The position numbers were made by a program, and so were the translations under genes. Below, one piece after another: positions 1-64,000 of a DNA stretch of 64,000 nucleotides. Source of the stretch: an uncultured Lentisphaerales bacterium (GTDB lineage: Bacteria > Verrucomicrobiota > Lentisphaeria > JABSQK01 > UBA12247); the NCBI GenBank assembly GCA_943788985.1, contig CALSSJ010000010.1, positions 128,001-192,000 on the forward strand, in the 5' to 3' direction. Each line of letters begins with the position of its first letter. Position 1 is the first letter of the stretch. The notes below the pieces were generated by a model. That model had not been told where the DNA came from. It saw only the letters and a program-made list of their open reading frames with translations, and ran no database searches.

Positions 1-819
1 ACGATTGGCAACTATGGGTTGGCATGGACGAGTGGCTTGATGAGCGGCCCGGCATGCGCCGCGGTAGTTGGCAGGTTTTGGACGGCGCAAGGGTGGGGCC
101 CCGAATATCACGCGCCCTACGCGCTCTGCATCGGTGCCAGTACGATCGCGGCGCTTCTGGCGTTCCAGCGATTTCGACACGACCCACCGACGACCGCGCA
201 CAAAGAGAGAACCAAATTCTGGAGGAGTTTCGACACCGACGACTACACCCGGTTCATGATCATAGCATTGCTCATGAACTTGGTCGGCAACATCAGTGCG
301 GGAATCGTGCGCAACCTGGTCGCTATCCTTGAGGTCACGACCGCCACCGGCGGATTGGTGAAAATCAGTCAAGAGCAGGCCGGTTATCTGAGTGCGGCAT
401 TGTCGGGCGCAATTTTCGTATCGATTCTGCTCTTTCGTTTCTACCGAAAGTGGGCCATGTCTATGCGCTACGTCCTCGGCCTGCAGGCCCTGATCCTGCC
501 TGCGGCTTTGATCTTCCTGTGCACCCATGACTATTGGTTGTTCGTGTTGGCAGCTGTCTGCGTAGGCTTCATGAACGGCTTTGCGTTCTACAGCGCGGCC
601 TCGTACGCGCTTCAGGCAGGTGAGAAAGGGCAGCGCAACATCACGATCAATGAGGTCGTGGTTGGGCTCGGAGGCTTTACTGGCGCCATGGGGGGCGGCC
701 TCATCGCCCAGCATTTTGGCAACGCGATCGCGTTCGCATCGCCATTATTGGTGGTGATCGCAGTGGTGCCGTGGCAGTTTCGGCTGTATCGCAAAAGGCC
801 AGACGGCCCCTGGGAGTAG
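1..819 (+). CDS. MFS-type transporter, C-terminal part (5' truncated by window edge)
   Basis: Frame is open from base 1 to TAG at 817-819. Several hydrophobic helices with MFS-like spacing. Confidence 0.7.
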   Translation, partial: TIGNYGLAWTSGLMSGPACAAVVGRFWTAQGWGPEYHAPYALCIGASTIAALLAFQRFRHDPPTTAHKERTKFWRSFDTDDYTRFMIIALLMNLVGNISAGIVRNLVAILEVTTATGGLVKISQEQAGYLSAALSGAIFVSILLFRFYRKWAMSMRYVLGLQALILPAALIFLCTHDYWLFVLAAVCVGFMNGFAFYSAASYALQAGEKGQRNITINEVVVGLGGFTGAMGGGLIAQHFGNAIAFASPLLVVIAVVPWQFRLYRKRPDGPWE

Positions 820-1109
820 TTCGTTGGCTTGGCGTGCGTCATAGCCGAGGCGTACCAAGCGTCATCCGCTCGCCTATGAGTGAGGAGGCAGGCTGCATTG
901 GGGCAGCGCGGCACGGGATGCGGGGCCTCACATTGGCCCCATCTGAGGTGATGTCTATGCCCGTCCTGCAAGGTGGCGCGACGCTGATCTGCCCCCGGAC
1001 GTCTGTTCTCTCTAGCCTTACCGTACAGTCCCGTGAGGCTCGCAATCTAGACGGATTCTCGTAATGTTCACGCCCGCGAGACAATCATAACCGCTTACTG
1101 GACACGGCC

Positions 1110-2309
1110 TTGCAACAACCCCGCAGACTCGAGAATGTCGACTACGATGCCTTCGGTGAGGAGGTTTTTGCACTCAGGGACGAAATCCACGCCAAGCTTG
1201 GCAAGGAAGACCTGGCGCATCTGTGGCGGATGATCTGGCTTAATCGGATGTTCACCTTCATTGGCTACGCGACAGCGTGGATTCCAAACCCGATCAGCAT
1301 TTACTGTCTGAGCCAAGGAGTTTTCGGGCGCTGGTTGATCACCCACCATGTCAGCCACGGTGGCTACGACGCGGTACCGAACGTACCCGAGCGGTTCAAG
1401 AGTAAGGTCTTCGGCCGGGGGCATCGTCGCTGGCGGGATTGGTTCGATTGGATCATCCCGGAAGCTTGGCATCACGAGCATAATATCCTGCACCATTGCC
1501 ACACCAGCGAGGTGAAGGATCCGGATCTTGTCGAAGATTTATCCGAGTTTTTACGAAGTTCCGGCCTCCCGAAACCGCTCAAGTACGTGATCATTTTTCT
1601 GGCTGGGATCACCTGGAAGTTCAGCTACTACGCACCAAACACCTTACGGACCATGGATCACAACGGGGTGGAGCCGACCACGTCATTGTGGCGCGCAGTC
1701 TGGTGCAATGGGCTGGATCTGCGAGTTTCTCGGGTACGCCGCCTCTGGCTCTCCTGCTATTTCCCGTACGCCACGGTGACCTTTATTCTGATCCCGTTGG
1801 CCTTCCTTCCCTTTGGCAAGTGGGTCGTCCTGTCAGTCCTGATTAATCGCGTACTGGCCGAGTTCCTGACTAACTTTCACTCGTTCTTGGTCATCGCCCC
1901 GAACCACGCTGGCGAGGATCTGTATCGCTTCGATTATCGCTATAAGGGCCGCGGTGAGTTTGCCGTGAACCAAGTCATCTCGTCCTGCAATTATCATTGT
2001 GGCTCGCCGATTGGCGACTACCTGCAAATCTGGCTCAACTATCAGATCGAGCATCACATCTTCCCGCGGCTCCCGATGATTCGCTACCGAGAGTGCCAGC
2101 CTGTCGTCAAAGAGATCTGCGAGCGCCACGGCGTCCCCTACGTGCAGGAACCCGTCTGGAAACGTTTCTGGCGCATGGTCCAAATCATGGTTGGCGACAC
2201 CAGCATGCAATGGCTGTGCGAGGCGGAAATTCAGCAGATGGTGCCTCCGGCAGTCGCCACGTGTCCCAGCGCTTCCGAGGACGCGGGGACCCATGGCAAA
2301 GCGGCGTAA
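1110..2309 (+). CDS. Membrane fatty acid (acyl-CoA) desaturase
   Basis: Three His boxes: HHVSH, HHEHNILHH and QIEHHIFP. Hydrophobic segments. TTG start. Confidence 0.9.
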   Translation: MQQPRRLENVDYDAFGEEVFALRDEIHAKLGKEDLAHLWRMIWLNRMFTFIGYATAWIPNPISIYCLSQGVFGRWLITHHVSHGGYDAVPNVPERFKSKVFGRGHRRWRDWFDWIIPEAWHHEHNILHHCHTSEVKDPDLVEDLSEFLRSSGLPKPLKYVIIFLAGITWKFSYYAPNTLRTMDHNGVEPTTSLWRAVWCNGLDLRVSRVRRLWLSCYFPYATVTFILIPLAFLPFGKWVVLSVLINRVLAEFLTNFHSFLVIAPNHAGEDLYRFDYRYKGRGEFAVNQVISSCNYHCGSPIGDYLQIWLNYQIEHHIFPRLPMIRYRECQPVVKEICERHGVPYVQEPVWKRFWRMVQIMVGDTSMQWLCEAEIQQMVPPAVATCPSASEDAGTHGKAA

Positions 2310-5300
2310 GGCGAAGGCGACTCAGCGCTCAGAACAGAGTGCGGTGGCGTCGGCACTCTCCTTTCAGTGGTGTGCGATCGGCTTGATCGTCCTCGCGACC
2401 ATCCTCGTCTATGGGCGCACGGTGAGCTTCGAGTTTACCAACTGGGATGACAACGTTCTGCTGCTGGAGAACGAAGCGGTCAGGTCGCTATCACCCGCTG
2501 GAATCGTCGAGATTTTTACCCCCAAAGCCGGTGCCACCTATCAGCCGATTCGCGTATTGAGCTATGCCATCAACTGGGCCATCCATGAGGACAGCCCGAT
2601 GGGCTACCATCTGATCAACATGATCCTGCATGGCCTGGGTGCAGTCTTTCTGTTTCTACTGTTGTTTGACGGTTTGCCGCGCCTGCTTGGGCCGGAGCAA
2701 CGGCATACCGGCATGGTCGCTCTGATTGTCGCCCTGCTCTTTGCCGTGCATCCAGTGAACGTCGAATCCGTGGCCTGGGTGTCTTCCCGCAAGTATGGCT
2801 TGCTGGGCAGCTTTTACTTTTCGGCCTGGTGGCTGTATGTACGCGGGACGGCAGGCGAGTCGCTCGACTGGCGCTTCCTCGGCGGGGCACTGGCCTGTAC
2901 CCTGTGTGCAGTCCTCTCGAGTCCGTTTGGCGTGACCCTTCCAGCCATGATCGTGATGTATGACTATTGCAGTCGCCGCGAGCTCAACCCGCTACCGCTC
3001 GCTGTAGAGCGGAAGTTGCCCTACGCGCTGTTCTTCTTTTGTGCGATCGGGATCGTTCCGTTGCTGATGAGTCTGGCGCCCTCGAAAAAGCAGATCGTCT
3101 CGCATGTAATCAAGGAGAACCGCGCCTACACGCTCTTGACCATGCATCGCTGTGTGTTCGACTACGGCCGCAATTTGGCCGCTCCCTTCTGGCTGAACAA
3201 CCGCTACCCGGATCGCTTCGTCAAAACCATCGGCAATCCCAAGGTTTTGATTGTGCTAGTGGGTGCGCTGGCGCTCATCGGCCTGGTCATCATCAACTGG
3301 CGCCAGAAGCAGATGGTCCCGCTCTTTTGCTTTGGCTGGTTCATGATCACTTGGCTCCCGGTCTCGAACATCATCGCTATCTCCACGCTGATGGCGGATC
3401 GCTACATGTACCTTGCGGCGATCGGCGTCTTTCTCGGAGCCGCACTGGCCAGTTCGCTGCTGCTGAAAGAGGCCCGCGTTCTTGCTGCTGTCTGGGCCGT
3501 CATCGTGGTCGCTATGGCCAGCATCGGCTATCAGCGCACCAGCGTGTGGCAAGACAGTGTCGCGCTCTGGAAGGATTCGATCGCCAAGGACTCCGGCAAC
3601 TACCTGGCCCATAACAGCCTAGCCAATGCCTATACCGAGCTGCGTGACTGGGACCTGGCGATGACGCACTACAAGCGAGCGCTGGCATTGAACAAGGACT
3701 ATCACGTCGTCCATTTTAACCTCGGCCAGCTCTATGATGATCTTCAGCAGTATGATGATGCGATCGCCTCCTATGAGCGATTTCTGGTCGAGATCGACAA
3801 GCGTGACGAGGACACGAACCGGGTCGACGCCATGATGAACTTAGGGGTGGCGCTCGGGTTCCAGGGCGAGTTTGGCAAGGCGCTTGCCTTACTCGAGGAC
3901 GCACTGGCCGTAGATGAGACCAGCCATCGTGGCCACAACAACCTCGCAAACGTCCTGAATCTCTCAGGCCGGGACGAGGAAGCCAAAGCATCCTACTTGC
4001 GGGCGCTTGAGCTTGAGCCAGACTTCCCCGAGGGGCACTATAACTTCGCCTCTCTCTACGCGAAGCTGAAACAAACCGACCTGGCAGTGAAGCACTATCG
4101 TCTGGCGCTCGAGCAAAATCCTGAGTATGCCGATGCCTACAACAATCTGGCGAACATTCTCAAAGACGCCGGGAAGCTCGACGAGTCCATCGCCTACTAC
4201 AAGAAGGCGCTCGGATTCTACCCGGATAACGCTGCGATCCACAACAACATCGCCGTTGCCTACCGCAAGAACGGGCAGAGTGGGCTTGCCAAGAAGCACA
4301 GCGATAAGGCCATGGCCCTCAATCCAAGCAATCCCGTGATCTACTTCCGCCAGGGGAATGACCTTGTCAAAGCAGGCAAGCTAGACGAGGCGCTAGTTGC
4401 CTACCAAGAAGCCATCGGCATTGACCCCTATCATGCCACCAGCCTGGCGCAGGTCGGGCACATTCATCGCTCGCGCAGTGAGCACGAGCAGGCGATCGCC
4501 CACTATGAGAAAGCCGTCGAGTATAATCCGCGATTGCGTACTGTGCAGCGCTATCTGGCCGAGCTCCTGACGCCGCGCAATCCAGAGCGCGCGATCCAAG
4601 TCTACCGCGATTACCTAGACCGGCACGCCGATGATCACAACGTCAGGATTAATCTTGGCGCCTTGCTGTTTGCCCAAAAGCGCACGGGCGAGGCCATTGT
4701 GGAGTACGCCATGGTATTGGAGGAAAAGCCGGACTTCTACGAGGCAAATCTGAACATCGCTGTGGCGCTGCAAACCAGCGGGCAGAAGGAGAAGGCTGTG
4801 GCTGCCTACCGGACTGCACTCAAGCTGAAGCCTGAGCAGACCAAGGTGCGCACTACGCTTGGCGCGCTGGAACTCGAGCTGGGCCAGTTCGAAGCCGCGA
4901 TCAAGGACCTGGAGCCGTTGGCCAGGGCGGATCGAAAAGTCGCAACCTTCTTTGGCTCACAGGCCAAGACCCGGCCTAAGTTTGCGGAGGCCCTCGCCAC
5001 GGCATGGGGCGAATCCAGCGAAGCAAACCTGCTCTACGTACTCGGTGCCACACTGGCCCAGGTCGGGCAGGTAGACGCGGCAATCGCCAGCCATCAGCGC
5101 GCACTCACGGTCGACGAGAAGCTGCTTGACTCACTGCAGGCGATTGGCAGCCTGCAGTTTCGCGCTGGTCGCTCGGCAGAGGCGCTCAAGGCCTTTCAAC
5201 AGGCACTGGCAATCGGCCCTGCTACCGCCGAGATTCATAACAATCTCGCCTCAGCCTACTTCTCGGCCCAGCAGCCGAAGAAGGCGATTGAGCACTTTGA

Positions 5301-5382
5301 ACTCGCACTCAAGTTGGACCCGAATCACAAGTTGGCAAGGGAGAATCTCTCCCGCATCCGCGGTGCCATCGAGCAGCCGTAG
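2293..5382 (+). CDS. TMTC-like GT-C glycosyltransferase with long C-terminal TPR array
   Basis: Motifs NWDD, YQPIRVLSY, FAVHPVNVESVAWVSSRK and MADRYMYL, followed by many TPRs. ATG at 2293 overlaps the desaturase end. Confidence 0.85.
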   Translation: MAKRRKAKATQRSEQSAVASALSFQWCAIGLIVLATILVYGRTVSFEFTNWDDNVLLLENEAVRSLSPAGIVEIFTPKAGATYQPIRVLSYAINWAIHEDSPMGYHLINMILHGLGAVFLFLLLFDGLPRLLGPEQRHTGMVALIVALLFAVHPVNVESVAWVSSRKYGLLGSFYFSAWWLYVRGTAGESLDWRFLGGALACTLCAVLSSPFGVTLPAMIVMYDYCSRRELNPLPLAVERKLPYALFFFCAIGIVPLLMSLAPSKKQIVSHVIKENRAYTLLTMHRCVFDYGRNLAAPFWLNNRYPDRFVKTIGNPKVLIVLVGALALIGLVIINWRQKQMVPLFCFGWFMITWLPVSNIIAISTLMADRYMYLAAIGVFLGAALASSLLLKEARVLAAVWAVIVVAMASIGYQRTSVWQDSVALWKDSIAKDSGNYLAHNSLANAYTELRDWDLAMTHYKRALALNKDYHVVHFNLGQLYDDLQQYDDAIASYERFLVEIDKRDEDTNRVDAMMNLGVALGFQGEFGKALALLEDALAVDETSHRGHNNLANVLNLSGRDEEAKASYLRALELEPDFPEGHYNFASLYAKLKQTDLAVKHYRLALEQNPEYADAYNNLANILKDAGKLDESIAYYKKALGFYPDNAAIHNNIAVAYRKNGQSGLAKKHSDKAMALNPSNPVIYFRQGNDLVKAGKLDEALVAYQEAIGIDPYHATSLAQVGHIHRSRSEHEQAIAHYEKAVEYNPRLRTVQRYLAELLTPRNPERAIQVYRDYLDRHADDHNVRINLGALLFAQKRTGEAIVEYAMVLEEKPDFYEANLNIAVALQTSGQKEKAVAAYRTALKLKPEQTKVRTTLGALELELGQFEAAIKDLEPLARADRKVATFFGSQAKTRPKFAEALATAWGESSEANLLYVLGATLAQVGQVDAAIASHQRALTVDEKLLDSLQAIGSLQFRAGRSAEALKAFQQALAIGPATAEIHNNLASAYFSAQQPKKAIEHFELALKLDPNHKLARENLSRIRGAIEQP

Positions 5383-5397
5383 TTCGTAAAATAGGAT

Positions 5398-5444
5398 CGG
5401 GGCTCCGTGCCCGTCGCAGTAGTAGAGACGAGCACGAAGCCCCG
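5398..5444. repeat. 18-bp imperfect inverted repeat (REP-like or terminator hairpin)
   Basis: cggggctccgtgcccgtc-N11-gacgagcacgaagccccg. The two mismatches become G-U pairs on the minus strand. Confidence 0.55.
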
Positions 5445-5492
5445 TCATATTTGATCAGCCATTGAATTCGCGCCACGCGCCTGCAACTTTCT

Positions 5493-7200
5493 GTGATTGG
5501 TATCGTACTGGAATTCGGAGGTGACGAGATGACGCGTACGTTCTTCGTCGATACGGTCCAGCAGGGGTGCCTACGCAAGACCCTCGAAGTCCTCGGCAAG
5601 GCCTACGGACCGCTGGCTTCCGGAGCCCCCATGGTTGATCCGGATGGCGAGAGTATCAGCATTGTGGTGAATTTGGCCGGTCAGCTCCGGGCCAGTGGCC
5701 CGTGGGCTGTGACGCGTGAGTTTTCCCCGCTTGCCGTGCCCAAACCAAGAGACCGCGCACCGACTTTCGGCCCTGCCTGCACTGGCAGCCGCGGCTGGTG
5801 ACCGATCGTTTGGGCCACGAGGAAACGCGATTCAGGCTGAATGATGCCGCCAGCGCCTTCCGCATCATTGCCGAAGGCAATACCTGGGATGGTGCAGTGG
5901 GGCGCGGTGAACCCGTCGTGCGCCCACAGCCCCAGCTGGATGTTGCAGCCTAGGCTCCCACGCTTCCGCTTGCAGGCGGTCGCATTCAGCTGCCCATCAC
6001 AATGCAGAACTACGGCCAATCTCAACTCCCAAGCTGCACGGTCCAGATGCAACGCAAGGGTGAAGAGGTCCAGACTATCCGCGACCCGGTCGAACTGCCT
6101 GCCGGCGAGACTAAGGCCGTGCGATATGACTGGACGGTTCGCGAGGGGCATGAGGCACTGCTTGTGCTGACAAGCGCTGGAGATCTCGAGGATCGGCGCG
6201 TGCTCAAACTGCCCAGCAAGGCGCTCGGCTAGCCGCACGAATATAGCACGAGTGGCGTGTTTACCCGCGAGATCGCTGTGCCGCTTGCCCTGCCCGAGCG
6301 GTCACTCACAGATCTTGAACCCACGCTCAGTTGCTACACGTCGGCGCTCGACCAGGCGAGTGAAGCGCTTAGCGGCATGCTCCGCGAGCCGCATGGCTGT
6401 TTCAAGCAGACCAGCGCCACCAACCACCCGAACGTACTCATTTTCCAGTACTTCAAGCAATTTCCAGAGCACGCGGATCCAGAGCTGATGGCATTCTCCC
6501 AACGTTTTCTGACCAGCGGCTAGGAGCGCCTGGCCGGTTCCGATTGCAGCAAAGGTGGGGTCTCCATGTACGGAAAATCTTCCCCGAGCCCGATGCAGAC
6601 AGCGTTGGCCGTTCTGCAGTTGACCGATATAGCGAAAATTCACGAGGCTGTTGAGCCGAAAGTGATCGAACGCGCACGGGCCTTGCTGCGCGGCCTCCGT
6701 CAACGCGACGGCTCCTTTACTACGAGCGCTTGTTGAGTCTGGCGCCACAGGCCTGCATGGGGCTGGCTGATGACTCCGCGCCGCGGCGGGCATTTCGGCG
6801 GAACACAGGCGACGGTACTGGCCCTGATCGCCCTCTTGAAGGTGGGCGGTGAGCGGCTCACTTGGTGATTTCCCGGTGCACGTAAATGGCGCGGCACCGA
6901 TCATCATGGATCTCGAGCAGACCGATCGACACTCCCTCTCGATCCAATACGGCCGGAACGTGATCACCTTGCTCAGCGAGAGCGCCGCGCCAGTTCCCTT
7001 TCAGTTTCACGTCCAGACCAGATTGCGAATTCCGCAAAACTCGATCAGTTCAAACTTGCGCCTCGAGTTCCAGGGCCCCACGACTGCCAATCTCGCCGAA
7101 TTGGTGGAATGGAAACTGATACTGCGCAATACTGGCAAGATCGCGTTACCGAATGTGGTGGTCGAGCTTGGGGCGCCAGCCGTGCTCTTACGGCAGGTCG
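5493..7200 (+). pseudogene. Decayed alpha-2-macroglobulin / thioester protein
   Basis: In-frame segments RTDFRPCLHWQPRLVTD, LPITMQNY, EPHGCFKQTS (degenerate thioester), QRDGSF and GHFGGTQATVLALIAL. Stops at 5951, 6230, 6521 and 6734, then a frame change near 6850. Confidence 0.75.
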
Positions 7201-7249
7201 CACGCCCGGTTCGCCGCACCTTCCGACATTCAGGTCCCGGCGGAGTAAG

Positions 7250-7700
7250 CTATATGGCCGTGGTACCTCAGGCGCGAAAGGCGAGTCTCAATACGCGGAT
7301 ACCATGGAGTTGGTCCTTTTCACCAGCGCCATGCCTGGGATCGGCACGAGCCGCAAGGACTACTTCTATTCGAACCCGCTGCCGGTGAACGCAGCTGGCT
7401 GCGAGGAAACCGAGACCGAGTTTTTTACCCGCACAGGCTACGTCGAATGTTTCTGTTGTCCGTCGAATCTGGTACGGACCATCGCCAAAGTCTCCGGCTG
7501 GGCCTACAGCCTTGCGGACAATGGCGTGGCCGTGAATCTCTACGGGGGCAATACCCCCGATACCACGCTGATAGATGGCTCTGCGCTAAAGCTTAACCAA
7601 GAGAGCGCACATCCCTGAGACGGGCAGGTCAAGATCACCATCGATACCTGCAAGGCTGAGCCGTTCTCCCTGATGCTGCGGACCCCAGATTGGGCAGAAG
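7250..7700 (+). pseudogene. Fragment of GH127 (beta-L-arabinofuranosidase-like, DUF1680) glycoside hydrolase
   Basis: YADTMELVLF, YFYSNPL, CFCCPSNLVRTIA and NLY, then HP*DGQV (YPWDG-like) with TGA at 7616 and LRTPDWA. No N-terminal half. Confidence 0.75.
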
Positions 7701-7759
7701 GCCGCCACTGCCCTCCAACCATGGTCGTTAGCTCACCAGACCGTCTGCGGTCAGTGAAG

Positions 7760-8329
7760 TCAGTCGCTTGCGCAGTTCGCCAGAAACCAGCGATGAATGG
7801 CGAGGTCCTCGGTCAGTTCCGGGTGAAACGTCGTCGCCAGATGGCGACCGTTGCGCACCATCACTGGAATGCCTTTGTGTTCGGCCATAACCTGTGCGTC
7901 TCCCGTCTCGATGATACGAGGAGCGCGGATAAACAGGTAGGTCGCACGATGGGCGGGCTCAATCGCGACCGCCAGCTCCGCCGCAAAGCTCTCGTTCTGC
8001 GCGCCATAGGCGTTGCGCTCGATCACCATGTCCAGAAGCCCCAGTGAGCGTTGTTGCGGATTTCGCACTTCGCGCGCCATGAGAATGCTGCCGGCGCACA
8101 CGCCCCAGACCGACTTGTGCGCAGCGAACAGCACCAGCGCCTGCCACATCTCGCTGGACGCCGCGCGTAGCATAGTCGAGCTTTCGCCGCCGGGAATCAC
8201 TAGCGCGTCGAGCCCGCTCAGCTGGCCTGGTTCCAGCACTTTTGCGGTCTCCGCACCGCATGCTGCGAACTTCGCAGTATGCGGCTCAAGGCAGCCTTGC
8301 AGACCAAGCAGGCCGATCTTTTTCGTCAC
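7760..8329 (-). CDS. pdxT: PLP synthase glutaminase subunit
   Basis: LQG, PGGESS, GVCAG, RNAYG, FIRAP and FHPE motifs. Adjacent to pdxS. Confidence 0.95.
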   Translation of the reverse strand: MTKKIGLLGLQGCLEPHTAKFAACGAETAKVLEPGQLSGLDALVIPGGESSTMLRAASSEMWQALVLFAAHKSVWGVCAGSILMAREVRNPQQRSLGLLDMVIERNAYGAQNESFAAELAVAIEPAHRATYLFIRAPRIIETGDAQVMAEHKGIPVMVRNGRHLATTFHPELTEDLAIHRWFLANCASD

Positions 8330-9210
8330 TACCAGCCGCGGCCAGCGAGCCGCTCGGCAGCGGGGATCGACTCCATGGTCAGGCTTGGCATGGCCTCGCC
8401 TAGATTGCGGGAGGCTTCCATCACTTTGGCTGGGTCGTTATAGTAAATCGTTGCTTCGACAATCGCCCGGGCGAACCCCGGCGGATCGGACGAACGAAAG
8501 ATTCCAGACCCAACAAACACCGACTCGGCACCAATTTGGCGCAAGAGTGACGCATCAGCAGGAGTCGCGACGCCGCCAGCGGCAAAATTTGGAACTGGAA
8601 GCTTGCCGTGCTCAGCCACATACTGCACCAAGTGCAGCGGTGCTTGCAGATTCTTGGCCGCTGCGTACAACTCAGCGCTGTCCATCTGGGTCAGCTTCTT
8701 TATCTCTTGAACGATCGTGCGCATGTGCCGCACCCCTTCGACGACGTTGCCGGTACCAGCTTCGCCCTTGGTGCGAATCAGGCAGGCGCCTTCGCTGATG
8801 CGTCGAAGTGCCTCGCCAAGATTGGTGGCGCCACAGACAAACGGTGCGTCGAACAGCGTCTTGTCCACGTGGTTGTCGTCATCCGCAGGCGTCAGGACCT
8901 CGCTTTCATCGATAAAGTCGATGCCCAGCGCCTGCAAAACCTGCGCTTCGGCAAAATGACCAATCCGGCACTTGGCCATGACTGGGATCGAGACTGCTTC
9001 CTTGATCCGGGTGATCATCTCCGGGTCGCTCATCCGCGCCACGCCGCCCTCCTTGCGTATGTCGGAAGGCACGCGCTCCAAGGCCATGACTGCGCAGGCT
9101 CCGGCTTCCTCAGCGATCTTCGCCTCTTCGACATTCGTGACGTCCATAATCACGCCATTACAGAGCTGGCGTGCCAGCCCTACATTCAGCTGCCTGCGTT
9201 CCTCGGTCAT
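8329..9210 (-). CDS. pdxS: PLP synthase lyase subunit
   Basis: [29 protein letters not shown] and [13 protein letters not shown], ending RGW. ATG 9210 has an upstream AGAAGG. Confidence 0.97.
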
Positions 9211-9302
9211 CGATCTACCTTCTAAATTCGCACGTGTTTGATGCATCTGGAAAAAACGGTACTAATAGTCGCTGCAGTCAAATTTTCCCTCGCAATTCCC
9301 CT

Positions 9303-9818
9303 ATGTCCACTCCAAAAATATTCGATGGCGCCCGTGATGCCTGGCTACTGCAGTCGGATGAGCAGCTTTTGCGCGACTGCCGGGTGGACAGCTACCGTGG
9401 CTCTGGTCCGGGCGGGCAGCACCGAAACACGTCCGATACCGCCGTGCGGCTGACTCATCAGCCGAGCGGGGCAATCAGTACGGCCAGTGAGCGACGGTCC
9501 CGCAAGCAGAATCATGCAGCAGCGGTCCAGCGCCTCCGGCACCAAATTGCGGTCTGCGTGCGCTGTTCGCCCGCAATCGCCCCTGAGAAGCCCAACTGGC
9601 AGCTGTCCCTGGCAAACCCGGCCTATCCGCTGCTGATTGCTCACGTTTTGGATGCCGTCCAAGAGGCAGAGGGCGCCGTGGGCGACACAGCCCGCGCCAT
9701 CGGCCTTTCGACCGGGAAGCTAATCCGCCTGTTGCACCGTGACTCAGCCGTTTGGCAGGCCGTCAATCGCGTTCGCGCCGAGCACGAGCTGCATCCTCTG
9801 AAGGCCCCTCACCGTTGA
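9303..9818 (+). CDS. Class I release-factor-like protein (GGQ domain) with C-terminal helical/HTH-like extension
   Basis: RGSGPGGQHRNTSDTAVRLTH and ERRSRKQN. Lacks the codon-recognition domains of RF1/RF2. Confidence 0.85.
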   Translation: MSTPKIFDGARDAWLLQSDEQLLRDCRVDSYRGSGPGGQHRNTSDTAVRLTHQPSGAISTASERRSRKQNHAAAVQRLRHQIAVCVRCSPAIAPEKPNWQLSLANPAYPLLIAHVLDAVQEAEGAVGDTARAIGLSTGKLIRLLHRDSAVWQAVNRVRAEHELHPLKAPHR

Positions 9819-10832
9819 GCACAAGCGATGCCCAGGCGATCGTCGACGAAGCTTCCACGCGAGCCGTGCGCCAAGGTGCCAGCGTTACTTACTGACTGCC
9901 CGGTCCCGATGGCCTGAATGTCCGCCTGCGCGTCGCCGGTGAGCAGCGCGACTTGTTGCATGTGCCTTGCGCGCTTGGGGCCCAATGCGTAACCAGACTG
10001 AAGGGGTTGGCCAAGCTGCTGACCTCTCAGCCCCGAATCTCGCAGGACGGTGCGCTTTGTCACACCTGCGGAGATCGTGCAGTAGCCCCACGCGTTTCCA
10101 CGCTTTCCACCTCGGATCGCGAGCGCGCCACTGGGCGGGTGCACCGTGCTATGCTTACCGAGCGCTAACTCGCGGACCTTGGTTTTTAGCCGGAGATCCT
10201 GCGCACCATCGAAAGCTGGCTCAAGCTGCCCGGGGGTCTGATCATCCTGCCTGTGCCTACAGGTTGTGGCAAGACCACGACTATCGATGCCATGGTGCGC
10301 GAGTTGCTGCGGCTCAATCAGGACCCGGCCAGCGTCATCACCCTAGAAGACCCCATCGAAGCAGAACTGCGTAGCGTTCCCCAAATGCGCGTCGGGCAGC
10401 TCAGCGATGGCGACGACTGTGGCTACGCTGCCGCTCTGCGCTTAGCGTTGCGCCAAAATGCGAAGGCGCTGCTCGTCGGATAGATGGGTGTTGGTGGCTA
10501 CTGCGCTCACCGGCCACCGCGTCATCACCACATCCCACACTGCCGACATTGCCTCCGTCTATGCGCCCATTCTTCATCAGGGCTTCGAGCCTTTTCTGGT
10601 CTCTGCCGCCATCACCGAGGTGATGACCCAACGGGTGATACGCGGCGCGGCTAGGGTCGTGCCGCGAGCCGCCGTACTGACTCCGGGCGATGACTGGCGT
10701 GAATTTCTCTGCACCGGCCCCGGCCTGCGGGACATCCGCAAACGAGCCGTGGCATTTCCCCTGATCAGCTTGAGTCGCCCCAGAGCTCAGTCCCGTCCTC
10801 ACTACCTTGCACCTGTTGCGGAACAGACCTGA
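9815..10832 (+). pseudogene. Decayed GspE/PilB-family secretion ATPase
   Basis: AVRQGAS, VRLRVAG, SQDG, Walker A PTGCGKTTT, ITLEDPIE and ALRQNAKALLVG*. Stops at 9893, 10166 and 10481, plus frameshifts. Confidence 0.85.
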
Positions 10833-11030
10833 ACGGGCACATCCGTTCCAAGGGGCATAACAGATTCAGCTTCACTAGCGTAGGGCCTGTGCCACAGGAC
10901 AATCACGGCCTAGCTTGTGCTCGCCAAGAGCAAAGATGTGCATACCCTGTATAACGCTGGGCGTATTTCGCCTGTTCTCCGCGCTTAGTCGCCTGAATTC
11001 CGCGAGAACCAGCATTTAGCCAAACTCGTC

Positions 11031-11059
11031 TTGCACAGTTGGGGGCGTTTCAGTACATT
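11031..11059 (+). promoter_or_regulatory. Sigma70-like promoter of the rpsB operon
   Basis: TTGCAC-N17-TACATT followed by a GC-rich discriminator, about 90 nt before rpsB. Confidence 0.6.
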
Positions 11060-11147
11060 AGCCGCTTTTGCGTTTTCGGCGCGTAGCCCGTATGCCGTCG
11101 CATCTATATAACACATTTTTGATTTTCTCGGTCAAGAGGAGGCACAA

Positions 11148-12224
11148 TTGGCAACGGTCACGATTCAGGATTTGCTAGACGCCGGTGTCCATTTCGGACA
11201 TCAGACACAACGCTGGAATCCCAAAATGAAGTCATTCATTCATGGGAAGCGTAATGGGATTCATATCTTCGATCTGCGTCAGACTATCCACGGCCTGAGC
11301 CGTGCCTGTAATTTCGTCTATGAAATTATTGCCGATGGCGGTCAGATTCTGTTTGTCGGCACAAAGCGGCAGGCGCAGGATATTGTTCGCGGCGCTGGCG
11401 AGGCCACTAATATGCACTATGTCTCGGAGCGTTGGCTCGGGGGGACCCTTACGAATAATCAGACGATTCGCAAGAGCATTGATCGCATGGAGGAACTTAC
11501 CCAACTCGAAGAGTCTGGCGAGCTGGCAAAGCGCGGCAAGCGCGAAGCTTCCGCCCTTCGTCGCGAATCCACCAAGTTGACACGCAACTTGTCGGGTATC
11601 GTCAACATGACCGATATGCCCGATGTAGTTTTTGTCGTAGACGTCAATCGCGAGGATATTGCAGTGCGTGAGGCACAGCGCCTCGGCATTCCGATCGTCG
11701 GACTCGTCGATACCAATTCGGACCCTGCCCGTGTCGATCACATCGTCCCAGGCAATGATGACGCGTTGCGCTCCGTAAAGCTTATCACCGACACTATCGT
11801 TGGGAGCGTCCTCGCTGCCAAGGAAATCTTTATCGAGAAGCAGGCTGAAGAAGAAGCTCGTATCGCTGCTGAGCAGGCTGCAAAGAAGGCAGAAGCAGAA
11901 GCTGCACGTGCCGCTGCTGATGCTGCTGCTAAGGCCAAAAAAGCTGAGGCGGAGAAAGCTGCTGTTGACCAAAAGCCTGCTGCTGACCAAAAGCCTGCCG
12001 CTGACCAGAAGCCTGCCGCTGACCAGAAGCCTGCTGCTGCCAAGAAGCCTGCTGCTGCCAAGAAGCCTGCTGCTTCCAAGAAGCCTGCTGCTGCCAAGAA
12101 GCCTGCTGCCAAAAAGCCTGCTGCTAAAAAGCCTGCTGCCAAGAAGGCTGCTCCTGCTGAAAAACCTGCTGCTGCCAAGAGCAAAGACGAAGCTGAGGCC
12201 CCGGCCGAAAAACCCGAAGCGTAA
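11148..12224 (+). CDS. rpsB: 30S ribosomal protein S2 with long Ala/Lys/Pro repeat tail
   Basis: AGVHFGHQTQRWNPKM, RWLGGTLTN and PGNDDALRS. RBS AGGAGG, TTG start. Confidence 0.98.
   Translation: MATVTIQDLLDAGVHFGHQTQRWNPKMKSFIHGKRNGIHIFDLRQTIHGLSRACNFVYEIIADGGQILFVGTKRQAQDIVRGAGEATNMHYVSERWLGGTLTNNQTIRKSIDRMEELTQLEESGELAKRGKREASALRRESTKLTRNLSGIVNMTDMPDVVFVVDVNREDIAVREAQRLGIPIVGLVDTNSDPARVDHIVPGNDDALRSVKLITDTIVGSVLAAKEIFIEKQAEEEARIAAEQAAKKAEAEAARAAADAAAKAKKAEAEKAAVDQKPAADQKPAADQKPAADQKPAAAKKPAAAKKPAASKKPAAAKKPAAKKPAAKKPAAKKAAPAEKPAAAKSKDEAEAPAEKPEA
11961..12177 (+). repeat. Coding tandem repeat (18- and 15-nt units encoding AADQKP / AAAKKP / AAKKP)
   Basis: Repeated gctgctgaccaaaagcct and gctgctgccaagaagcct units. 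Confidence 0.9.
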
Positions 12225-12250
12225 ACCGCACTGCGTATACGATTTCGATG

Positions 12251-12286
12251 AATCACCCGCCGCGGGACCCGCGTCGGGTGATTTTA
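12251..12286 (+). terminator. Hairpin between rpsB and tsf (attenuator or terminator-like)
   Basis: aatcacccg-c-cgcgg-gac-ccgcg-t-cgggtgatt followed by TT. Confidence 0.55.
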
Positions 12287-12327
12287 TATACACGCCTGCG
12301 AACTACCCAAGAAGAGGAATATTGACC

Positions 12328-13134
12328 ATGGCTATTACCGCCGCACAGGTAAAACAGCTCCGGGACAAGACCGGGGCTGGAATGATGGACTGTAAGAAAG
12401 CTCTCACCGCCGCAGACGGCGACTTTGAGCTCGCGATCGAGAATCTCCGCAAAGCCGGGATCGCCAAGGCTGCCAAGAAAGCAGACCGGGCCACCACGGA
12501 AGGTACGATCGTACTTCGCAGCGCTGACGGAGTTTCCGTAGCTGCAGAAGTGCTCTGCGAGACTGATTTTGTCGCCAAGAACGAGCGTTTTGTAGACTAT
12601 TGCCAAGCGTTGCTTGACCGAATCGTCTCGGACCATAGCGAAGACGGTGAGATTGGCGAGGCCGTACGTGCTGCCGAGACCGAGCGCATTGGCGCTCTTG
12701 TCACCAACGTCGGTGAGAACATCCAGATTCGCCGAGTTGCACGCTGGAATACGGACAGTGCAGGCACCTATTCCCATGGTGGGCGCATTGGCGTAGTCGT
12801 GGAGGGCACTGGCCTCAACGAAGAAACCGGGCGACAACTCGGAATGCAGATCGCAGCTGCCAACCCGACCTATATCACACCGGCCGACGTCCCAGCCGAG
12901 TTGATTGCGAAGGAAAAAGAGATTGCCGCAGCCCAGCCTGATTTGGCCAACAAGCCTGCGAACATCATCGACAAGATCCTGATCGGCAAGATCAGCAAGT
13001 GGTACACCGAAGTCTGCCTCACCAAGCAGCCTTGGATCCACGCAGAAGACAAGTCTTCCGTCGAGAAAGCACTCAAGGGCGTAACCATCAAGCGCTTCAT
13101 TCGCTGGTCCGTCGGCGAAGAACTGGAAGGCTAG
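12328..13134 (+). CDS. tsf: Elongation factor Ts
   Basis: [19 protein letters not shown] and CETDFVA. RBS GAGGA. Confidence 0.98.
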
Positions 13135-13139
13135 AAACT

Positions 13140-13865
13140 ATGAATGTCGCGAACTGCCGCCGTATTCTTCTTAAGCTCAGCGGTGAAGCGCTGCAAGGTG
13201 AGGCTGGTGGCGTTGACCCTGCGGCCACCTGTAAACTTGCTGTCGAAGTGAAGTACGCGGCGGATCGCGGTGTTCAAGTAGCCCTCGTCATTGGGGGTGG
13301 CAATATCTTTCGTGGCATGGCCGCATCCCGCAAGGGCATGGACCGCGTCACTGCGGATCACATGGGCATGCTCGCGACCGTGATCAACGCACTCGCCTTG
13401 CAGGATGCCCTTGAGGCCATTGGCGTGCCTACCCGGGTGCAGACCGCCATCCCCATGGACAAGATTGCAGAGCCCTACATTCGCGGCGTTGCCAACGGTC
13501 ACCTCGAGAAGGGCCGCGTCGTCATCTTCGCAGCCGGCATCGGCAACCCGTACTTCACCACCGATACCACGGCCGCTTTGCGGGCCAGCGAGATCGGTGC
13601 CGATGTCGTACTCAAGGCCACCAAGGTAGACGGCGTCTACAGCGCTGACCCAGTTACCAATCCTGATGCTGAGCGCTACTCGCACATCACCTACGAGCAA
13701 GCCATCAGTCGCCAGTTGCGCGTCATGGACATGACTGCCTTCACGCTCTGCATGGAGAATAGCATCCCCATTATCGTCTTCAACTTCCATCGTGAAGACG
13801 GCCTCGAGCGCATCTTCGACGGCGACTTCAGCCAGGCCACCATGGTGGACGGCGAATCTTCCTGA
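13140..13865 (+). CDS. pyrH: UMP kinase
   Basis: [27 protein letters not shown] and GNPYFTTDT. Confidence 0.98.
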
Positions 13866-13869
13866 CTTC

Positions 13870-14985
13870 GTGGGCGCGTACCTCGACAACGCCGCCTCCA
13901 CGCCCCTGCATCCCGAGTTGATTGCAGGATTTGCGGACTCCGCAAACCGCTTCTTTGTCAATCCCGCCTCCGCGTACCCACTCGGGCAGAGCGCCCGTCG
14001 TGAGCTGCTGCGTTGCGAGCAAGTGCTCCTCACCGCGCTCGGCATTCCCGCCGACGAAGCGCAGATCATCTGGACCAGCGGCGGAACCGAGGCGAACAAT
14101 CTCGCTCTTCGCAGCTTCTCCGACTCCGGCCCCATTGTCGTAAGCGCTGCCGAGCATTCCTCCGTCGGCGCTTTGCGTGAGGCCGTGGCTTGCCCCTGGC
14201 GTGTGGTCCCAATTGATGCCGCTGGATCACTGGATCTTGGCGAACTCTGCAACGCCTTGGACAGCACCGTCTCGCTCGTCTCGGTACATGCCGTGCAAAA
14301 CGAGACCGGCGCCCGTCAAGACACCGAGCAGATCGCTGCGATCATTCGCGAGCATGCGCCCCAGGCACGCCTCCATCATGACGCCGTGCAACTAGCTGGC
14401 AAGCTGCCACTGTCCTGGGCGGGCTTAGATATGCTGACGCTATCTGGGCACAAGCTACACGGCCCTGGCGGTGCCGGAGCGCTCATTGTACGCAAGGGTG
14501 TGTCGTTGACGCCGCAGATCCTCGGGGGCGAGCAGCAAGGCAATCTGCGCTCTGGGAGCATCGACGTGTGCGGAGTCCGCAATCTCGCCGAAGCCGTGCG
14601 GCTCACGGTGGAGAAAGCTGCGGACTTCGCAGTTTGCGAACTCCGCAATGCGCTGGTGGCTGGGCTCAGCGAGCTTTCGCTGCCAAACGGTCGCTCCGTG
14701 TTGCTGAATTCACCGCCCGACGGCAGCCCGTACATTGTCAACGCCAGTTTACCTGGCTACGAAGGCGCGGTGCTGGTGCGGATGCTTGGGATGGAGGGCA
14801 TCATGGTCGCTGCTGGCAGCGCCTGTTCGGCGGCAACACGCACGCCTAGCGCGGTCTTGCTGGCAATGGGGCGCAGCCACGAACAGGCCTTTGGAGCCCT
14901 GCGCTTCAGCTTTGGCATCCAGAGTACGCCTAGCGACGTCGAAGCCTGTCTGGCGGCCTTGCGCAAGCTCCTCAAGGACTACTGA
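13870..14985 (+). CDS. Cysteine desulfurase (IscS/NifS family)
   Basis: YLDNAASTP, TSGGTEANN, SGHKLHGP (PLP lysine), GSACS (catalytic Cys) and LRFSFG. Confidence 0.92.
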   Translation: MGAYLDNAASTPLHPELIAGFADSANRFFVNPASAYPLGQSARRELLRCEQVLLTALGIPADEAQIIWTSGGTEANNLALRSFSDSGPIVVSAAEHSSVGALREAVACPWRVVPIDAAGSLDLGELCNALDSTVSLVSVHAVQNETGARQDTEQIAAIIREHAPQARLHHDAVQLAGKLPLSWAGLDMLTLSGHKLHGPGGAGALIVRKGVSLTPQILGGEQQGNLRSGSIDVCGVRNLAEAVRLTVEKAADFAVCELRNALVAGLSELSLPNGRSVLLNSPPDGSPYIVNASLPGYEGAVLVRMLGMEGIMVAAGSACSAATRTPSAVLLAMGRSHEQAFGALRFSFGIQSTPSDVEACLAALRKLLKDY

Positions 14986-14991
14986 GCTACT

Positions 14992-15017
14992 GGGAGCGCA
15001 GGCGGATCGCCTGCTCC
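14992..15017. terminator. Short GC-rich hairpin between convergent genes
   Basis: ggagc-gcaggcg-gat-cgcctgc-tcc. Confidence 0.45.
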
Positions 15018-15097
15018 ACCCCCAAATGCGAACTCCGCAACAAGGCACGGAAGGCCAACCACTGGTTCCCGTTCTTGATCGGCCCCAATTATCCTGG

Positions 15098-15352
15098 CTA
15101 GCGGTCAGCCCAACTGATCTGGAGAATCTTCACGTGCCGATCAGGCCAGTCGGTCCAGAAGTGGATGGCATACTTCTCGAAGACACAGACGTCCAAGAGT
15201 CTGCCCTGCGCATCGGCCGCTACGTAATCGGAGTGACGTTGCGGATACTCGCGGATGGCATGGAGTTGGCCGAGGATCGCCCGCCGCTGCTCCTTCGGCA
15301 GGTCATCCATAAACGCAAGCGCATCGATCTCGATGCGCTTGCGAAAGCTCAC
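15098..15352 (-). CDS. Small protein, putative RelE/ParE-fold toxin
   Basis: 84 aa with a beta-alpha-alpha-beta-beta-beta-like pattern. GTG start overlaps the upstream stop (GTGA). Confidence 0.55.
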   Translation of the reverse strand: MSFRKRIEIDALAFMDDLPKEQRRAILGQLHAIREYPQRHSDYVAADAQGRLLDVCVFEKYAIHFWTDWPDRHVKILQISWADR

Positions 15353-15558
15353 TCGCTGTCTTCTGCCAGGCCAAGACGCTTGTCTAAATCGTCGAGGTCC
15401 ACCCAGTTGGCTGGTGTGTTGTCGTCGATCTTGCCTGCCATACGTTGAGCATGCGCCCGGCGCTCTTCACTCTCTAACGCCAGCAACATGGCCAGGGCTT
15501 TGCGGCGTTCGCTAAGCGGAAGCGCCTGTAATTGTGGCGCGATATCGGCCAGAGCCAT
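15349..15558 (-). CDS. Small protein, putative antitoxin
   Basis: 69 aa, helical, with acidic C-terminus WVDLDDLDKRLG. Lies immediately upstream of the putative toxin. Confidence 0.55.
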   Translation of the reverse strand: MALADIAPQLQALPLSERRKALAMLLALESEERRAHAQRMAGKIDDNTPANWVDLDDLDKRLGLAEDSE

Positions 15559-15982
15559 GGTCTTTCGTCTTTTTACCTGCGTGTCAGTACTCTCCAATAT
15601 CGTCGCCTTGGCTGCGGAAGCAGCTAGCAGTGCAAGAAAATCGGCGCGCCGGGGGAAATTACCGACGTCGACAGTCCCACTTGAGCCCCTGAAAGTCAAC
15701 CGCTGCACATTCTGGAAAATGCCCAGATGGGCGCTGCCATCGTGTCTTCTAGCACCACGAAGGACTCAAAGAGTACGAAGGTTTTAATCCGGGAAGGATT
15801 AATCCAATTTTTCTGTTGCGCTTGGTAGGGAGCAGCGTCACCAAGTTGCCACTAATTCGGGTCTGGGGCGCTTTTCAAGGATGGGGCCGAGATAATCCGG
15901 CCAGAACTTTGAGCTATGCGCGGACGCCGATCAAGTCAGTCAAGGGCAGCAGACCGTTGCCCGCTGGCGGCTTCGGTAGCGC

Positions 15983-17059
15983 CTAGCGGTTCGACAACTG
16001 TACTTGTAGCGCCTCTACCTTGAACCCTGACCGCTGGGCGGTAAGCCCCAATCTAAATGGTGGTTGGGCCGAGAAGCGACCGGAAATGCGAACACCATTC
16101 ACCTCGGCAACCAGTAGGCCGTCACTGGCGGTGATCGTGAGCTTAAATTGTGTAGTTAAGTCCAAGGCCAGCGAACTCGCGCTAGCGACTAACTCCTCTG
16201 CGGATACGTCGTAGATCGTAAATGGCAGGTCATCGTTAATCGCCACGAAGTACGATTGACCATTTGCCCCGGTGATTGAGACGCCCTTTCCGTCCGACTC
16301 ACCAAGCCCCAGAAGCCCTATCTCTCCTCGTAGCCTGAACCAGCGAGGGATACGATTTTTATATTCTAAGGACGAAGTTTTTGAGCTATTGGCGCGAGCA
16401 ATCCTTCCTTTCCGAACGTGCCAGTCTTTGTCCCCGTCTGGCTGCTTCCACTTGGTGGCACGGTCGAGTAAATCCACAGTCTTTTGGTCTTTTTTCTCTT
16501 TCACTCTTGGCGGCTCTTCTGGATCTCCCGTGGGCACCTTTGAGTGTTTTGAGGGTTTTTCGCCAAAGAGGGCCGCCGCCGCTGCGCACTCGCGACGCGC
16601 AGCTTCCGCTCCATCTAGGTCACCTTCACGCACAAGTGACCATTCAATATTAAGGAGCTCCGTCTGGTACTCTTTTAGGATCCGGCTGCGCCTTTCGCGA
16701 TCATGCTGTTCGAGATCCTGACTCGATTCCCGGAATGTACCGCGTGCTGAAACAACTTCTTTAAGAAGCGAAGCGGGTGCGCCATTCATGCTTCGGCTGG
16801 CCTCAAGACGTGCAATCTCGGCCAGAAGTTCCTTTGTCGCCCCCAGACTTCCAGTTTGCTGGTAGTGCGTACGTAGACGCTCTAGTTCCTCGAGATACTG
16901 CTGGACCACCTTGGCTTGATCAGCACGCCCCCTTTCTTCTGAACCGGCCAGCCTCTGCTCCTAGCTATTCCGCAGCGCCGCAATTCCGCCCTGCTGAGCA
17001 GATACCGAAATGCATGCAATCAGGACACTACTAATGATTCTTGTCCAGCGGTTGTTCAT
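15983..17059 (-). pseudogene. Secreted hypothetical protein with one in-frame TAG after the signal peptide
   Basis: ATG 17059 gives the signal-peptide-like MNNRWTRIISSVLIACISVSA. TAG at 16963-16961 is in frame with the 308-aa ORF (helical GDLDGA segment plus beta-rich domain). Confidence 0.6.
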
Positions 17060-17334
17060 GGTGAGCTCGTAATGCGTAAGAAGGAAAATGTCCAGGGGGT
17101 TTGCAACCTATTCTCGGTTGGCGAGGTCGTATCCGAGGTAGGTAGGTTGGAGAAATAGCCATCGGTGGCTGCGTCGATATCTGCCGTGTAATGGCGGAGC
17201 TTGATGACGTCGATGCCGCTGCGCTGTATGCGGTACCAGGCTGGACGGTGAGGCGCAGGTCCCATCTGCTGTGGACAAGGCAGCTGGGCGCTGAGGTCAA
17301 CGGGAAGAGAACAATTGGGTGCCCGACTACTGAG

Positions 17335-19905
17335 CTACGATTGCCGCAGCGCATCGAGCGCAGTGCGGCGGTAGACCTGGACGCTCTGGAGAGCGCCGAT
17401 GGTCAGAGTGAGGCAGACGATGCCGAGAAAGCCGACTGCCGCGCTTGCCCAGCCCGCTGAAAACGGCGTCTCGAAGACAAACAGAGCGAGGCAGCAGGTG
17501 GCAACGAGTGCCTGGCCGATCCCGACGCTCGCGGCGATCGCTCCCACACTGGCAAACTCAGTGGCCATGATCCACAGGATTTGGCGGCGCGAGGCACCGA
17601 CGGATTTGAGCAACACACTCTCGCGCAGGCGTTCCTCGCGCGTGGCCCACAGCGAGGCGCTCAGGACTAGCAGCCCGGTGACCATCGAGAAGCCCGCCAT
17701 GAAGCGAATGGCAAAGGTAATGTTGTCCATGATTCCGCCGAGTGACTTCACGATCAGCGAGAGATCCACCGCGGAAACAGTCGGGTAAGCGGTGACGACC
17801 GCGTGCTGCAGCGTTGCGGACTTCGCAACATCCGGCGCATGGAGCGCCAAGACGTTCGAGTGCGGGGCTTCCTCAAGGACGCCGTTGGGAAAGACGAAGA
17901 AGAAGTTCGGCTGGACCCGATACCAATCGACGATGCGGACTCCGCAAATGACGGTCTCCATCTGCAGCCCCTGGACGTTGAAGGTGACGCTGTCACCGAG
18001 CTTGATCTTCAGGTCTTCTGCGATCCCTTCCTCGATCGTGACTGGAACCGGGCCGTCGTCGAGGCTCGCATGGTTCGGCATGGTCCCCTCTGAGAGTGAC
18101 TCCGAGTCCACCAGTGCGCCGCGATAGGTAGAGCGATATTCGCGGCGCAGCGTCCAGCCCGGGACGCGCTTGCCGCGGGGCAGCTGCTGGTTGGCGTCGC
18201 GAAGCTCCTTCACGGAGCGACCATTGATTGACTCGATCCGCATCGAAACCAGCGGCACCCGGTCATTGATCTCAATGTTGTGGGTGCTTACAAGCTCTTC
18301 GACACCCTCGAGCTGATGCGGCTGAATGTCGAACAAGACGAGGTTGGGGCCGTTGCGATCGTCGCTGCGCTCGAGTTGATCGAGGATTTGGTGCTGACTG
18401 AAGTGCAACGTGGCCAGCAGGAACGAGCCGAGGCCGATGGCCAGGATCAAAACCAGGGTCTGGTTGCCGGGACGATAGAGATTGCGCAGTCCCTGACGGA
18501 TCGGGTACGGCAGCCCACGTACAATCAGGCGCTTGACCACGGCCAATGTGGTCCAGCCGAATAAGCTGAGTAGCCCGACTGCGAGGAGGAGACAGCCAGA
18601 CATCGCAAAGCCATGTAGCCGATTCGGGGCGGTCAGGCCACCGGCAATCACGACGATGGCCACCAGCAGCCCGTACACAGGCCAGCGCCACGGATCCTTG
18701 GGCAGCTCGCCCGCCTCGGGTCGCAAGGCCGCTAGCGGTGAGACCAGGCGAATCCGGATCAGCGGCGGGATCGCGAATAGAGTCGTCCCAATCACACCGG
18801 CGGCAAGGCCGAGGCTTGCTGCCTGCCATGAGAAGGTGGGGGTCAACTCCAGCGGCATCAGCTCGCCGAATACGGCCGGTAGTGCCAGCTGAAGTATACT
18901 GCCCAAGATTGCGCCGGCCAGCCCTCCGAGCACGCCGAGGCCAATCGCCTGAGCGACAAACACAGCGGTAGTCTGGGCGATGGTCCCGCCGAGGCAGCGC
19001 AAGACTGCGATCTCCGCAATCTTACTCCTGACGTGCACGTGAACCGCGGTCCCAATCCCGATTCCTGCCAGCAGCAAGGCGGCGAAGGCCACCAGGTTTA
19101 GAAACTGATAGAGCCGGTCCAGCCGTCTGCCGATCTTGGCTCGGCGAGTTTGGACGGTGTCCCAGGCGACGCCATGCTCGGCTTCCCACGCCTTGGCCTG
19201 CTCGGCGATCGCCGGCAGTTGCTCGGGAGAGGTGAGTTTCAGAAACCTGCGACGGAATACCCGGCTGCCGAAGCGTAGCAGCCCAGTGCCCTGGACCAAG
19301 TCGCCATGGATCAAGACGCGGGGCGCGAATTGTGACATGACCACGGTTTCGCCCGGCATGGCGGTCAGGCTAGCAATGACTTCGAAGCGCTGCTCGCCCA
19401 GCACCATTTCGTCGCCCTGCTGGATTCCTAGCTGCAGCATCAAGCTGCTCTCGAGGATGGCCACGGGGGCCCCGGAGCGAAAGCGTTGCGCGGCCTCCGG
19501 TGGCTCGGTTTCGATCTCGCCGTAGAACGGGAACCCGCCCTCGATGCCACGGACGGCTACCAGGCGCGTCTGATCGTGGCGCGGAAATCGCGCCATGTTG
19601 AAGAAGCGGGTCTCGGTGGCGAACTCCGCAGCTGGCACCTTGCGCAGATAGTCGTCGATCTCGGCCGGAAACTCACCGCGGGAGCGCACGACCAGATCCG
19701 CGCCAAGCAGCGACTTGGCCTGCTGGTCAATAGCACGCGTGACATCGCGCCAGAACGCCTGCAGGGAGACCAGCGCTGCAACGCCCACGGCAATGGACGA
19801 GAGATAGAGCAGCAAACGCCGGCGCTGGCCGCGCGAATCACGCCAGGCAAGGCCCCAGGTATACGGCTGGAACAGGCGTCGCAGCAACGCCCAGAAGAGG
19901 CTCAT
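17335..19905 (-). CDS. ABC transporter permease, FtsX/YbbP-like
   Basis: LAWRDSR, LLGADL, IAVLRCLG, PNLVLFDIQ and LKSVGA. Duplicated FtsX architecture. Confidence 0.92.
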   Translation of the reverse strand: MSLFWALLRRLFQPYTWGLAWRDSRGQRRRLLLYLSSIAVGVAALVSLQAFWRDVTRAIDQQAKSLLGADLVVRSRGEFPAEIDDYLRKVPAAEFATETRFFNMARFPRHDQTRLVAVRGIEGGFPFYGEIETEPPEAAQRFRSGAPVAILESSLMLQLGIQQGDEMVLGEQRFEVIASLTAMPGETVVMSQFAPRVLIHGDLVQGTGLLRFGSRVFRRRFLKLTSPEQLPAIAEQAKAWEAEHGVAWDTVQTRRAKIGRRLDRLYQFLNLVAFAALLLAGIGIGTAVHVHVRSKIAEIAVLRCLGGTIAQTTAVFVAQAIGLGVLGGLAGAILGSILQLALPAVFGELMPLELTPTFSWQAASLGLAAGVIGTTLFAIPPLIRIRLVSPLAALRPEAGELPKDPWRWPVYGLLVAIVVIAGGLTAPNRLHGFAMSGCLLLAVGLLSLFGWTTLAVVKRLIVRGLPYPIRQGLRNLYRPGNQTLVLILAIGLGSFLLATLHFSQHQILDQLERSDDRNGPNLVLFDIQPHQLEGVEELVSTHNIEINDRVPLVSMRIESINGRSVKELRDANQQLPRGKRVPGWTLRREYRSTYRGALVDSESLSEGTMPNHASLDDGPVPVTIEEGIAEDLKIKLGDSVTFNVQGLQMETVICGVRIVDWYRVQPNFFFVFPNGVLEEAPHSNVLALHAPDVAKSATLQHAVVTAYPTVSAVDLSLIVKSLGGIMDNITFAIRFMAGFSMVTGLLVLSASLWATREERLRESVLLKSVGASRRQILWIMATEFASVGAIAASVGIGQALVATCCLALFVFETPFSAGWASAAVGFLGIVCLTLTIGALQSVQVYRRTALDALRQS

Positions 19906-19912
19906 GCGTGCC

Positions 19913-21274
19913 TCACAAGGTGATACCGTACTTCTCGATCTTGCGGATGATGGTCCGCCGGCTCAGGCCGAGCTGTTTGGCGGCGCGGGTTCGATTGCCG
20001 TCGTGGGCAATGAGCGCGCGCTCGATCAGCAGCCTTTCGTTCTCATCGTGCGTGAGTGGCGTGCCAGTGGCAACGGCGGCAGTCGCGCCGGGATTGTAGG
20101 ACACGCGGATCTGCTCGGGGACGTCGGCCAGCGAGATGAGCTCAGTTCGCGTCATCACGACCATGCGCTCGACGGCGTTGCGGAGTTCGCGCACGTTCCC
20201 GGGCCAGTGATAGGCCACCATGGCGTCGACTACATCCGGGGCGAAGCCATGAATCGGCTTCTGGTTCTCAGCCATGTACTGCTTCAGAAAGAAGTCCAAA
20301 AGCAAGGGAACGTCCTCACGGCGGTCACGAAGCGGGGGCATGTGCAGATTGATTACGTCGAGCCGAAAGTACAGATCCTCGCGAAACTTCCCTTCGTCCA
20401 CCAGCTGGCGCAGGTTGCGGTTTGTCGCGGCGATTAGGCGCACGTCCAACTGGACGGGGCTGGAGCCGCCGACACGCTCGAAGGAACGCGACTCCAAGAC
20501 GCGCAGCAGAGTCACCTGCACGGATTGCTCGATCTCGCCAATTTCATCGAGGAAGACGGTACCGCCGTCGGCTGCTTCGAGCCGTCCGGCGCGGCGCTCG
20601 TGTGCGTTGGTGAAGGCTCCTTTCTCGTGGCCGAACAGTTCGCTTTGGAGCAGTGAGGGCGCGAGGGCGGCGCAGTGAATCGCCGCGAAGGGCTTGTCGG
20701 CGCGATCGCTCAATTGGTGAATCGCGCGTGCAACCACTTCCTTACCGGTGCCGTTCTCTCCGGTCAACAGAATCGTGCTTCGCGCGGGGGCCACTTGCTC
20801 CACAGTGTCGAGCATCTTCTGCATGGCTGGCGAGCGCCCGATGATGTTCTCGAACGCGTACTGATTCGCCAGCTCCTGCTTGAGACGCCTGTTCTCGGTA
20901 CGCAGACTGCGCTGCTCGAGATTGCGGGACAGGACCAGCTCAAGATCATCCAGATTGATCGGCTTGGTGATGTAGTCCGCAGCTCCGGCCTTTACGGCGG
21001 CCACTGCGGTGTCGATCGAGCCATAGGCGGTCATGACGATGCAGGTGGGCGGATTGGCCATAGTGGCGACTCGTTGGACAAAGGAGATGCCGTCCAGCTC
21101 CGGCATTCGCATGTCGGTGAGCACAAGATCGAAGCTGTTCTCTAAGACCATGTCCAGGGCGCGCGCGCCATTGTCCGCCAGAAACACTTCATACACTGGG
21201 CTCAGCGCTCGGCGGAGGCCTTCGCGCGTGTTGCGTTCATCGTCGGCGATCAGCAGGGATGGTTTCCGGGACAT
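19913..21274 (-). CDS. Sigma54-dependent response regulator (NtrC/AtoC family)
   Basis: Receiver domain (DD, DMRMP, KP), GENGTGKE, SELFGHEKGAFTNA, FLDEIGE, WPGNVREL and a Fis-type HTH. Confidence 0.95.
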   Translation of the reverse strand: MSRKPSLLIADDERNTREGLRRALSPVYEVFLADNGARALDMVLENSFDLVLTDMRMPELDGISFVQRVATMANPPTCIVMTAYGSIDTAVAAVKAGAADYITKPINLDDLELVLSRNLEQRSLRTENRRLKQELANQYAFENIIGRSPAMQKMLDTVEQVAPARSTILLTGENGTGKEVVARAIHQLSDRADKPFAAIHCAALAPSLLQSELFGHEKGAFTNAHERRAGRLEAADGGTVFLDEIGEIEQSVQVTLLRVLESRSFERVGGSSPVQLDVRLIAATNRNLRQLVDEGKFREDLYFRLDVINLHMPPLRDRREDVPLLLDFFLKQYMAENQKPIHGFAPDVVDAMVAYHWPGNVRELRNAVERMVVMTRTELISLADVPEQIRVSYNPGATAAVATGTPLTHDENERLLIERALIAHDGNRTRAAKQLGLSRRTIIRKIEKYGITL

Positions 21275-21355
21275 GGCACTCCTCTCCAAGTTTTGCGAAC
21301 TCCGCAAACACTACGCTAATACGAAACTGTGTCAAATAGGCACAGTGGTCGAGTT

Positions 21356-22738
21356 CTATTTCGGGAGCATGCTCTCCACTAGCTCGTCTGCCTGTTGAAT
21401 GCAACTCGGGATGCCAATGCCGCGATAGCAGCAGCCGGTGAGATGGAGGCCGGGCGTATCGGAGACGGATTCCTCAATACGATCGATCCGGTCGAGGTGG
21501 CCGACGTCATACTGCGGGTTGGCAGAGATCCAGCGTGAAATCGCGGTATGCTCGGGGTGGGTGCGCAGCTGGAGGCGGTCACGCAGCTCGAAGAGGGCGA
21601 GCGCGATCAACTCGTCATCGGTCTGGGCAACCAGATGCTCGTTGGCTGCGCCACCGATAAAGACGCGCAGGAGGATGTGGCTGTCGGGCGAACGGTTGGA
21701 GAACTTGCTGGAGGTCCAGGTGCAGGCAAGCAACTGGCAGCGTTCGGTGGCGGGGACGATAAAGCCGTAGCCATCTAGCTCGCGACCTACGTCCTCGCGT
21801 CGGAATGCGAGCGAGACGGTGGCGGTACTGACGAACCGGATCTTTCGCAGCAGGTCGGACAGGTAGGGCCAGTTCCTCTGCAAAATTACCGCGGAAACGT
21901 TGGCAGGGGTAGCCAGGACAACAGCACCCGTTTTGTGCACGGCGCCGCTGTGCTCAAGCACTTGGAATGTGCTATTCCGGCGGCTGATAGACCGTACGGA
22001 GGCGTTGTAGCGCACGTCATCGAGCCTTGGCTCTAGGGCTTCGATCAGGCTTTGCATGCCGCCTTTGAGACTTACGAACATGGGCTTAGACGGACCCTTG
22101 CTCGCACTGGCCAGACGGGCGAACCCGCGGATCAGGCTGCCGTTTTCTTCCATGGCTAGAAACTGCGGAAAGGTGGCCCGCATACTCATCAGCTCAGGGT
22201 CGGCGACGTAGATGCCAGCCATCATTGGCCCGGCAATGCGATCGAGTGCTTCCTGGCCAAAACGACGGCGCACAAACTCGCCCAAGCTCTCGTCGCTGCC
22301 CTCTGCCAATGGGGCGGCGAACAGGTCGCGCAGCATGGCCATCTTGCCGGGCCAGCTCAGCAAGCGATCGCGCAGCAGCGAGCGAAGGCCGGTGGGGACA
22401 GTTAGGCGGAAGCCGGGGGCCAGCGGGATCAGGCGATCGTTCTGGAGGACGTAGACTTTGCGAATATCCGGGTTGGCGGGGATGATTTCATCGCCGAGCC
22501 CGAGTTCTTTGATCAGGCCGACTCCGGCTGGATACTGGGAGATGATGGCGTCTGGCCCCCCTTCGCAGACGAACTCGTCGGAACGATGGGTGACGATCTT
22601 TCCGCCGGCACGCGGCGAGGCTTCAAGAACGCGGACGCGAAGGTCTGGCGCGCGTTGTTTCAGGAACCAGGCCGTAGAGAGTCCGCTGATCCCTGCTCCG
22701 ACAATGAGAACATCTGTGTCTATAGGTCGTTGCTGCAT
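21356..22738 (-). CDS. hemG: Protoporphyrinogen/coproporphyrinogen oxidase (HemY/HemG flavoprotein)
   Basis: GAGISGL dinucleotide fold, EGGPDA, GYGFIVP, WTSSKF, PQYDVGH and GIGIPSCI. Confidence 0.92.
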   Translation of the reverse strand: MQQRPIDTDVLIVGAGISGLSTAWFLKQRAPDLRVRVLEASPRAGGKIVTHRSDEFVCEGGPDAIISQYPAGVGLIKELGLGDEIIPANPDIRKVYVLQNDRLIPLAPGFRLTVPTGLRSLLRDRLLSWPGKMAMLRDLFAAPLAEGSDESLGEFVRRRFGQEALDRIAGPMMAGIYVADPELMSMRATFPQFLAMEENGSLIRGFARLASASKGPSKPMFVSLKGGMQSLIEALEPRLDDVRYNASVRSISRRNSTFQVLEHSGAVHKTGAVVLATPANVSAVILQRNWPYLSDLLRKIRFVSTATVSLAFRREDVGRELDGYGFIVPATERCQLLACTWTSSKFSNRSPDSHILLRVFIGGAANEHLVAQTDDELIALALFELRDRLQLRTHPEHTAISRWISANPQYDVGHLDRIDRIEESVSDTPGLHLTGCCYRGIGIPSCIQQADELVESMLPK

Positions 22739-22801
22739 GGCGCCGCTTGATCATGTGCCGTTCGTCGAATACGACACGGTACATCAAGTCGTATAAATTG
22801 A

Positions 22802-24025
22802 TCAGGGCAGGTCGAGGCCGTTATTGGGAACGCCGAGGATGTTGCAGGTGAAGTCGCCGCCGAATATCACCAACTCGTACAGAGTCTCGTCGAAATCGTG
22901 GTCTGCGAGGCAAACGGGTGGCTCGCGGCTCCCGGTTCGCGCCGCCGCAAAGATGAGGGCCCGGGCTCCGGGAGCAGGCCCAGCCATTTCATTTATCAGC
23001 TCCTGCATCCCCGTCACGTTGCGATTGATCTCGCGTCGCGTCGCAAGCAGATCGACCTCTTCAATGATCACCAGCGCGGGCTGGTGGTAGCTCGCTAGGC
23101 GAAAGACCTCGCGGATGGTCTCGGGCTCCATCGCTGTTGGCACGATTGCTGTGTGCCCGCTGCAGGCTCCACTGAGGTGCTTGCATAACAGGGTCTTTCC
23201 CGTCCTCGGAAGGCCATACAGAAGGACGCCGGTCTTGGCCACCAGTCCATGGGAGGCAAGTAGATCTTGATTGCGCGATTGTTCGACGACGCAGCGGTTC
23301 AAGACGGCCAACAACTCACCGGCGAGGGTCATCCTCGTGGGGCAAAACTCTGGCTTATCGCAGACTTGAATTGCCTGGTTGACGGCGTCACGTCCGGGGG
23401 ATACCTGCAGCAGCTTACCACGTAAAAAGGAACCCTTGCTGGCAGAGCGCATAATGGACCGAATGGCTTCGCTTGCGCCCTCTTGTGTTAATGACAAGAC
23501 CCGCAGGATGCCCCGGTCTACTGTGGCAACTGCCAATTCATAGAAGTCGTTTCTCCCACGGGCAATAAAACTAACCACACAGGGCCCGCCGTTGCGGACC
23601 AGCAAGTAGCTTGCATTGATGGGCAAGATCTCGAATGAGTCGGCACCAACTTCGATCGTTTCTCGTCTGATAGTTCCGACTTCGGCGGTGTCCCCCATCT
23701 GGCCGTCCATACACAGCACTTGACGCCCTCGGCGCATATCAATGCTCCTGGAGCTCGAGATGTCCATACGTAGGAAGCTGGCGTTCTTCCAGGTTATCCC
23801 GAGGTGTCGCGCAATGTGGTAGGCCACGCCATATCTCATGACCCAAGCTTTGACGGTCAGCCAAGACAGGAATGAGCCGATAACCACCCCGACGAGGACA
23901 GCTGTAAGCAAATGGCCTGCATGCTCATTCCAATTCGCCCAGAGAGAGCGTCCCGCGACTATCGCGAAGAGCAAAATCCAGAGGCCGCCGAGCAAGTTAG
24001 AACGAGTATCGTTTAAACGCTTCAT
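22802..24025 (-). CDS. Membrane-anchored AAA+ ATPase, degenerate (probable pseudogene)
   Basis: Two N-terminal TM helices, altered Walker A (GLPRTGKT) and Walker B (VIIEEVD). The sensor-1/arginine-finger region appears missing. Confidence 0.6.
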   Translation of the reverse strand: MKRLNDTRSNLLGGLWILLFAIVAGRSLWANWNEHAGHLLTAVLVGVVIGSFLSWLTVKAWVMRYGVAYHIARHLGITWKNASFLRMDISSSRSIDMRRGRQVLCMDGQMGDTAEVGTIRRETIEVGADSFEILPINASYLLVRNGGPCVVSFIARGRNDFYELAVATVDRGILRVLSLTQEGASEAIRSIMRSASKGSFLRGKLLQVSPGRDAVNQAIQVCDKPEFCPTRMTLAGELLAVLNRCVVEQSRNQDLLASHGLVAKTGVLLYGLPRTGKTLLCKHLSGACSGHTAIVPTAMEPETIREVFRLASYHQPALVIIEEVDLLATRREINRNVTGMQELINEMAGPAPGARALIFAAARTGSREPPVCLADHDFDETLYELVIFGGDFTCNILGVPNNGLDLP

Positions 24026-24283
24026 GGGTTCTTAGAGAGGAACTGGGGTCGAGGCGACGGAGCAAAATCAGTCGTGATGCTGTGCAGCAGCACTACCGGG
24101 CGCGCAAGGTAATGTTGCACAGTTAGCCGCCCTGACAGCACGAAAGCAAGCGGGCCGTCCCGGCCCCCGGCAGCGAACAAGCGAAAGGTCGGTTTACAGC
24201 GACCTTACGCGCGATAGGTTAGCAACTTGTGCGAGGCCCCTGCGCCCGATAATACCAGTATTGAACCAGTGTGTGACCTTCTT

Positions 24284-25942
24284 ATGGCATCCTCTCGTAT
24301 AAACCGACCTAAAACCAAGTTTATCTTTATCACTGGCGGCGTGATTTCGTCTCTGGGAAAAGGCATCACGACGGCTTCTCTGGCGCTTCTTCTGAGTCGC
24401 CGGGGCTATTCAGTGCGGATGCAAAAGCTCGATCCTTATTTGAACGTCGACCCAGGGACAATGTCTCCGTATCAGCACGGTGAAGTGTACGTCACGTCAG
24501 ATGGCGCGGAAACAGACCTGGACTTGGGCCACTACGAGCGGTTCAGCGGAATCCAGTGCGGCAAGTCGAGTAACTACACAACCGGTCGGATCTACAGCGC
24601 GGTGATCGAGCGCGAGCGCCGTGGTGATTACGACGGGAAGACCGTGCAGGTGATTCCGCATGTGACTGATGAGATCCGCGAAGCGATCTGGTCCATTGCC
24701 GCAGAAGAGCCAGACATCGCTATCATCGAGATTGGCGGGACTGTCGGTGACATTGAGTCGCTTCCCTTTATCGAGGCGATTCGCCAGATGCGGCAGGATT
24801 TGGGCCGAGGCAACTCGGTTTCCTTACACCTGACTCTGGTGCCGTATATTAAGGCGGCCGGAGAGCTGAAAACTAAGCCATCGCAGCAGTCGGTCGCCCA
24901 GTTGCGGGAGATTGGTCTGGTTCCAGACATGCTGGTCTGCCGTACGGAGCGACGGTTGGGCCGGGAGCATCGCGAGAAGCTGGCGCTGTTTTGCAATGTC
25001 GACCGCTCGCTAGTGTTTGAAGAGCGCGATGTCGCTCACACCATCTACGAGGTGCCGCTGGAGCTCGCCAAGCAAGATATGGACACCTACATCCTAGAGC
25101 ACTTGGCTCTGCATGTGCGCGCCGTCGATCTCAGCGACTGGGAAGAGATGTGCCAGCGTCATATCAGCCCGCCGAACGGTGTCGTCGAGATCGCAGTCGT
25201 CGGTAAATACGTGCAGCTTCGTGACGCGTACAAGAGCATTTTTGAAGCACTGGACCATGCCGGTATCGCCAACGGCGTACGCATTAAGACGCGCGCCGTG
25301 GACGCAGAGAAGCTCGAAGCAGAAGGCGGTGCGGCCCTCTTGGCTGGCGTGCATGGCGTTCTGGTCCCCGGCGGGTTTGGGGATCGTGGCATTGAGGGCA
25401 AGATTCAGGCCGTGCAGTTTGCCCGTGAGAAGCTCTACCCTTTTCTTGGGATCTGTCTCGGGATGCAATGCGCGGTCGTGGAGTTCAGCCGAAATGTCTG
25501 CGGATACGAAGGCGCGCACAGCAGCGAGTTTGCCCCCGACACTCCCCATCCCGTCATTCACTTGATGTCCGAGCAGGAAGGCGTGACCGAACTCGGAGGC
25601 ACCATGCGCCTGGGGGGCTGCGAGTGTAAGGTCGAGAAACGTTCCAAGGCGTATCAGGCCTACAAAGAGCAGACGATTTCGGAGCGCCACCGCCATCGCT
25701 ACGAGTTTAACAATGACTATCGGGAAAAGCTAAGCAAGAAGGGGTTGAAGTCCACGGGTGTAAACCCGGATAAGGACCTCGTCGAGATTGTTGAGTTACC
25801 AGCGCATCCATGGTTCGTGGCCGCACAATTTCATCCGGAGTTCCAGTCTACTCCGCTGCAGTCGCATCCGTTGTTTCGCGACTTCGTGAAGGCAGCCCGG
25901 GAGCGCCGCGACACCCCACCGGAGTTGTCGCTCGAGTCCTGA
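24284..25942 (+). CDS. pyrG: CTP synthase
   Basis: [46 protein letters not shown] and QFHPEF. Confidence 0.98.
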
Positions 25943-26431
25943 GCAGGTACTCCTGACGAAGCAGGCCGAGAAAGCTCAGGAAGACCTGGCTATTGCTGGA
26001 CTTATCTACGTCGTCGATAAGCAACACGATGTCGCGCCCAACCTCTCGAGCAAAGCGGGCGACAAAAGCCGCAAGGCTTTCTGAGTCGGTCACGTCTTGG
26101 CCGAGTGCCTGCACGGTCTCAGGCAGACCTGGTTGATTAAATCGATCGTCTGCACGATCTGGCTCACGACCCCAGCGGCCAAGCTCTCTTCGCTGTCAAA
26201 CATCAAATCGCCTACGCCTTCGATGGATAGTGGCAGCACCAGATACTCGTCGCCAAGGCGGCGCAGCAACTCGAACAGCATGGCAGTCTTGCCGTATTGC
26301 CGGGGCCGGTTGATGGCAAAATAGTGGCCTCGTTCGATCAGAGCCCGAATGCGCGCTAACTTTCCCGACATGCCTACCATAAAGTGGCGCTGTGGGTTGC
26401 AACTTCCCGTGACATTGAATACGCGGCGCAT
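25940..26431 (-). pseudogene. Truncated, frameshifted AAA-like ATPase
   Basis: FNVTGSC..HFMV and INRPRQYGKT, frameshift near 26110, then VLLIDDVDKSSNSQVFLSFLGLLR. The homology stops at the pyrG 3' end. Confidence 0.8.
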
Positions 26432-26636
26432 GATCGACCCCGGGTGAGATATATCGCCGCTACGACCCACCGCAGTCAGTGGATCATCCTCACACGAGCA
26501 AGCTTTATGGCGCGAAGGCTAGCTTGAATCACTCACGCACTATCTACTCCGAGGCGGGATTGCACATCAACTCGCCAATTTCATCGCGACGCCAAACTCA
26601 AGCTGTCTGGACACCTTTTCGTATGAATTATCCACA

Positions 26637-27272
26637 CTAGAACGGCGGTGGTGAGAAGAACTCGCAGCGTTCGCCATTTACAGGATGAGTGAAGGCCAGG
26701 GCGAAGGCGTGCAGCAGCATTTTCCCAGGGCCGGTGCCAGCGCCGTAGAGAGGATCGCCGACGATTGGCAGGCCGACTCCCAACTCATGGGCCATGTGCA
26801 CGCGCAGTTGATGCGTTCGACCTGTGACTGGATGCAGCAGGACGCGGGCACGGCCCTCCTCGACTTGGACGACTTCCCAGTGGGTAATGCCGAGCTTGCC
26901 CTGGACGGGGTCATGAATCTGGTGGGGGCGATTGTCCACATCCAAGCGAAAGCGCAGAACGACCGAGCCGGATTGCTCGCTGGGTACGCCGGTGAGGATG
27001 GCGACGTAGCGCTTGTCGGTTTCGCGGTTCTGAAACTGGATGGATAAGGCCCGCTTAGCCTCTTTCGTGCGGGCTACCAGCATGAGCCCTGAGGTATCCA
27101 TGTCGAGCCGATGCGCCTCGGGTTGGACCGGGCAATCCGCGAATTTATCTCGCACGCGCGCGGTCACGCAATCGGCGTTTTCCGGGCCGCGGCCGGGGAC
27201 TGCCAACAGGCCCGATGGCTTGCAGACCACGACAAAGGCATCGTCGATATGGAGGTACTCGAGATCAGTCAT
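26637..27272 (-). CDS. RluA-family pseudouridine synthase
   Basis: KPSGLLAVPG, HRLDMDTSG (catalytic Asp), GRTHQLRVH, GDPLY and LHA. Confidence 0.95.
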   Translation of the reverse strand: MTDLEYLHIDDAFVVVCKPSGLLAVPGRGPENADCVTARVRDKFADCPVQPEAHRLDMDTSGLMLVARTKEAKRALSIQFQNRETDKRYVAILTGVPSEQSGSVVLRFRLDVDNRPHQIHDPVQGKLGITHWEVVQVEEGRARVLLHPVTGRTHQLRVHMAHELGVGLPIVGDPLYGAGTGPGKMLLHAFALAFTHPVNGERCEFFSPPPF

Positions 27273-27999
27273 CGAGGCCACACAGAACAAAGCCCAGAAT
27301 GGGTCTGCAGCGTTCTTCGCAGCTCGGATAGAACTCGCCACTGCGCTTGTTGCCGCTGAGGCCACCCCAATAGAACTCGGCGAGATCGACCGGCGTAAGC
27401 CCGGCCTGCGCGGCGTGGCACAGGAGCTTGGGGGCGCAGCACTCGCCCACGCCTCCGGGCATCGCCCGCTCGTTCGGATAGACTTCGCGCACGCTCCGGC
27501 ATTGGCCTGAGAAGTTGTGAAGCAGATAGAGGTCCGGCAATACGGCAAAGAGCTCTTGGGAACGCCGTTTGCGCTGGGCAAATATCTCAGCTCGGCGATC
27601 AGCGTCCTCGACTTGCGCCAAGGCCGCTGTATCCTGTTTGATCAGCGCCTGTGCAGGAAGGACGAGGTCCTGGTAGTGATTCTCGGCTAGCAAGGAACCG
27701 ACCCACCCGGGAATATTGCGAACTCCGCCATAGAGCGAGGAAAAAGCGCGTAGGACCACGGTCTTGCCCTCGGCATCCCGACACTCGAGGACGCCGAACA
27801 TGTGGCCGCGCTCTAGTTGGAAGAGATAGTCGAACGCCAATTTTGGATTTGCGGAGGCCGCATCGGTGAGGAAGTCGAGCCGTTGCAGGGCTTCGAATTC
27901 TGCCATGAGCTGGAGCGCGTGGTAGCGCGCATTGGCGGCGCCCAGGGTGTGCGTGGTGCCGCAAGCTTGGCAGAGCCCGTAACAGCCGTGGTCGCTCAT
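27265..27999 (-). CDS. Stand-alone putative zinc-dependent cytidine deaminase-like protein (N-terminal region of long RluA/TrcP-type proteins)
   Basis: GHMFGVL, LRAFS, RKRRSQEL, GECCAPKLL, AEFYWG and FYPSCEERCRPIL. Extra N-terminal CxxCxxxH. Confidence 0.7.
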   Translation of the reverse strand: MSDHGCYGLCQACGTTHTLGAANARYHALQLMAEFEALQRLDFLTDAASANPKLAFDYLFQLERGHMFGVLECRDAEGKTVVLRAFSSLYGGVRNIPGWVGSLLAENHYQDLVLPAQALIKQDTAALAQVEDADRRAEIFAQRKRRSQELFAVLPDLYLLHNFSGQCRSVREVYPNERAMPGGVGECCAPKLLCHAAQAGLTPVDLAEFYWGGLSGNKRSGEFYPSCEERCRPILGFVLCGLDD

Positions 28000-28814
28000 T
28001 CTGCCGCGATACGCGCCATGGCCAGTTTCAGGTCCGCCCAGACGGTTCGCTTGAATTGCTCCATGAAAAGGAGATACGAGGGCGGATAGGTGGCCAGGCA
28101 GGGAATTCCATCGAGCTCGAGCCAAGTGCCGCGGGTGTCTTCGAGGCGCTTCTGGAATAGCACCTGTAGCGGGACGCTGCCGAAGAGCAGGATGACTTTG
28201 GGCCGGACCAACTCGAGCTCGCGCCGTAGGTAGTGCGTGCAGCAAGGGATGGTGTCCGGGATATCGACGTCGACAAAATCCGGCTGGCAGCGAATGGTGC
28301 TGGTAAAATAGAGGGAGCGGCGAGTGAGGTTCATGGCACCGAGCATTTTCTCTAGCAACTCGCCTGCGGCACCGACTTCGTCTTGTTGTGGCCTGGCCGA
28401 GACAATTGCGAGGTCGGCCCGGGCCGGCCCGCGGCCCAGCGAGCGCTGCTCAGCACGGGCGCAGCTAGGGCAGGAGGTATCCTGCTGGAAGAGCTCGCTA
28501 AGGGCGGCTATTTCGGGGACCTGCTCGAGAGTGGGCATGCTCGCAGGCCGCGCAGCGACGGGTCTGAGCTGTGGCAGCACTTCCGCGATTGGGCGTGGCT
28601 GCGAGGGCACGTGGGCGACTGGCTTTTTGGGGGGGGCATCCGGTACGGGTGCTGTGGTGGCTGGAGGGACAGGCCGCGGAGGCTGGGCGCTGGCGATGAG
28701 TGAGAGGGCCTGCAAGTTTTCCGGGCTCACCTCGACGTACTTGTGCCCAGTATCTCGCTCTTCCTCGAGAATCGCGAGCAGTTGGCCGACGAAAGTTGCG
28801 GAGTTCGCGGTCAC
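27996..28814 (-). CDS. Family-4 uracil-DNA glycosylase-like protein with degenerate catalytic motifs
   Basis: CPSC, GELLEKML, RCQP, RELELVRPKVILLFG and VWADL. Motif A reads SARPQ and motif B reads TYPPSYLL. Confidence 0.8.
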   Translation of the reverse strand: MTANSATFVGQLLAILEEERDTGHKYVEVSPENLQALSLIASAQPPRPVPPATTAPVPDAPPKKPVAHVPSQPRPIAEVLPQLRPVAARPASMPTLEQVPEIAALSELFQQDTSCPSCARAEQRSLGRGPARADLAIVSARPQQDEVGAAGELLEKMLGAMNLTRRSLYFTSTIRCQPDFVDVDIPDTIPCCTHYLRRELELVRPKVILLFGSVPLQVLFQKRLEDTRGTWLELDGIPCLATYPPSYLLFMEQFKRTVWADLKLAMARIAAE

Positions 28815-29719
28815 TCGCCGGTCTCCGGCTCGGCCGTGCTGCTGAAGTCATCGAACCACGCACAGCGCTGGTCGCGGGCCTGGCTGAGGATTTGCTCCAA
28901 TGCGTCCCAGTTCTCGTTCTCGAGGGCGGCTCGGGCCGTCTGGAGCTTGGCATCGAAGGCGTCTAGGGTTTCGAGCACGGATTGCTTGTTGTGGCGAAAG
29001 ATATCGAGCCACATCTGTGGCTGGGCCGCGGCGATTCGCGAGACATCGCGAAAGCCGCCAGCGCAGGCGAGGCGTTGGGCATCGACGTCGCCATCGTCCA
29101 GCACGGTAGAGACCAGTACGCTGGAAAGCAGGTGGGGGACGTGGCTGGCTCGAGAGACCGCGGCATCGTGGCGGTTCGCTGGCAGCTCGTAGACCTGAGC
29201 ACCCATCTGGTCCCAAAATATGCGGAGGAGTTCGACGGCTTCGGGCTCGTCATCTTCTGTGGGGGTGAGAAAGACGATGCGATCCTGATAGAGGTCGGCA
29301 TCGCTATGTTCGAGCCCGGACTTTTCGGACCCGGCCATCGGGTGCGAGCCGATGAAATAGACGCCCTGATTAAAGAGGAGGTCGCGAACTTCGCGGACGA
29401 CTGAGCCTTTTACGCTACCGACATCTGTGACCAGACTGCCAGCGCGAAAGGATTTTGCATGTTGCTTGATAAAGGCGACGGAGGCCGTCAGCGGTAGGCA
29501 GATGACGGTGAGGTCTACGACCGGCAGAATCTCGGCGGGATTGTCGCTGCCAGCTTCGAGGATGTCTGCGTCACAGGCCGCTTGGAGCACTTCGGTGCGA
29601 CGAGCTATGCCGAAGACGCTTCTAGCGCCGATCCGGGTGAGTCTTTTCGCAATTGAGCCGCCGAGCAGGCCGAGGCCGGCGACTGCCACCCGGCTCGTAT
29701 TCAGAATCGTCCGTTCCAC
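28811..29719 (-). CDS. tyrA: Prephenate/arogenate dehydrogenase
   Basis: GLGLLGGS, DVGSVK, HPMAGSE, HD..SHVPH and GFRDVSRIA. Confidence 0.95.
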   Translation of the reverse strand: MERTILNTSRVAVAGLGLLGGSIAKRLTRIGARSVFGIARRTEVLQAACDADILEAGSDNPAEILPVVDLTVICLPLTASVAFIKQHAKSFRAGSLVTDVGSVKGSVVREVRDLLFNQGVYFIGSHPMAGSEKSGLEHSDADLYQDRIVFLTPTEDDEPEAVELLRIFWDQMGAQVYELPANRHDAAVSRASHVPHLLSSVLVSTVLDDGDVDAQRLACAGGFRDVSRIAAAQPQMWLDIFRHNKQSVLETLDAFDAKLQTARAALENENWDALEQILSQARDQRCAWFDDFSSTAEPETGE

Positions 29720-30799
29720 TCAGCCGTCGCCTTCCGCTGGCAACAGAAAGAGATCCTCGGGACGGGCAAAGCAGGTGACCATCTCGCCGACCGCGCGCAT
29801 GGGCGGGTGGAGCTCGAAGGCGCGAATGTGGAAGTCTTGGACGTTCAGGTCCAGCTGCCCGATCTCGCCCAGATAGGTGATGCCGATAATCTCTGCCTCG
29901 AAGCTGTTTTCGCCTTGGGTGATGCCACTCTGTACGGCAAGGGCTTCCGGGCGAATGCAGGCCTGGGCTTTGTCGCCGATGTTGAAGCCTTGGTGATGTA
30001 CACGGGCGCGGAACTCACCGAACGGGTTGGTAACTTGGCAACTCGCACCATCCACCTGGGTGACTTCTGCAGGCAGGCGATTGATGTCTCCGACGAACTC
30101 GGCGACGAACCGGTTGGCGGGCTTGAGGTAGATCTCGCGCGGGGTGCCGACTTGCTGCATGATGCCGCCGTGCATTACGGCGATGCGGTCGGCCATGCTT
30201 AACGCCTCTTTCTGCTCATGCGTGACGTAGACAGAGGTGAGGCCGGCTTCTTTGCAGATTCGCCGCAGCTCGGAGCGCATTAGCTGGCGCAGCTTGGCGT
30301 CGAGATTTGAGAGTGGCTCGTCGAGCAGCAGGACTTTGGGGCGCACGACGATGGCACGGGCCAAGGCCACGCGTTGTTGTTGGCCTCCGGAAAGCGCCGG
30401 TACTCTGCGGTTTGCGAACTCCACAAGTCCTACGACTTCTAGCGCTTCCATGGCTCTTGCCTTGCGTGTCTTGCTGTCTATTCCCTTAATCTGGAGCCCG
30501 AAGAGTACGTTCTCAAGCACGGTCATATGTGGCCAGAGGGCGTAGTTCTGGAAGACGAGGGCAGTCTCTCTTGCTTCGGTAGGCAGCGAGGTGACGTCTT
30601 GCTCGTCAAAGAGGATCTGGCCGTCGTCTGGCTGCAGAAAGCCAGCGATTAGGCGGAGCAGAGTGGTCTTACCACAGCCACTGGGGCCAAGCAGGAAGAA
30701 CATTTCACCGGCACCGATTCTTACGTCGATATTGGAAAGGACCGGTTTGCCTTTCTCATAGGCCTTCTGGACATGCTGAATGGTAACTGTGGTCATCAC
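29720..30799 (-). CDS. ABC transporter ATP-binding protein (PotA/FbpC-like, with TOBE domain)
   Basis: GPSGCGKT, VFQNYALWPH, LSGGQQQR and LLLDEPLSNLD. Confidence 0.95.
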   Translation of the reverse strand: MMTTVTIQHVQKAYEKGKPVLSNIDVRIGAGEMFFLLGPSGCGKTTLLRLIAGFLQPDDGQILFDEQDVTSLPTEARETALVFQNYALWPHMTVLENVLFGLQIKGIDSKTRKARAMEALEVVGLVEFANRRVPALSGGQQQRVALARAIVVRPKVLLLDEPLSNLDAKLRQLMRSELRRICKEAGLTSVYVTHEQKEALSMADRIAVMHGGIMQQVGTPREIYLKPANRFVAEFVGDINRLPAEVTQVDGASCQVTNPFGEFRARVHHQGFNIGDKAQACIRPEALAVQSGITQGENSFEAEIIGITYLGEIGQLDLNVQDFHIRAFELHPPMRAVGEMVTCFARPEDLFLLPAEGDG

Positions 30800-31085
30800 T
30801 CTGCCGTGGGTGTTGGGAAACTTAGGCTACTCTATCGTGCCGTCGTTATTTTTGTAGTCCGAAGGGGCAGTTGCGCTGGATGGTGGGGGCACACGCCGCA
30901 GAAAAATGAATCACTAACAGGCAGCAACGAATTGCCAAATGAAGAGTGGCGTCATCCCCGGCCTTTGCGCATTCGAGATTCGCTGGCTGTTGGATATTCC
31001 CGGGATGCTAGTGTGGCGTGTTACAAGTTCGTTGGAAAATCCGAAATGCCTCTTGCATCGACCGACGAACTTGCGAGATACCACA

Positions 31086-31985
31086 CTAGAAGGAGTAGAC
31101 CAAGAGGGTGTTGTAGGTAGTCTGCATTTCCTTGGCGATGTCAGAGTAGAGATTGCGCAGCTCGAGCCGGAGTTTTAGGGAACCACTGGCGCTTACGGGC
31201 ATGTCGAGTCGGTTCTCAAGTTCGAGCTGGAGGTGATTATCACCCTCGAGCAGCGGGGTGTAGCGGACGGAGCTGGCAAGCTTGCCTTGATTGGACCAGC
31301 GCTGGGTATAGAACAGCCCCATGTCGACACCGGGCTCGGCAGAGCTCTGGCCGTCTTCGTATTCTTCGAAGCGCCAAAGGCTGCCGAGACGGGCTTCGAG
31401 CGAGCGTGGTTTGGCGTCAAAGAGAAAGTAGCCAAGGCCCACGCTGGCAGTGGAACGCAGAGTCAGCTGTTCAATGGCGTCGGTTTCAAGCTCGTTGCGC
31501 ATGTACACGGAGTTGCGCCCACAGAAGCGTGTGTATAAGTCGACGCCGCCGACGAGTTCGTTGTTTACGGCGTCCTCGTCACGCTGGGCGTAGTTCCCAC
31601 GCATGTAGGTCTTGAGGCTCTTGCGGGCAGTCTTCTGCTGGGCGGCAAAGCTGCCATAGACGCGGTTGTACTCGCGCTGGGCGGATTTTCCGGTGACCCC
31701 TGCGCTGATCTCGAAGCGCCAGTTGTCCTTGGTCGCAGCTTTCTTCTGGAGAGGAGAGGATTGAACGACGGCAGTGGCGTTGGCTGGTGAGACTGGCTTG
31801 ATGGCCGCGCGTGGGATATCGAGCAGCCCCAGAAGGGTAGTTTTTAGTTGGACGTGGTCGGCCGTTTGGGCGGTGATCTCGCCATGTAGGACGGTGCCGT
31901 CGCGCAACTGGATGGCTTCGCCAAAGGTGATGCCGGGTAGGAGGAGGATCAGAAGTGCGGTGGTGTGTTTCAAAATGCTTGCCAC
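31086..31985 (-). CDS. DUF481-like outer-membrane beta-barrel protein
   Basis: Signal peptide, alternating beta-strand pattern, GLGY motif and C-terminal YSF. Confidence 0.75.
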   Translation of the reverse strand: MASILKHTTALLILLLPGITFGEAIQLRDGTVLHGEITAQTADHVQLKTTLLGLLDIPRAAIKPVSPANATAVVQSSPLQKKAATKDNWRFEISAGVTGKSAQREYNRVYGSFAAQQKTARKSLKTYMRGNYAQRDEDAVNNELVGGVDLYTRFCGRNSVYMRNELETDAIEQLTLRSTASVGLGYFLFDAKPRSLEARLGSLWRFEEYEDGQSSAEPGVDMGLFYTQRWSNQGKLASSVRYTPLLEGDNHLQLELENRLDMPVSASGSLKLRLELRNLYSDIAKEMQTTYNTLLVYSF

Positions 31986-33040
31986 TGCCAGTATTGGATG
32001 GTGTTCCGGGCAACGGCCGAGACGCGGCTTGTGGGCGCGGCCGGGACGTTGCGCAGGTTGAGTGTGGCTACTACACGCCGTGCAACCGACCCATCGGGAT
32101 ACGCAGCAGTGGTGATAATGGTAAATACAACGGTGGGCGTCTCATCAAACGAGAAAAACTGGGATAATTGGGCATGGAGCTCTTGGCCGAGGCAGTCGCG
32201 CATGTCGTCGGAGATCTGCCGACCCCTGCCGTGGCAGGTGCGAACGATATCAAGTTCGTCTTCGCTTAGTACGGGCATGGTGGCGAGAATGTAGTTCATG
32301 GGAGCGGACCAAAAATCGGTGCGCTGTGGCTGGGGGTCGACGCCGCCGGGAACTCGGTTTCGGGTGTCTTTGGGCGGGATAACACGGAAGTTGTTCCCGG
32401 GAATGGTCTCGTCGAAGTTGTAGCGGCCGGAGGGGTTGATCAGGTGCTGGGCGCCTCTGATCCAGTACATTTCTTCGCGGAACTGCATGGGGCCATTCCG
32501 TGGAAAGCCTTCGAGGCCTAGGCCCTCGTAGTCTTCAAATTCGAGACCTTCTCCGACGGCGGAGTGGACGTCATCGCGGTCGATGTAGTCCAAGTAAGTG
32601 GCAAACATGTCGTCCATCTGGGCACGGCGCTCTTCATCCTCTTCGGCGATGGTGGCGACGATACGCGCTCGGTCGCTGGCCAACCGGTGGATGTTGCGAC
32701 CGCGATTGAGGTCGTAAATCTTGACGTTGGCGATGAGTCCGCCGGGCAAGGTCATGTTGCTGATTCCGGCGCCGGGGACCCACCGGGTGGTGCCGGGTTC
32801 TTCTTCATCGGTGCCCTTCAGGGGGTTACGGAAGTTGTAGGTGGCAGTTAGCCACATGGCCATGGCTGTGGCGGATTCTGCGGCGTACTTGGCCTCAGTG
32901 CGCCGGGTGTGCACGCGCTCGCTGATGGTGGAGATGCGGCCGGCAATCACCATCATGCTGGCGAACAGTGCGTAAAGGAAGACCATGCCCAGCACGATGA
33001 TGAGGGCGATCCCGCGGTTGGCGCGTTTTTGCCTTCTCAT
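31970..33040 (-). CDS. gspK: Type II secretion minor pseudopilin K-like
   Basis: RGIALIIVL leader, DYIDRDD and PRNGPMQFREEM. Confidence 0.8.
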   Translation of the reverse strand: MRRQKRANRGIALIIVLGMVFLYALFASMMVIAGRISTISERVHTRRTEAKYAAESATAMAMWLTATYNFRNPLKGTDEEEPGTTRWVPGAGISNMTLPGGLIANVKIYDLNRGRNIHRLASDRARIVATIAEEDEERRAQMDDMFATYLDYIDRDDVHSAVGEGLEFEDYEGLGLEGFPRNGPMQFREEMYWIRGAQHLINPSGRYNFDETIPGNNFRVIPPKDTRNRVPGGVDPQPQRTDFWSAPMNYILATMPVLSEDELDIVRTCHGRGRQISDDMRDCLGQELHAQLSQFFSFDETPTVVFTIITTAAYPDGSVARRVVATLNLRNVPAAPTSRVSAVARNTIQYWQWQAF

Positions 33041-33741
33041 TGGACAAATTTCCGTTTGTCCATTTCACGAATTCCGTAGTGCTCGAAGAAGCCGGAACCA
33101 GCGGTTCGGCGCAGCCAGCTGTCGGCGCGGCCATCGGCCCATTTGACGCTGAGGCGGACGGCGAGCGGCAGGTAGTCGCGATCTTCCCAGTCATCGACCC
33201 AGTCCAGTGCGTCTTGGTCGAGGTCGAGATAGGTGAAGGCGACGGAGGCGACGTTCTGCGAGAGGACGGATCGCGAGAGGCGCTCGCTGCGCAGGTCTTC
33301 GGGAAACGGGGGCCGGTTGCAATAGTAGGCGACGAGTTCGTCTTCTTCCACGGTAACATGGCAAAATCGAATGCCGCCTTCGCTCTTTTCCCAGCGATGC
33401 TCCTGGCCTACAGGGCCGATACGATTGACCTTGTGCAAGTAGGCAAAGACGGTGTTGGTCGGTTGCCCGTCAAAGTGAATGAGCTCACGGCGCTGGATGC
33501 TCTCCTCATCACTGGGCCAGCGAAAGGGGATGATGTTTGAGAACATGTTATCGATGGCACGGTCGAGCACCAGAATCTCCTCAAACTCGCTCGCCTGGCG
33601 ATGGATGCGTTCCCAGCTCTTCGAGATGGAGTAGGTGCCGAGGAACAATACACTCATCACCATAGAGAGCAGCAGGATGGCGACCAGGACCTCGATCAGG
33701 GTAAAGGCGTGGCGCTTCACAGGTCGTCTTCCGGCAGCCAT
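33037..33741 (-). CDS. gspJ: Type II secretion minor pseudopilin J-like
   Basis: AFTLIEVLVAI and WVDDWEDRDYLPLAVRL. Position in the H-I-J-K order. Confidence 0.75.
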   Translation of the reverse strand: MAAGRRPVKRHAFTLIEVLVAILLLSMVMSVLFLGTYSISKSWERIHRQASEFEEILVLDRAIDNMFSNIIPFRWPSDEESIQRRELIHFDGQPTNTVFAYLHKVNRIGPVGQEHRWEKSEGGIRFCHVTVEEDELVAYYCNRPPFPEDLRSERLSRSVLSQNVASVAFTYLDLDQDALDWVDDWEDRDYLPLAVRLSVKWADGRADSWLRRTAGSGFFEHYGIREMDKRKFVQ

Positions 33742-34109
33742 TTATAAATAATTTGCTCACCGGCGACGTCGCCGATCGAGTTGGTGACCTGGATGGTGTA
33801 GCTAGATAGAACCCAGCCTTGGTACGGGTCGATTGCATATTCCGGGAGACCTTCTTCGATCGGCACCACGGTACAGGAAGCGCTATAGCCACCATGCAAC
33901 AGGTCACCCGGGGCATCTAGCTCGCGTGGATCCTGAAGCAGGTAGTGCTCGATGGCTTGCTCGAGTGCGTGGTGGTCGGCCCAGCGCTCTTGCGCGCGGA
34001 TCAGGTCCAGCTGGGCTTGGGCAGCAATCGCTAGGGTAGTACCAAGTGCAGAGCCAAGGATAGCCACAGCAATCAAAACCTCGACAAGGGTAAACCGGCG
34101 ACGCTTCAT
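33717..34109 (-). CDS. gspI: Type II secretion minor pseudopilin I-like
   Basis: MKRRRFTLVEVLIAVAIL, 130 aa. Position in the block. Confidence 0.7.
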   Translation of the reverse strand: MKRRRFTLVEVLIAVAILGSALGTTLAIAAQAQLDLIRAQERWADHHALEQAIEHYLLQDPRELDAPGDLLHGGYSASCTVVPIEEGLPEYAIDPYQGWVLSSYTIQVTNSIGDVAGEQIIYKWLPEDDL

Positions 34110-34111
34110 GC

Positions 34112-34645
34112 TCAATAGTACCCCTTTTTCTCGATAACAATCGGTCGGCCAGTCAGTGCGTCGACACTTACCTCGATGCGATCGATGCCGATCAGTAAGG
34201 GCACTACTGGGCCGGATGCCTCGCCGCTCGGGAAGAAGTGGAAGATGGCCTGGCTGTCCTCCCAGTAGCGGTCCAACGAGGCTTCGTCTAGGACTAGGTC
34301 TTTCGGCAGATCGAAGCTGCTGTATTTCCTGAAATGGTCGGCGACCGGGCCTTCCGCCTTCTTTTCCGTCTTGACGGTCCATTTGGGGCCATTGCTAACC
34401 TCGCTGATTGTGGCCTTGTGTGCGTTGATATCCAGAACCAGCTTGGTCTGTGAGCCGCTGGCCACTGCTCGGTTCATCGCAGTATGCAAGGCAATGTTCA
34501 GGCTCTTGAGGGTTTGTGTTTTTTGAATGTGATAAGGGACGTAGCCCATGCGTGGGATGGCGATCCCCAGCACGAGGGCGATGAGAGTCATCACGATAAG
34601 GAGCTCAAGAAGTGAAAAATAGCGCTTGCGCAAGGGAGGCGTCAT
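34112..34645 (-). CDS. gspH: Type II secretion minor pseudopilin H / FimT-like
   Basis: YFSLLELLIVM, FFPSGEASG and VDALTG. Confidence 0.75.
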   Translation of the reverse strand: MTPPLRKRYFSLLELLIVMTLIALVLGIAIPRMGYVPYHIQKTQTLKSLNIALHTAMNRAVASGSQTKLVLDINAHKATISEVSNGPKWTVKTEKKAEGPVADHFRKYSSFDLPKDLVLDEASLDRYWEDSQAIFHFFPSGEASGPVVPLLIGIDRIEVSVDALTGRPIVIEKKGYY

Positions 34646-34936
34646 GGGGCGATCGTGGCTGCGTTCAAGGATTCTGATTGGGGTAACCGTGAGTTGGCGA
34701 AAAGCCACGCGTTCCAGCCCCATCGCCGGGAAACTGAGCAGGGGCGTACTCGGGCGTGCACTTCATCGGCCGGAAGGTAGGGCCGCGCGAGCGGCGTGCA
34801 CCATCGCTAGAACGAGTTCGTGCCTGCTGGGCCGCAGGGAGGCTGAGCTGGGAAAGTTAGCAGTTCGCTGATATGCGTGGGCATCGGGAGCCTAGTGAAA
34901 GAGTACATCCCGAATCCTAGCGATGAAGCATTCCCT

Positions 34937-36643
34937 ATGGCGACACAGAAATCCTGGCGCGATCGCATCCTACGCGCAGCTCTGCTGGTGGTGCTGGCGC
35001 ATATTCTGGTGAAGTTTATCAGTCTGGCACAGAACCACTATCTGGGCAGGTTCTTCGACGAAACCGAGCGTGATGTCTTCGTCGCGACCTTCAAGTTTAT
35101 CTTCCTGACCATCTTCCTGGTCGGTGAGGAATCGTTCGGGCCAGTCTTTTTGCCGGCGTTCATGCGTTTCAAGGAGCAGGACGGCGAGCGCGAGGCCTGG
35201 CGCTTTGCCAGTGTCATGTTCAATGGCTATTTCGTGGCCTTGGTGGGGATTGCGTTGGTCCTGATCTTCATGCCCTCGCTGGCTACGGACATCTGCACGC
35301 AATGGGGCCCGGAGAATGCTGCGGAACTCTCGTTGGCACATCGGTTGATTCCGCTGATGGCCCCGGGCCTTGTGGGGATGGGCCTGGGGAGCCTGACCTA
35401 TCTGCTGCTGAACTCGCGCGAGAGCTTCTTCTGGGCTGCAGCGGGGGATGTGGTGGTGAAGGTGGGGATCGTGATCGGGATTCTGTCGGCGGGAGTGCTG
35501 ATGAAGCGCACCGACATGAGTCCGGCGACTGGGCTGGCGCTGGTGATGATCGGGGTCGCAGCTGGCGGCACCTGCAAGCTGCTGACACACATTGTGGCGC
35601 TTGGAGCGGAGCGAAAGCGCTGGCGTCTCACGCTTCGCTGCAAAGGGGTACACCTAAAGTATTTTGCCGTCCTCGTCCTGCCCATGCTGGTGGGCATAAT
35701 CTTCGCCAAGGTCCGTGATGTGTTCAATCACCTCTGGATCCTGTCGGAGTTTAAGGGCCTGATCACGGCCAATGCCTTTGGCAAGACGATCGCAGACAGC
35801 GTGCACTTTCTGGTGCCGTACGCTGTCTCGATCGCGCTGCTTCCCTATTTTTGTATGCTCGCAGAAGGCAGCAACGCCTCCAAATTTGCGGAGATTCTGC
35901 GCAACTCCACGCGGGCCATGCTGTTTGTCTTCGTGCCGCTGAGTCTGGCGCTGGTCGTGGTCTCGTTTCCACTCACGCGCGGGTTTTACGAGGCGGGGAA
36001 GTTCACGGCCGAGCACGTCCGCCCCACTGCAACGGCGAATGCCTGCTATGTGCTGGGGCTGTCCTTTGCCGCTGTGGAATCGGTGCTGATGCAGGCGTTC
36101 TTTTCGAAACGGTCCGTGTGGACGCCGGCGATCATCGGCATGTTCTGCTCTTCGCTGAGCATGGCGCTGTCCTTTATGGGCATCAAGGTTCTCGGCGTGG
36201 CGCCGGTGTATGTGGTGCCTGTGGTGGCCTGCGGCTTTGTGCTGTCACGGTTTGTGAAGGTGTTGTTACTCGGTTGGCTGTTCAATCGCGTAGTCCCGTT
36301 CATTGATCTGCCTGCGATCCGCTCAAGCTTTTTCTCGGTGGGCGCCGTCGGGGCGACTTCGCTATGCGTGGCTCTGGGCTGCTATGGCGGGATTGAATGG
36401 GTGCTGTCGAATGTCAGCCTAGCGGCTCGTGCCTTCGGTGCGCTCGGAAATGTGGGCTATCTGGCACAGAGCGGCGCGATCTGCGCGCTTGCCGCGTGCG
36501 GAGTGATCGCCGTCAGCTACGTGCTGCGCCTAGAGGAGTTGGGCTGGCTGCTTTCATGGGGGGCAGAGAAGTACCCACAGCTGAATCATCCGATTCTTCA
36601 GCATCTTCAGACTCGGTTTGCCGCGGAGCGCGAGCGACCCTAG
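34937..36643 (+). CDS. murJ: Lipid II flippase MurJ (MviN) family
   Basis: Polytopic membrane protein with FGPVFLPAF, SIALLP, FYEAGKFT and QAFFS..WTP. Confidence 0.8.
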   Translation: MATQKSWRDRILRAALLVVLAHILVKFISLAQNHYLGRFFDETERDVFVATFKFIFLTIFLVGEESFGPVFLPAFMRFKEQDGEREAWRFASVMFNGYFVALVGIALVLIFMPSLATDICTQWGPENAAELSLAHRLIPLMAPGLVGMGLGSLTYLLLNSRESFFWAAAGDVVVKVGIVIGILSAGVLMKRTDMSPATGLALVMIGVAAGGTCKLLTHIVALGAERKRWRLTLRCKGVHLKYFAVLVLPMLVGIIFAKVRDVFNHLWILSEFKGLITANAFGKTIADSVHFLVPYAVSIALLPYFCMLAEGSNASKFAEILRNSTRAMLFVFVPLSLALVVVSFPLTRGFYEAGKFTAEHVRPTATANACYVLGLSFAAVESVLMQAFFSKRSVWTPAIIGMFCSSLSMALSFMGIKVLGVAPVYVVPVVACGFVLSRFVKVLLLGWLFNRVVPFIDLPAIRSSFFSVGAVGATSLCVALGCYGGIEWVLSNVSLAARAFGALGNVGYLAQSGAICALAACGVIAVSYVLRLEELGWLLSWGAEKYPQLNHPILQHLQTRFAAERERP

Positions 36644-36650
36644 AAACGCA

Positions 36651-36679
36651 AAAACGCCAGTCGTAATGACTGGCGTCTT
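36651..36679. terminator. Intrinsic terminator between convergent murJ and tRNA
   Basis: aaa-acgccagtc-gtaat-gactggcgt-ctt. The U-tract is on the minus (tRNA) strand. Confidence 0.8.
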
Positions 36680-36693
36680 GGCTGATCGTAAAC

Positions 36694-36768
36694 TGGAGCG
36701 GGCGATGAGATTCGAACCCACGACCCCCACCTTGGCAAGGTGATGCTCTACCACTGAGCTACGCCCGC
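36694..36768 (-). tRNA. tRNA-Gly (GCC)
   Basis: Reverse complement GCGGGCGTAGCTCAGTGGTAGAGCATCACCTTGCCAAGGTGGGGGTCGTGGGTTCGAATCTCATCGCCCGCTCCA folds as a cloverleaf with anticodon GCC and encoded CCA. Confidence 0.98.
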
Positions 36769-36868
36769 TCTCGAGTTAACGGCCAGCACGATACAAAGGA
36801 ATCGCGATCTTTCAAACACGTTCTTAGAAAAGTCTGACCTTTCTTTGGCTGACACCAGCAAGTGCTGG

Positions 36869-38094
36869 TCAACTTGGCGGAGGCGGCGGTCGTTGATTGA
36901 GTCGCTCTTCAAGGTCTTCTTCCAGGCGAGCAATCTCGCGATTAACGCGGGCCAGCCCGCAAAGTGCCGTGCCGTAGTCGATTACGCCAAGGAGCTCGCA
37001 GACGCTCATAAGGATAACGAAATCCGAAGAAGCGAAGTCGATCTTCTGCTGAAATACTACGTGCGTGGACATGCTGGGTGCACGTTCACCACCACTTCAT
37101 CGCCAACCTGGCTCGTCTCAAAGTAGTCGAGGTTGGTGTTGAAATCCTGCCATTGCAGATCCCCGTTCTGATCACGATACTCGAGCGTTACCAGATTTGT
37201 GGGCTCCTTATCTGCGATGATCGCGATCGCCTCATTCCCGTTTTTTAGCGTTGTAGTCCTTCCAGGCTCCACAGCCAAGCCAGGTGCACATGCCTGTCAT
37301 GCCAACCCCGAGGAGCAGTGTCATGCGCAGCAGGCGCATCCAGGTTCTTTTTGCTCGTGCCTCGCTCAATCGCGCCATTGCTTCTTCATCCACCGCCGCT
37401 GCTGGATTGACTCGGTTGCCGAAGCCGTAGAAATACTTCATCGCGAACGTGAAGTAGTGAATGCCTGCTGCGGATTGTGGGATTTGCGTTTCTCCATCGG
37501 TATGCGTAATGCGGACATACCCCAATTTGGAGCCGGACAGTGCTCCAGGTAGCCATTCGAGGTCCTGCCAGCGGGCGCAACTTGAGCGTCTTGCCGACGA
37601 TCTGAATCGCCTGATCGATCCCCGGGAGCGACCACTTCCTGTGTCCACACTAGCGTGTTGTGCTCGAATCGCGGGTGCCGCCGCCGTTCGACCTCAGCGA
37701 GCAGGTCCAGCCCGCCATTCGGGAAGCTACTGGTGGGAATCTCGAGCTTGGGCGTTCCAGCCTTGAGCTTGATCACAAGCTCAAGAGCCCCGTTCATCAG
37801 TTGAAGCAACTCCAACTCGCTGAGGTCCTACCAGGCTAGAGATACGGTGCCACCGCGATGCTCTCGGCGAATCCCGTCGGGAGTGAAGACGAAGGTAGCG
37901 CCTGCTGCCAGCGTGGCGGGAACAGTATAAAGGGCAACGAGAGAGACGAGCGAACCGCAGATAATCGAACGCCACGGCGGTATGGTCATTCCGCGAGCCA
38001 GAAAGACTCCGGCCAGAAAAAAGATTATCAGGACAGCCCAGGAATTCCGAGAAGTCCCTGGCTTCGGCTCAAATCGCTGTTCGCCGTGACTCAC
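36869..38094 (-). pseudogene. Fragmented membrane protein gene(s)
   Basis: ORFs 37828-38094 and 37438-37815 share a frame and are separated by one TAG. Further pieces (37232, 37057, 36869) join by apparent frameshifts. Confidence 0.5.
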
Positions 38095-38852
38095 ACCCTC
38101 TTCTCTCGGTAGATGATGTCAATGGTATTGCGAATGCACTGCTCGTCAGAGACGCCAATGAAGACGGCGTCCGGGAAGCGGACTAAGCTCCGGACATCGG
38201 TTGCGAGGTCCGCAAATAATGTAGCGCGGCTCTGCGGCTCGAGGTTCTCGCGCCGCATCAGGGCGTCGAGGAGCGTCGCCGCCATCTCCGGGGACGTCAA
38301 TTGGCGCAGCCGCGCCGCGAGATGCGGGTAGTCACGCAGTGAATTGTACTTCGGTACCCCAAGTTGGCTGAAGTCCGGCTGCGAGAACCTATTGTTGACG
38401 ATCACGACCGTCCCTGCGGCAAGATCGCCGAGGCGCTGCCCGTGGCGGTTCAGGAGCACGCAAACACCACCGAGCAACCCGGCTACTGGCAGCATATCGA
38501 CCCCACGCAGTAAATTTCGTACGACGACCTGCGGAAAGGACAGCACGTGGCCAGTCTGGTCGACCACCCGCAGCTGCAAAAAGCGCTTGCCCAGAGTCTG
38601 ACCATGCAGGAGCGTTTCGAACAGGATCCCGTAGCCGGTCCAGATGGCGAATCCCGCCAACATCATGGTCGCGCCTGCCAGCGAAGGAAAAACGGAAATC
38701 ACGGCCGTGAGTTGGCTGACGATTGCTGTCACAGCCAGGACCAAGCACAGATCCGTCAACCAAGCCAGGAAGCGCGAAAATGGGCCCGCGATTTGATAGG
38801 CAAAGGTCACCCCATCTTGGGTGCGTATCCGGAGTTTTGGGGCACCGTTCAC
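38091..38852 (-). CDS. RDD family protein
   Basis: AGPFSRFLAWLTD, GQTLGKR, VRNLLRGVD and QRLGDLAAGTVV. GTG start at 38852. Confidence 0.92.
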   Translation of the reverse strand: MNGAPKLRIRTQDGVTFAYQIAGPFSRFLAWLTDLCLVLAVTAIVSQLTAVISVFPSLAGATMMLAGFAIWTGYGILFETLLHGQTLGKRFLQLRVVDQTGHVLSFPQVVVRNLLRGVDMLPVAGLLGGVCVLLNRHGQRLGDLAAGTVVIVNNRFSQPDFSQLGVPKYNSLRDYPHLAARLRQLTSPEMAATLLDALMRRENLEPQSRATLFADLATDVRSLVRFPDAVFIGVSDEQCIRNTIDIIYREKRV

Positions 38853-39859
38853 AACTCGTCCTCCACAGCTGGCAACGGCCGAAAGAGGTACCAGGCAAGC
38901 GCCCCAAGCTCGAGACAACCAAAGGAGATCTTCAGGCTGTACGGAATGATCGGCGCGTGCAGCTGCGAGAAAAATGCCTCGACCAGGCCAGCCCAGATCA
39001 GCATGATAATCAAGGCCCCGACAATGGTGCAGAGCGCCGGTGCGATCAACCGCAGTCGCTCTCTGGCTCGGCGATGGTCTGACCAGCCGATCAGGGCACC
39101 AGCCAGCATCAAGCCACCCTGGCCACCCAACAGGATCGCCGGAATCTCGATCGCACCATGCGGGAGCAGCCAGCCCAGCAGAAATACGCTCTGCCCTTCC
39201 AGAATAAAATCTATGGTGACCAGGCCCAGGATGATCCCGTTGTAGAAGAGCATGATGATCGTCCCGATGCCATAGGTCATCCCCAGGGCGAGAGCACGTA
39301 GCGAGACGCGGATATTGTTGGTCATCAACATCGCCGAGAATTCCGTCATCTGGCCACTGCTGGCGACTTCGGGCGCAGATTCCTCCTGCGCCACGCGTTG
39401 GTCGGGGTCCTGCAGAACATGGTGAAACTGGGCGGGGACGAGCGCGGTCTTGGCTGCTGGCTCGACCACCAACATCACGCCCCCGAACGCGCAGCCTAGG
39501 AACATTGAGAGCGTGGAGATCAGCAAGGCCTTGCGGTGGGTCTGGATTGTGCGCGGGATTCCTGTCCACAACCAGGCACTCACTTGTCGCCGAGTGATTC
39601 GCTCGCGCCGAGTCCCGTGCAACTCGCCGTAAGCGCGCGCGGTCAGCTCGGAGAGATAGGCCCCGGTATCAGGGTCTGCCGAGTACGTCTGAATCTTTGC
39701 GAGGTCCGCAGCGGTTCGCTGGTAGAGGTAGTGAAGGCGCGTGATCTCCTCCAGGCTGCGCTTGGATTGTATGGTGTCTGCCTGCACGCCCAGCATGGCT
39801 TCCAGTTCGGTCCAGAAGGGGCGTTCGCGCTGCACGAATGTGTGTAGATCAAGAATCAC
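38849..39859 (-). CDS. SpoIIM (DUF95) family membrane protein
   Basis: YQRTAADL, TNNIRV, YNG, LPHGAIEIPAI and AGLVEAF. Confidence 0.92.
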   Translation of the reverse strand: MILDLHTFVQRERPFWTELEAMLGVQADTIQSKRSLEEITRLHYLYQRTAADLAKIQTYSADPDTGAYLSELTARAYGELHGTRRERITRRQVSAWLWTGIPRTIQTHRKALLISTLSMFLGCAFGGVMLVVEPAAKTALVPAQFHHVLQDPDQRVAQEESAPEVASSGQMTEFSAMLMTNNIRVSLRALALGMTYGIGTIIMLFYNGIILGLVTIDFILEGQSVFLLGWLLPHGAIEIPAILLGGQGGLMLAGALIGWSDHRRARERLRLIAPALCTIVGALIIMLIWAGLVEAFFSQLHAPIIPYSLKISFGCLELGALAWYLFRPLPAVEDEL

Positions 39860-41181
39860 AGGACTTGCCGTTTTTTGATATCCATATAGCTGCTCACCAG
39901 ATCTGTACAGGTGTCGGTCGCCGACAATGTCTGCAAATTTACGCCCACGGCCCTCAGCTTGACTTTGAGCTCTTGGATTTGCTGCCAGCGCAGGTGCGCG
40001 CTGAGCTCTTCATAGACAGCGGCTGCAGAAGTCACCTTTTCATTTTCAAATAGCGCCTGGGAGAAGTTGGGCGAGACCACGCAGGTGACGACCAGATGCT
40101 GCCGATTCAACAGGCCGATGCTCTCGTAGTAGCTCTCGGCCAGCACCGGGTCATCCAGGCAGGTCAGGACCAACAGCAGCGCCCGGCGTCGCAAACGCAG
40201 GCGAATAAAGGACGCCATCTCGCCAAAGTCGGGCGAGACATGGCTGGCCTTGGCATCGTACAGCGACTCGCGACAAGTCAGGAAGTGGCCATGCCCGCCA
40301 CTGGCTCGCAGGAAGCGGTGTACGCGATCGCTAAAGGTCATCAAGCCCAGCATGTCCCCGGTACGCTCGGTCACCATGGCCAGCGCCAAGGCAGCATTGA
40401 CGTAGCGCTCGAGAATCGGTTCGTCCGAATCAGAGCAGGGCCGGGACAGTAGGCGTGAGGTGTCCATGAGCACGTAGATTTCTTGGGTGCGCTCCACCTG
40501 AAAAATCTTGGTGATCGGGTAGCCGCGTTTTGCCGTTCCCTTCCAATGGATCTCATCATAGCTGTCACCGGGACTGTACTCGCGAAGCTGTTCGAACTCG
40601 CGGCCTTGGCCGACGTGGCGTTGCAGCTTCTGGCCGAAGCCACTCCGGCGCATGAAGGTGGCCGCGATTTGCTTGCGATCCTGGCGCAGATTCGGGTATA
40701 CACGGATCGTCCCTTCCGCCTCAAGCGTTCGGCGCAGCTCCCATAGGCCCAACGGGGAACGATGTTCGCAGACCACGCCCTTTGCGGCAAAATCACCGCG
40801 CTCGCCGCAGCGAACGCGCCAGGCCACCCGGGCCGCACTGGCAGCAGGGAGCGTGGTGCGCTGGACCAACGGCTGTGCCTGACAGGCAGGATCCACGAGC
40901 AATCCCAACCGGACAGAGTGGGCGTTCGGATTCTCGTGCTGCACGGTCACATAAAGCTCGTCTTCCACATCCCGAATCAGCCGCATCTTATCGGCGAACG
41001 ATGCCGTCGGCACCGGCTGGTTCGCCCCCATGGCCACATCGACCACCATCAGCAGCACAAACGCTACCAAAATCAACGAGGCCAAGCCAGCAGTATCCGC
41101 GCCACTTGTGGCCCAGCCCAGCATAGGCACGAACACAAGGGAGGCCCAGAACAGCAGGCGCATGGAAGGAACGATTCGCAT
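39856..41181 (-). CDS. DUF58 (vWA-like) protein
   Basis: RVYPN, GREFEQLREYSPGD, IHWKGTAKR and MDTSRL. Confidence 0.92.
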   Translation of the reverse strand: MRIVPSMRLLFWASLVFVPMLGWATSGADTAGLASLILVAFVLLMVVDVAMGANQPVPTASFADKMRLIRDVEDELYVTVQHENPNAHSVRLGLLVDPACQAQPLVQRTTLPAASAARVAWRVRCGERGDFAAKGVVCEHRSPLGLWELRRTLEAEGTIRVYPNLRQDRKQIAATFMRRSGFGQKLQRHVGQGREFEQLREYSPGDSYDEIHWKGTAKRGYPITKIFQVERTQEIYVLMDTSRLLSRPCSDSDEPILERYVNAALALAMVTERTGDMLGLMTFSDRVHRFLRASGGHGHFLTCRESLYDAKASHVSPDFGEMASFIRLRLRRRALLLVLTCLDDPVLAESYYESIGLLNRQHLVVTCVVSPNFSQALFENEKVTSAAAVYEELSAHLRWQQIQELKVKLRAVGVNLQTLSATDTCTDLVSSYMDIKKRQVL

Positions 41182-41190
41182 AGATTCCGC

Positions 41191-42141
41191 TCAGCGCGGG
41201 ACGGTGACCACTTGGAGGACACGTTGCAGCACATCAGCCACGGAGATGCCTTCCAGTTCAAACTCCGGCCGCAGCAGCACGCGATGGCCCAGTACATCCA
41301 CCGCCAAGTCCTTGATGTCATCGGGGGTGACGAAGTCCCGTCCCCCGATTGCCGCCGAAGCCCGAGCCGCCAGCAGCAAGCCCTGCGTGGCCCGCGGACC
41401 AGCGCCCACCAACACGGATTCGTGGGATCGGGTCGCCCGCACAATGTTGACCACATACTGCACCAACTCATCCCGTACCGTGATGTCATTCAGACCCCGC
41501 CTGGCGGCAATGAGGCTCTCCTCGGTCAGTACCGCCTGCACATCTCCCAGCCGGGATTCAGGCGGGTCGCCCAGCATTGAGCGCGCCAGTGTCAGCTCGT
41601 CATCGGCATCCGGATAGTCCATGTTCACCTTCACTAGGAAGCGATCCTTTTGCGCTTCGGGCAGTGGGTACGTACCCTCGTATTCCACGGGATTCTGGGT
41701 GGCGAAGACCGTGAAATTCTCCCCGAGTTTGTAGGTCGTGCGGTCGATGGTGACTTCGCGCTCTTGCATGGCCTGCAACAGCGCTGCCTGGGTCTTGGCG
41801 GGCGCGCGGTTGATCTCATCGGCCAGCAGGAAGGTCGTAAAGACTGGGCCTTGGACCAAGGTAAACGCGTTCTCTTTGAGGTTGAACACGTTTGTTCCGG
41901 TGATATCTGCTGGCATCAGATCTGGCGTAAACTGGATGCGGCCAAAGGCACAGCCCATGACATGCGCCAGAGTCCGCACCAGGAGCGTCTTGGCGACGCC
42001 CGGTACGCCTTCCAGCAACGCGTGGTTCCGTGTCAGAATGACAGCCAGCGTGCGGTCCACGATCGCATCTTGGCCAATGATTACCTTGCCAACTTCCTCG
42101 CGAACGCGAGCGACCAGGTCGGGTAGTGGCGTTGTCTCCAT
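41191..42141 (-). CDS. MoxR family AAA+ ATPase
   Basis: EGVPGVAKT, RIQFTPDLMPAD, LLADEINR and ATQNPVEYEGTYPLPEAQKDRF. Confidence 0.97.
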   Translation of the reverse strand: METTPLPDLVARVREEVGKVIIGQDAIVDRTLAVILTRNHALLEGVPGVAKTLLVRTLAHVMGCAFGRIQFTPDLMPADITGTNVFNLKENAFTLVQGPVFTTFLLADEINRAPAKTQAALLQAMQEREVTIDRTTYKLGENFTVFATQNPVEYEGTYPLPEAQKDRFLVKVNMDYPDADDELTLARSMLGDPPESRLGDVQAVLTEESLIAARRGLNDITVRDELVQYVVNIVRATRSHESVLVGAGPRATQGLLLAARASAAIGGRDFVTPDDIKDLAVDVLGHRVLLRPEFELEGISVADVLQRVLQVVTVPR

Positions 42142-42143
42142 GA

Positions 42144-43355
42144 TCAGTCCTTCCCGGCCATCAGCCGGCAGATGGTTTTGTAACGTTGTAGAATCTCAGT
42201 GTGCAACTCTTTCGCTGGCAACTCGTCTTGACACAGGCGCTTGATGCGTGTGGCGCGCTCCTTCGGCACCTGACGTGAGCTGCGTAGCGTGCGTTGCCAG
42301 GCGTCATGGCAGGTCTGCAGCAGGTCGCGAGGGCGAATGTTCTGGCGCAGTAAGGCGGTTAGCCCATCCATTCGCGGGCCCCGCACCAAGCTGTCTGCCG
42401 GGAGTTCGTCTGGCGGCAAGAACGCAGCGGATGCCCGCCAGATGTAAAGCAGAACCACCAGCAGCAGGCCGATTGCAAACCCATGCATGCGGTACTGCCG
42501 CGCCAGCCCAACGACACCGAGCTGCGTGGTCACCCCGAGGCGGCTTTCGTCGAAAATCACGGTGGCTTTATCACGGACCAGCCAGAGTATGGCGTCGCTG
42601 GAGCGATCCTTGGCCAGCGATTCGTTACTGAGCCAGTACGAGTCGGCACAGGCCACGATGGAGCCGCGGCCAAAGCTCCGCTCTGCCATCCAGACCGCTC
42701 CTGCGGAGTCGGTAACAAGCGGGGTCCAGGCTTCATCCTCCAATTGCAGCGCCAGTTCGGCTCGCCAGCTTGGCGGCGTTTGCAGACCTCTAGCAGCGGG
42801 GGTGCACGCGGGGCCGACCGCCCTGTGGGAAACGAGGACCAGCCCCCAGTCATGGTACAAGGGGTTGGGCGGCTCTTCTTCTTGTTTTTCTGCGGCGTCG
42901 TCGCTTTCCTTTTTCCTCGCAGGCCAGGGAAGCACGCGGGAGGGCTCTTCAGTTTCCTTCGTCTCTTCCTCCGCTTCCTCGGGATCGACCATGTAGGACG
43001 AGACCTCCCCAAAGCAGACTAGCACGCGGTTCCCATCTGTCGCTAGACGTTGGAGCTCTGTCAGCGGGAGCGTTTCAGAGAAGATAGCCCAGCTCTGGCC
43101 GGTCCCCGCCAGCACCACCAAGCTGTCCTTGGGCTCGAGCATGTACAACGGCCGGATCCAGCGCTTGGCCTCCACCTCTGGCATCGCTTCATAGGCACGA
43201 TACAGCACCTTAGTCCCCAGCGGGTCGCTGCGCAGCGACGAGTACTTCGCGTATTGCGAGGCACCGAGGTTGATCGCCAGCAGGCGCCAGCACACCGCGC
43301 CCAGACCCACCAACAGGACCAACGAGATCAACATAATCGGCCAGTGCTTACGCAT
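42144..43355 (-). CDS. DUF4350-like membrane-anchored protein
   Basis: N-terminal TM, YSSLRSDPLGTKVL, GRGSIV, LSNESL, IFDE and a C-terminal TM. Operon context. Confidence 0.75.
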   Translation of the reverse strand: MRKHWPIMLISLVLLVGLGAVCWRLLAINLGASQYAKYSSLRSDPLGTKVLYRAYEAMPEVEAKRWIRPLYMLEPKDSLVVLAGTGQSWAIFSETLPLTELQRLATDGNRVLVCFGEVSSYMVDPEEAEEETKETEEPSRVLPWPARKKESDDAAEKQEEEPPNPLYHDWGLVLVSHRAVGPACTPAARGLQTPPSWRAELALQLEDEAWTPLVTDSAGAVWMAERSFGRGSIVACADSYWLSNESLAKDRSSDAILWLVRDKATVIFDESRLGVTTQLGVVGLARQYRMHGFAIGLLLVVLLYIWRASAAFLPPDELPADSLVRGPRMDGLTALLRQNIRPRDLLQTCHDAWQRTLRSSRQVPKERATRIKRLCQDELPAKELHTEILQRYKTICRLMAGKD

Positions 43356-45069
43356 CCGAAAGAATCTCCTCTGTGGTCTCGCGAAACTGCCGGTAGCGTT
43401 CTTCTGTCGCCTCTGTGGTTCCATACCAGATCGTCTCGAAGCTGCGGCGACCGTCCTGGAAATTCTGCAGCAACTCAGGGAGCGCGTGCCCGCGGCGAGT
43501 CAGCTCACGCTCATAGTCCGCGTTGGACTTGAAGCGGGCGACGTGCACCAAGTGGCGGTCGCTCAAATGCGCAATCGACGCCAGAAAGAGCGCGCGGATT
43601 GCCAGCCGATGATCACCACCATCGGCCATCTCGCGGGCCATTGTCATCCAGGCGGACTCAGGAAGTGCCCCGGCGTCTACATTCTCATCCGCGAGGTCCG
43701 GCGCCACCACCACTGGCTCAGCTTCAGTCTCGATCTCTGGAATACGCCGTCGCCAAGCACGAATCATCATGATTGTCAGGTAGATCAGCAATGCTGTCAC
43801 CACGAACAGTAACAGGCGGGTCACCGTCGATTCCCAGGCAATGCCCTCCTTGCCCGAATTCGCCGCACGAGGCTCAGGTCGGAACTTCTCCAGCCACCTC
43901 ATAAACTTTTCATACAGCTCCCGAAGCGACTCCAAAAACTGCTCGTACGGGCCGAGCAGGTCGCCAGCGAGTTCGTCGTCGATCTCGAGCGGATCTCGTG
44001 GCATGCGCCAAGCAAATTCGCGCTCGCTTAGAATTTGGTCTACAGAGCGGTCGAACTCCGGCTGTGACGTGTTGCCGTACGACGTCTGCACGAGCAAGAC
44101 CAGCAGCGCCACCGTGAACACCTTGCGCCAGCGCAGCTTTAGGTCTGCCCCGCTGGTGCGTGAGGCCCCCGCGAAACAGCGAAGCACGTAAAAGGACTTC
44201 ATGATCGGGTCCAGCAAAAAGTACGTAACGCAGGTCACGATCAGCAGAAACGTCGGGCTGGTCATCACCCGACCCGGAGCCATCGTCATCATGGTCTCGA
44301 TGCCCAGACAGATGCGCAGCAAATAGGGAAGGGCCATCAGAAATACCGCGATATTCGCCGCCACGAGCAGCGGCACAGGTGCCATCAGCGCCACCAGAAT
44401 CGCGATGATCATGTACAGCCAGCCGATGCCACCCAGTACGGTACTATCGACCATTGAACTGCCTGCGCCGAGCGCGCCCGCCACGATGGCCACTGCCCAA
44501 ATCATGGCCGGACTCGCCAGCCAGATTGCCAGATGATTTTCCTTTGGCGCCAGCTTGGCCAGCTCCCATGACTCACGGACCAACCGTCGTAGCGTCTGGT
44601 CTGGTTGCTCCCGCGCCGTTAGGTTCTGGTAGAACGCGTAGCACCAGCCAAAGGGCAGGGCCACCACAGCCGCGAGCGGCAGGATGATGATCCCGCTGGC
44701 CTGCAGGACCGCCTGCCGGCAGACCATGTGAAAGATCGTAGCAGGTGTCCACGCGGGGACTTCGTCTCCCAACAGCCGCCGCAGGTGCGTCGTGTAGCCA
44801 GCTTGGCAGGCTTTCATCCAGACGAACGTCAGGCTCAGGAATAGGGAGAATAGAATGCAGGATTCACGCGCCGCGTGACTGAACCGCATATCGCCCCAGA
44901 ATAGGACCAGCGCCGTCCAGAACGGAACGCTCCCGACCAAGTACCAGCCCACCGCGCCAGCAGATCCGCGCGCCAGCCAAGCCGCAGCTTCCATCTCCTT
45001 GAGCGGCAACATCGAGCGGGGCGATCCGGCACCTTTCTTGCGCTTGCGTTTATCTGTCGCTGCTGTCAT
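43348..45069 (-). CDS. Polytopic membrane protein with C-terminal DUF4129-like domain
   Basis: Multiple TMs, ILSEREF, AIRALFLA, KSNADY and FETIWYG. Confidence 0.75.
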   Translation of the reverse strand: MTAATDKRKRKKGAGSPRSMLPLKEMEAAAWLARGSAGAVGWYLVGSVPFWTALVLFWGDMRFSHAARESCILFSLFLSLTFVWMKACQAGYTTHLRRLLGDEVPAWTPATIFHMVCRQAVLQASGIIILPLAAVVALPFGWCYAFYQNLTAREQPDQTLRRLVRESWELAKLAPKENHLAIWLASPAMIWAVAIVAGALGAGSSMVDSTVLGGIGWLYMIIAILVALMAPVPLLVAANIAVFLMALPYLLRICLGIETMMTMAPGRVMTSPTFLLIVTCVTYFLLDPIMKSFYVLRCFAGASRTSGADLKLRWRKVFTVALLVLLVQTSYGNTSQPEFDRSVDQILSEREFAWRMPRDPLEIDDELAGDLLGPYEQFLESLRELYEKFMRWLEKFRPEPRAANSGKEGIAWESTVTRLLLFVVTALLIYLTIMMIRAWRRRIPEIETEAEPVVVAPDLADENVDAGALPESAWMTMAREMADGGDHRLAIRALFLASIAHLSDRHLVHVARFKSNADYERELTRRGHALPELLQNFQDGRRSFETIWYGTTEATEERYRQFRETTEEILSDA

Positions 45070-45353
45070 TCCATGTGCCAAGAAGATGGGATAGCCAGGA
45101 GCCCGCGCCCCACCAGATAGGTCACGCACCAGATCAATGCCACCCCCAGCACCAACGCCAGCAGACTGACGATCACAGAATTTCTCTTTTCCTGCTCAGC
45201 GCCCTCGGTTGTGGTGCGAAAGCAGGACGCACAGATGACCTTATTCTCATGCTCGGTGACGCACTCTCGGCAAAAGTAGTCGGTGCATTCTGGACAACGC
45301 GCCACCGCCTCGCGGGCAGCGTGGTTGAAACACCGGGACAGTGAGATTCCCAT
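45066..45353 (-). CDS. Small B-box-like zinc-finger membrane protein
   Basis: CFNH-x8-CPEC-x4-CREC-x3-H-x5-CASC plus one TM. Confidence 0.75.
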   Translation of the reverse strand: MGISLSRCFNHAAREAVARCPECTDYFCRECVTEHENKVICASCFRTTTEGAEQEKRNSVIVSLLALVLGVALIWCVTYLVGRGLLAIPSSWHME

Positions 45354-45361
45354 TGCGCGGT

Positions 45362-46324
45362 TCAGCCCTCCGGCTGCGAAAGTTCAAGCTCGCGATTGCG
45401 CTTCGCCTCTGTGCTCACCGCACCCAGCCCAACGCCGGCCATACCGCCCCAGATCGCGCCCAGAATCAAGTAGCAGATCATGGTAGGAACACTCTCCAAC
45501 GGCTGCTGATTCGCATAGAATTCGAACGCCTGGTACGACGTATTGGCAAACGGGTCTGCCTCGAACTCCAGCATGCTCGGGATCGAAATCAGGGCCAGAA
45601 ACAGAAACGACTTCGCCCCGACCGTGATCCACGTCATCCAATTCAAGCCGGATCCCCGCTGGCGCACGCGGTCCCGCACAGCGAAAATCACAGCCCCCGC
45701 GATCCCCAAGTTCACCAGTATGATCAGCGACACCGTCACCGCAGAGGCCAGGGGGATGGATAAAAACACCAGCGTCGCCTCCGCAGCCAGCATGGTATAC
45801 AACCACCGATGCCACTTCAAGGCGACGACCTCGCCCCCAGTCTTCAGCACGGCTGGCGTGTAGCTTTGGGTCATTTCGGCATCCCACGGGCCTTGTGCAG
45901 CATACACTCTCTCCTGCACCAGGCGAATGAGCTTCCTGGCTTTTGGCATGCGGGTGATAGGCACCTCGAGCTGCTGCACCGCTGTCTGCATAGCCACCTT
46001 ACAGCTGCGCCCCAAGTACAGGTGAACAATCAGGATGAACAGCATTGGTAGATTAAAGAATAGTCCAACTGCACCAAGCTCCGACCAGAGAGAAACTGTC
46101 GGGATGCTGAGAAGTACGAGAAAAAACGACCAAATAATAGTCCAAAAAAGATGGTTAGGTGTTGGCCGTACGATGATCGCCTCGATCTCGTTGTACGGAA
46201 ACTTCCGGTAGACTTCGCGAAAGCCGGCCACCTCAATGCGCACCAGATCGTCATCCCCCATATACAGCAGGTAACGATCTGCCAGAGACATCGAGGACTC
46301 GCTTAATTTTTTATACTTTGCCAT
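45362..46324 (-). CDS. Hypothetical membrane protein
   Basis: 320 aa with about six hydrophobic segments. Abuts its neighbours in the operon. Confidence 0.7.
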   Translation of the reverse strand: MAKYKKLSESSMSLADRYLLYMGDDDLVRIEVAGFREVYRKFPYNEIEAIIVRPTPNHLFWTIIWSFFLVLLSIPTVSLWSELGAVGLFFNLPMLFILIVHLYLGRSCKVAMQTAVQQLEVPITRMPKARKLIRLVQERVYAAQGPWDAEMTQSYTPAVLKTGGEVVALKWHRWLYTMLAAEATLVFLSIPLASAVTVSLIILVNLGIAGAVIFAVRDRVRQRGSGLNWMTWITVGAKSFLFLALISIPSMLEFEADPFANTSYQAFEFYANQQPLESVPTMICYLILGAIWGGMAGVGLGAVSTEAKRNRELELSQPEG

Positions 46325-46912
46325 CTACCACCCACCCAGCGCACTCGCCGTGCCAATCCCGAGGATAAACAGACCCCAGAACAGCAACTGTAGGACAGCC
46401 AAAGTCCCTGCCATCCAGCGGCGGCGGGTCCCACCACCACGAATCGGACTTTCTGGGGCTTTCCGAAAATAAATCAGCATGCCTAGCGTCAGCGGGGCCG
46501 TAAACACCGTGATCGGAAACATCAGCAGCGGCAGCGCAGCGGTCAGCATAATCAACTGATCTGCGCAAAAGTGCGAATTCTTCACCTCTTCCAGCTTCCC
46601 TTCACTGCGCCCATAGGACAGACAGTTCGAGCACAAGTGCTCCTCTTCAATCTCCAAGTCGCACAGGCTGCACAAGAAGCGACCGCAGCCATCACAGGCG
46701 ATGTCCGCCCTCTGCGTCTCATGATAAAAGCAGCTTGCCTCGTCCGAGAGCAACTGCTCAGCCTTTGCCCCTTGCCGCAGGTCACGCACCAGTGCTGGGA
46801 AAGGCGTCACCTGTACCTTGGCGCTGCATATCTCGCAGGTAGTCAGTGCGCCGTCCAGTACCCTTAGCGGAAGTGGTCCCTCGCAGCCGAGGCAACGCAG
46901 TTGATGCGGCAT
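46325..46912 (-). CDS. Zinc-ribbon plus B-box-like membrane protein
   Basis: CLGC..CEIC, then CFYH..CDGC..CSLC..CSNC, and C-terminal TMs. Confidence 0.75.
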   Translation of the reverse strand: MPHQLRCLGCEGPLPLRVLDGALTTCEICSAKVQVTPFPALVRDLRQGAKAEQLLSDEASCFYHETQRADIACDGCGRFLCSLCDLEIEEEHLCSNCLSYGRSEGKLEEVKNSHFCADQLIMLTAALPLLMFPITVFTAPLTLGMLIYFRKAPESPIRGGGTRRRWMAGTLAVLQLLFWGLFILGIGTASALGGW

Positions 46913-46925
46913 TCTTCGCGTCGCG

Positions 46926-47660
46926 TCAGATTTTTACGACGCGCGTGTCGCACATGCGGTCATGCCAGCCCCGGCGATACTCATCAAAGAACGCCATCCA
47001 CAGGCCCGCGCCCAACGGCAGCGCCACCAGCACCCTGGCAAAGAAGCGGCCAAAGCCACGCCAAAACGTCAGGGTACTACCGTCCGATCGAACTACCTTT
47101 ACCTTTAACAGTGACTTCCCCGGCGTGGAGCCTGATGTGCTGTAGAAGTAACCTTCATACGAAGCAGACAGCCCATACGACAGCAAGAGCCCGACAACCG
47201 ACGCAATGATGATATTCATGTCGTTGTTCACCAGAATTCTGCCGATCAGCAGCGCCACCACGAACTGAATGGCGGTCGCGGCGACCTGCAGGAGAAAGCC
47301 ATCCACCCACTGTGCGACCAAGCGGCGGCCCATGCTGCCCGGCTCCATATCCGCCGTGCCGATTTCTACGCCCTGACGCAGTTTCTGTAGAAAGACCGGC
47401 TTGCATCCAGCGCACACATGCGAGCCTTCGTAGGCCAGCATCTCATACTCGCCGAAGGACTCACCGCACTCATCACACACCTGGTGAGCTTGGCCAATCG
47501 CGACCGATGCCGTTGCCTGCCCATACGCAGTCCAGTCACTCATCGTGGCGTTCCAAACCAGCGTTTCGGCGGTTACAGTCCCTTCCGCGACGGCCTGTTC
47601 CAGGCCCGCATCATCCAGCGGGCCTTGCCGCTCGCCGTTGTCTTCGAAGTACCATTCCAT
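46926..47660 (-). CDS. GYF_2 + zinc knuckle + RDD protein
   Basis: WYF..QGPL..LVWNATMSDW, CDEC..CAGC, RRLVAQWVDG, TPGK and WHDRMCDTRVV. Confidence 0.88.
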   Translation of the reverse strand: MEWYFEDNGERQGPLDDAGLEQAVAEGTVTAETLVWNATMSDWTAYGQATASVAIGQAHQVCDECGESFGEYEMLAYEGSHVCAGCKPVFLQKLRQGVEIGTADMEPGSMGRRLVAQWVDGFLLQVAATAIQFVVALLIGRILVNNDMNIIIASVVGLLLSYGLSASYEGYFYSTSGSTPGKSLLKVKVVRSDGSTLTFWRGFGRFFARVLVALPLGAGLWMAFFDEYRRGWHDRMCDTRVVKI

Positions 47661-47741
47661 AGTCTTGCCACCTCGCCCAAAGCTGAACGCAAAGAGGTTG
47701 TCAAAAAGTCGATACTAACCGATCCTGCAATGATTGCAAAG

Positions 47742-49838
47742 TCAGTCTTCCCCGACACCCATAATTTTCGCAATTAAAATTGCCGCGTAGAACATCACCA
47801 CCAGCGGGATCGCCAGCATCACTTGGGACACGATGTCCGGGGGAGTCACCAGCGCCGACAGCAGAAATATCCCGACGATCACGTAGCGGGCGCTAGACAG
47901 CAACCAGCTTCGTTTGATCAGGTTGAACGTCATCAGGATCAACAGCACTAGCGGGGCTTGGAACAACACCACAAACGCCAGAATCAGCTGGAACACAAAC
48001 AACACGCTCCGTTTGTAATCCAGGAAATTCTCCACCGACTCAGGCTTGAACTTCAGGAGAAACTCCACAGCCAGCGGCAGCACTTGAAAGTAGGCCAGCC
48101 AGGCACCTAGGATTGCCAGCGTCAGTCCCGCCCACGTATACACCCGCAGAATTCGCTGCTCTCGTTTCTCCAAGGCTGGCGAGACAAACGAAATGATGTT
48201 GTAGATATGAATCGGTGACGAAAAGACCAACGCCACGTAGCCGGCGATTCGAAACTGCAGCATGAAGCCCTGCTCGGGCGAGGTCATGACCACCTTTCCC
48301 AAAGCCAAGTAAAAGAACGGATCCGTGAAGTACTTGACGTAGTACTGGTAGCCTAAAATGGCGATCACGAACAACACCGCTACGGACGCCACCGAGCGAA
48401 GTACCCGTAGGCGGAGCTCGCGTAGATGCTCCATAAACGGCATCTCTCCAATCGTCTGTGTTGCTGCCTGCCCCGTCTCTTCCGGCGGCTCTTCCTTTTC
48501 GATCGGCTCTGTCGGTTCTTCGCTCGCCGGCACCAACCCTTCGAGGCGCATGCCGCGTGATGCCTTAAGCACCACCAGGTCCCCGTCGCGAACCTGCGCC
48601 AGGCCTTTCCGCGCCGCTGCGATGTCCGCAAAACCGTTGATTCCCAGCGATTGCGCCGCCTCACACATACGCGATCCGACCGGCACCAACACCGCGTCCG
48701 GTAGTTCCTTCGCGAGCTTGAGTACCTGCTCGTGGTAGCTCACCTCTTCCGGTCCCAGCTCCAGCATATCGCCCAGAACCAGCACCAGTCGCCCACCCGA
48801 GGGGGCCCTCACTGTGCGCAGCAGCGCGGTCATGCTGTCCGGGTTTGCGTTGTACGCATCATTCAGCCAACGCACGCCAGCCACCACCGTTTCCTGCATC
48901 CGCATTCCTGGAATCTGCACCTCCGCCAGCGCCGCCGCCGATTCCTGCAGGTCCAACCCCAAACTCAAGGCCGCAGCGATCACAGCCGCCGCGTTGCAGG
49001 CCTGATGCGGCCCCGCTAGGTTCCATGCGACCGTCGCGCACTCGCCGTCCGCCACCAGCTCAAATCGTGCGGGCGGTCCCTCTTCATACGCCTGCACCCG
49101 GATGTCCGCGCCCGCTTCCGTGCCGAATGTAACCAATCGTCGGCCCTGCGCTAGAATTGCCGGATTCTTCGCCTCGGCGTACGGCACCACAAGCGCGCCA
49201 TTTTCCTCTAGGCCAGCTGCGATCGTCGCCTTCTCTTTCGCCACACCGGCCACGCTGCCCAAGCGTTCCAGGTGCACCGGCCCAATATTGGTGATGATCG
49301 CCACGGCTGGTGCCGCAACCCGCGACAGCGGCTCGATCTCGCCCGGGCCGCTCGTGCCCATCTCAAGAACCGCAAACGCCTCATCACCCTGCAGGCGCAG
49401 CACATTCTGCGGCACCCCCACGTGATTGTTCGTATTTCCTTCGGTAGCCAGCACCGGGCCCGCCGTGCGCAGCACCGCGGCCATCATTTCCTTGGTGCTG
49501 GTCTTGCCACTGCTTCCCGTGATCCCCACCGTGCGAACTCCGCAACGCTGGCGATGAAATGCGGCCAATGCCTGATAGGCCACTAGCGTATCCGCCACCT
49601 GCAAGGCTGGCACGCCCCAACCTCCGCCACGATCCACGCAGACCGCCGTCGCACCTTCGGCCACGGCCTTAGCGCAGAACTCATGCCCGTCGAAATTCTC
49701 TCCCCGCAACGCGACAAACAAACCGCCGTCCTGGCGTATCCGCGAGTCCGTAGAGACCCCGCTGACGCCATTTCCGCCGTCCGGCACGTGAACCCACACG
49801 CCGCCGGTTGCCTGTTCTAGCTCGTCCCAGGTGAACAT
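47742..49838 (-). CDS. MurF (UDP-MurNAc-pentapeptide synthetase) fused in frame to TatC
   Basis: MurF motifs DSR, GENFDGH, GITGSSGKTSTKE, NDAYNANP, LGDMLELG and KASRG. Acidic linker. TatC motifs EHLRELR, VSPAL, FQAP and ALVTPPD. No stop between the two. Confidence 0.9.
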   Translation of the reverse strand: MFTWDELEQATGGVWVHVPDGGNGVSGVSTDSRIRQDGGLFVALRGENFDGHEFCAKAVAEGATAVCVDRGGGWGVPALQVADTLVAYQALAAFHRQRCGVRTVGITGSSGKTSTKEMMAAVLRTAGPVLATEGNTNNHVGVPQNVLRLQGDEAFAVLEMGTSGPGEIEPLSRVAAPAVAIITNIGPVHLERLGSVAGVAKEKATIAAGLEENGALVVPYAEAKNPAILAQGRRLVTFGTEAGADIRVQAYEEGPPARFELVADGECATVAWNLAGPHQACNAAAVIAAALSLGLDLQESAAALAEVQIPGMRMQETVVAGVRWLNDAYNANPDSMTALLRTVRAPSGGRLVLVLGDMLELGPEEVSYHEQVLKLAKELPDAVLVPVGSRMCEAAQSLGINGFADIAAARKGLAQVRDGDLVVLKASRGMRLEGLVPASEEPTEPIEKEEPPEETGQAATQTIGEMPFMEHLRELRLRVLRSVASVAVLFVIAILGYQYYVKYFTDPFFYLALGKVVMTSPEQGFMLQFRIAGYVALVFSSPIHIYNIISFVSPALEKREQRILRVYTWAGLTLAILGAWLAYFQVLPLAVEFLLKFKPESVENFLDYKRSVLFVFQLILAFVVLFQAPLVLLILMTFNLIKRSWLLSSARYVIVGIFLLSALVTPPDIVSQVMLAIPLVVMFYAAILIAKIMGVGED

Positions 49839-49909
49839 GCCGCCTCCGCAGATTGGAAAACCGGTAACATGTGACGACTCGCCGCAACCACCACCTTTGC
49901 CGTCATTGG

Positions 49910-52900
49910 CTACCGGAACTTTCGCACGGGTTGTGCATCCATAAACAGCTGAAAACGCGCTCGTACGCGCAAATATGCATCGTCTGGCACCTCGATCGGC
50001 AGCAGGCTCTGCAGCTTCAAATTCTTCGCGCCCCACGGCTTATCGTTTTCTTCCGTGATGCGTTCCGTAAGGATCCGTGCGTATTGCTCGCGCTCCGCTT
50101 CGTGGGCAATCGTCATGTCAGCCCAAGGCTTCGCCATATTGCGATCCAGCGCGTTTCTCAACGGCAGTAGCTGATAGTTAGCGGCACCGGCCACCAGTAC
50201 CACTTTCTGCAGAAACTGTGCCGAAGCCGCCATGCTGATCGACCAGCGCCAGCTCCGGACTCCCCCGTCGAAGGCCAGGGTCACCGTGAACGGGGCATCG
50301 CCAATCATCCGCTCTTCCTCAGGAACTGCGGAGTCCGCAACTTTGAGCGTGAGAAAGAACAGAAAGGCGCGGAGCGCATCGACCGTGGGATCACTCCCGA
50401 AGATCTTCCCCCTGACCACATCCAGATGCTCGCAGGCACCAGTCTCCGGATCGCGCCAGACGTGACGCAGGTCGCCCGCCAGTTCGATCTCCGCAATCTC
50501 CGGGTTGCCGCAGTGGAATGCTCCAGCCCGTTGCTCGCTGCCCAGGCTCAGGCGAGCGTGGTAGTCGGGCTGCGCGATATTTTGCAGCAGGTCCTCGAGG
50601 CCCGGAGAGCGATCGCCTCCCTTCAGGCGCTGCCCGAGCTTGTCCAGCAACGCGTGCCGGTCGATGTTGCCGAACTCTTCATCAGGAGCGTGTCCCGCGG
50701 CTTGCCGCATGGCATGTTGATCCGCAATCCACTGGGTTCCCAATGCCGTCGCCTGCGTCAGCGTTTCCCCATGTCCAACTTGGTCAATCATCTCATGGCA
50801 CGCATCGAGGACCAGATTCAGCGCCTCGCGCTTGTCCGTAATAAACGGCTCCTGATCAAACGTCGTTGTATCCGCGTCTGTCAGATCCGCCTCATACAGC
50901 CGCAAATGCCGCCGCAACGTCGCTTGCACCGGGTTGTACAGCGCCCAGTACAGATCATCCACCGTGACCCGGTCGCAGTCGGGCTGCGCCTCTTCGCTCG
51001 CCTCCGGAAGCTGGCTCTGGCGCCGCGCGATCGATCGCTTCGCTTGCGCCTGATCCTTTGCCGATAGCTGCCCAGCTGCCGCCAACTCAGCCACCGCTAC
51101 CTCCCATACATCCCGGTCCAGCTGCGTCATCCAGGGACCAGCCTCTTCCGTAAAATAGCGCCCGCTGGTCGCCTTGAGCGGCATCATCGTCAGCGGAAAC
51201 CTCTCGCCGGTCATCTCCCCCAAGTAGTCCAGCACGGCCTGCAAGGCGGACCCCGGATGGTGCACCTGATCCTTCTGTAAATCACGACACACGTAGCTGA
51301 GCGACAGTCGCTGGCGCGCGGAGACCAGCGTCTCGAGAAACCAGTACTGCTGTTGCTCCAGGCGCGAAAGATCCCCCAACCGGCGACGCACCGCCCGCAG
51401 GTCCAGCGTCGTCTGGGTATCGCGCGTCGGAAACGATCCCTCCTGCAAGCCCAGGACGTAGATGTGTCGAAATGGCAGGCAGTGCAGCGCCCGGATGGGC
51501 CCAATCGTAACCCCCGACGCCAACGCCCGACCATGAGAGCCGCTGCCAGCTCGCAGCAGTGGCTCCAGCCGCGCCGTCACATCCTCAATCGTAAGCCGCG
51601 ACTGCGCCCTGCCCAGGTGTCCGCAGCACACATCGTACTCGCGAAGTGTTTCCAGCCCCCGCCGAACCCGACGTCGCATCCGCGCATCAGCGTAGCTCTG
51701 GCTGTCGTCCAAAAACGTGTCTGCCAGTGCACTCAACGCCGCTGCCCATTGGCCCCCGGTTTGCGAACTCCGCACCCCCTCAAGCCTCGCAAACAGCGCC
51801 TCGAGAATCGCCCCGAACTGGCCCACGCGCTCCTCGTCCAACGACGCCAGATCTGCGTACGGCGGCAGCGGAAGTTGCGAAGTCCGCAACGCCAACTCGT
51901 CGTACTCCTCCCCCAGCGCTGCCATGTCGGTCTCGTAGATGTGCCCCAGCCGCAGCCGGCGAAAGGCCTGCATCCAGGTGAACCGCACCGACCCGGACGG
52001 CTGCTCCCGGAACCCATGATAGACCGCCAGCTTCTCGATCCAGACCACCCATTGGTCCACCTCATCTCGCGTCAGCCGCATGCTGCTCAGAAAGCAATTG
52101 TTGCGCAGCAGGCTCACCACCTCGGGTCGCGTCAGGCGCCCTTCCGCCAGCGTCAGCAACGCCCGCACGCCGTCCGCGTAGGCACAATAGCTGCTGCGCC
52201 CCGTTTCCACCGCGCAGTACGGCAACTGCGCTTCGGTCCGGTCAAAAAGCTGGCGAACCACCGGCCAGTACTGATCTATATTCGGCACCAGCACCGCGAT
52301 ATCCGTAAGCTCCAGACTAGTGTCCTGCCCCAACGCCAGCAGAATCGCCTGTTGCACGCACTCCACCTCACGATGAATCCCCTGACAGGCGGACACAGTG
52401 ATCGAGTCGTCGCGGCTCGTGTGCCCATCAGGCGCTGCGCGTGTCAAAATCTGCTGTTGCAGAGTCGCCAACAGCCCGGCCTCTCTCGGAACCGAATCAT
52501 CCAACAACTGCACCTCGCAAGGAACGTGATCCAGCGCCCGTTCCTCGAGGTCACTTAACAACCGGATCATCTCCCGGCCAGCCTTGCCGAACTGTTTAAG
52601 CAGCACGTTGTCACCGGGGTCTGCTGCGATCTCCGCACCCTCGTCACTCTCATTCAGTTGCCAACCGCGCGTGCGCAGCCAGCGGTCCTCGCGAGGCGTG
52701 CTGATATCCTCCCAAAATTCCGAACAAAGATTCAGCTGGTACAGCGACAAATCCATAAACTGCCCGAGGCGCAGTAGCAGGTCACGGTGAAACGAAGACA
52801 CCCCGCCCACCGCAAAAAGGTACGCATGCTTCCCGGTCGCCTTGTCCAGCGTCAGCGACGACAGCACATCCGTCGCGTAGTGCCGCAAGGTCCGGTGTGC

Positions 52901-53476
52901 CGGAAACGCCTGCGGCATCAAGCCTTCCCGGCCGAAGAGATCATGAAACAGCGTGCGTTGCGCGGCCTCGCGGGACGCGTCTTCTGCAGGAAACCGCGGA
53001 ATCGGCACCCCCATCTCCCAATGCCGAACCCAATCTTCCCGGTGGTATTCATACTCGAGAAACAACCGTGCCAGCTGGTCGCACAGCTGGCGTCGTCGCC
53101 GGGCGACGGACGCCGGGGCACCCGCCAGATATTCCTTGATCGGGGCCAGTCCGTCACGAGAGAGGTCCGCGCTGAGGATCGCCGACAGCGCCTCGGCCAC
53201 CAACTCCGTGGGCAACACTTCGGGGGGCTGCGCCGAGTGATCTAGGGTGCCCAACGCCTCGCGAAGGCCGTCCTCGAGATAGCGATACGTCACATTCGCC
53301 ACCACGCCGCAGCGCTCAGAAAGATGCGCCTCCAGCCAGCGTTGGGTCATGCTGTTCGGGGTAATGATCAGCGGCGACTCGAACGGATCCCCTGTCTGTT
53401 GGCGGTCCACAATTGCCGCGCCCAGGCGATCGGCCAGTGGCTCAAGAACCGGGCCGAAATGCAGCTCAATCGCCAT
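49910..53476 (-). CDS. recC: Exodeoxyribonuclease V gamma subunit
   Basis: DPFE, NLCSEFWED, LLKQFGKAGR, LLATLQQQI, REVE, DIAVLVP and FLETLVSARQRLSLSY. RBS AGGAG. Confidence 0.88.
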   Translation of the reverse strand: MAIELHFGPVLEPLADRLGAAIVDRQQTGDPFESPLIITPNSMTQRWLEAHLSERCGVVANVTYRYLEDGLREALGTLDHSAQPPEVLPTELVAEALSAILSADLSRDGLAPIKEYLAGAPASVARRRRQLCDQLARLFLEYEYHREDWVRHWEMGVPIPRFPAEDASREAAQRTLFHDLFGREGLMPQAFPAHRTLRHYATDVLSSLTLDKATGKHAYLFAVGGVSSFHRDLLLRLGQFMDLSLYQLNLCSEFWEDISTPREDRWLRTRGWQLNESDEGAEIAADPGDNVLLKQFGKAGREMIRLLSDLEERALDHVPCEVQLLDDSVPREAGLLATLQQQILTRAAPDGHTSRDDSITVSACQGIHREVECVQQAILLALGQDTSLELTDIAVLVPNIDQYWPVVRQLFDRTEAQLPYCAVETGRSSYCAYADGVRALLTLAEGRLTRPEVVSLLRNNCFLSSMRLTRDEVDQWVVWIEKLAVYHGFREQPSGSVRFTWMQAFRRLRLGHIYETDMAALGEEYDELALRTSQLPLPPYADLASLDEERVGQFGAILEALFARLEGVRSSQTGGQWAAALSALADTFLDDSQSYADARMRRRVRRGLETLREYDVCCGHLGRAQSRLTIEDVTARLEPLLRAGSGSHGRALASGVTIGPIRALHCLPFRHIYVLGLQEGSFPTRDTQTTLDLRAVRRRLGDLSRLEQQQYWFLETLVSARQRLSLSYVCRDLQKDQVHHPGSALQAVLDYLGEMTGERFPLTMMPLKATSGRYFTEEAGPWMTQLDRDVWEVAVAELAAAGQLSAKDQAQAKRSIARRQSQLPEASEEAQPDCDRVTVDDLYWALYNPVQATLRRHLRLYEADLTDADTTTFDQEPFITDKREALNLVLDACHEMIDQVGHGETLTQATALGTQWIADQHAMRQAAGHAPDEEFGNIDRHALLDKLGQRLKGGDRSPGLEDLLQNIAQPDYHARLSLGSEQRAGAFHCGNPEIAEIELAGDLRHVWRDPETGACEHLDVVRGKIFGSDPTVDALRAFLFFLTLKVADSAVPEEERMIGDAPFTVTLAFDGGVRSWRWSISMAASAQFLQKVVLVAGAANYQLLPLRNALDRNMAKPWADMTIAHEAEREQYARILTERITEENDKPWGAKNLKLQSLLPIEVPDDAYLRVRARFQLFMDAQPVRKFR

Positions 53477-53966
53477 TTTTCTCCTGGCGTGCGTCCTTTT
53501 CTTCCTGCCGCCGCCGCTCAAAGAACGAGCGCAGCACGTCCAGGCATTCCTCCTGCAGGACACCCGCAGTCACCTCAACCTGATGCAGCATGCCCGGAAA
53601 GCCGGTGATATCCAGCGCTCCGCCCGCAGCCCCGCTGCGCGGATCACCGACGCCGAATACGACGCGACTCAGCCTACTGTTCACCATCGCCCCGGCGCAC
53701 ATCGCACACGGTTCCTTGGTTACGTACAAGGTGGCTTCCAAAAGCCGCCAGCAGCCAAGCGCACTCGACGCCTGCGTCAGCGCCAGAATCTCTGCGTGTG
53801 CCGTCGCGTCTTGGAGCATTTCTACTTGGTTGAAAGCCCGGGCTACCACTTGGCCATTGGCCACGACCACCGCCCCTACCGGGACCTCATTCTGATCAGC
53901 AGCCTTGCACGCTTCACGCAACGCCATGCGCATGAAGGTCTCGTCGTTACGGTTCAATACATCCAT
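53466..53966 (-). CDS. tadA: tRNA adenosine(34) deaminase
   Basis: EVPVGAV, DATAHAE, TLYVTKEPCAMCAGA and FFERRR. Confidence 0.93.
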   Translation of the reverse strand: MDVLNRNDETFMRMALREACKAADQNEVPVGAVVVANGQVVARAFNQVEMLQDATAHAEILALTQASSALGCWRLLEATLYVTKEPCAMCAGAMVNSRLSRVVFGVGDPRSGAAGGALDITGFPGMLHQVEVTAGVLQEECLDVLRSFFERRRQEEKDARQEKNGD

Positions 53967-54169
53967 CTCTGCTCCCGATCCTGCGCCATCGCCAGCCGCA
54001 CATGTAGTGCACAATTGCCGCTCGGTCCACTTGATCCAGCGCCGGCGTGTCTCCGATTCGTCCGGGCGAAGAAACAATTACTCTCCTCAGCTTTCACGTG
54101 GCAGAGTCCCGGCGCGCCTTTACCATATCCGCGTCAGCACGCATTAGATTTCCCACAGGAACTTGCCAC

Positions 54170-55897
54170 TTGGAAAGCGCACATTACCTAAGCGAAGAAC
54201 ACATCCTCATCTTTCTCCTGCAGCTCTGTCTGTTACTAGGGGTTGCAAAGGTGCTTGGGGAGCTGGGACGTAAGTGGGGCTGTCCGCCGCTTGCTGGCGA
54301 GATCCTGACCGGTATTCTGCTCGGTCCGACCATCCTCGGGCGGGCGCTTCCAGAGTTGCAACTGCATTTATTCCCGCCCGATGTCACCCATCAGACGATG
54401 CTCGACACAGTCTCCTGGCTGGGCGTGCTCTTTCTCCTGCTGATCACCGGCTTCGAGGTTAACGTTTCCTCTGTCTGGAAACAGGGCAGGGCCGCGATGA
54501 CGATCGGTATCATTGGCGTCATCGTCCCGATGGCTGTCGGCTGCGCCGTATTCTGGTGGCTACCTGAGCGATACTACGGCAGCGCGGCCACGCAGCTTAC
54601 CTTTACCCTATTTATGGCCACCGCCGCCTCGATCAGCGCGATCACGGTCATCGCCCGCGTCCTCCATGACCTCGACGTGCTCCGCAGCGATGTCGGGCTC
54701 ACCACCCTCTCCGGCTTCATCGTCAATGATCTGTTCGGCTGGCTGATCTTCACCGTCGTTCTAGGCTTGTCCACGCAAGGCGGCGGCGGGTTCGAGAAGA
54801 CCGTGATGGTCTTCGTGCTCATCGTTTCGTTTGGCGCCTTCTGCCTCACTATCGGCAGCAAATTGGTCGGGTATGTCATGACCTGGCTCAACAAGACCAA
54901 CCTGCCTCAGCCAGCCACCACTCTGGCCGTGGTCTCCTGCCTGGGCCTCGCGTGTGGTGCGGTCACCCAAGCCATCGGCATCCACGCCATTCTGGGCTTC
55001 TTCATCGCTGGCATCATGGCCGGCAGTTCACCTGCCGTCTCAGAGCGTTCGCGCGAAATCATCTCGCAGATGATCCACGCAGTCTTCGTCCCCATCTTCT
55101 TTGCCTCCATCGGGCTCAAAATCGACTTTCTCAGCAACCTCGACGCACTCGTTGTCGTGGCCTTCACCTTGGTCGCCGTTGGCGGCAAGATGGGCGGTGC
55201 TTGGCTTGCCGCAGTCTTGTCCAAATTTAGCGCTGCAGACGCCCTTGCCATCGGCATCGCCTTCATTCCTGGCGGCGCCATGGAGATCATCCTCGGCATG
55301 CTGGCGTTGGAGCTGAAGCTCATCTCAGAAGATACCTTCGTGGCGATCGTGTTTGCCGCTATCCTCTCGTCCGTCATCGTCGGCCCGCTCTATGCCTGGG
55401 CGATTCGCCGTCAGCCAGGGCTCGACATTGGTGGCATCCTTAGCAAAGCCGGTCTGCTCGCCAGCATCCAGGGCCAGGATCGCTGGGATGTAATACCAGA
55501 ACTGTGCCAGCGACTCCCCCACGGGTTGGCCCCCCAAAGCCAGGAAGAGATCCAGCAAGCCGTGCGTGAGCGCGAGGAGCTGATGGGCACCGGATTGGAA
55601 GGCGGCGTGGCCGTGCCGCATGCGCGCTTGCCAGGACTGCAAAAGCCGGTTATTCTCTTTGGGCGCTCGCAGCATGGGATCGAGTGGGATTGCCGCGATG
55701 GCGTACCCGTTAAGTTTGTCTTTCTTATCCTGACCTCAGAAGAGCAGACCGACGTCCAGATTCCTATCCTGTCCGCCATCGCCATGGCCATGACCAACGA
55801 CGATATTCGCACCAGCATCGAAACCACATCAGCCAGCGACCTTCACAAGACACTTTCACGCGCACTGCGCGACGCCTCCAAGAAACGCCGCAGCTGA
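54170..55897 (+). CDS. CPA2 cation:proton antiporter with C-terminal PTS EIIA domain
   Basis: GEILTGILLGPT, NDLFGW, FVPIFFASIG and VGGK, then REELMGTGLEGGVAVPHAR. Confidence 0.9.
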   Translation: MESAHYLSEEHILIFLLQLCLLLGVAKVLGELGRKWGCPPLAGEILTGILLGPTILGRALPELQLHLFPPDVTHQTMLDTVSWLGVLFLLLITGFEVNVSSVWKQGRAAMTIGIIGVIVPMAVGCAVFWWLPERYYGSAATQLTFTLFMATAASISAITVIARVLHDLDVLRSDVGLTTLSGFIVNDLFGWLIFTVVLGLSTQGGGGFEKTVMVFVLIVSFGAFCLTIGSKLVGYVMTWLNKTNLPQPATTLAVVSCLGLACGAVTQAIGIHAILGFFIAGIMAGSSPAVSERSREIISQMIHAVFVPIFFASIGLKIDFLSNLDALVVVAFTLVAVGGKMGGAWLAAVLSKFSAADALAIGIAFIPGGAMEIILGMLALELKLISEDTFVAIVFAAILSSVIVGPLYAWAIRRQPGLDIGGILSKAGLLASIQGQDRWDVIPELCQRLPHGLAPQSQEEIQQAVREREELMGTGLEGGVAVPHARLPGLQKPVILFGRSQHGIEWDCRDGVPVKFVFLILTSEEQTDVQIPILSAIAMAMTNDDIRTSIETTSASDLHKTLSRALRDASKKRRS

Positions 55898-55932
55898 CAC
55901 GCCCTTTCCTCCCATCGAACAGTGACCACCCC

Positions 55933-56223
55933 ATGAAGAAAACGTTCAGCCTCACCCATAAGAAGATCAAACCGGCCCGCGTGGCAGAAGGCATTCGCTG
56001 CGAGATCAACCGTTACCTCAAACGCGAGCGCCGCCGCGAGTTGCCCGAGGGCAAAGATTTCTGGGACTTTGACTGCCGCTATGGCGCGACCGAGGCCGAG
56101 GCCAAGACGATTCACGTGACCGAACTAAATGCTTCGGTGATGGCCGCCGAAGCCGCGAACCTCGGATCCTGCTACATCGAGATTCTTCGCAAGGCTGCTA
56201 AGCGCACCAAGAAGCCCGAGTAA
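55933..56223 (+). CDS. Small conserved basic protein (DUF6172-like)
   Basis: MKKTF, YLKRERRRELPEG and FWDFDCRYG. Confidence 0.75.
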   Translation: MKKTFSLTHKKIKPARVAEGIRCEINRYLKRERRRELPEGKDFWDFDCRYGATEAEAKTIHVTELNASVMAAEAANLGSCYIEILRKAAKRTKKPE

Positions 56224-56250
56224 GTCTGCGCAGATTTCTGTGTGTTACTC

Positions 56251-56733
56251 TTAATCTTGACGCCCTCCAGTTAGACCATTCATCCTCGCTCCGCCATCAT
56301 TCAGCGTCGCTATCGGGCCGAGTCCTTGCTCTGCCTGCGCCGTCCTGACTAGCAACGTCGCTACGCCTCCGCCCAGCGACAGGCAGCCATAGAAGCCCTC
56401 GTCCCAGATTTTCAGGTCGGGGGCACTCAGGCATTTGCGCATTGCGCGTAAAACTCAGCCTTCCATGCGGGACACGTGGTTGCCGATCACGTACTTCGGC
56501 TCACGCGGCACAATTGCCAGGCCGTGCAAGTGGTCCGGTATCACGGCGGTCACGCACAACTCGTAGGCTGGGTCTTCTTCGGCGATCTTGCGTCAGGCCT
56601 CCATGAGTCGCTCACCAGCAGGCTCGAGCCCTATGATAGGCGACAGCCATGGTCTTGGCTTGAGTGTGCCAAAGGTGACAAAGTGGGAGCCCTTCCCGCG
56701 GTAGTCATACCCGCGTACTCTCACATTTCCCAT
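56251..56733 (-). pseudogene. Decayed REP-associated tyrosine transposase (RAYT, Y1/HUH family)
   Basis: RBS AAGAGG, then RVRGYDY..HFVT, VIPDHLHG (HUH) and IWDEGFY. In-frame TGA at 56595 and 56457. Confidence 0.75.
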
Positions 56734-57234
56734 GTGGCTATTCCTCTTACGTTCTCTATGATGTCCGCCGCAAGCGACGGTATGACCTGGCTCTTCAATC
56801 CTCGGGCCCATCCGGCCCGTCTTGCTTGTCGAAGGCATTGCGCATCCGGTCGACGATCGCGCCTCCGCCTTTACGGTCTCCTCGATCGGCACCGCTCGAT
56901 GAAGGCGAGCGATGGAGCGGGTCGTGGACAACGTCTCATTCTTGGAAGGATTGCTGAAGGTGTACTCGACGTACTTGCCAACGCGGACGCGGTCAAGATG
57001 CTGAAGGGGACGCTCGTCGTAGACCTGCTCATCGTTCAGAAAGGTGCCGTTGCGGCTGCTGTAGTCGACCAGAGTGAAGGTGGACTCGTCGTACTTGCGG
57101 ACACCGGCGTGCTCGCGACTGATATCGGCGATGTGCTCGATGATGCAATGGCAGGAGGTCGAGCGCCCAATCAGGTTCAGCGGATGGGAAAGGTGAATCG
57201 TCTCGTCTGCACCATTTCGAATCAAGTCAGCCAC
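56734..57234 (-). CDS. FHA domain protein, now reading through into the RAYT remnant (stop at 56593)
   Basis: IGR, ISREH and SRNGTFLN FHA motifs. GTG 57234 overlaps the aroA stop. Confidence 0.75.
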
Positions 57235-58507
57235 CGTCGCGTGTCTCCAGGATTCCACCAAGTGCGCAATAATGTTGCGCAAACTCTGGAAAAGTAACGC
57301 CTGAGGCTTCTGCTGTCGAGATTTTAGTCTCGCCTTCTGCCTGGCTAGCGGCAATTGCCAAGGACATCACGACACGGTGATCATGGTGACCATTCACGGA
57401 TGCGCCGCGCAGGGAGCTCTCACGAATGACCAAACCGTCCGGAAGTTCCTCGATGTCCGCGCCCATTTTGCGGAGTTCGCCACACATCACGGCGATTCGG
57501 TCGGTCTCCTTCATACGTGCCTGCGGGACGTTGAGCAGGCGGGTCGTGCCTTTGGCAAAGCAGCCAACTACGGCCATCATCGGCAAGGCATCGGGGCAGT
57601 CGTTCATGTCGGCCTCGATCCCGCTGAGCTGGGCGGCGCGCACCTGAATCCCCGCTGCGGACTCCGCAATCTCTGCGCCCATCTCACGGAGAAATCCGAC
57701 CACAGCCTTATCGCTCTGGGCATCGCCCATATCGAGCCCGCTCGAGCAGATGGCGTTGTTGCCAAGGGCGCCAGCGGCCAGGAAGAAGGTGGCGGTAGAG
57801 AAGTCCGCGGGGATGGCTCGATCGAAGGCCTGAAAGGTCTGATTGCCGGGTATTTCAAAATGCTCGAGCCCGTCTCGCTCAAGCTTCACTCCGAGGGATT
57901 CGAGCCAGCGCAGGGTCATTTCTACATACGGGCGCTCGTACAACAGCGGGACATCGATGATGGAGTCGCCGTCCGCTAGAGGGCAGCACAGCAGCAGACT
58001 CGTGAGATATTGGCTGGTCTTGCAGGAAATGCTGGTGTGCCCACCACGCAGAACGCCTGCTACCTCAAAGGGAGCAGCCCCGTCAGGTCCAAGGCTGCGC
58101 GCAGTGGCACCAAGGTCGTTCAACGCGTCGACCAACGGTCCACAGCTGCGGCGCTGAATTTGGGCATCGCCGGTCAGCCGTACGGTTCCCGTCGGGAGGA
58201 GGGCGCAGGTGCCGAGAGCGACGCGCATGGTCGTCCCGGAGTTCATCACATCGAGCTCGGTTTGCGGACTCCGCAAACGCCCGCCAATGCCACGAATCAA
58301 CCAGCGATCTTCTTGTTGGTCGATCTCTGCGCCAAGCGCGCCATAGACGCGGACGGCGGCGGCGGTATCGCTGGATGCCAAGGGCCGGTGCAACACGCTC
58401 TGGCCATCACCCAAGCTGGCGAGTAGAACCGCGCGAATGGTGTGCGACTTCGAGCCCGGGATGTTCACGGTGCCTTGAAGCCCGGCTGGCTGACAGATAA
58501 ACTCCAC
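57227..58507 (-). CDS. aroA: EPSP synthase
   Basis: PGSKSHTIR, NSGTTMR, SQYLTSLL, DFS, KETDRI and DHRVVM. RBS AGGAG, GTG start. Confidence 0.96.
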   Translation of the reverse strand: MEFICQPAGLQGTVNIPGSKSHTIRAVLLASLGDGQSVLHRPLASSDTAAAVRVYGALGAEIDQQEDRWLIRGIGGRLRSPQTELDVMNSGTTMRVALGTCALLPTGTVRLTGDAQIQRRSCGPLVDALNDLGATARSLGPDGAAPFEVAGVLRGGHTSISCKTSQYLTSLLLCCPLADGDSIIDVPLLYERPYVEMTLRWLESLGVKLERDGLEHFEIPGNQTFQAFDRAIPADFSTATFFLAAGALGNNAICSSGLDMGDAQSDKAVVGFLREMGAEIAESAAGIQVRAAQLSGIEADMNDCPDALPMMAVVGCFAKGTTRLLNVPQARMKETDRIAVMCGELRKMGADIEELPDGLVIRESSLRGASVNGHHDHRVVMSLAIAASQAEGETKISTAEASGVTFPEFAQHYCALGGILETRDGG

Positions 58508-58571
58508 GATCTCTCCTGAAAAATCGGTACGATAGTCCCGGGCGGCATAAGTTCCCCCCGCGACGAGCCAG

Positions 58572-60449
58572 TCAGGGCGCCTGGCGTTGGAGTACCGATT
58601 CGTCGAGCATGGGCTCACCGCGGATCCACCACTCTCCGGTCTCGCGCCGGGTCTTGGGATCGGCCAAGGTGTAGTCGTAGAAGACCACCCGCAGGTACGT
58701 CGGTGGGGCGTTGGGGAATGGATTATGGGCAAGCAGTGCGGAGACCGCAGCTGGATCGCTCTGGAGCTTGGCAAGCAGGCGCAGGAAGTAGCTCCGGCTG
58801 CCGTCACGGACTTGTTGCTGGGTCTCGATCCAGAAATGGTAGTTGTGCTTTTTTTGGGAGCGTGCCACAGCGTTCTTCCAACCGCTCTTGGAGAAGGCGA
58901 GGAACCAGAGCTGAAAGTCGAATCGGGGCTGATGAGGGGCGATGAAGCGGGGTGCTTTGTCGGTGGCACCGGGCGCATAGTGGAAGCGATAAGGCAGCCA
59001 GGTTTCGCGGTCGTTGCTGCCCTGGATTTCTGGCATGACGCGCTCGCGGGTGATGCTGGCGAATAGGTGATAGACGTTGACGATCCGAAAGGGGGCGTAG
59101 CAATTGCGCAGGCTGTGCAGAGTCGAAATCGCCGGTCCGCTGGACTTACGATCGAGGGCGAATGTCGCAAACGACACCAGCGAGGCGGTCACCAGCAGTG
59201 TGGCTGGCAGCGCTATGAGTGCGGTGCGGGCCATCCGCCACCGGCGTGGACGAAGCCACAGCGGCGCGACTCGCCCGCGCAGCAGCAGACCCCAGATCCG
59301 ATCGTCCAGCAGGAACAGATTCAGGCACAGCGAAAGTACGTTGAAGAAGGCGTAATTGCCGGTGGCGATGATCCCAAGCTGTAGTCCGCTGAACAGCACG
59401 AACAGAACAGCCCGTATCCGCGGAGTGCTGAAGATGAAGACCGGCAGCAGGATCTCGATGACCAGGGTGGCGAGGGTTTCCCACTCGTGAAATGCTGGTG
59501 GCAGATGGTGCAGGATGTGGGTGAGTGGTGTGGGCAAGGGGACTGTTTGGTAGTAGCTGCCCATGGCGGAAAGGTCGAGCCAGCCGCCACGGCTGCCAGC
59601 CAAGACTTTCGCGCAGCCTGACTCGAAGAGAAGCCGAAACAGCATCCACTGCATGACAAATACACCGATGGGCCCGGGAGAAGGCAGGCCGCGGATTTCG
59701 CGGGCGCCGGGCAACAGTCTGGCACCAGCCATCGGCAGCAGCAAGGCAAGCACACCGAGCTCGAGCAGCAGGTTATCCCACTGGAAATTCAGGAAGGGCG
59801 AGCCGACGCTGCAGAACGAGAGATAGAGGCCGACTTGTGCGAAGATCGCAATGCGTGGCAGCATGCGCAGCCAGATCGGGACGCTGAGCAACGCTCCGAG
59901 CAGGGCCAGCCCGCGCAGCGCGCCGTCCGTGGGCGCGATCCAGCGAAACACGCTGGGTGCCCGGTGCCACGGCACGGCTTGCAACCTTTCAGCGGCGTCA
60001 AGGGCTGGCATCAGCCCGTTTTCTCCCAACAGCGGAATAATCTGCGAGCGCAAAGATAGAAAGGCCACGGCCATGACCGCGGCGAGAAGATGAACGAACA
60101 GGTGGCTGCTGACGGCAAAGCTCTGCTGCGCTGGACGTTCACCCAGTTCGGGACGGGGATCCCAAGGGCGCGGGCCTAGGAGCCAAGTTTGTAGCCAAGT
60201 AGGCCAGCAGTGGAGACGCAGGGCGCGGAGGCAGCGCCAGCGCGGATGACAAAGCAGTGCCTCACGGCGGGCACTGAGCCCGCTAGTGAGCGTGCCGTCC
60301 GCCGCCACCAGGGCCGCCTCCACGGCCTCGTCGTCCTCCACCAGGGAAAGCTGGCCACCGCTCAGCCGTTGAAGGATGGAGATCTCCTGCTGGTCGGCTA
60401 TTGTTGCGGTGGGTGCCCAGATTTCGGGCGGCGGCTCGATTGTGATCAC
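58572..60449 (-). CDS. Lipase maturation factor (LMF1) family membrane protein
   Basis: FLNFQWDNLLLE, FRLLFESG, TVPLP, TGNYAFFN, YHLF and APHQPRFDFQLWF. Confidence 0.9.
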   Translation of the reverse strand: MITIEPPPEIWAPTATIADQQEISILQRLSGGQLSLVEDDEAVEAALVAADGTLTSGLSARREALLCHPRWRCLRALRLHCWPTWLQTWLLGPRPWDPRPELGERPAQQSFAVSSHLFVHLLAAVMAVAFLSLRSQIIPLLGENGLMPALDAAERLQAVPWHRAPSVFRWIAPTDGALRGLALLGALLSVPIWLRMLPRIAIFAQVGLYLSFCSVGSPFLNFQWDNLLLELGVLALLLPMAGARLLPGAREIRGLPSPGPIGVFVMQWMLFRLLFESGCAKVLAGSRGGWLDLSAMGSYYQTVPLPTPLTHILHHLPPAFHEWETLATLVIEILLPVFIFSTPRIRAVLFVLFSGLQLGIIATGNYAFFNVLSLCLNLFLLDDRIWGLLLRGRVAPLWLRPRRWRMARTALIALPATLLVTASLVSFATFALDRKSSGPAISTLHSLRNCYAPFRIVNVYHLFASITRERVMPEIQGSNDRETWLPYRFHYAPGATDKAPRFIAPHQPRFDFQLWFLAFSKSGWKNAVARSQKKHNYHFWIETQQQVRDGSRSYFLRLLAKLQSDPAAVSALLAHNPFPNAPPTYLRVVFYDYTLADPKTRRETGEWWIRGEPMLDESVLQRQAP

Positions 60450-60451
60450 GG

Positions 60452-62161
60452 CTATGGGGCTACCGAGAGGGCAAAGCAGGCTACTTCTCGGGCATTGCGC
60501 ACATAGAGACGATTGCCGACAATCAGAGGATGGTTCCAGGTTTTGCCCTTTAAGAGAGCGGCGCGGCCCAGTTCTTCGTGGGCATCGGGCGTGATTCGCA
60601 CCCAGACGCCCTCGCCGGTCTCGCTCAACACCAGCAGCGCTTCCGAGGCGGTAACTGCCAGCAACTGGCCCTTTCCATAACGGCCACCGCGCCAGGCGCG
60701 TTCACCAGTTTCGACCGAGATGCAAGTGAGCGTGCCGCCGTTAAAGCCGTAGAGGTAGCCATCCATAATCACGCAGTCGTTGAAGTCTGATTTCAGGTGG
60801 CGGCTTTTCCAGACCGACGCGCCAGAGATAGTGTCTTGGTCTCGAGAAAAGTTGACACGCTGAGCGCCGCTGTTGCCGATGATGATTACGTCATCGCCCA
60901 CGATCGCGGGTTGCAACACCCGGTAGCCGCGCTCCTGCCAGTCATAGTCCAGCAGCACCTTGCCCTGATGATCGTAGCCATGAAGGCCGGCGTTGGTCTG
61001 CATCAGGATGAGTTCCTGGCCCAGAAGTGTAGCCAAGTGCGCTGAGCCGTACGAATGGTCGCCCGCGGGCGCAGACCAGGCAAGCTCACCGGTCTCGATC
61101 TGAAAGGCCATGGTACCAAGCGCACCAGTGCCGCCCGCATGTACGATGACCAGCTCTCCGGTCACCAATGGTGAGGCGCTAAAGCCCCAGTCAGGCGGCG
61201 TCCGCTTGGCCAGTTCCTGCAGCCGTTGCTGCCAGACGATATCACCCGTAGCCGGGCTGAGGCGTAGCAGTGCTCCGTTTGCCCCCAGCGTAAACAGGCC
61301 ACCCGCGGCCAGCGTGGGCGTGGCGCGAGGCCCGGGCCCGCCAAGCGCTTCATCGAACCGCGTCTCTAGAGATTGCACCCAGACCACTTCGCCAGTGGCG
61401 GCCTGGTAGCAGACCACTGCCTCGTGATCGCCGCGCTGCTCTTGGGTATAGAGATAGCCGTTGGCGCTGGCGAAGGAAGACCAGCCGGGTGCGACTTCGC
61501 GGCGCCACAGAGCCTGCGGCGGGTTGTCCGACCAGTTCGTGGCAAAGCGCAGGCCACTTAGAATGCCGTCTCGGCGTGGTCCTCGATATCCAGGCCAGTC
61601 GGGTGCTGAGTCAGCCGCTGACTCGACCTGTCGGGCAGGCCCGTCTACCTTGGTTGCGAACTTCGCAACCGTCTTCCAGCGAAAGACAAAGCTGGCGCTG
61701 TAGTCGCCCCACATCCCGTCATTGCGAACCAGAGCGGCGACTGCAAAGGCGCAGGCGCAGCACCCGAGGATGAGAAAGCGCCGGTGTTGATGGCCCGCGA
61801 AGAGAATTGCGGACAGCGCAAACACGCCCATTCCCAAAGGAACAGCGAGCAGGATGGTGCCCGGGCCGCGCATACTCGGATCCCCCACAACGACCGCAAG
61901 GACCGCGCTCGCGACACAGCCCACGCCCACAAGCGCACGCTCCCGACCGGGAGCACGGCTGAGCGTCAGCCACCAGAATAGAATAAGGGCCCCGCAGCCC
62001 GCAGGGCCCATGGCGGCAACGACCGAGACCCAACTCGGGAGATCGCCGGGTAGCAACGGCAAGCCGCGCAGCACCAAGATACCAACCAAAAGGAATCCCG
62101 CCGGCCAGGTACGAAGTGGCTGCGGGGTAGGGTGGGGATTGTCGCCTGGCTGATTGTCCAT
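60452..62161 (-). CDS. Membrane-anchored PQQ-like beta-propeller protein
   Basis: N-terminal TMs, WPGYRGPRRDG, GPRATP, WGFSASP, RYGKGQ and KTWNHP. Confidence 0.88.
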   Translation of the reverse strand: MDNQPGDNPHPTPQPLRTWPAGFLLVGILVLRGLPLLPGDLPSWVSVVAAMGPAGCGALILFWWLTLSRAPGRERALVGVGCVASAVLAVVVGDPSMRGPGTILLAVPLGMGVFALSAILFAGHQHRRFLILGCCACAFAVAALVRNDGMWGDYSASFVFRWKTVAKFATKVDGPARQVESAADSAPDWPGYRGPRRDGILSGLRFATNWSDNPPQALWRREVAPGWSSFASANGYLYTQEQRGDHEAVVCYQAATGEVVWVQSLETRFDEALGGPGPRATPTLAAGGLFTLGANGALLRLSPATGDIVWQQRLQELAKRTPPDWGFSASPLVTGELVIVHAGGTGALGTMAFQIETGELAWSAPAGDHSYGSAHLATLLGQELILMQTNAGLHGYDHQGKVLLDYDWQERGYRVLQPAIVGDDVIIIGNSGAQRVNFSRDQDTISGASVWKSRHLKSDFNDCVIMDGYLYGFNGGTLTCISVETGERAWRGGRYGKGQLLAVTASEALLVLSETGEGVWVRITPDAHEELGRAALLKGKTWNHPLIVGNRLYVRNAREVACFALSVAP

Positions 62162-62243
62162 GTGCTGCTCATCCAAAGGAGGTGCTGAGCTAGTAGCATA
62201 AGCGGCACTTCTTGTGCAGGCAAGTCGCCCGATCTCTGTAACC

Positions 62244-62272
62244 TTTACATATCGAGACCTAGCGATATATTG
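62244..62272 (+). promoter_or_regulatory. Sigma70 promoter overlapped by a palindromic operator
   Basis: TTTACA-N17-TATATT with ATATCG-N8-CGATAT (62249-62268) across the spacer. Confidence 0.65.
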
Positions 62273-62299
62273 AGGTATCTTAAAAAGAGAAGTCAAGCG

Positions 62300-62608
62300 A
62301 TGAATAGAAGTGTGAATTTTCAGCAGGCGGCCGAGTGCCTGAAGGTGTTGGCGCATCCGGTCCGGCTGCAGATGGTGCAGTTGCTGTTGGCTGGCCGCTA
62401 TACGGTGGGCGAGATCGCAGAGGCATGCGGTGTGCTGGATAACGTGGCCTCGGAGCATCTGCGGCTGATGCAGCGCTGCGGCTTTTTCGTAAGCGAGCGA
62501 GAAGGTCGCCGGGTGTTCTATACGGTTTCTGAACCGCATTTGTCGGAGATCATGGCCTGCATCGAGGCGAGATTTGGCGTAGAACCTAACATGGAGGAAG
62601 CAACATGA
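62300..62608 (+). CDS. ArsR/SmtB family regulator
   Basis: LKVLAHPVRL, SEHLRLM and REGRRVFY. Four Cys residues. Confidence 0.92.
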   Translation: MNRSVNFQQAAECLKVLAHPVRLQMVQLLLAGRYTVGEIAEACGVLDNVASEHLRLMQRCGFFVSEREGRRVFYTVSEPHLSEIMACIEARFGVEPNMEEAT

Positions 62609-63114
62609 GTACAGTAGAAACGATCGCCGCGGAGGCTCTGCGAGGGCAAGACGATGTGGTGTTGTTGGACGTAAGAACGCATGCTGAGTTTCGGGCGCTG
62701 CATGCCAGCCCGGCACGAAACGTGCCGCTGAGTGATTTGGACGCAGCTGCGCTGGCCAAAGAGCTGGCGGCTGATTCGGTGTACGTGATCTGCAAGGCTG
62801 GGAGTCGCTCGGAGCAGGCCTGCAGAAAGCTGTCGGCCGCTGGGCTGAAGAGTGCCATCAGTGTTGCAGGTGGAACCGATGCCTGGGTGACTGCAGGGCT
62901 TCCGGTCAGGCGAGGCCAGGATGCGATGTCACTGGAACGGCAGGTCCGCATCGCGGCAGGGTTACTAGTGGTGATCGGCGTGATCGGGGCTCAGTTGTGG
63001 CACCCTGCGGTGATCTGGCTGTCGGGCTTCGTTGGGGCTGGGCTTGTCTTTGCGGGCATCACCAACACCTGCGGCATGGGCCTACTCTTGGCGCGCATGC
63101 CCTGGAATCGCTGA
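62605..63114 (+). CDS. Rhodanese + DUF2892 membrane protein (YgaP-like)
   Basis: DVRT..EF, CKAGSRS, GGTDAW, ERQVRIAAG and CGMGLLLARMPWN. Confidence 0.92.
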   Translation: MSTVETIAAEALRGQDDVVLLDVRTHAEFRALHASPARNVPLSDLDAAALAKELAADSVYVICKAGSRSEQACRKLSAAGLKSAISVAGGTDAWVTAGLPVRRGQDAMSLERQVRIAAGLLVVIGVIGAQLWHPAVIWLSGFVGAGLVFAGITNTCGMGLLLARMPWNR

Positions 63115-63224
63115 GGCGGCTCAGGCTGGTCGGGCAGCTACGGTAACAGCCAGTTGCTCGGCAAACTCTGCGTAGTACACAAACTCTTCGTCTGTAAATG
63201 CGTCTTTGTGGGTGCGGGCCACAA

Positions 63225-63956
63225 TCAAGAGCGCGTGGACTCAGCTGTCTCTGGTTGCTGGACATGACGCGTGCCGTCTACCAGTGCGGGCGCAGCGAAT
63301 AGATCGCTCTTGTCCACTGGAAGCCTAAGCAAAGGCCCGGGCGCGCTCTTGGCGATTTTTCTGTCCATTGTGGGGGCGGTGGTGCCGTCGAGCGGTACAT
63401 AGACAGGGCCATCGATATCCCCGCGCCGCTCTAACGCTTCCAGCACTGTGGCAATCGACTCGGCACCCGTGGCGACGCGACGCAGGTCCTCGAGGAGTCG
63501 CAGGCGGTTCTTGTAGACCTCGTAGCGCCCTGAATCGAGCCGGCTTAGCGTTTGCGCCAGCACTGATGCAAGCGCGCGGGCCAACTTGCGTTGTGGCTCG
63601 CTCAGGGTCTTCACCGGCTCCTCAGCGCGGCGGAGAGTCCCGAGCAGGCGCGCGTTAACCGTTACTGGAAGCAGCAGAAAGGCTGGCCCCAGCTCTTGGC
63701 ATGGAGTGGCACGCGGGAGGTCATGACCTAGCCAAAGGACTCGAGGCGACTGACATCGGTGGCCGCGGTGCGCTGGTCGGTCGCGCAATAGCAGACCAGC
63801 TGGCGGGCTTTGTCCCAGAGCCCTACGGCGGCCTTGCTGCCTTGGACGGCTTGTTCGATTTACTCGATGGCGATTTTGGCCAGCTGGCTGTGGTCCGCTG
63901 TCGCAGGCAGTCTTGGCGCATGCATGCGTGAGCGTGGATAGCACCCCCGGTCTCAT
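63225..63956 (-). pseudogene. Disrupted GAF-like protein
   Basis: One frame gives QLAKIAIE*IEQAVQGSKAAVGLWD and another gives LLLPVTVNARLLGTL..LARALASVLAQTL. Together they resemble a GAF domain with stops and a frameshift. Confidence 0.4.
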
Positions 63957-64000
63957 GGCGTAGCGACGCCTCTGCCTGGCGGCACCGCCGGCGCGCTCGC

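Follow-up and report, generated by a model that had tools for sequence, protein, structure and literature searches.

Overlapping deaminase and RluA-type synthase genes in a marine Lentisphaerales bacterium as a probable natural split of the tRNA editor TrcP

Does the conversion of cytidine to pseudouridine in RNA require both catalytic domains in one protein chain? To our knowledge, TrcP is the only RNA editor that makes this conversion. In Vibrio cholerae, TrcP (VCA0104) edits C32 of tRNA-Tyr to pseudouridine with a deaminase and a synthase in one chain, and the original study concludes that a covalent link between synthase and deaminase is required, and proposes channelling of the substrate via a long helical domain (Kimura et al., Nat Commun 2022, PMC9553926). 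The question is raised anew by a locus from a marine bacterium (uncultured Lentisphaerales), where a 64,000-nucleotide stretch of DNA (hereafter the window) holds a TrcP-like deaminase gene (P0001) and an RluA-family synthase gene (P0002) as two overlapping reading frames. We regard it as probable that this pair is a naturally split TrcP tRNA editor, in which two polypeptides would convert C32 to U and then to pseudouridine. A literature search found no description of a natural split form of TrcP, and a 2025 preprint describes TrcP as 'so far reported as Vibrio-specific'.

Layout of the overlapping genes

The features of the locus are collected in Table 1. The sequence motifs from which the original prediction set out are all present in the 244-aa reading frame: GHMFGVL at residues 65-71, GECCAPKLL at 185-193, AEFYWG at 207-212 and FYPSCEERC at 223-231. 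Reading the sequence also confirmed the proposed overlap of 8 nt with an intact RluA reading frame, HRLD included, in another frame; the ATG of P0002 lies at 27272-27270 and the TGA of P0001 at 27267-27265, which together give ATGACTGA. Translation of the two genes is likely to be coupled through this overlap. The P0001 gene is present in one copy in its own genome.

Table 1. Coordinates of the features of the deaminase-synthase locus within the window
Feature	Position	Strand	Basis
Predicted stand-alone TrcP-NTD-type cytidine deaminase gene, P0001, 244 aa	27999..27265	-	ORF and translation; function from sequence
RluA-family pseudouridine synthase gene, P0002, 211 aa	27272..26637	-	PF00849 match
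Start/stop overlap ATGACTGA, 8 nt	27265..27272	-	read directly from sequence
ATGA overlap of upstream UDG-superfamily gene stop and deaminase start	27996..27999	-	sequence
N-terminal knuckle C6-x3-C10-x2-C13-x3-H17 of P0001	27949..27984	-	short-hairpin clade-specific
Helical hairpin of P0001, residues 106-157	27529..27684	-	AF2 model
Predicted catalytic core of P0001: C187 (C188), E208, C227, C231	27307..27441	-	conservation, TrcP match
HRLD of P0002, residues 54-57, catalytic Asp57	27102..27113	-	translation and conservation

Kinship of the two proteins with TrcP

Searches with P0001 returned no PDB sequence and, at E≤1, no family of Pfam or NCBIfam. The CMP/dCMP deaminase signature (H/CxE ... 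PCxxC) was likewise not found, with no match in Pfam or NCBIfam and no H/CxE motif; the conserved Glu sits 21 residues past the first Cys. P0001 nevertheless has 226 near-length homologs at E≤1e-3, and a profile run against 1.84 billion representatives (clusters at 50% identity) gave 1433 matches at the same threshold. Species genomes hold at least 597 family members (tblastn confirmed 597 of 600 pattern matches among the matches listed), spanning Thermodesulfobacteriota, Myxococcota, Bacteroidota, Fibrobacterota, Spirochaetota, Kiritimatiellota and Verrucomicrobiota. Judged by these homolog numbers, the P0001 feature exceeds what chance would give.

The homology of P0001 to the deaminase half of TrcP, at the N-terminus of that enzyme, is transitive but tight, by sequence comparison through the stand-alone protein P0022 and through fused homologs. 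P0022 (252 aa; NCBI MBG86826.1) is 52% identical to P0001 (E 1.2e-76), and Supplementary Data 7 of PMC9553926 lists MBG86826.1 as a BLAST match of the V. cholerae TrcP-NTD (E 6e-19, 41% identity, 36% query cover). The same table contains a hypothetical protein of Desulfofustis glycolicus DSM 9705, in whose genome we find one family member with an adjoining partner gene. PF00849 lies at the C-terminus of 41 of the 42 P0001 homologs longer than 427 aa, and the fused protein P0123 (470 aa) is 54% identical to P0001 and, over its C-terminal half, 64% identical to P0002. The BLAST table entry and the fusions to PF00849 bear out the TrcP-type deaminase homology claimed in the original prediction.

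The catalytic residues are conserved. TrcP requires C282, E303, C324 and C328, and it has the same Cys/Glu/Cys/Cys set as P0001, within a two-part deaminase domain that is likewise interrupted by a helical insertion (PMC9553926). The P0001 residues C187, E208, C227 and C231 are invariant across 50 stand-alone homologs, as are the equivalent positions across 55 fused homologs. The spacing in long fused forms, C-x20-E-x20-C-x3-C, is identical to that in TrcP, while that of P0001 itself is x20/x18/x3. In the AF2 model of P0001 (pLDDT 94.6), helices begin at C187/C188 (188-198) and at C227/C231 (232-239), with a strand between them. The TrcP deaminase domain is likened in the same study to the blasticidin-S and cytidine deaminase fold (PDB 3oj6 and 4eg2), and the P0001 model would share with these enzymes three Cys zinc ligands at the N-termini of two helices together with a Glu, although the Glu lies on the intervening strand rather than in a C/HxE helix motif. 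P0001 has no detectable sequence similarity to blasticidin-S or cytidine deaminases. No deaminase-fold match, including 3oj6 and 4eg2, came out of the fold searches with P0001, because the helical hairpin dominated every result; the ESM Atlas returned unnamed clusters plus one named after the synthase.

This hairpin consists of helices 106-129 and 133-157 in the model and bears a basic run, R143-K144-R145-R146; R143 and S147 are invariant in the 50 stand-alone homologs. On the evidence of the model it is a short counterpart of the long helical (LHL) tRNA-binding domain of TrcP, which spans residues 115-249 and carries a basic patch required for tRNA binding (PMC9553926). The insert measures 135 aa in TrcP and ~52 aa in P0001. 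The helical insert had been expected to be short, and its shortness is conserved in the clade; the size suggested for it, ~45 aa, falls below that of the modelled hairpin. Family members having the two landmark motifs fall mainly into two groups by the distance between these motifs, ~91-119 residues (184 proteins) and ~180-199 residues (48 proteins), with fewer between and above.

The N-terminal CxxCxxxH knuckle, also anticipated, is present and is a conserved feature of the P0001 clade. C10, C13 and H17 are at least 90% conserved in the 50 stand-alone homologs, and the knuckle is modelled as two short strands (6-9 and 16-20). By type of row, CxxCxxxH is present in 52/54 (split), 17/17 (partner-less), 13/36 (short fused) and 5/39 (long-form). 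The full C-x3-C-x2-C-x3-H knuckle distinguishes P0001 from TrcP as described in PMC9553926, as do C73 and C240, two further invariant cysteines specific to the P0001 clade.

Short fused TrcP-like proteins (470-503 aa) include P0123 and the products of loci L018, L021, L025 and L060 in Verrucomicrobiota and Kiritimatiellota MAGs. They share the hairpin, knuckle and domain order at 45-57% identity but, unlike P0001 and P0002, have their domains covalently joined, by a linker of ~10 residues; we know of no characterised member. An AF2 model of fused P0123 (pLDDT 91.2, pTM 0.75, linker block pLDDT 74) suggests that its two domains are held in a fixed arrangement. A complex prediction for P0001 with P0002 (alignments A1 and A2), run without controls, scored 0.00, which speaks neither for nor against binding.

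P0002 matches PF00849, the PseudoU_synth_2 domain, with 97 bits (cut-off 26.8) and falls under the cut-offs of both the RluA equivalog NF007543 (153.6 against 286 bits) and the TIGR00005 subfamily (149.1 against 192.7 bits). H54, R55, L56 and D57 show no variation among 57 partner sequences. E. coli RluA (NF007543) is a synthase for pseudouridine 32 of tRNA and pseudouridine 746 of 23S rRNA. P0002 resembles it in the PF00849 domain, in HRLD and in length (211 residues against a 219-position model), and differs from it in model score and in belonging to a lineage fused or adjacent to TrcP-type deaminases. For four fused PUS domains, P0002 is the best match in its own genome, ahead of every other paralog. 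These sequence matches make P0002 an ortholog of the PUS domain in fused TrcP-like proteins and point to a dedicated lineage. P0002 also scores best on the RluA equivalog model among the seven PF00849 genes of its genome (83.6% complete), which means that it may also serve housekeeping targets.

Gene context across the family

TrcP and the P0001/P0002 pair both associate a deaminase with an RluA-type synthase, in one polypeptide in the former (PMC9553926) and in two here, where covalent fusion is absent. The homologs aligned in that study all have both domains, according to its authors. We surveyed gene order in 80 loci, the best species-genome loci among at least 597. The synthase gene lies immediately downstream of the deaminase gene in 49 of them, at a gap of -13 to +63 nt (15 of the 49 pairs overlap or abut), immediately upstream in three and ~1.4 kb upstream in one. 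The two proteins are thus encoded by separate full-length reading frames with their own start codons in 53 loci (49 downstream, 4 upstream) and fused in four; 17 loci have no RluA-type gene within ~4 kb. All four relatives of the same class that carry the deaminase have the adjacent pair. Among cultured bacteria, the pair lies side by side in Desulfofustis glycolicus DSM 9705, Desulfoprunum benzoelyticum DSM 28570 and Desulfobulbus alkaliphilus DSM 24258. Apart from the synthase, no gene family neighbours the deaminase in more than 29 of the 80 loci, and those that recur resemble antisense shadow ORFs. The upstream gene of the uracil-DNA glycosylase (UDG) superfamily, a candidate partner under a DNA-deamination reading, is rejected as a conserved one: UDG occurs in 0/80 loci and 0/4 relatives.

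In an unrooted FastTree phylogeny of 152 rows, well-supported branches force at least two switches between fused and split states, and parsimony counts six. On this tree the two states have interchanged several times, and by the gene counts the commonest short form of the TrcP-like family is a two-gene system. Judged from genome sequences, the family is large and extends across many bacterial phyla, with a two-gene layout that is common yet unstudied.

The published mechanism of covalent coupling and channelling is at stake here, since nature has repeatedly separated the two halves and the helical arm is less than half as long. A naturally separate deaminase and synthase also lend themselves to testing whether channelling depends on covalent linkage.

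Hand-over of U32 and rival readings

In the reading we prefer, P0001 would be a zinc-dependent TrcP-NTD-type cytidine deaminase whose two half-domains flank the short hairpin, the basic patch of which would bind tRNA. It would, most likely, deaminate C32 to U32 in the anticodon loop, tRNA-Tyr(GUA), the only substrate known for the TrcP family, being the candidate. The co-translated P0002 would then isomerise U32 to pseudouridine, with the intermediate passed on either between two non-covalently associated proteins or through release followed by rebinding. The sequences themselves establish the homology, the conserved catalytic residues and pairing, and the natural split; the enzymatic activity, the position 32 and the identity of the tRNA are what we infer. 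Experimental results of the TrcP study (PMC9553926) bear on this scheme in two ways. The N-terminal domain of TrcP alone yields U32, which makes a free-standing deaminase biochemically plausible. When the N- and C-terminal halves were supplied as separate proteins no pseudouridine formed, and a split system would therefore need a complex of the two proteins, or else a synthase able to recognise the tRNA on its own.

We give almost no credence to the idea that a fused trcP-like gene has been broken up by a recent frameshift, or only looks so through an artefact, with one or both reading frames as pseudogene fragments. Fused close relatives do exist (P0123 and the four fused loci), yet metagenome DNA contigs (runs X14 and X16) and a contig of RNA library X18, drawn from other runs and studies, bridge the 8-nt junction with 0 gaps, and the exact P0001 protein recurs on 33 contigs. 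Neither protein has lost a catalytic residue, and the separate frames recur in 53 of the 80 loci and in all four relatives. A single fused frame at 27265-27280, which the original prediction had named as one outcome that would refute it, is found neither here nor in most relatives, and the conserved natural split and RluA pairing that it proposed are upheld by the independent contigs and the locus survey. Metatranscriptome contigs also cover the pair, though contigs from RNA libraries cannot prove transcription. A more serious alternative, still unlikely in our estimate, is that the deaminase is autonomous and its neighbour a general RluA, making pseudouridine 32 in several tRNAs and at a 23S rRNA site; the two would be co-expressed and never touch, and released U32 would be picked up like any other. 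The rank of P0002 among its paralogs on the RluA model fits this, as do the 17 loci without a nearby synthase, the partner of Maridesulfovibrio sp. FT414, which lies 16.5 kb off on the opposite strand, and two Pedobacter genomes (sp. KBW06 and N36a) in which no partner ortholog was found (best match 32-38% identity), so that the deaminase is not strictly dependent on a P0002-type synthase. Repeated fusion and the overlapping stops and starts point instead to selection for stoichiometric co-production, the closeness of fused PUS domains to P0002 argues for a dedicated lineage, and V. cholerae RluA acted on tRNA-Tyr only once it had been tethered to the N-terminal domain of TrcP (PMC9553926).

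It is also conceivable, though distinctly improbable, that P0001 acts on something other than tRNA C32, for instance a different position in tRNA, an rRNA or mRNA, DNA, a free nucleoside or an antibiotic. Its hairpin is far shorter than the TrcP LHL, its N-terminal knuckle is new, partner-less deaminases exist, its gene is translationally coupled at this locus to a UDG-superfamily gene, and the structural analogue reported as nearest to TrcP is blasticidin-S deaminase (PMC9553926). Against this, the sole conserved neighbour is an RluA-type synthase, from a family that modifies U32, the UDG gene is confined to this locus among those surveyed, and the invariant R143 of the hairpin parallels the tRNA-binding patch of TrcP. 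Furthermore, the only characterised family member acts on tRNA-Tyr alone, according to the 2025 preprint. A wider proposal, which we hold to be doubtful, is that free-standing TrcP-type deaminases form a class of autonomous C-to-U editors of bacterial RNA that is large but has gone unrecognised. In many lineages these deaminases would have escaped the synthase (unlinked in Maridesulfovibrio, absent in Pedobacter and other Bacteroidota), and their clade-specific knuckle together with the short hairpin would act as a novel module for RNA recognition, with substrates beyond tRNA-Tyr C32. If true, RNA C-to-U recoding in bacteria would be far commoner than one would gather from the lone Vibrio example. 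Deaminases that lack a partner hint that some bacteria edit C to U without going on to pseudouridine, and a free-standing deaminase of 244 aa could provide a small scaffold on which to build tools for C-to-U editing of RNA.

The tRNA-Tyr gene was considered as a substrate signal and rejected, as its C32 occurs equally in deaminase-negative genomes. Of 41 related genomes, 33 carry the C32 anticodon arm of tRNA-Tyr, among them 28 of the 36 without the deaminase, and a T32 form occurs in 0/41; the presence of C32 therefore does not discriminate. The tRNA-Tyr of E. coli likewise encodes C32. C32 tRNA-Tyr is present in deaminase-positive genomes, with one Pedobacter genome in which BLAST did not find it. 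The deaminase has tRNA genes nearby in only 2 of the 80 loci. The Lentisphaerales genome itself encodes tRNA-Tyr(GTA) with C32, and C32 is encoded by 21 of its 43 tRNA genes.

Two overlapping genes and their link to TrcP

The original prediction described a 244-amino-acid (aa) deaminase-like ORF overlapping by 8 nt, in a different frame, an RluA gene with HRLD. Every motif quoted for the pair is found in the translations of ORF A (protein P0001) and ORF B (protein P0002), and the overlap, ATGACTGA, is read directly in the sequence, with the ORF B ATG (27272-27270) lying 5 nt upstream of the ORF A TGA (27267-27265). ORF B is clearly an RluA-family pseudouridine synthase (PF00849, 97 bits versus a cut-off of 26.8). 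Among NCBIfam models the RluA equivalog fits it best, with a score of 153.6 bits that is under that model's cut-off of 286. ORF A has no Pfam or NCBIfam match at E<=1, and its matches among PDB sequences, only at E about 1, are apparently spurious.

Features of the window, bridging contigs and loci elsewhere
Feature	Position	Strand	Remark
ORF A (P0001, 244 aa)	27999..27265	minus	ORF and translation
ORF B (P0002, 211 aa)	27272..26637	minus	ORF and translation
Uracil-DNA glycosylase (UDG) superfamily gene	27996-28814	minus	PF03167, 62.5 bits, domain residues 129-263
Two successive short ORFs (126 aa, 88 aa)	25848-26470	minus	different frames; no Pfam match
pyrG	24227-25942	plus	
Codons of C73 and C240 of P0001	27781-27783, 27280-27282		
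Bridging contig, run X14	26600-27461		DNA; 0 gaps
Bridging contig, run X16	26600-27857		DNA; 0 gaps
Bridging contig, run X18	27096-27580		RNA library; 0 gaps
609-aa ORF, outside window	L003:1291-3117 = G000:C11:130140-131969	minus	TrhO-like rhodanese and RluA-family synthase domains
PF00849 match in two pieces, outside window	L007:1412-2179 = G000:C27:54662-55432	plus	one piece spans profile positions 1-74, the other 71-152, in different frames
Partner-less clade, match position	about 4001-4730 in most loci; 2947-3666 in L039		

The two short ORFs, the second overlapping pyrG at its 3' end, resemble what is left of a degraded gene with a putative AAA-ATPase-like N-terminus.

A word-indexed search at E<=1e-3 yielded 226 homologues of P0001 of near-equal length, mostly 245-300 aa, all nameless or 'hypothetical' and none with a Pfam domain. 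When the search was restricted to homologues longer than 427 aa, PF00849 was present in 41 of 42, their N-terminus corresponding to the ORF A domain and their C-terminus to an RluA-type domain. One of these fused relatives, P0123, is 470 aa long, with 54% identity to P0001 and 64% to P0002; its sequence looks like that of the two genes joined head to tail. In forms of 540-575 aa the helical insertion is much longer. The fused homologues share their domain architecture with TrcP of Vibrio cholerae, described in PMC9553926 as a deaminase domain (residues 1-114 plus 250-339) interrupted by a long helical domain (115-249) and followed by a C-terminal synthase, with zinc ligands C282, C324 and C328 and catalytic E303.

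P0001 is tied to TrcP because a stand-alone relative, P0022 (252 aa; 52% identity to P0001, E 1.2e-76), is NCBI MBG86826.1, which appears in the BLAST matches of TrcP residues 1-339 in Supplementary Data 7 of PMC9553926 (E 6e-19, 41% identity, 36% cover). The same table lists a hypothetical protein of Desulfofustis glycolicus DSM 9705, a genome whose sole family member has a P0002 orthologue right after it. Across 50 stand-alone homologues, residues C187, E208, C227 and C231 (P0001 numbering) never vary, nor do their equivalents in 55 fused homologues of both size classes, and the spacing in the long fused forms, C-x20-E-x20-C-x3-C, is exactly that of TrcP C282/E303/C324/C328. The proposed homology of ORF A to the deaminase part of TrcP is thus upheld by the P0022 link, the PF00849 fusions and the catalytic residues. 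As a side observation, P0164 (432 aa), a family member lacking a synthase domain, contains long insertions of low complexity, rich in Ala, Gly and Ser, and its composition is unusual for a bacterium.

Conservation of the two-gene form

The exact P0001 sequence occurs on 33 contigs, and the 1.5-kb stretch is nearly identical in metagenome runs of 13 studies, from marine and estuarine sites. Three contigs cross the junction without gaps, so the split is genuine. Scanning a single genome for each species gave at least 600 pattern matches, of which 597 of those listed were confirmed, and synthase context was scored in the 80 best of these at least 597 loci, with flanks of about 4 kb. The synthase is a separate ORF immediately downstream in 49 of the 80 (gap -13 to +63 nt; the ORFs overlap or abut in 15 of these 49), immediately upstream in three, about 1.4 kb upstream in one and fused in one ORF in four; 17 have no synthase within the flanks, and six lie too near a contig end to judge. 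Only 4 of 40 genomes from the same order or class as the window's genome carry the deaminase gene, so its distribution is patchy and accessory; all four have the adjacent pair. The two-gene form, which relatives conserve, is no oddity of this genome and represents the predominant architecture in a large clade that crosses phyla.

A profile search of 1.84 billion representatives found 1433 members at E<=1e-3. Among the best 150, 85 are 215-400 aa long without HRLD, and 47 are at least 420 aa, 36 of them with HRLD; roughly classified by their motifs, 19 of these 150 are apparently stand-alone with a long, TrcP-like insertion.

On its upstream side, the ORF A ATG overlaps the stop of the UDG-superfamily gene (ATGA), whose product is extended at the N-terminus by about 125 aa and which comes after a prephenate dehydrogenase gene. 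Translational coupling of a cytidine deaminase to a UDG is suggestive, but the pairing was rejected as a conserved association, occurring in none of the 80 best loci and none of the four relatives; no other conserved neighbour besides the synthase was found in either set.

Structure and evolution of fused and split proteins

The AF2 model of P0001 (50-sequence alignment; pLDDT 94.6, pTM 0.91) begins with a small two-stranded element bearing the Cys/His knuckle, followed by a helix and long strands at 66-74 and 80-86. A helical hairpin (106-129 and 133-157) and two short strands form the middle; in the C-terminal part a helix starts from C187/C188, E208 lies on a strand and the last helix starts from C227/C231. 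The helical insert is accordingly short, as originally proposed, spanning 106-157. The extra N-terminal CxxCxxxH knuckle is likewise borne out, being present in 52 of 54 split and 17 of 17 partner-less rows (short fused forms, 13 of 36; long forms, 5 of 39), and marks the clade that mostly keeps the two domains apart. Two more cysteines, C73 and C240, are constant in the 50 stand-alone homologues and not across all fused ones; they might contribute to a second metal site or be joined in a disulfide. The short linker of fused relatives and the fused model of P0123 (pTM 0.75) hint at a defined arrangement of the domains.

An unrooted FastTree of the deaminase domain comprised 152 rows (the window protein, 80 loci and the N-terminal part of 71 fused proteins), leaving out stand-alone database proteins of unknown context. 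A 97-support clade of 104 rows holds all 54 split, all 17 partner-less and 27 fused rows; the long fused forms make up all-fused groups outside it (29 rows, 18 rows and one long-branch row), and the window protein sits in a 99-support group of nine split and one fused. Parsimony requires at least six changes of the fused/not-fused label (about 49 with shuffled labels), at least two of them forced by starred branches. Fission and fusion have thus taken place several times; telling their direction needs a rooted tree.

Eight of the stand-alone deaminases (L027, L029, L032, L036, L037, L039, L049 and L054), from Bacteroidota, Fibrobacterota and one unclassified MAG, form a well-supported clade without an RluA-type gene within about 4 kb. 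Maridesulfovibrio sp. FT414, whose genome is complete, has no neighbouring synthase; its partner orthologue (56% identity) is found at a distance of 16.5 kb, on the opposite strand. Two Pedobacter genomes have no partner orthologue, their best match reaching 32-38% identity. The partner-less deaminases of the clade are candidate C-to-U editors that would act without pseudouridylation.

Predicted mechanism and substrate

Homology, synthase pairing and the conserved split support the reading of the pair as a TrcP-like split module, predicted from sequence to work like TrcP. The covalent union of both catalytic domains is one defining feature of TrcP as published, and the two-gene system lacks it. 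Aligned TrcP homologues are stated in PMC9553926 to have both parts; its supplementary BLAST table already includes stand-alone members as 'hypothetical protein', and the words stand-alone, standalone, adjacent, operon and neighbor are all absent from its text. In a 2025 preprint trcP is described as 'so far reported as Vibrio-specific', and a 2026 review refers, in the passage concerned, only to the Vibrio case. In the open literature searched, subscription journals being outside its scope, we found no TrcP-type deaminase described as naturally split or stand-alone.

Most likely, P0001 would bind tRNA by its basic hairpin, possibly with a contribution from the knuckle, and deaminate C32 using a Cys3-zinc site and E208; P0002, co-produced via the overlapping stop and start, would then turn U32 into pseudouridine. 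According to PMC9553926, the TrcP N-terminal domain alone yields U32, its C-terminal domain supplied as a separate protein gives no pseudouridine, and RluA tethered to the N-terminal domain makes it. A natural split therefore needs either non-covalent assembly or a synthase that finds the tRNA unaided.

The inferred substrate, tRNA C32, is encoded by 21 of 43 tRNA genes in the window's own genome, including tRNA-Tyr(GTA) (anticodon arm GCAGA-CTGTAAA-TCTGC). The C32 tRNA-Tyr arm occurs in eight of nine other carrier genomes checked, the ninth giving no BLAST match, and in 33 of 41 related genomes (T32 form, 0 of 41). Since 28 of 36 genomes without the deaminase gene have it too, its presence is necessary and otherwise uninformative. 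P0002 may also act on ordinary U32 tRNAs, because it is the best RluA-like gene of its genome (83.6% complete).

Elsewhere in this genome, the 609-aa ORF (NF001133, TrhO, tRNA U34 hydroxylase, 229 bits; TIGR00005, 208.9 bits) is, by its domain matches, another fusion of two predicted tRNA-modification enzymes, and the L007 locus may contain a pseudouridine synthase gene broken by a frameshift, or else reflect an error of assembly.
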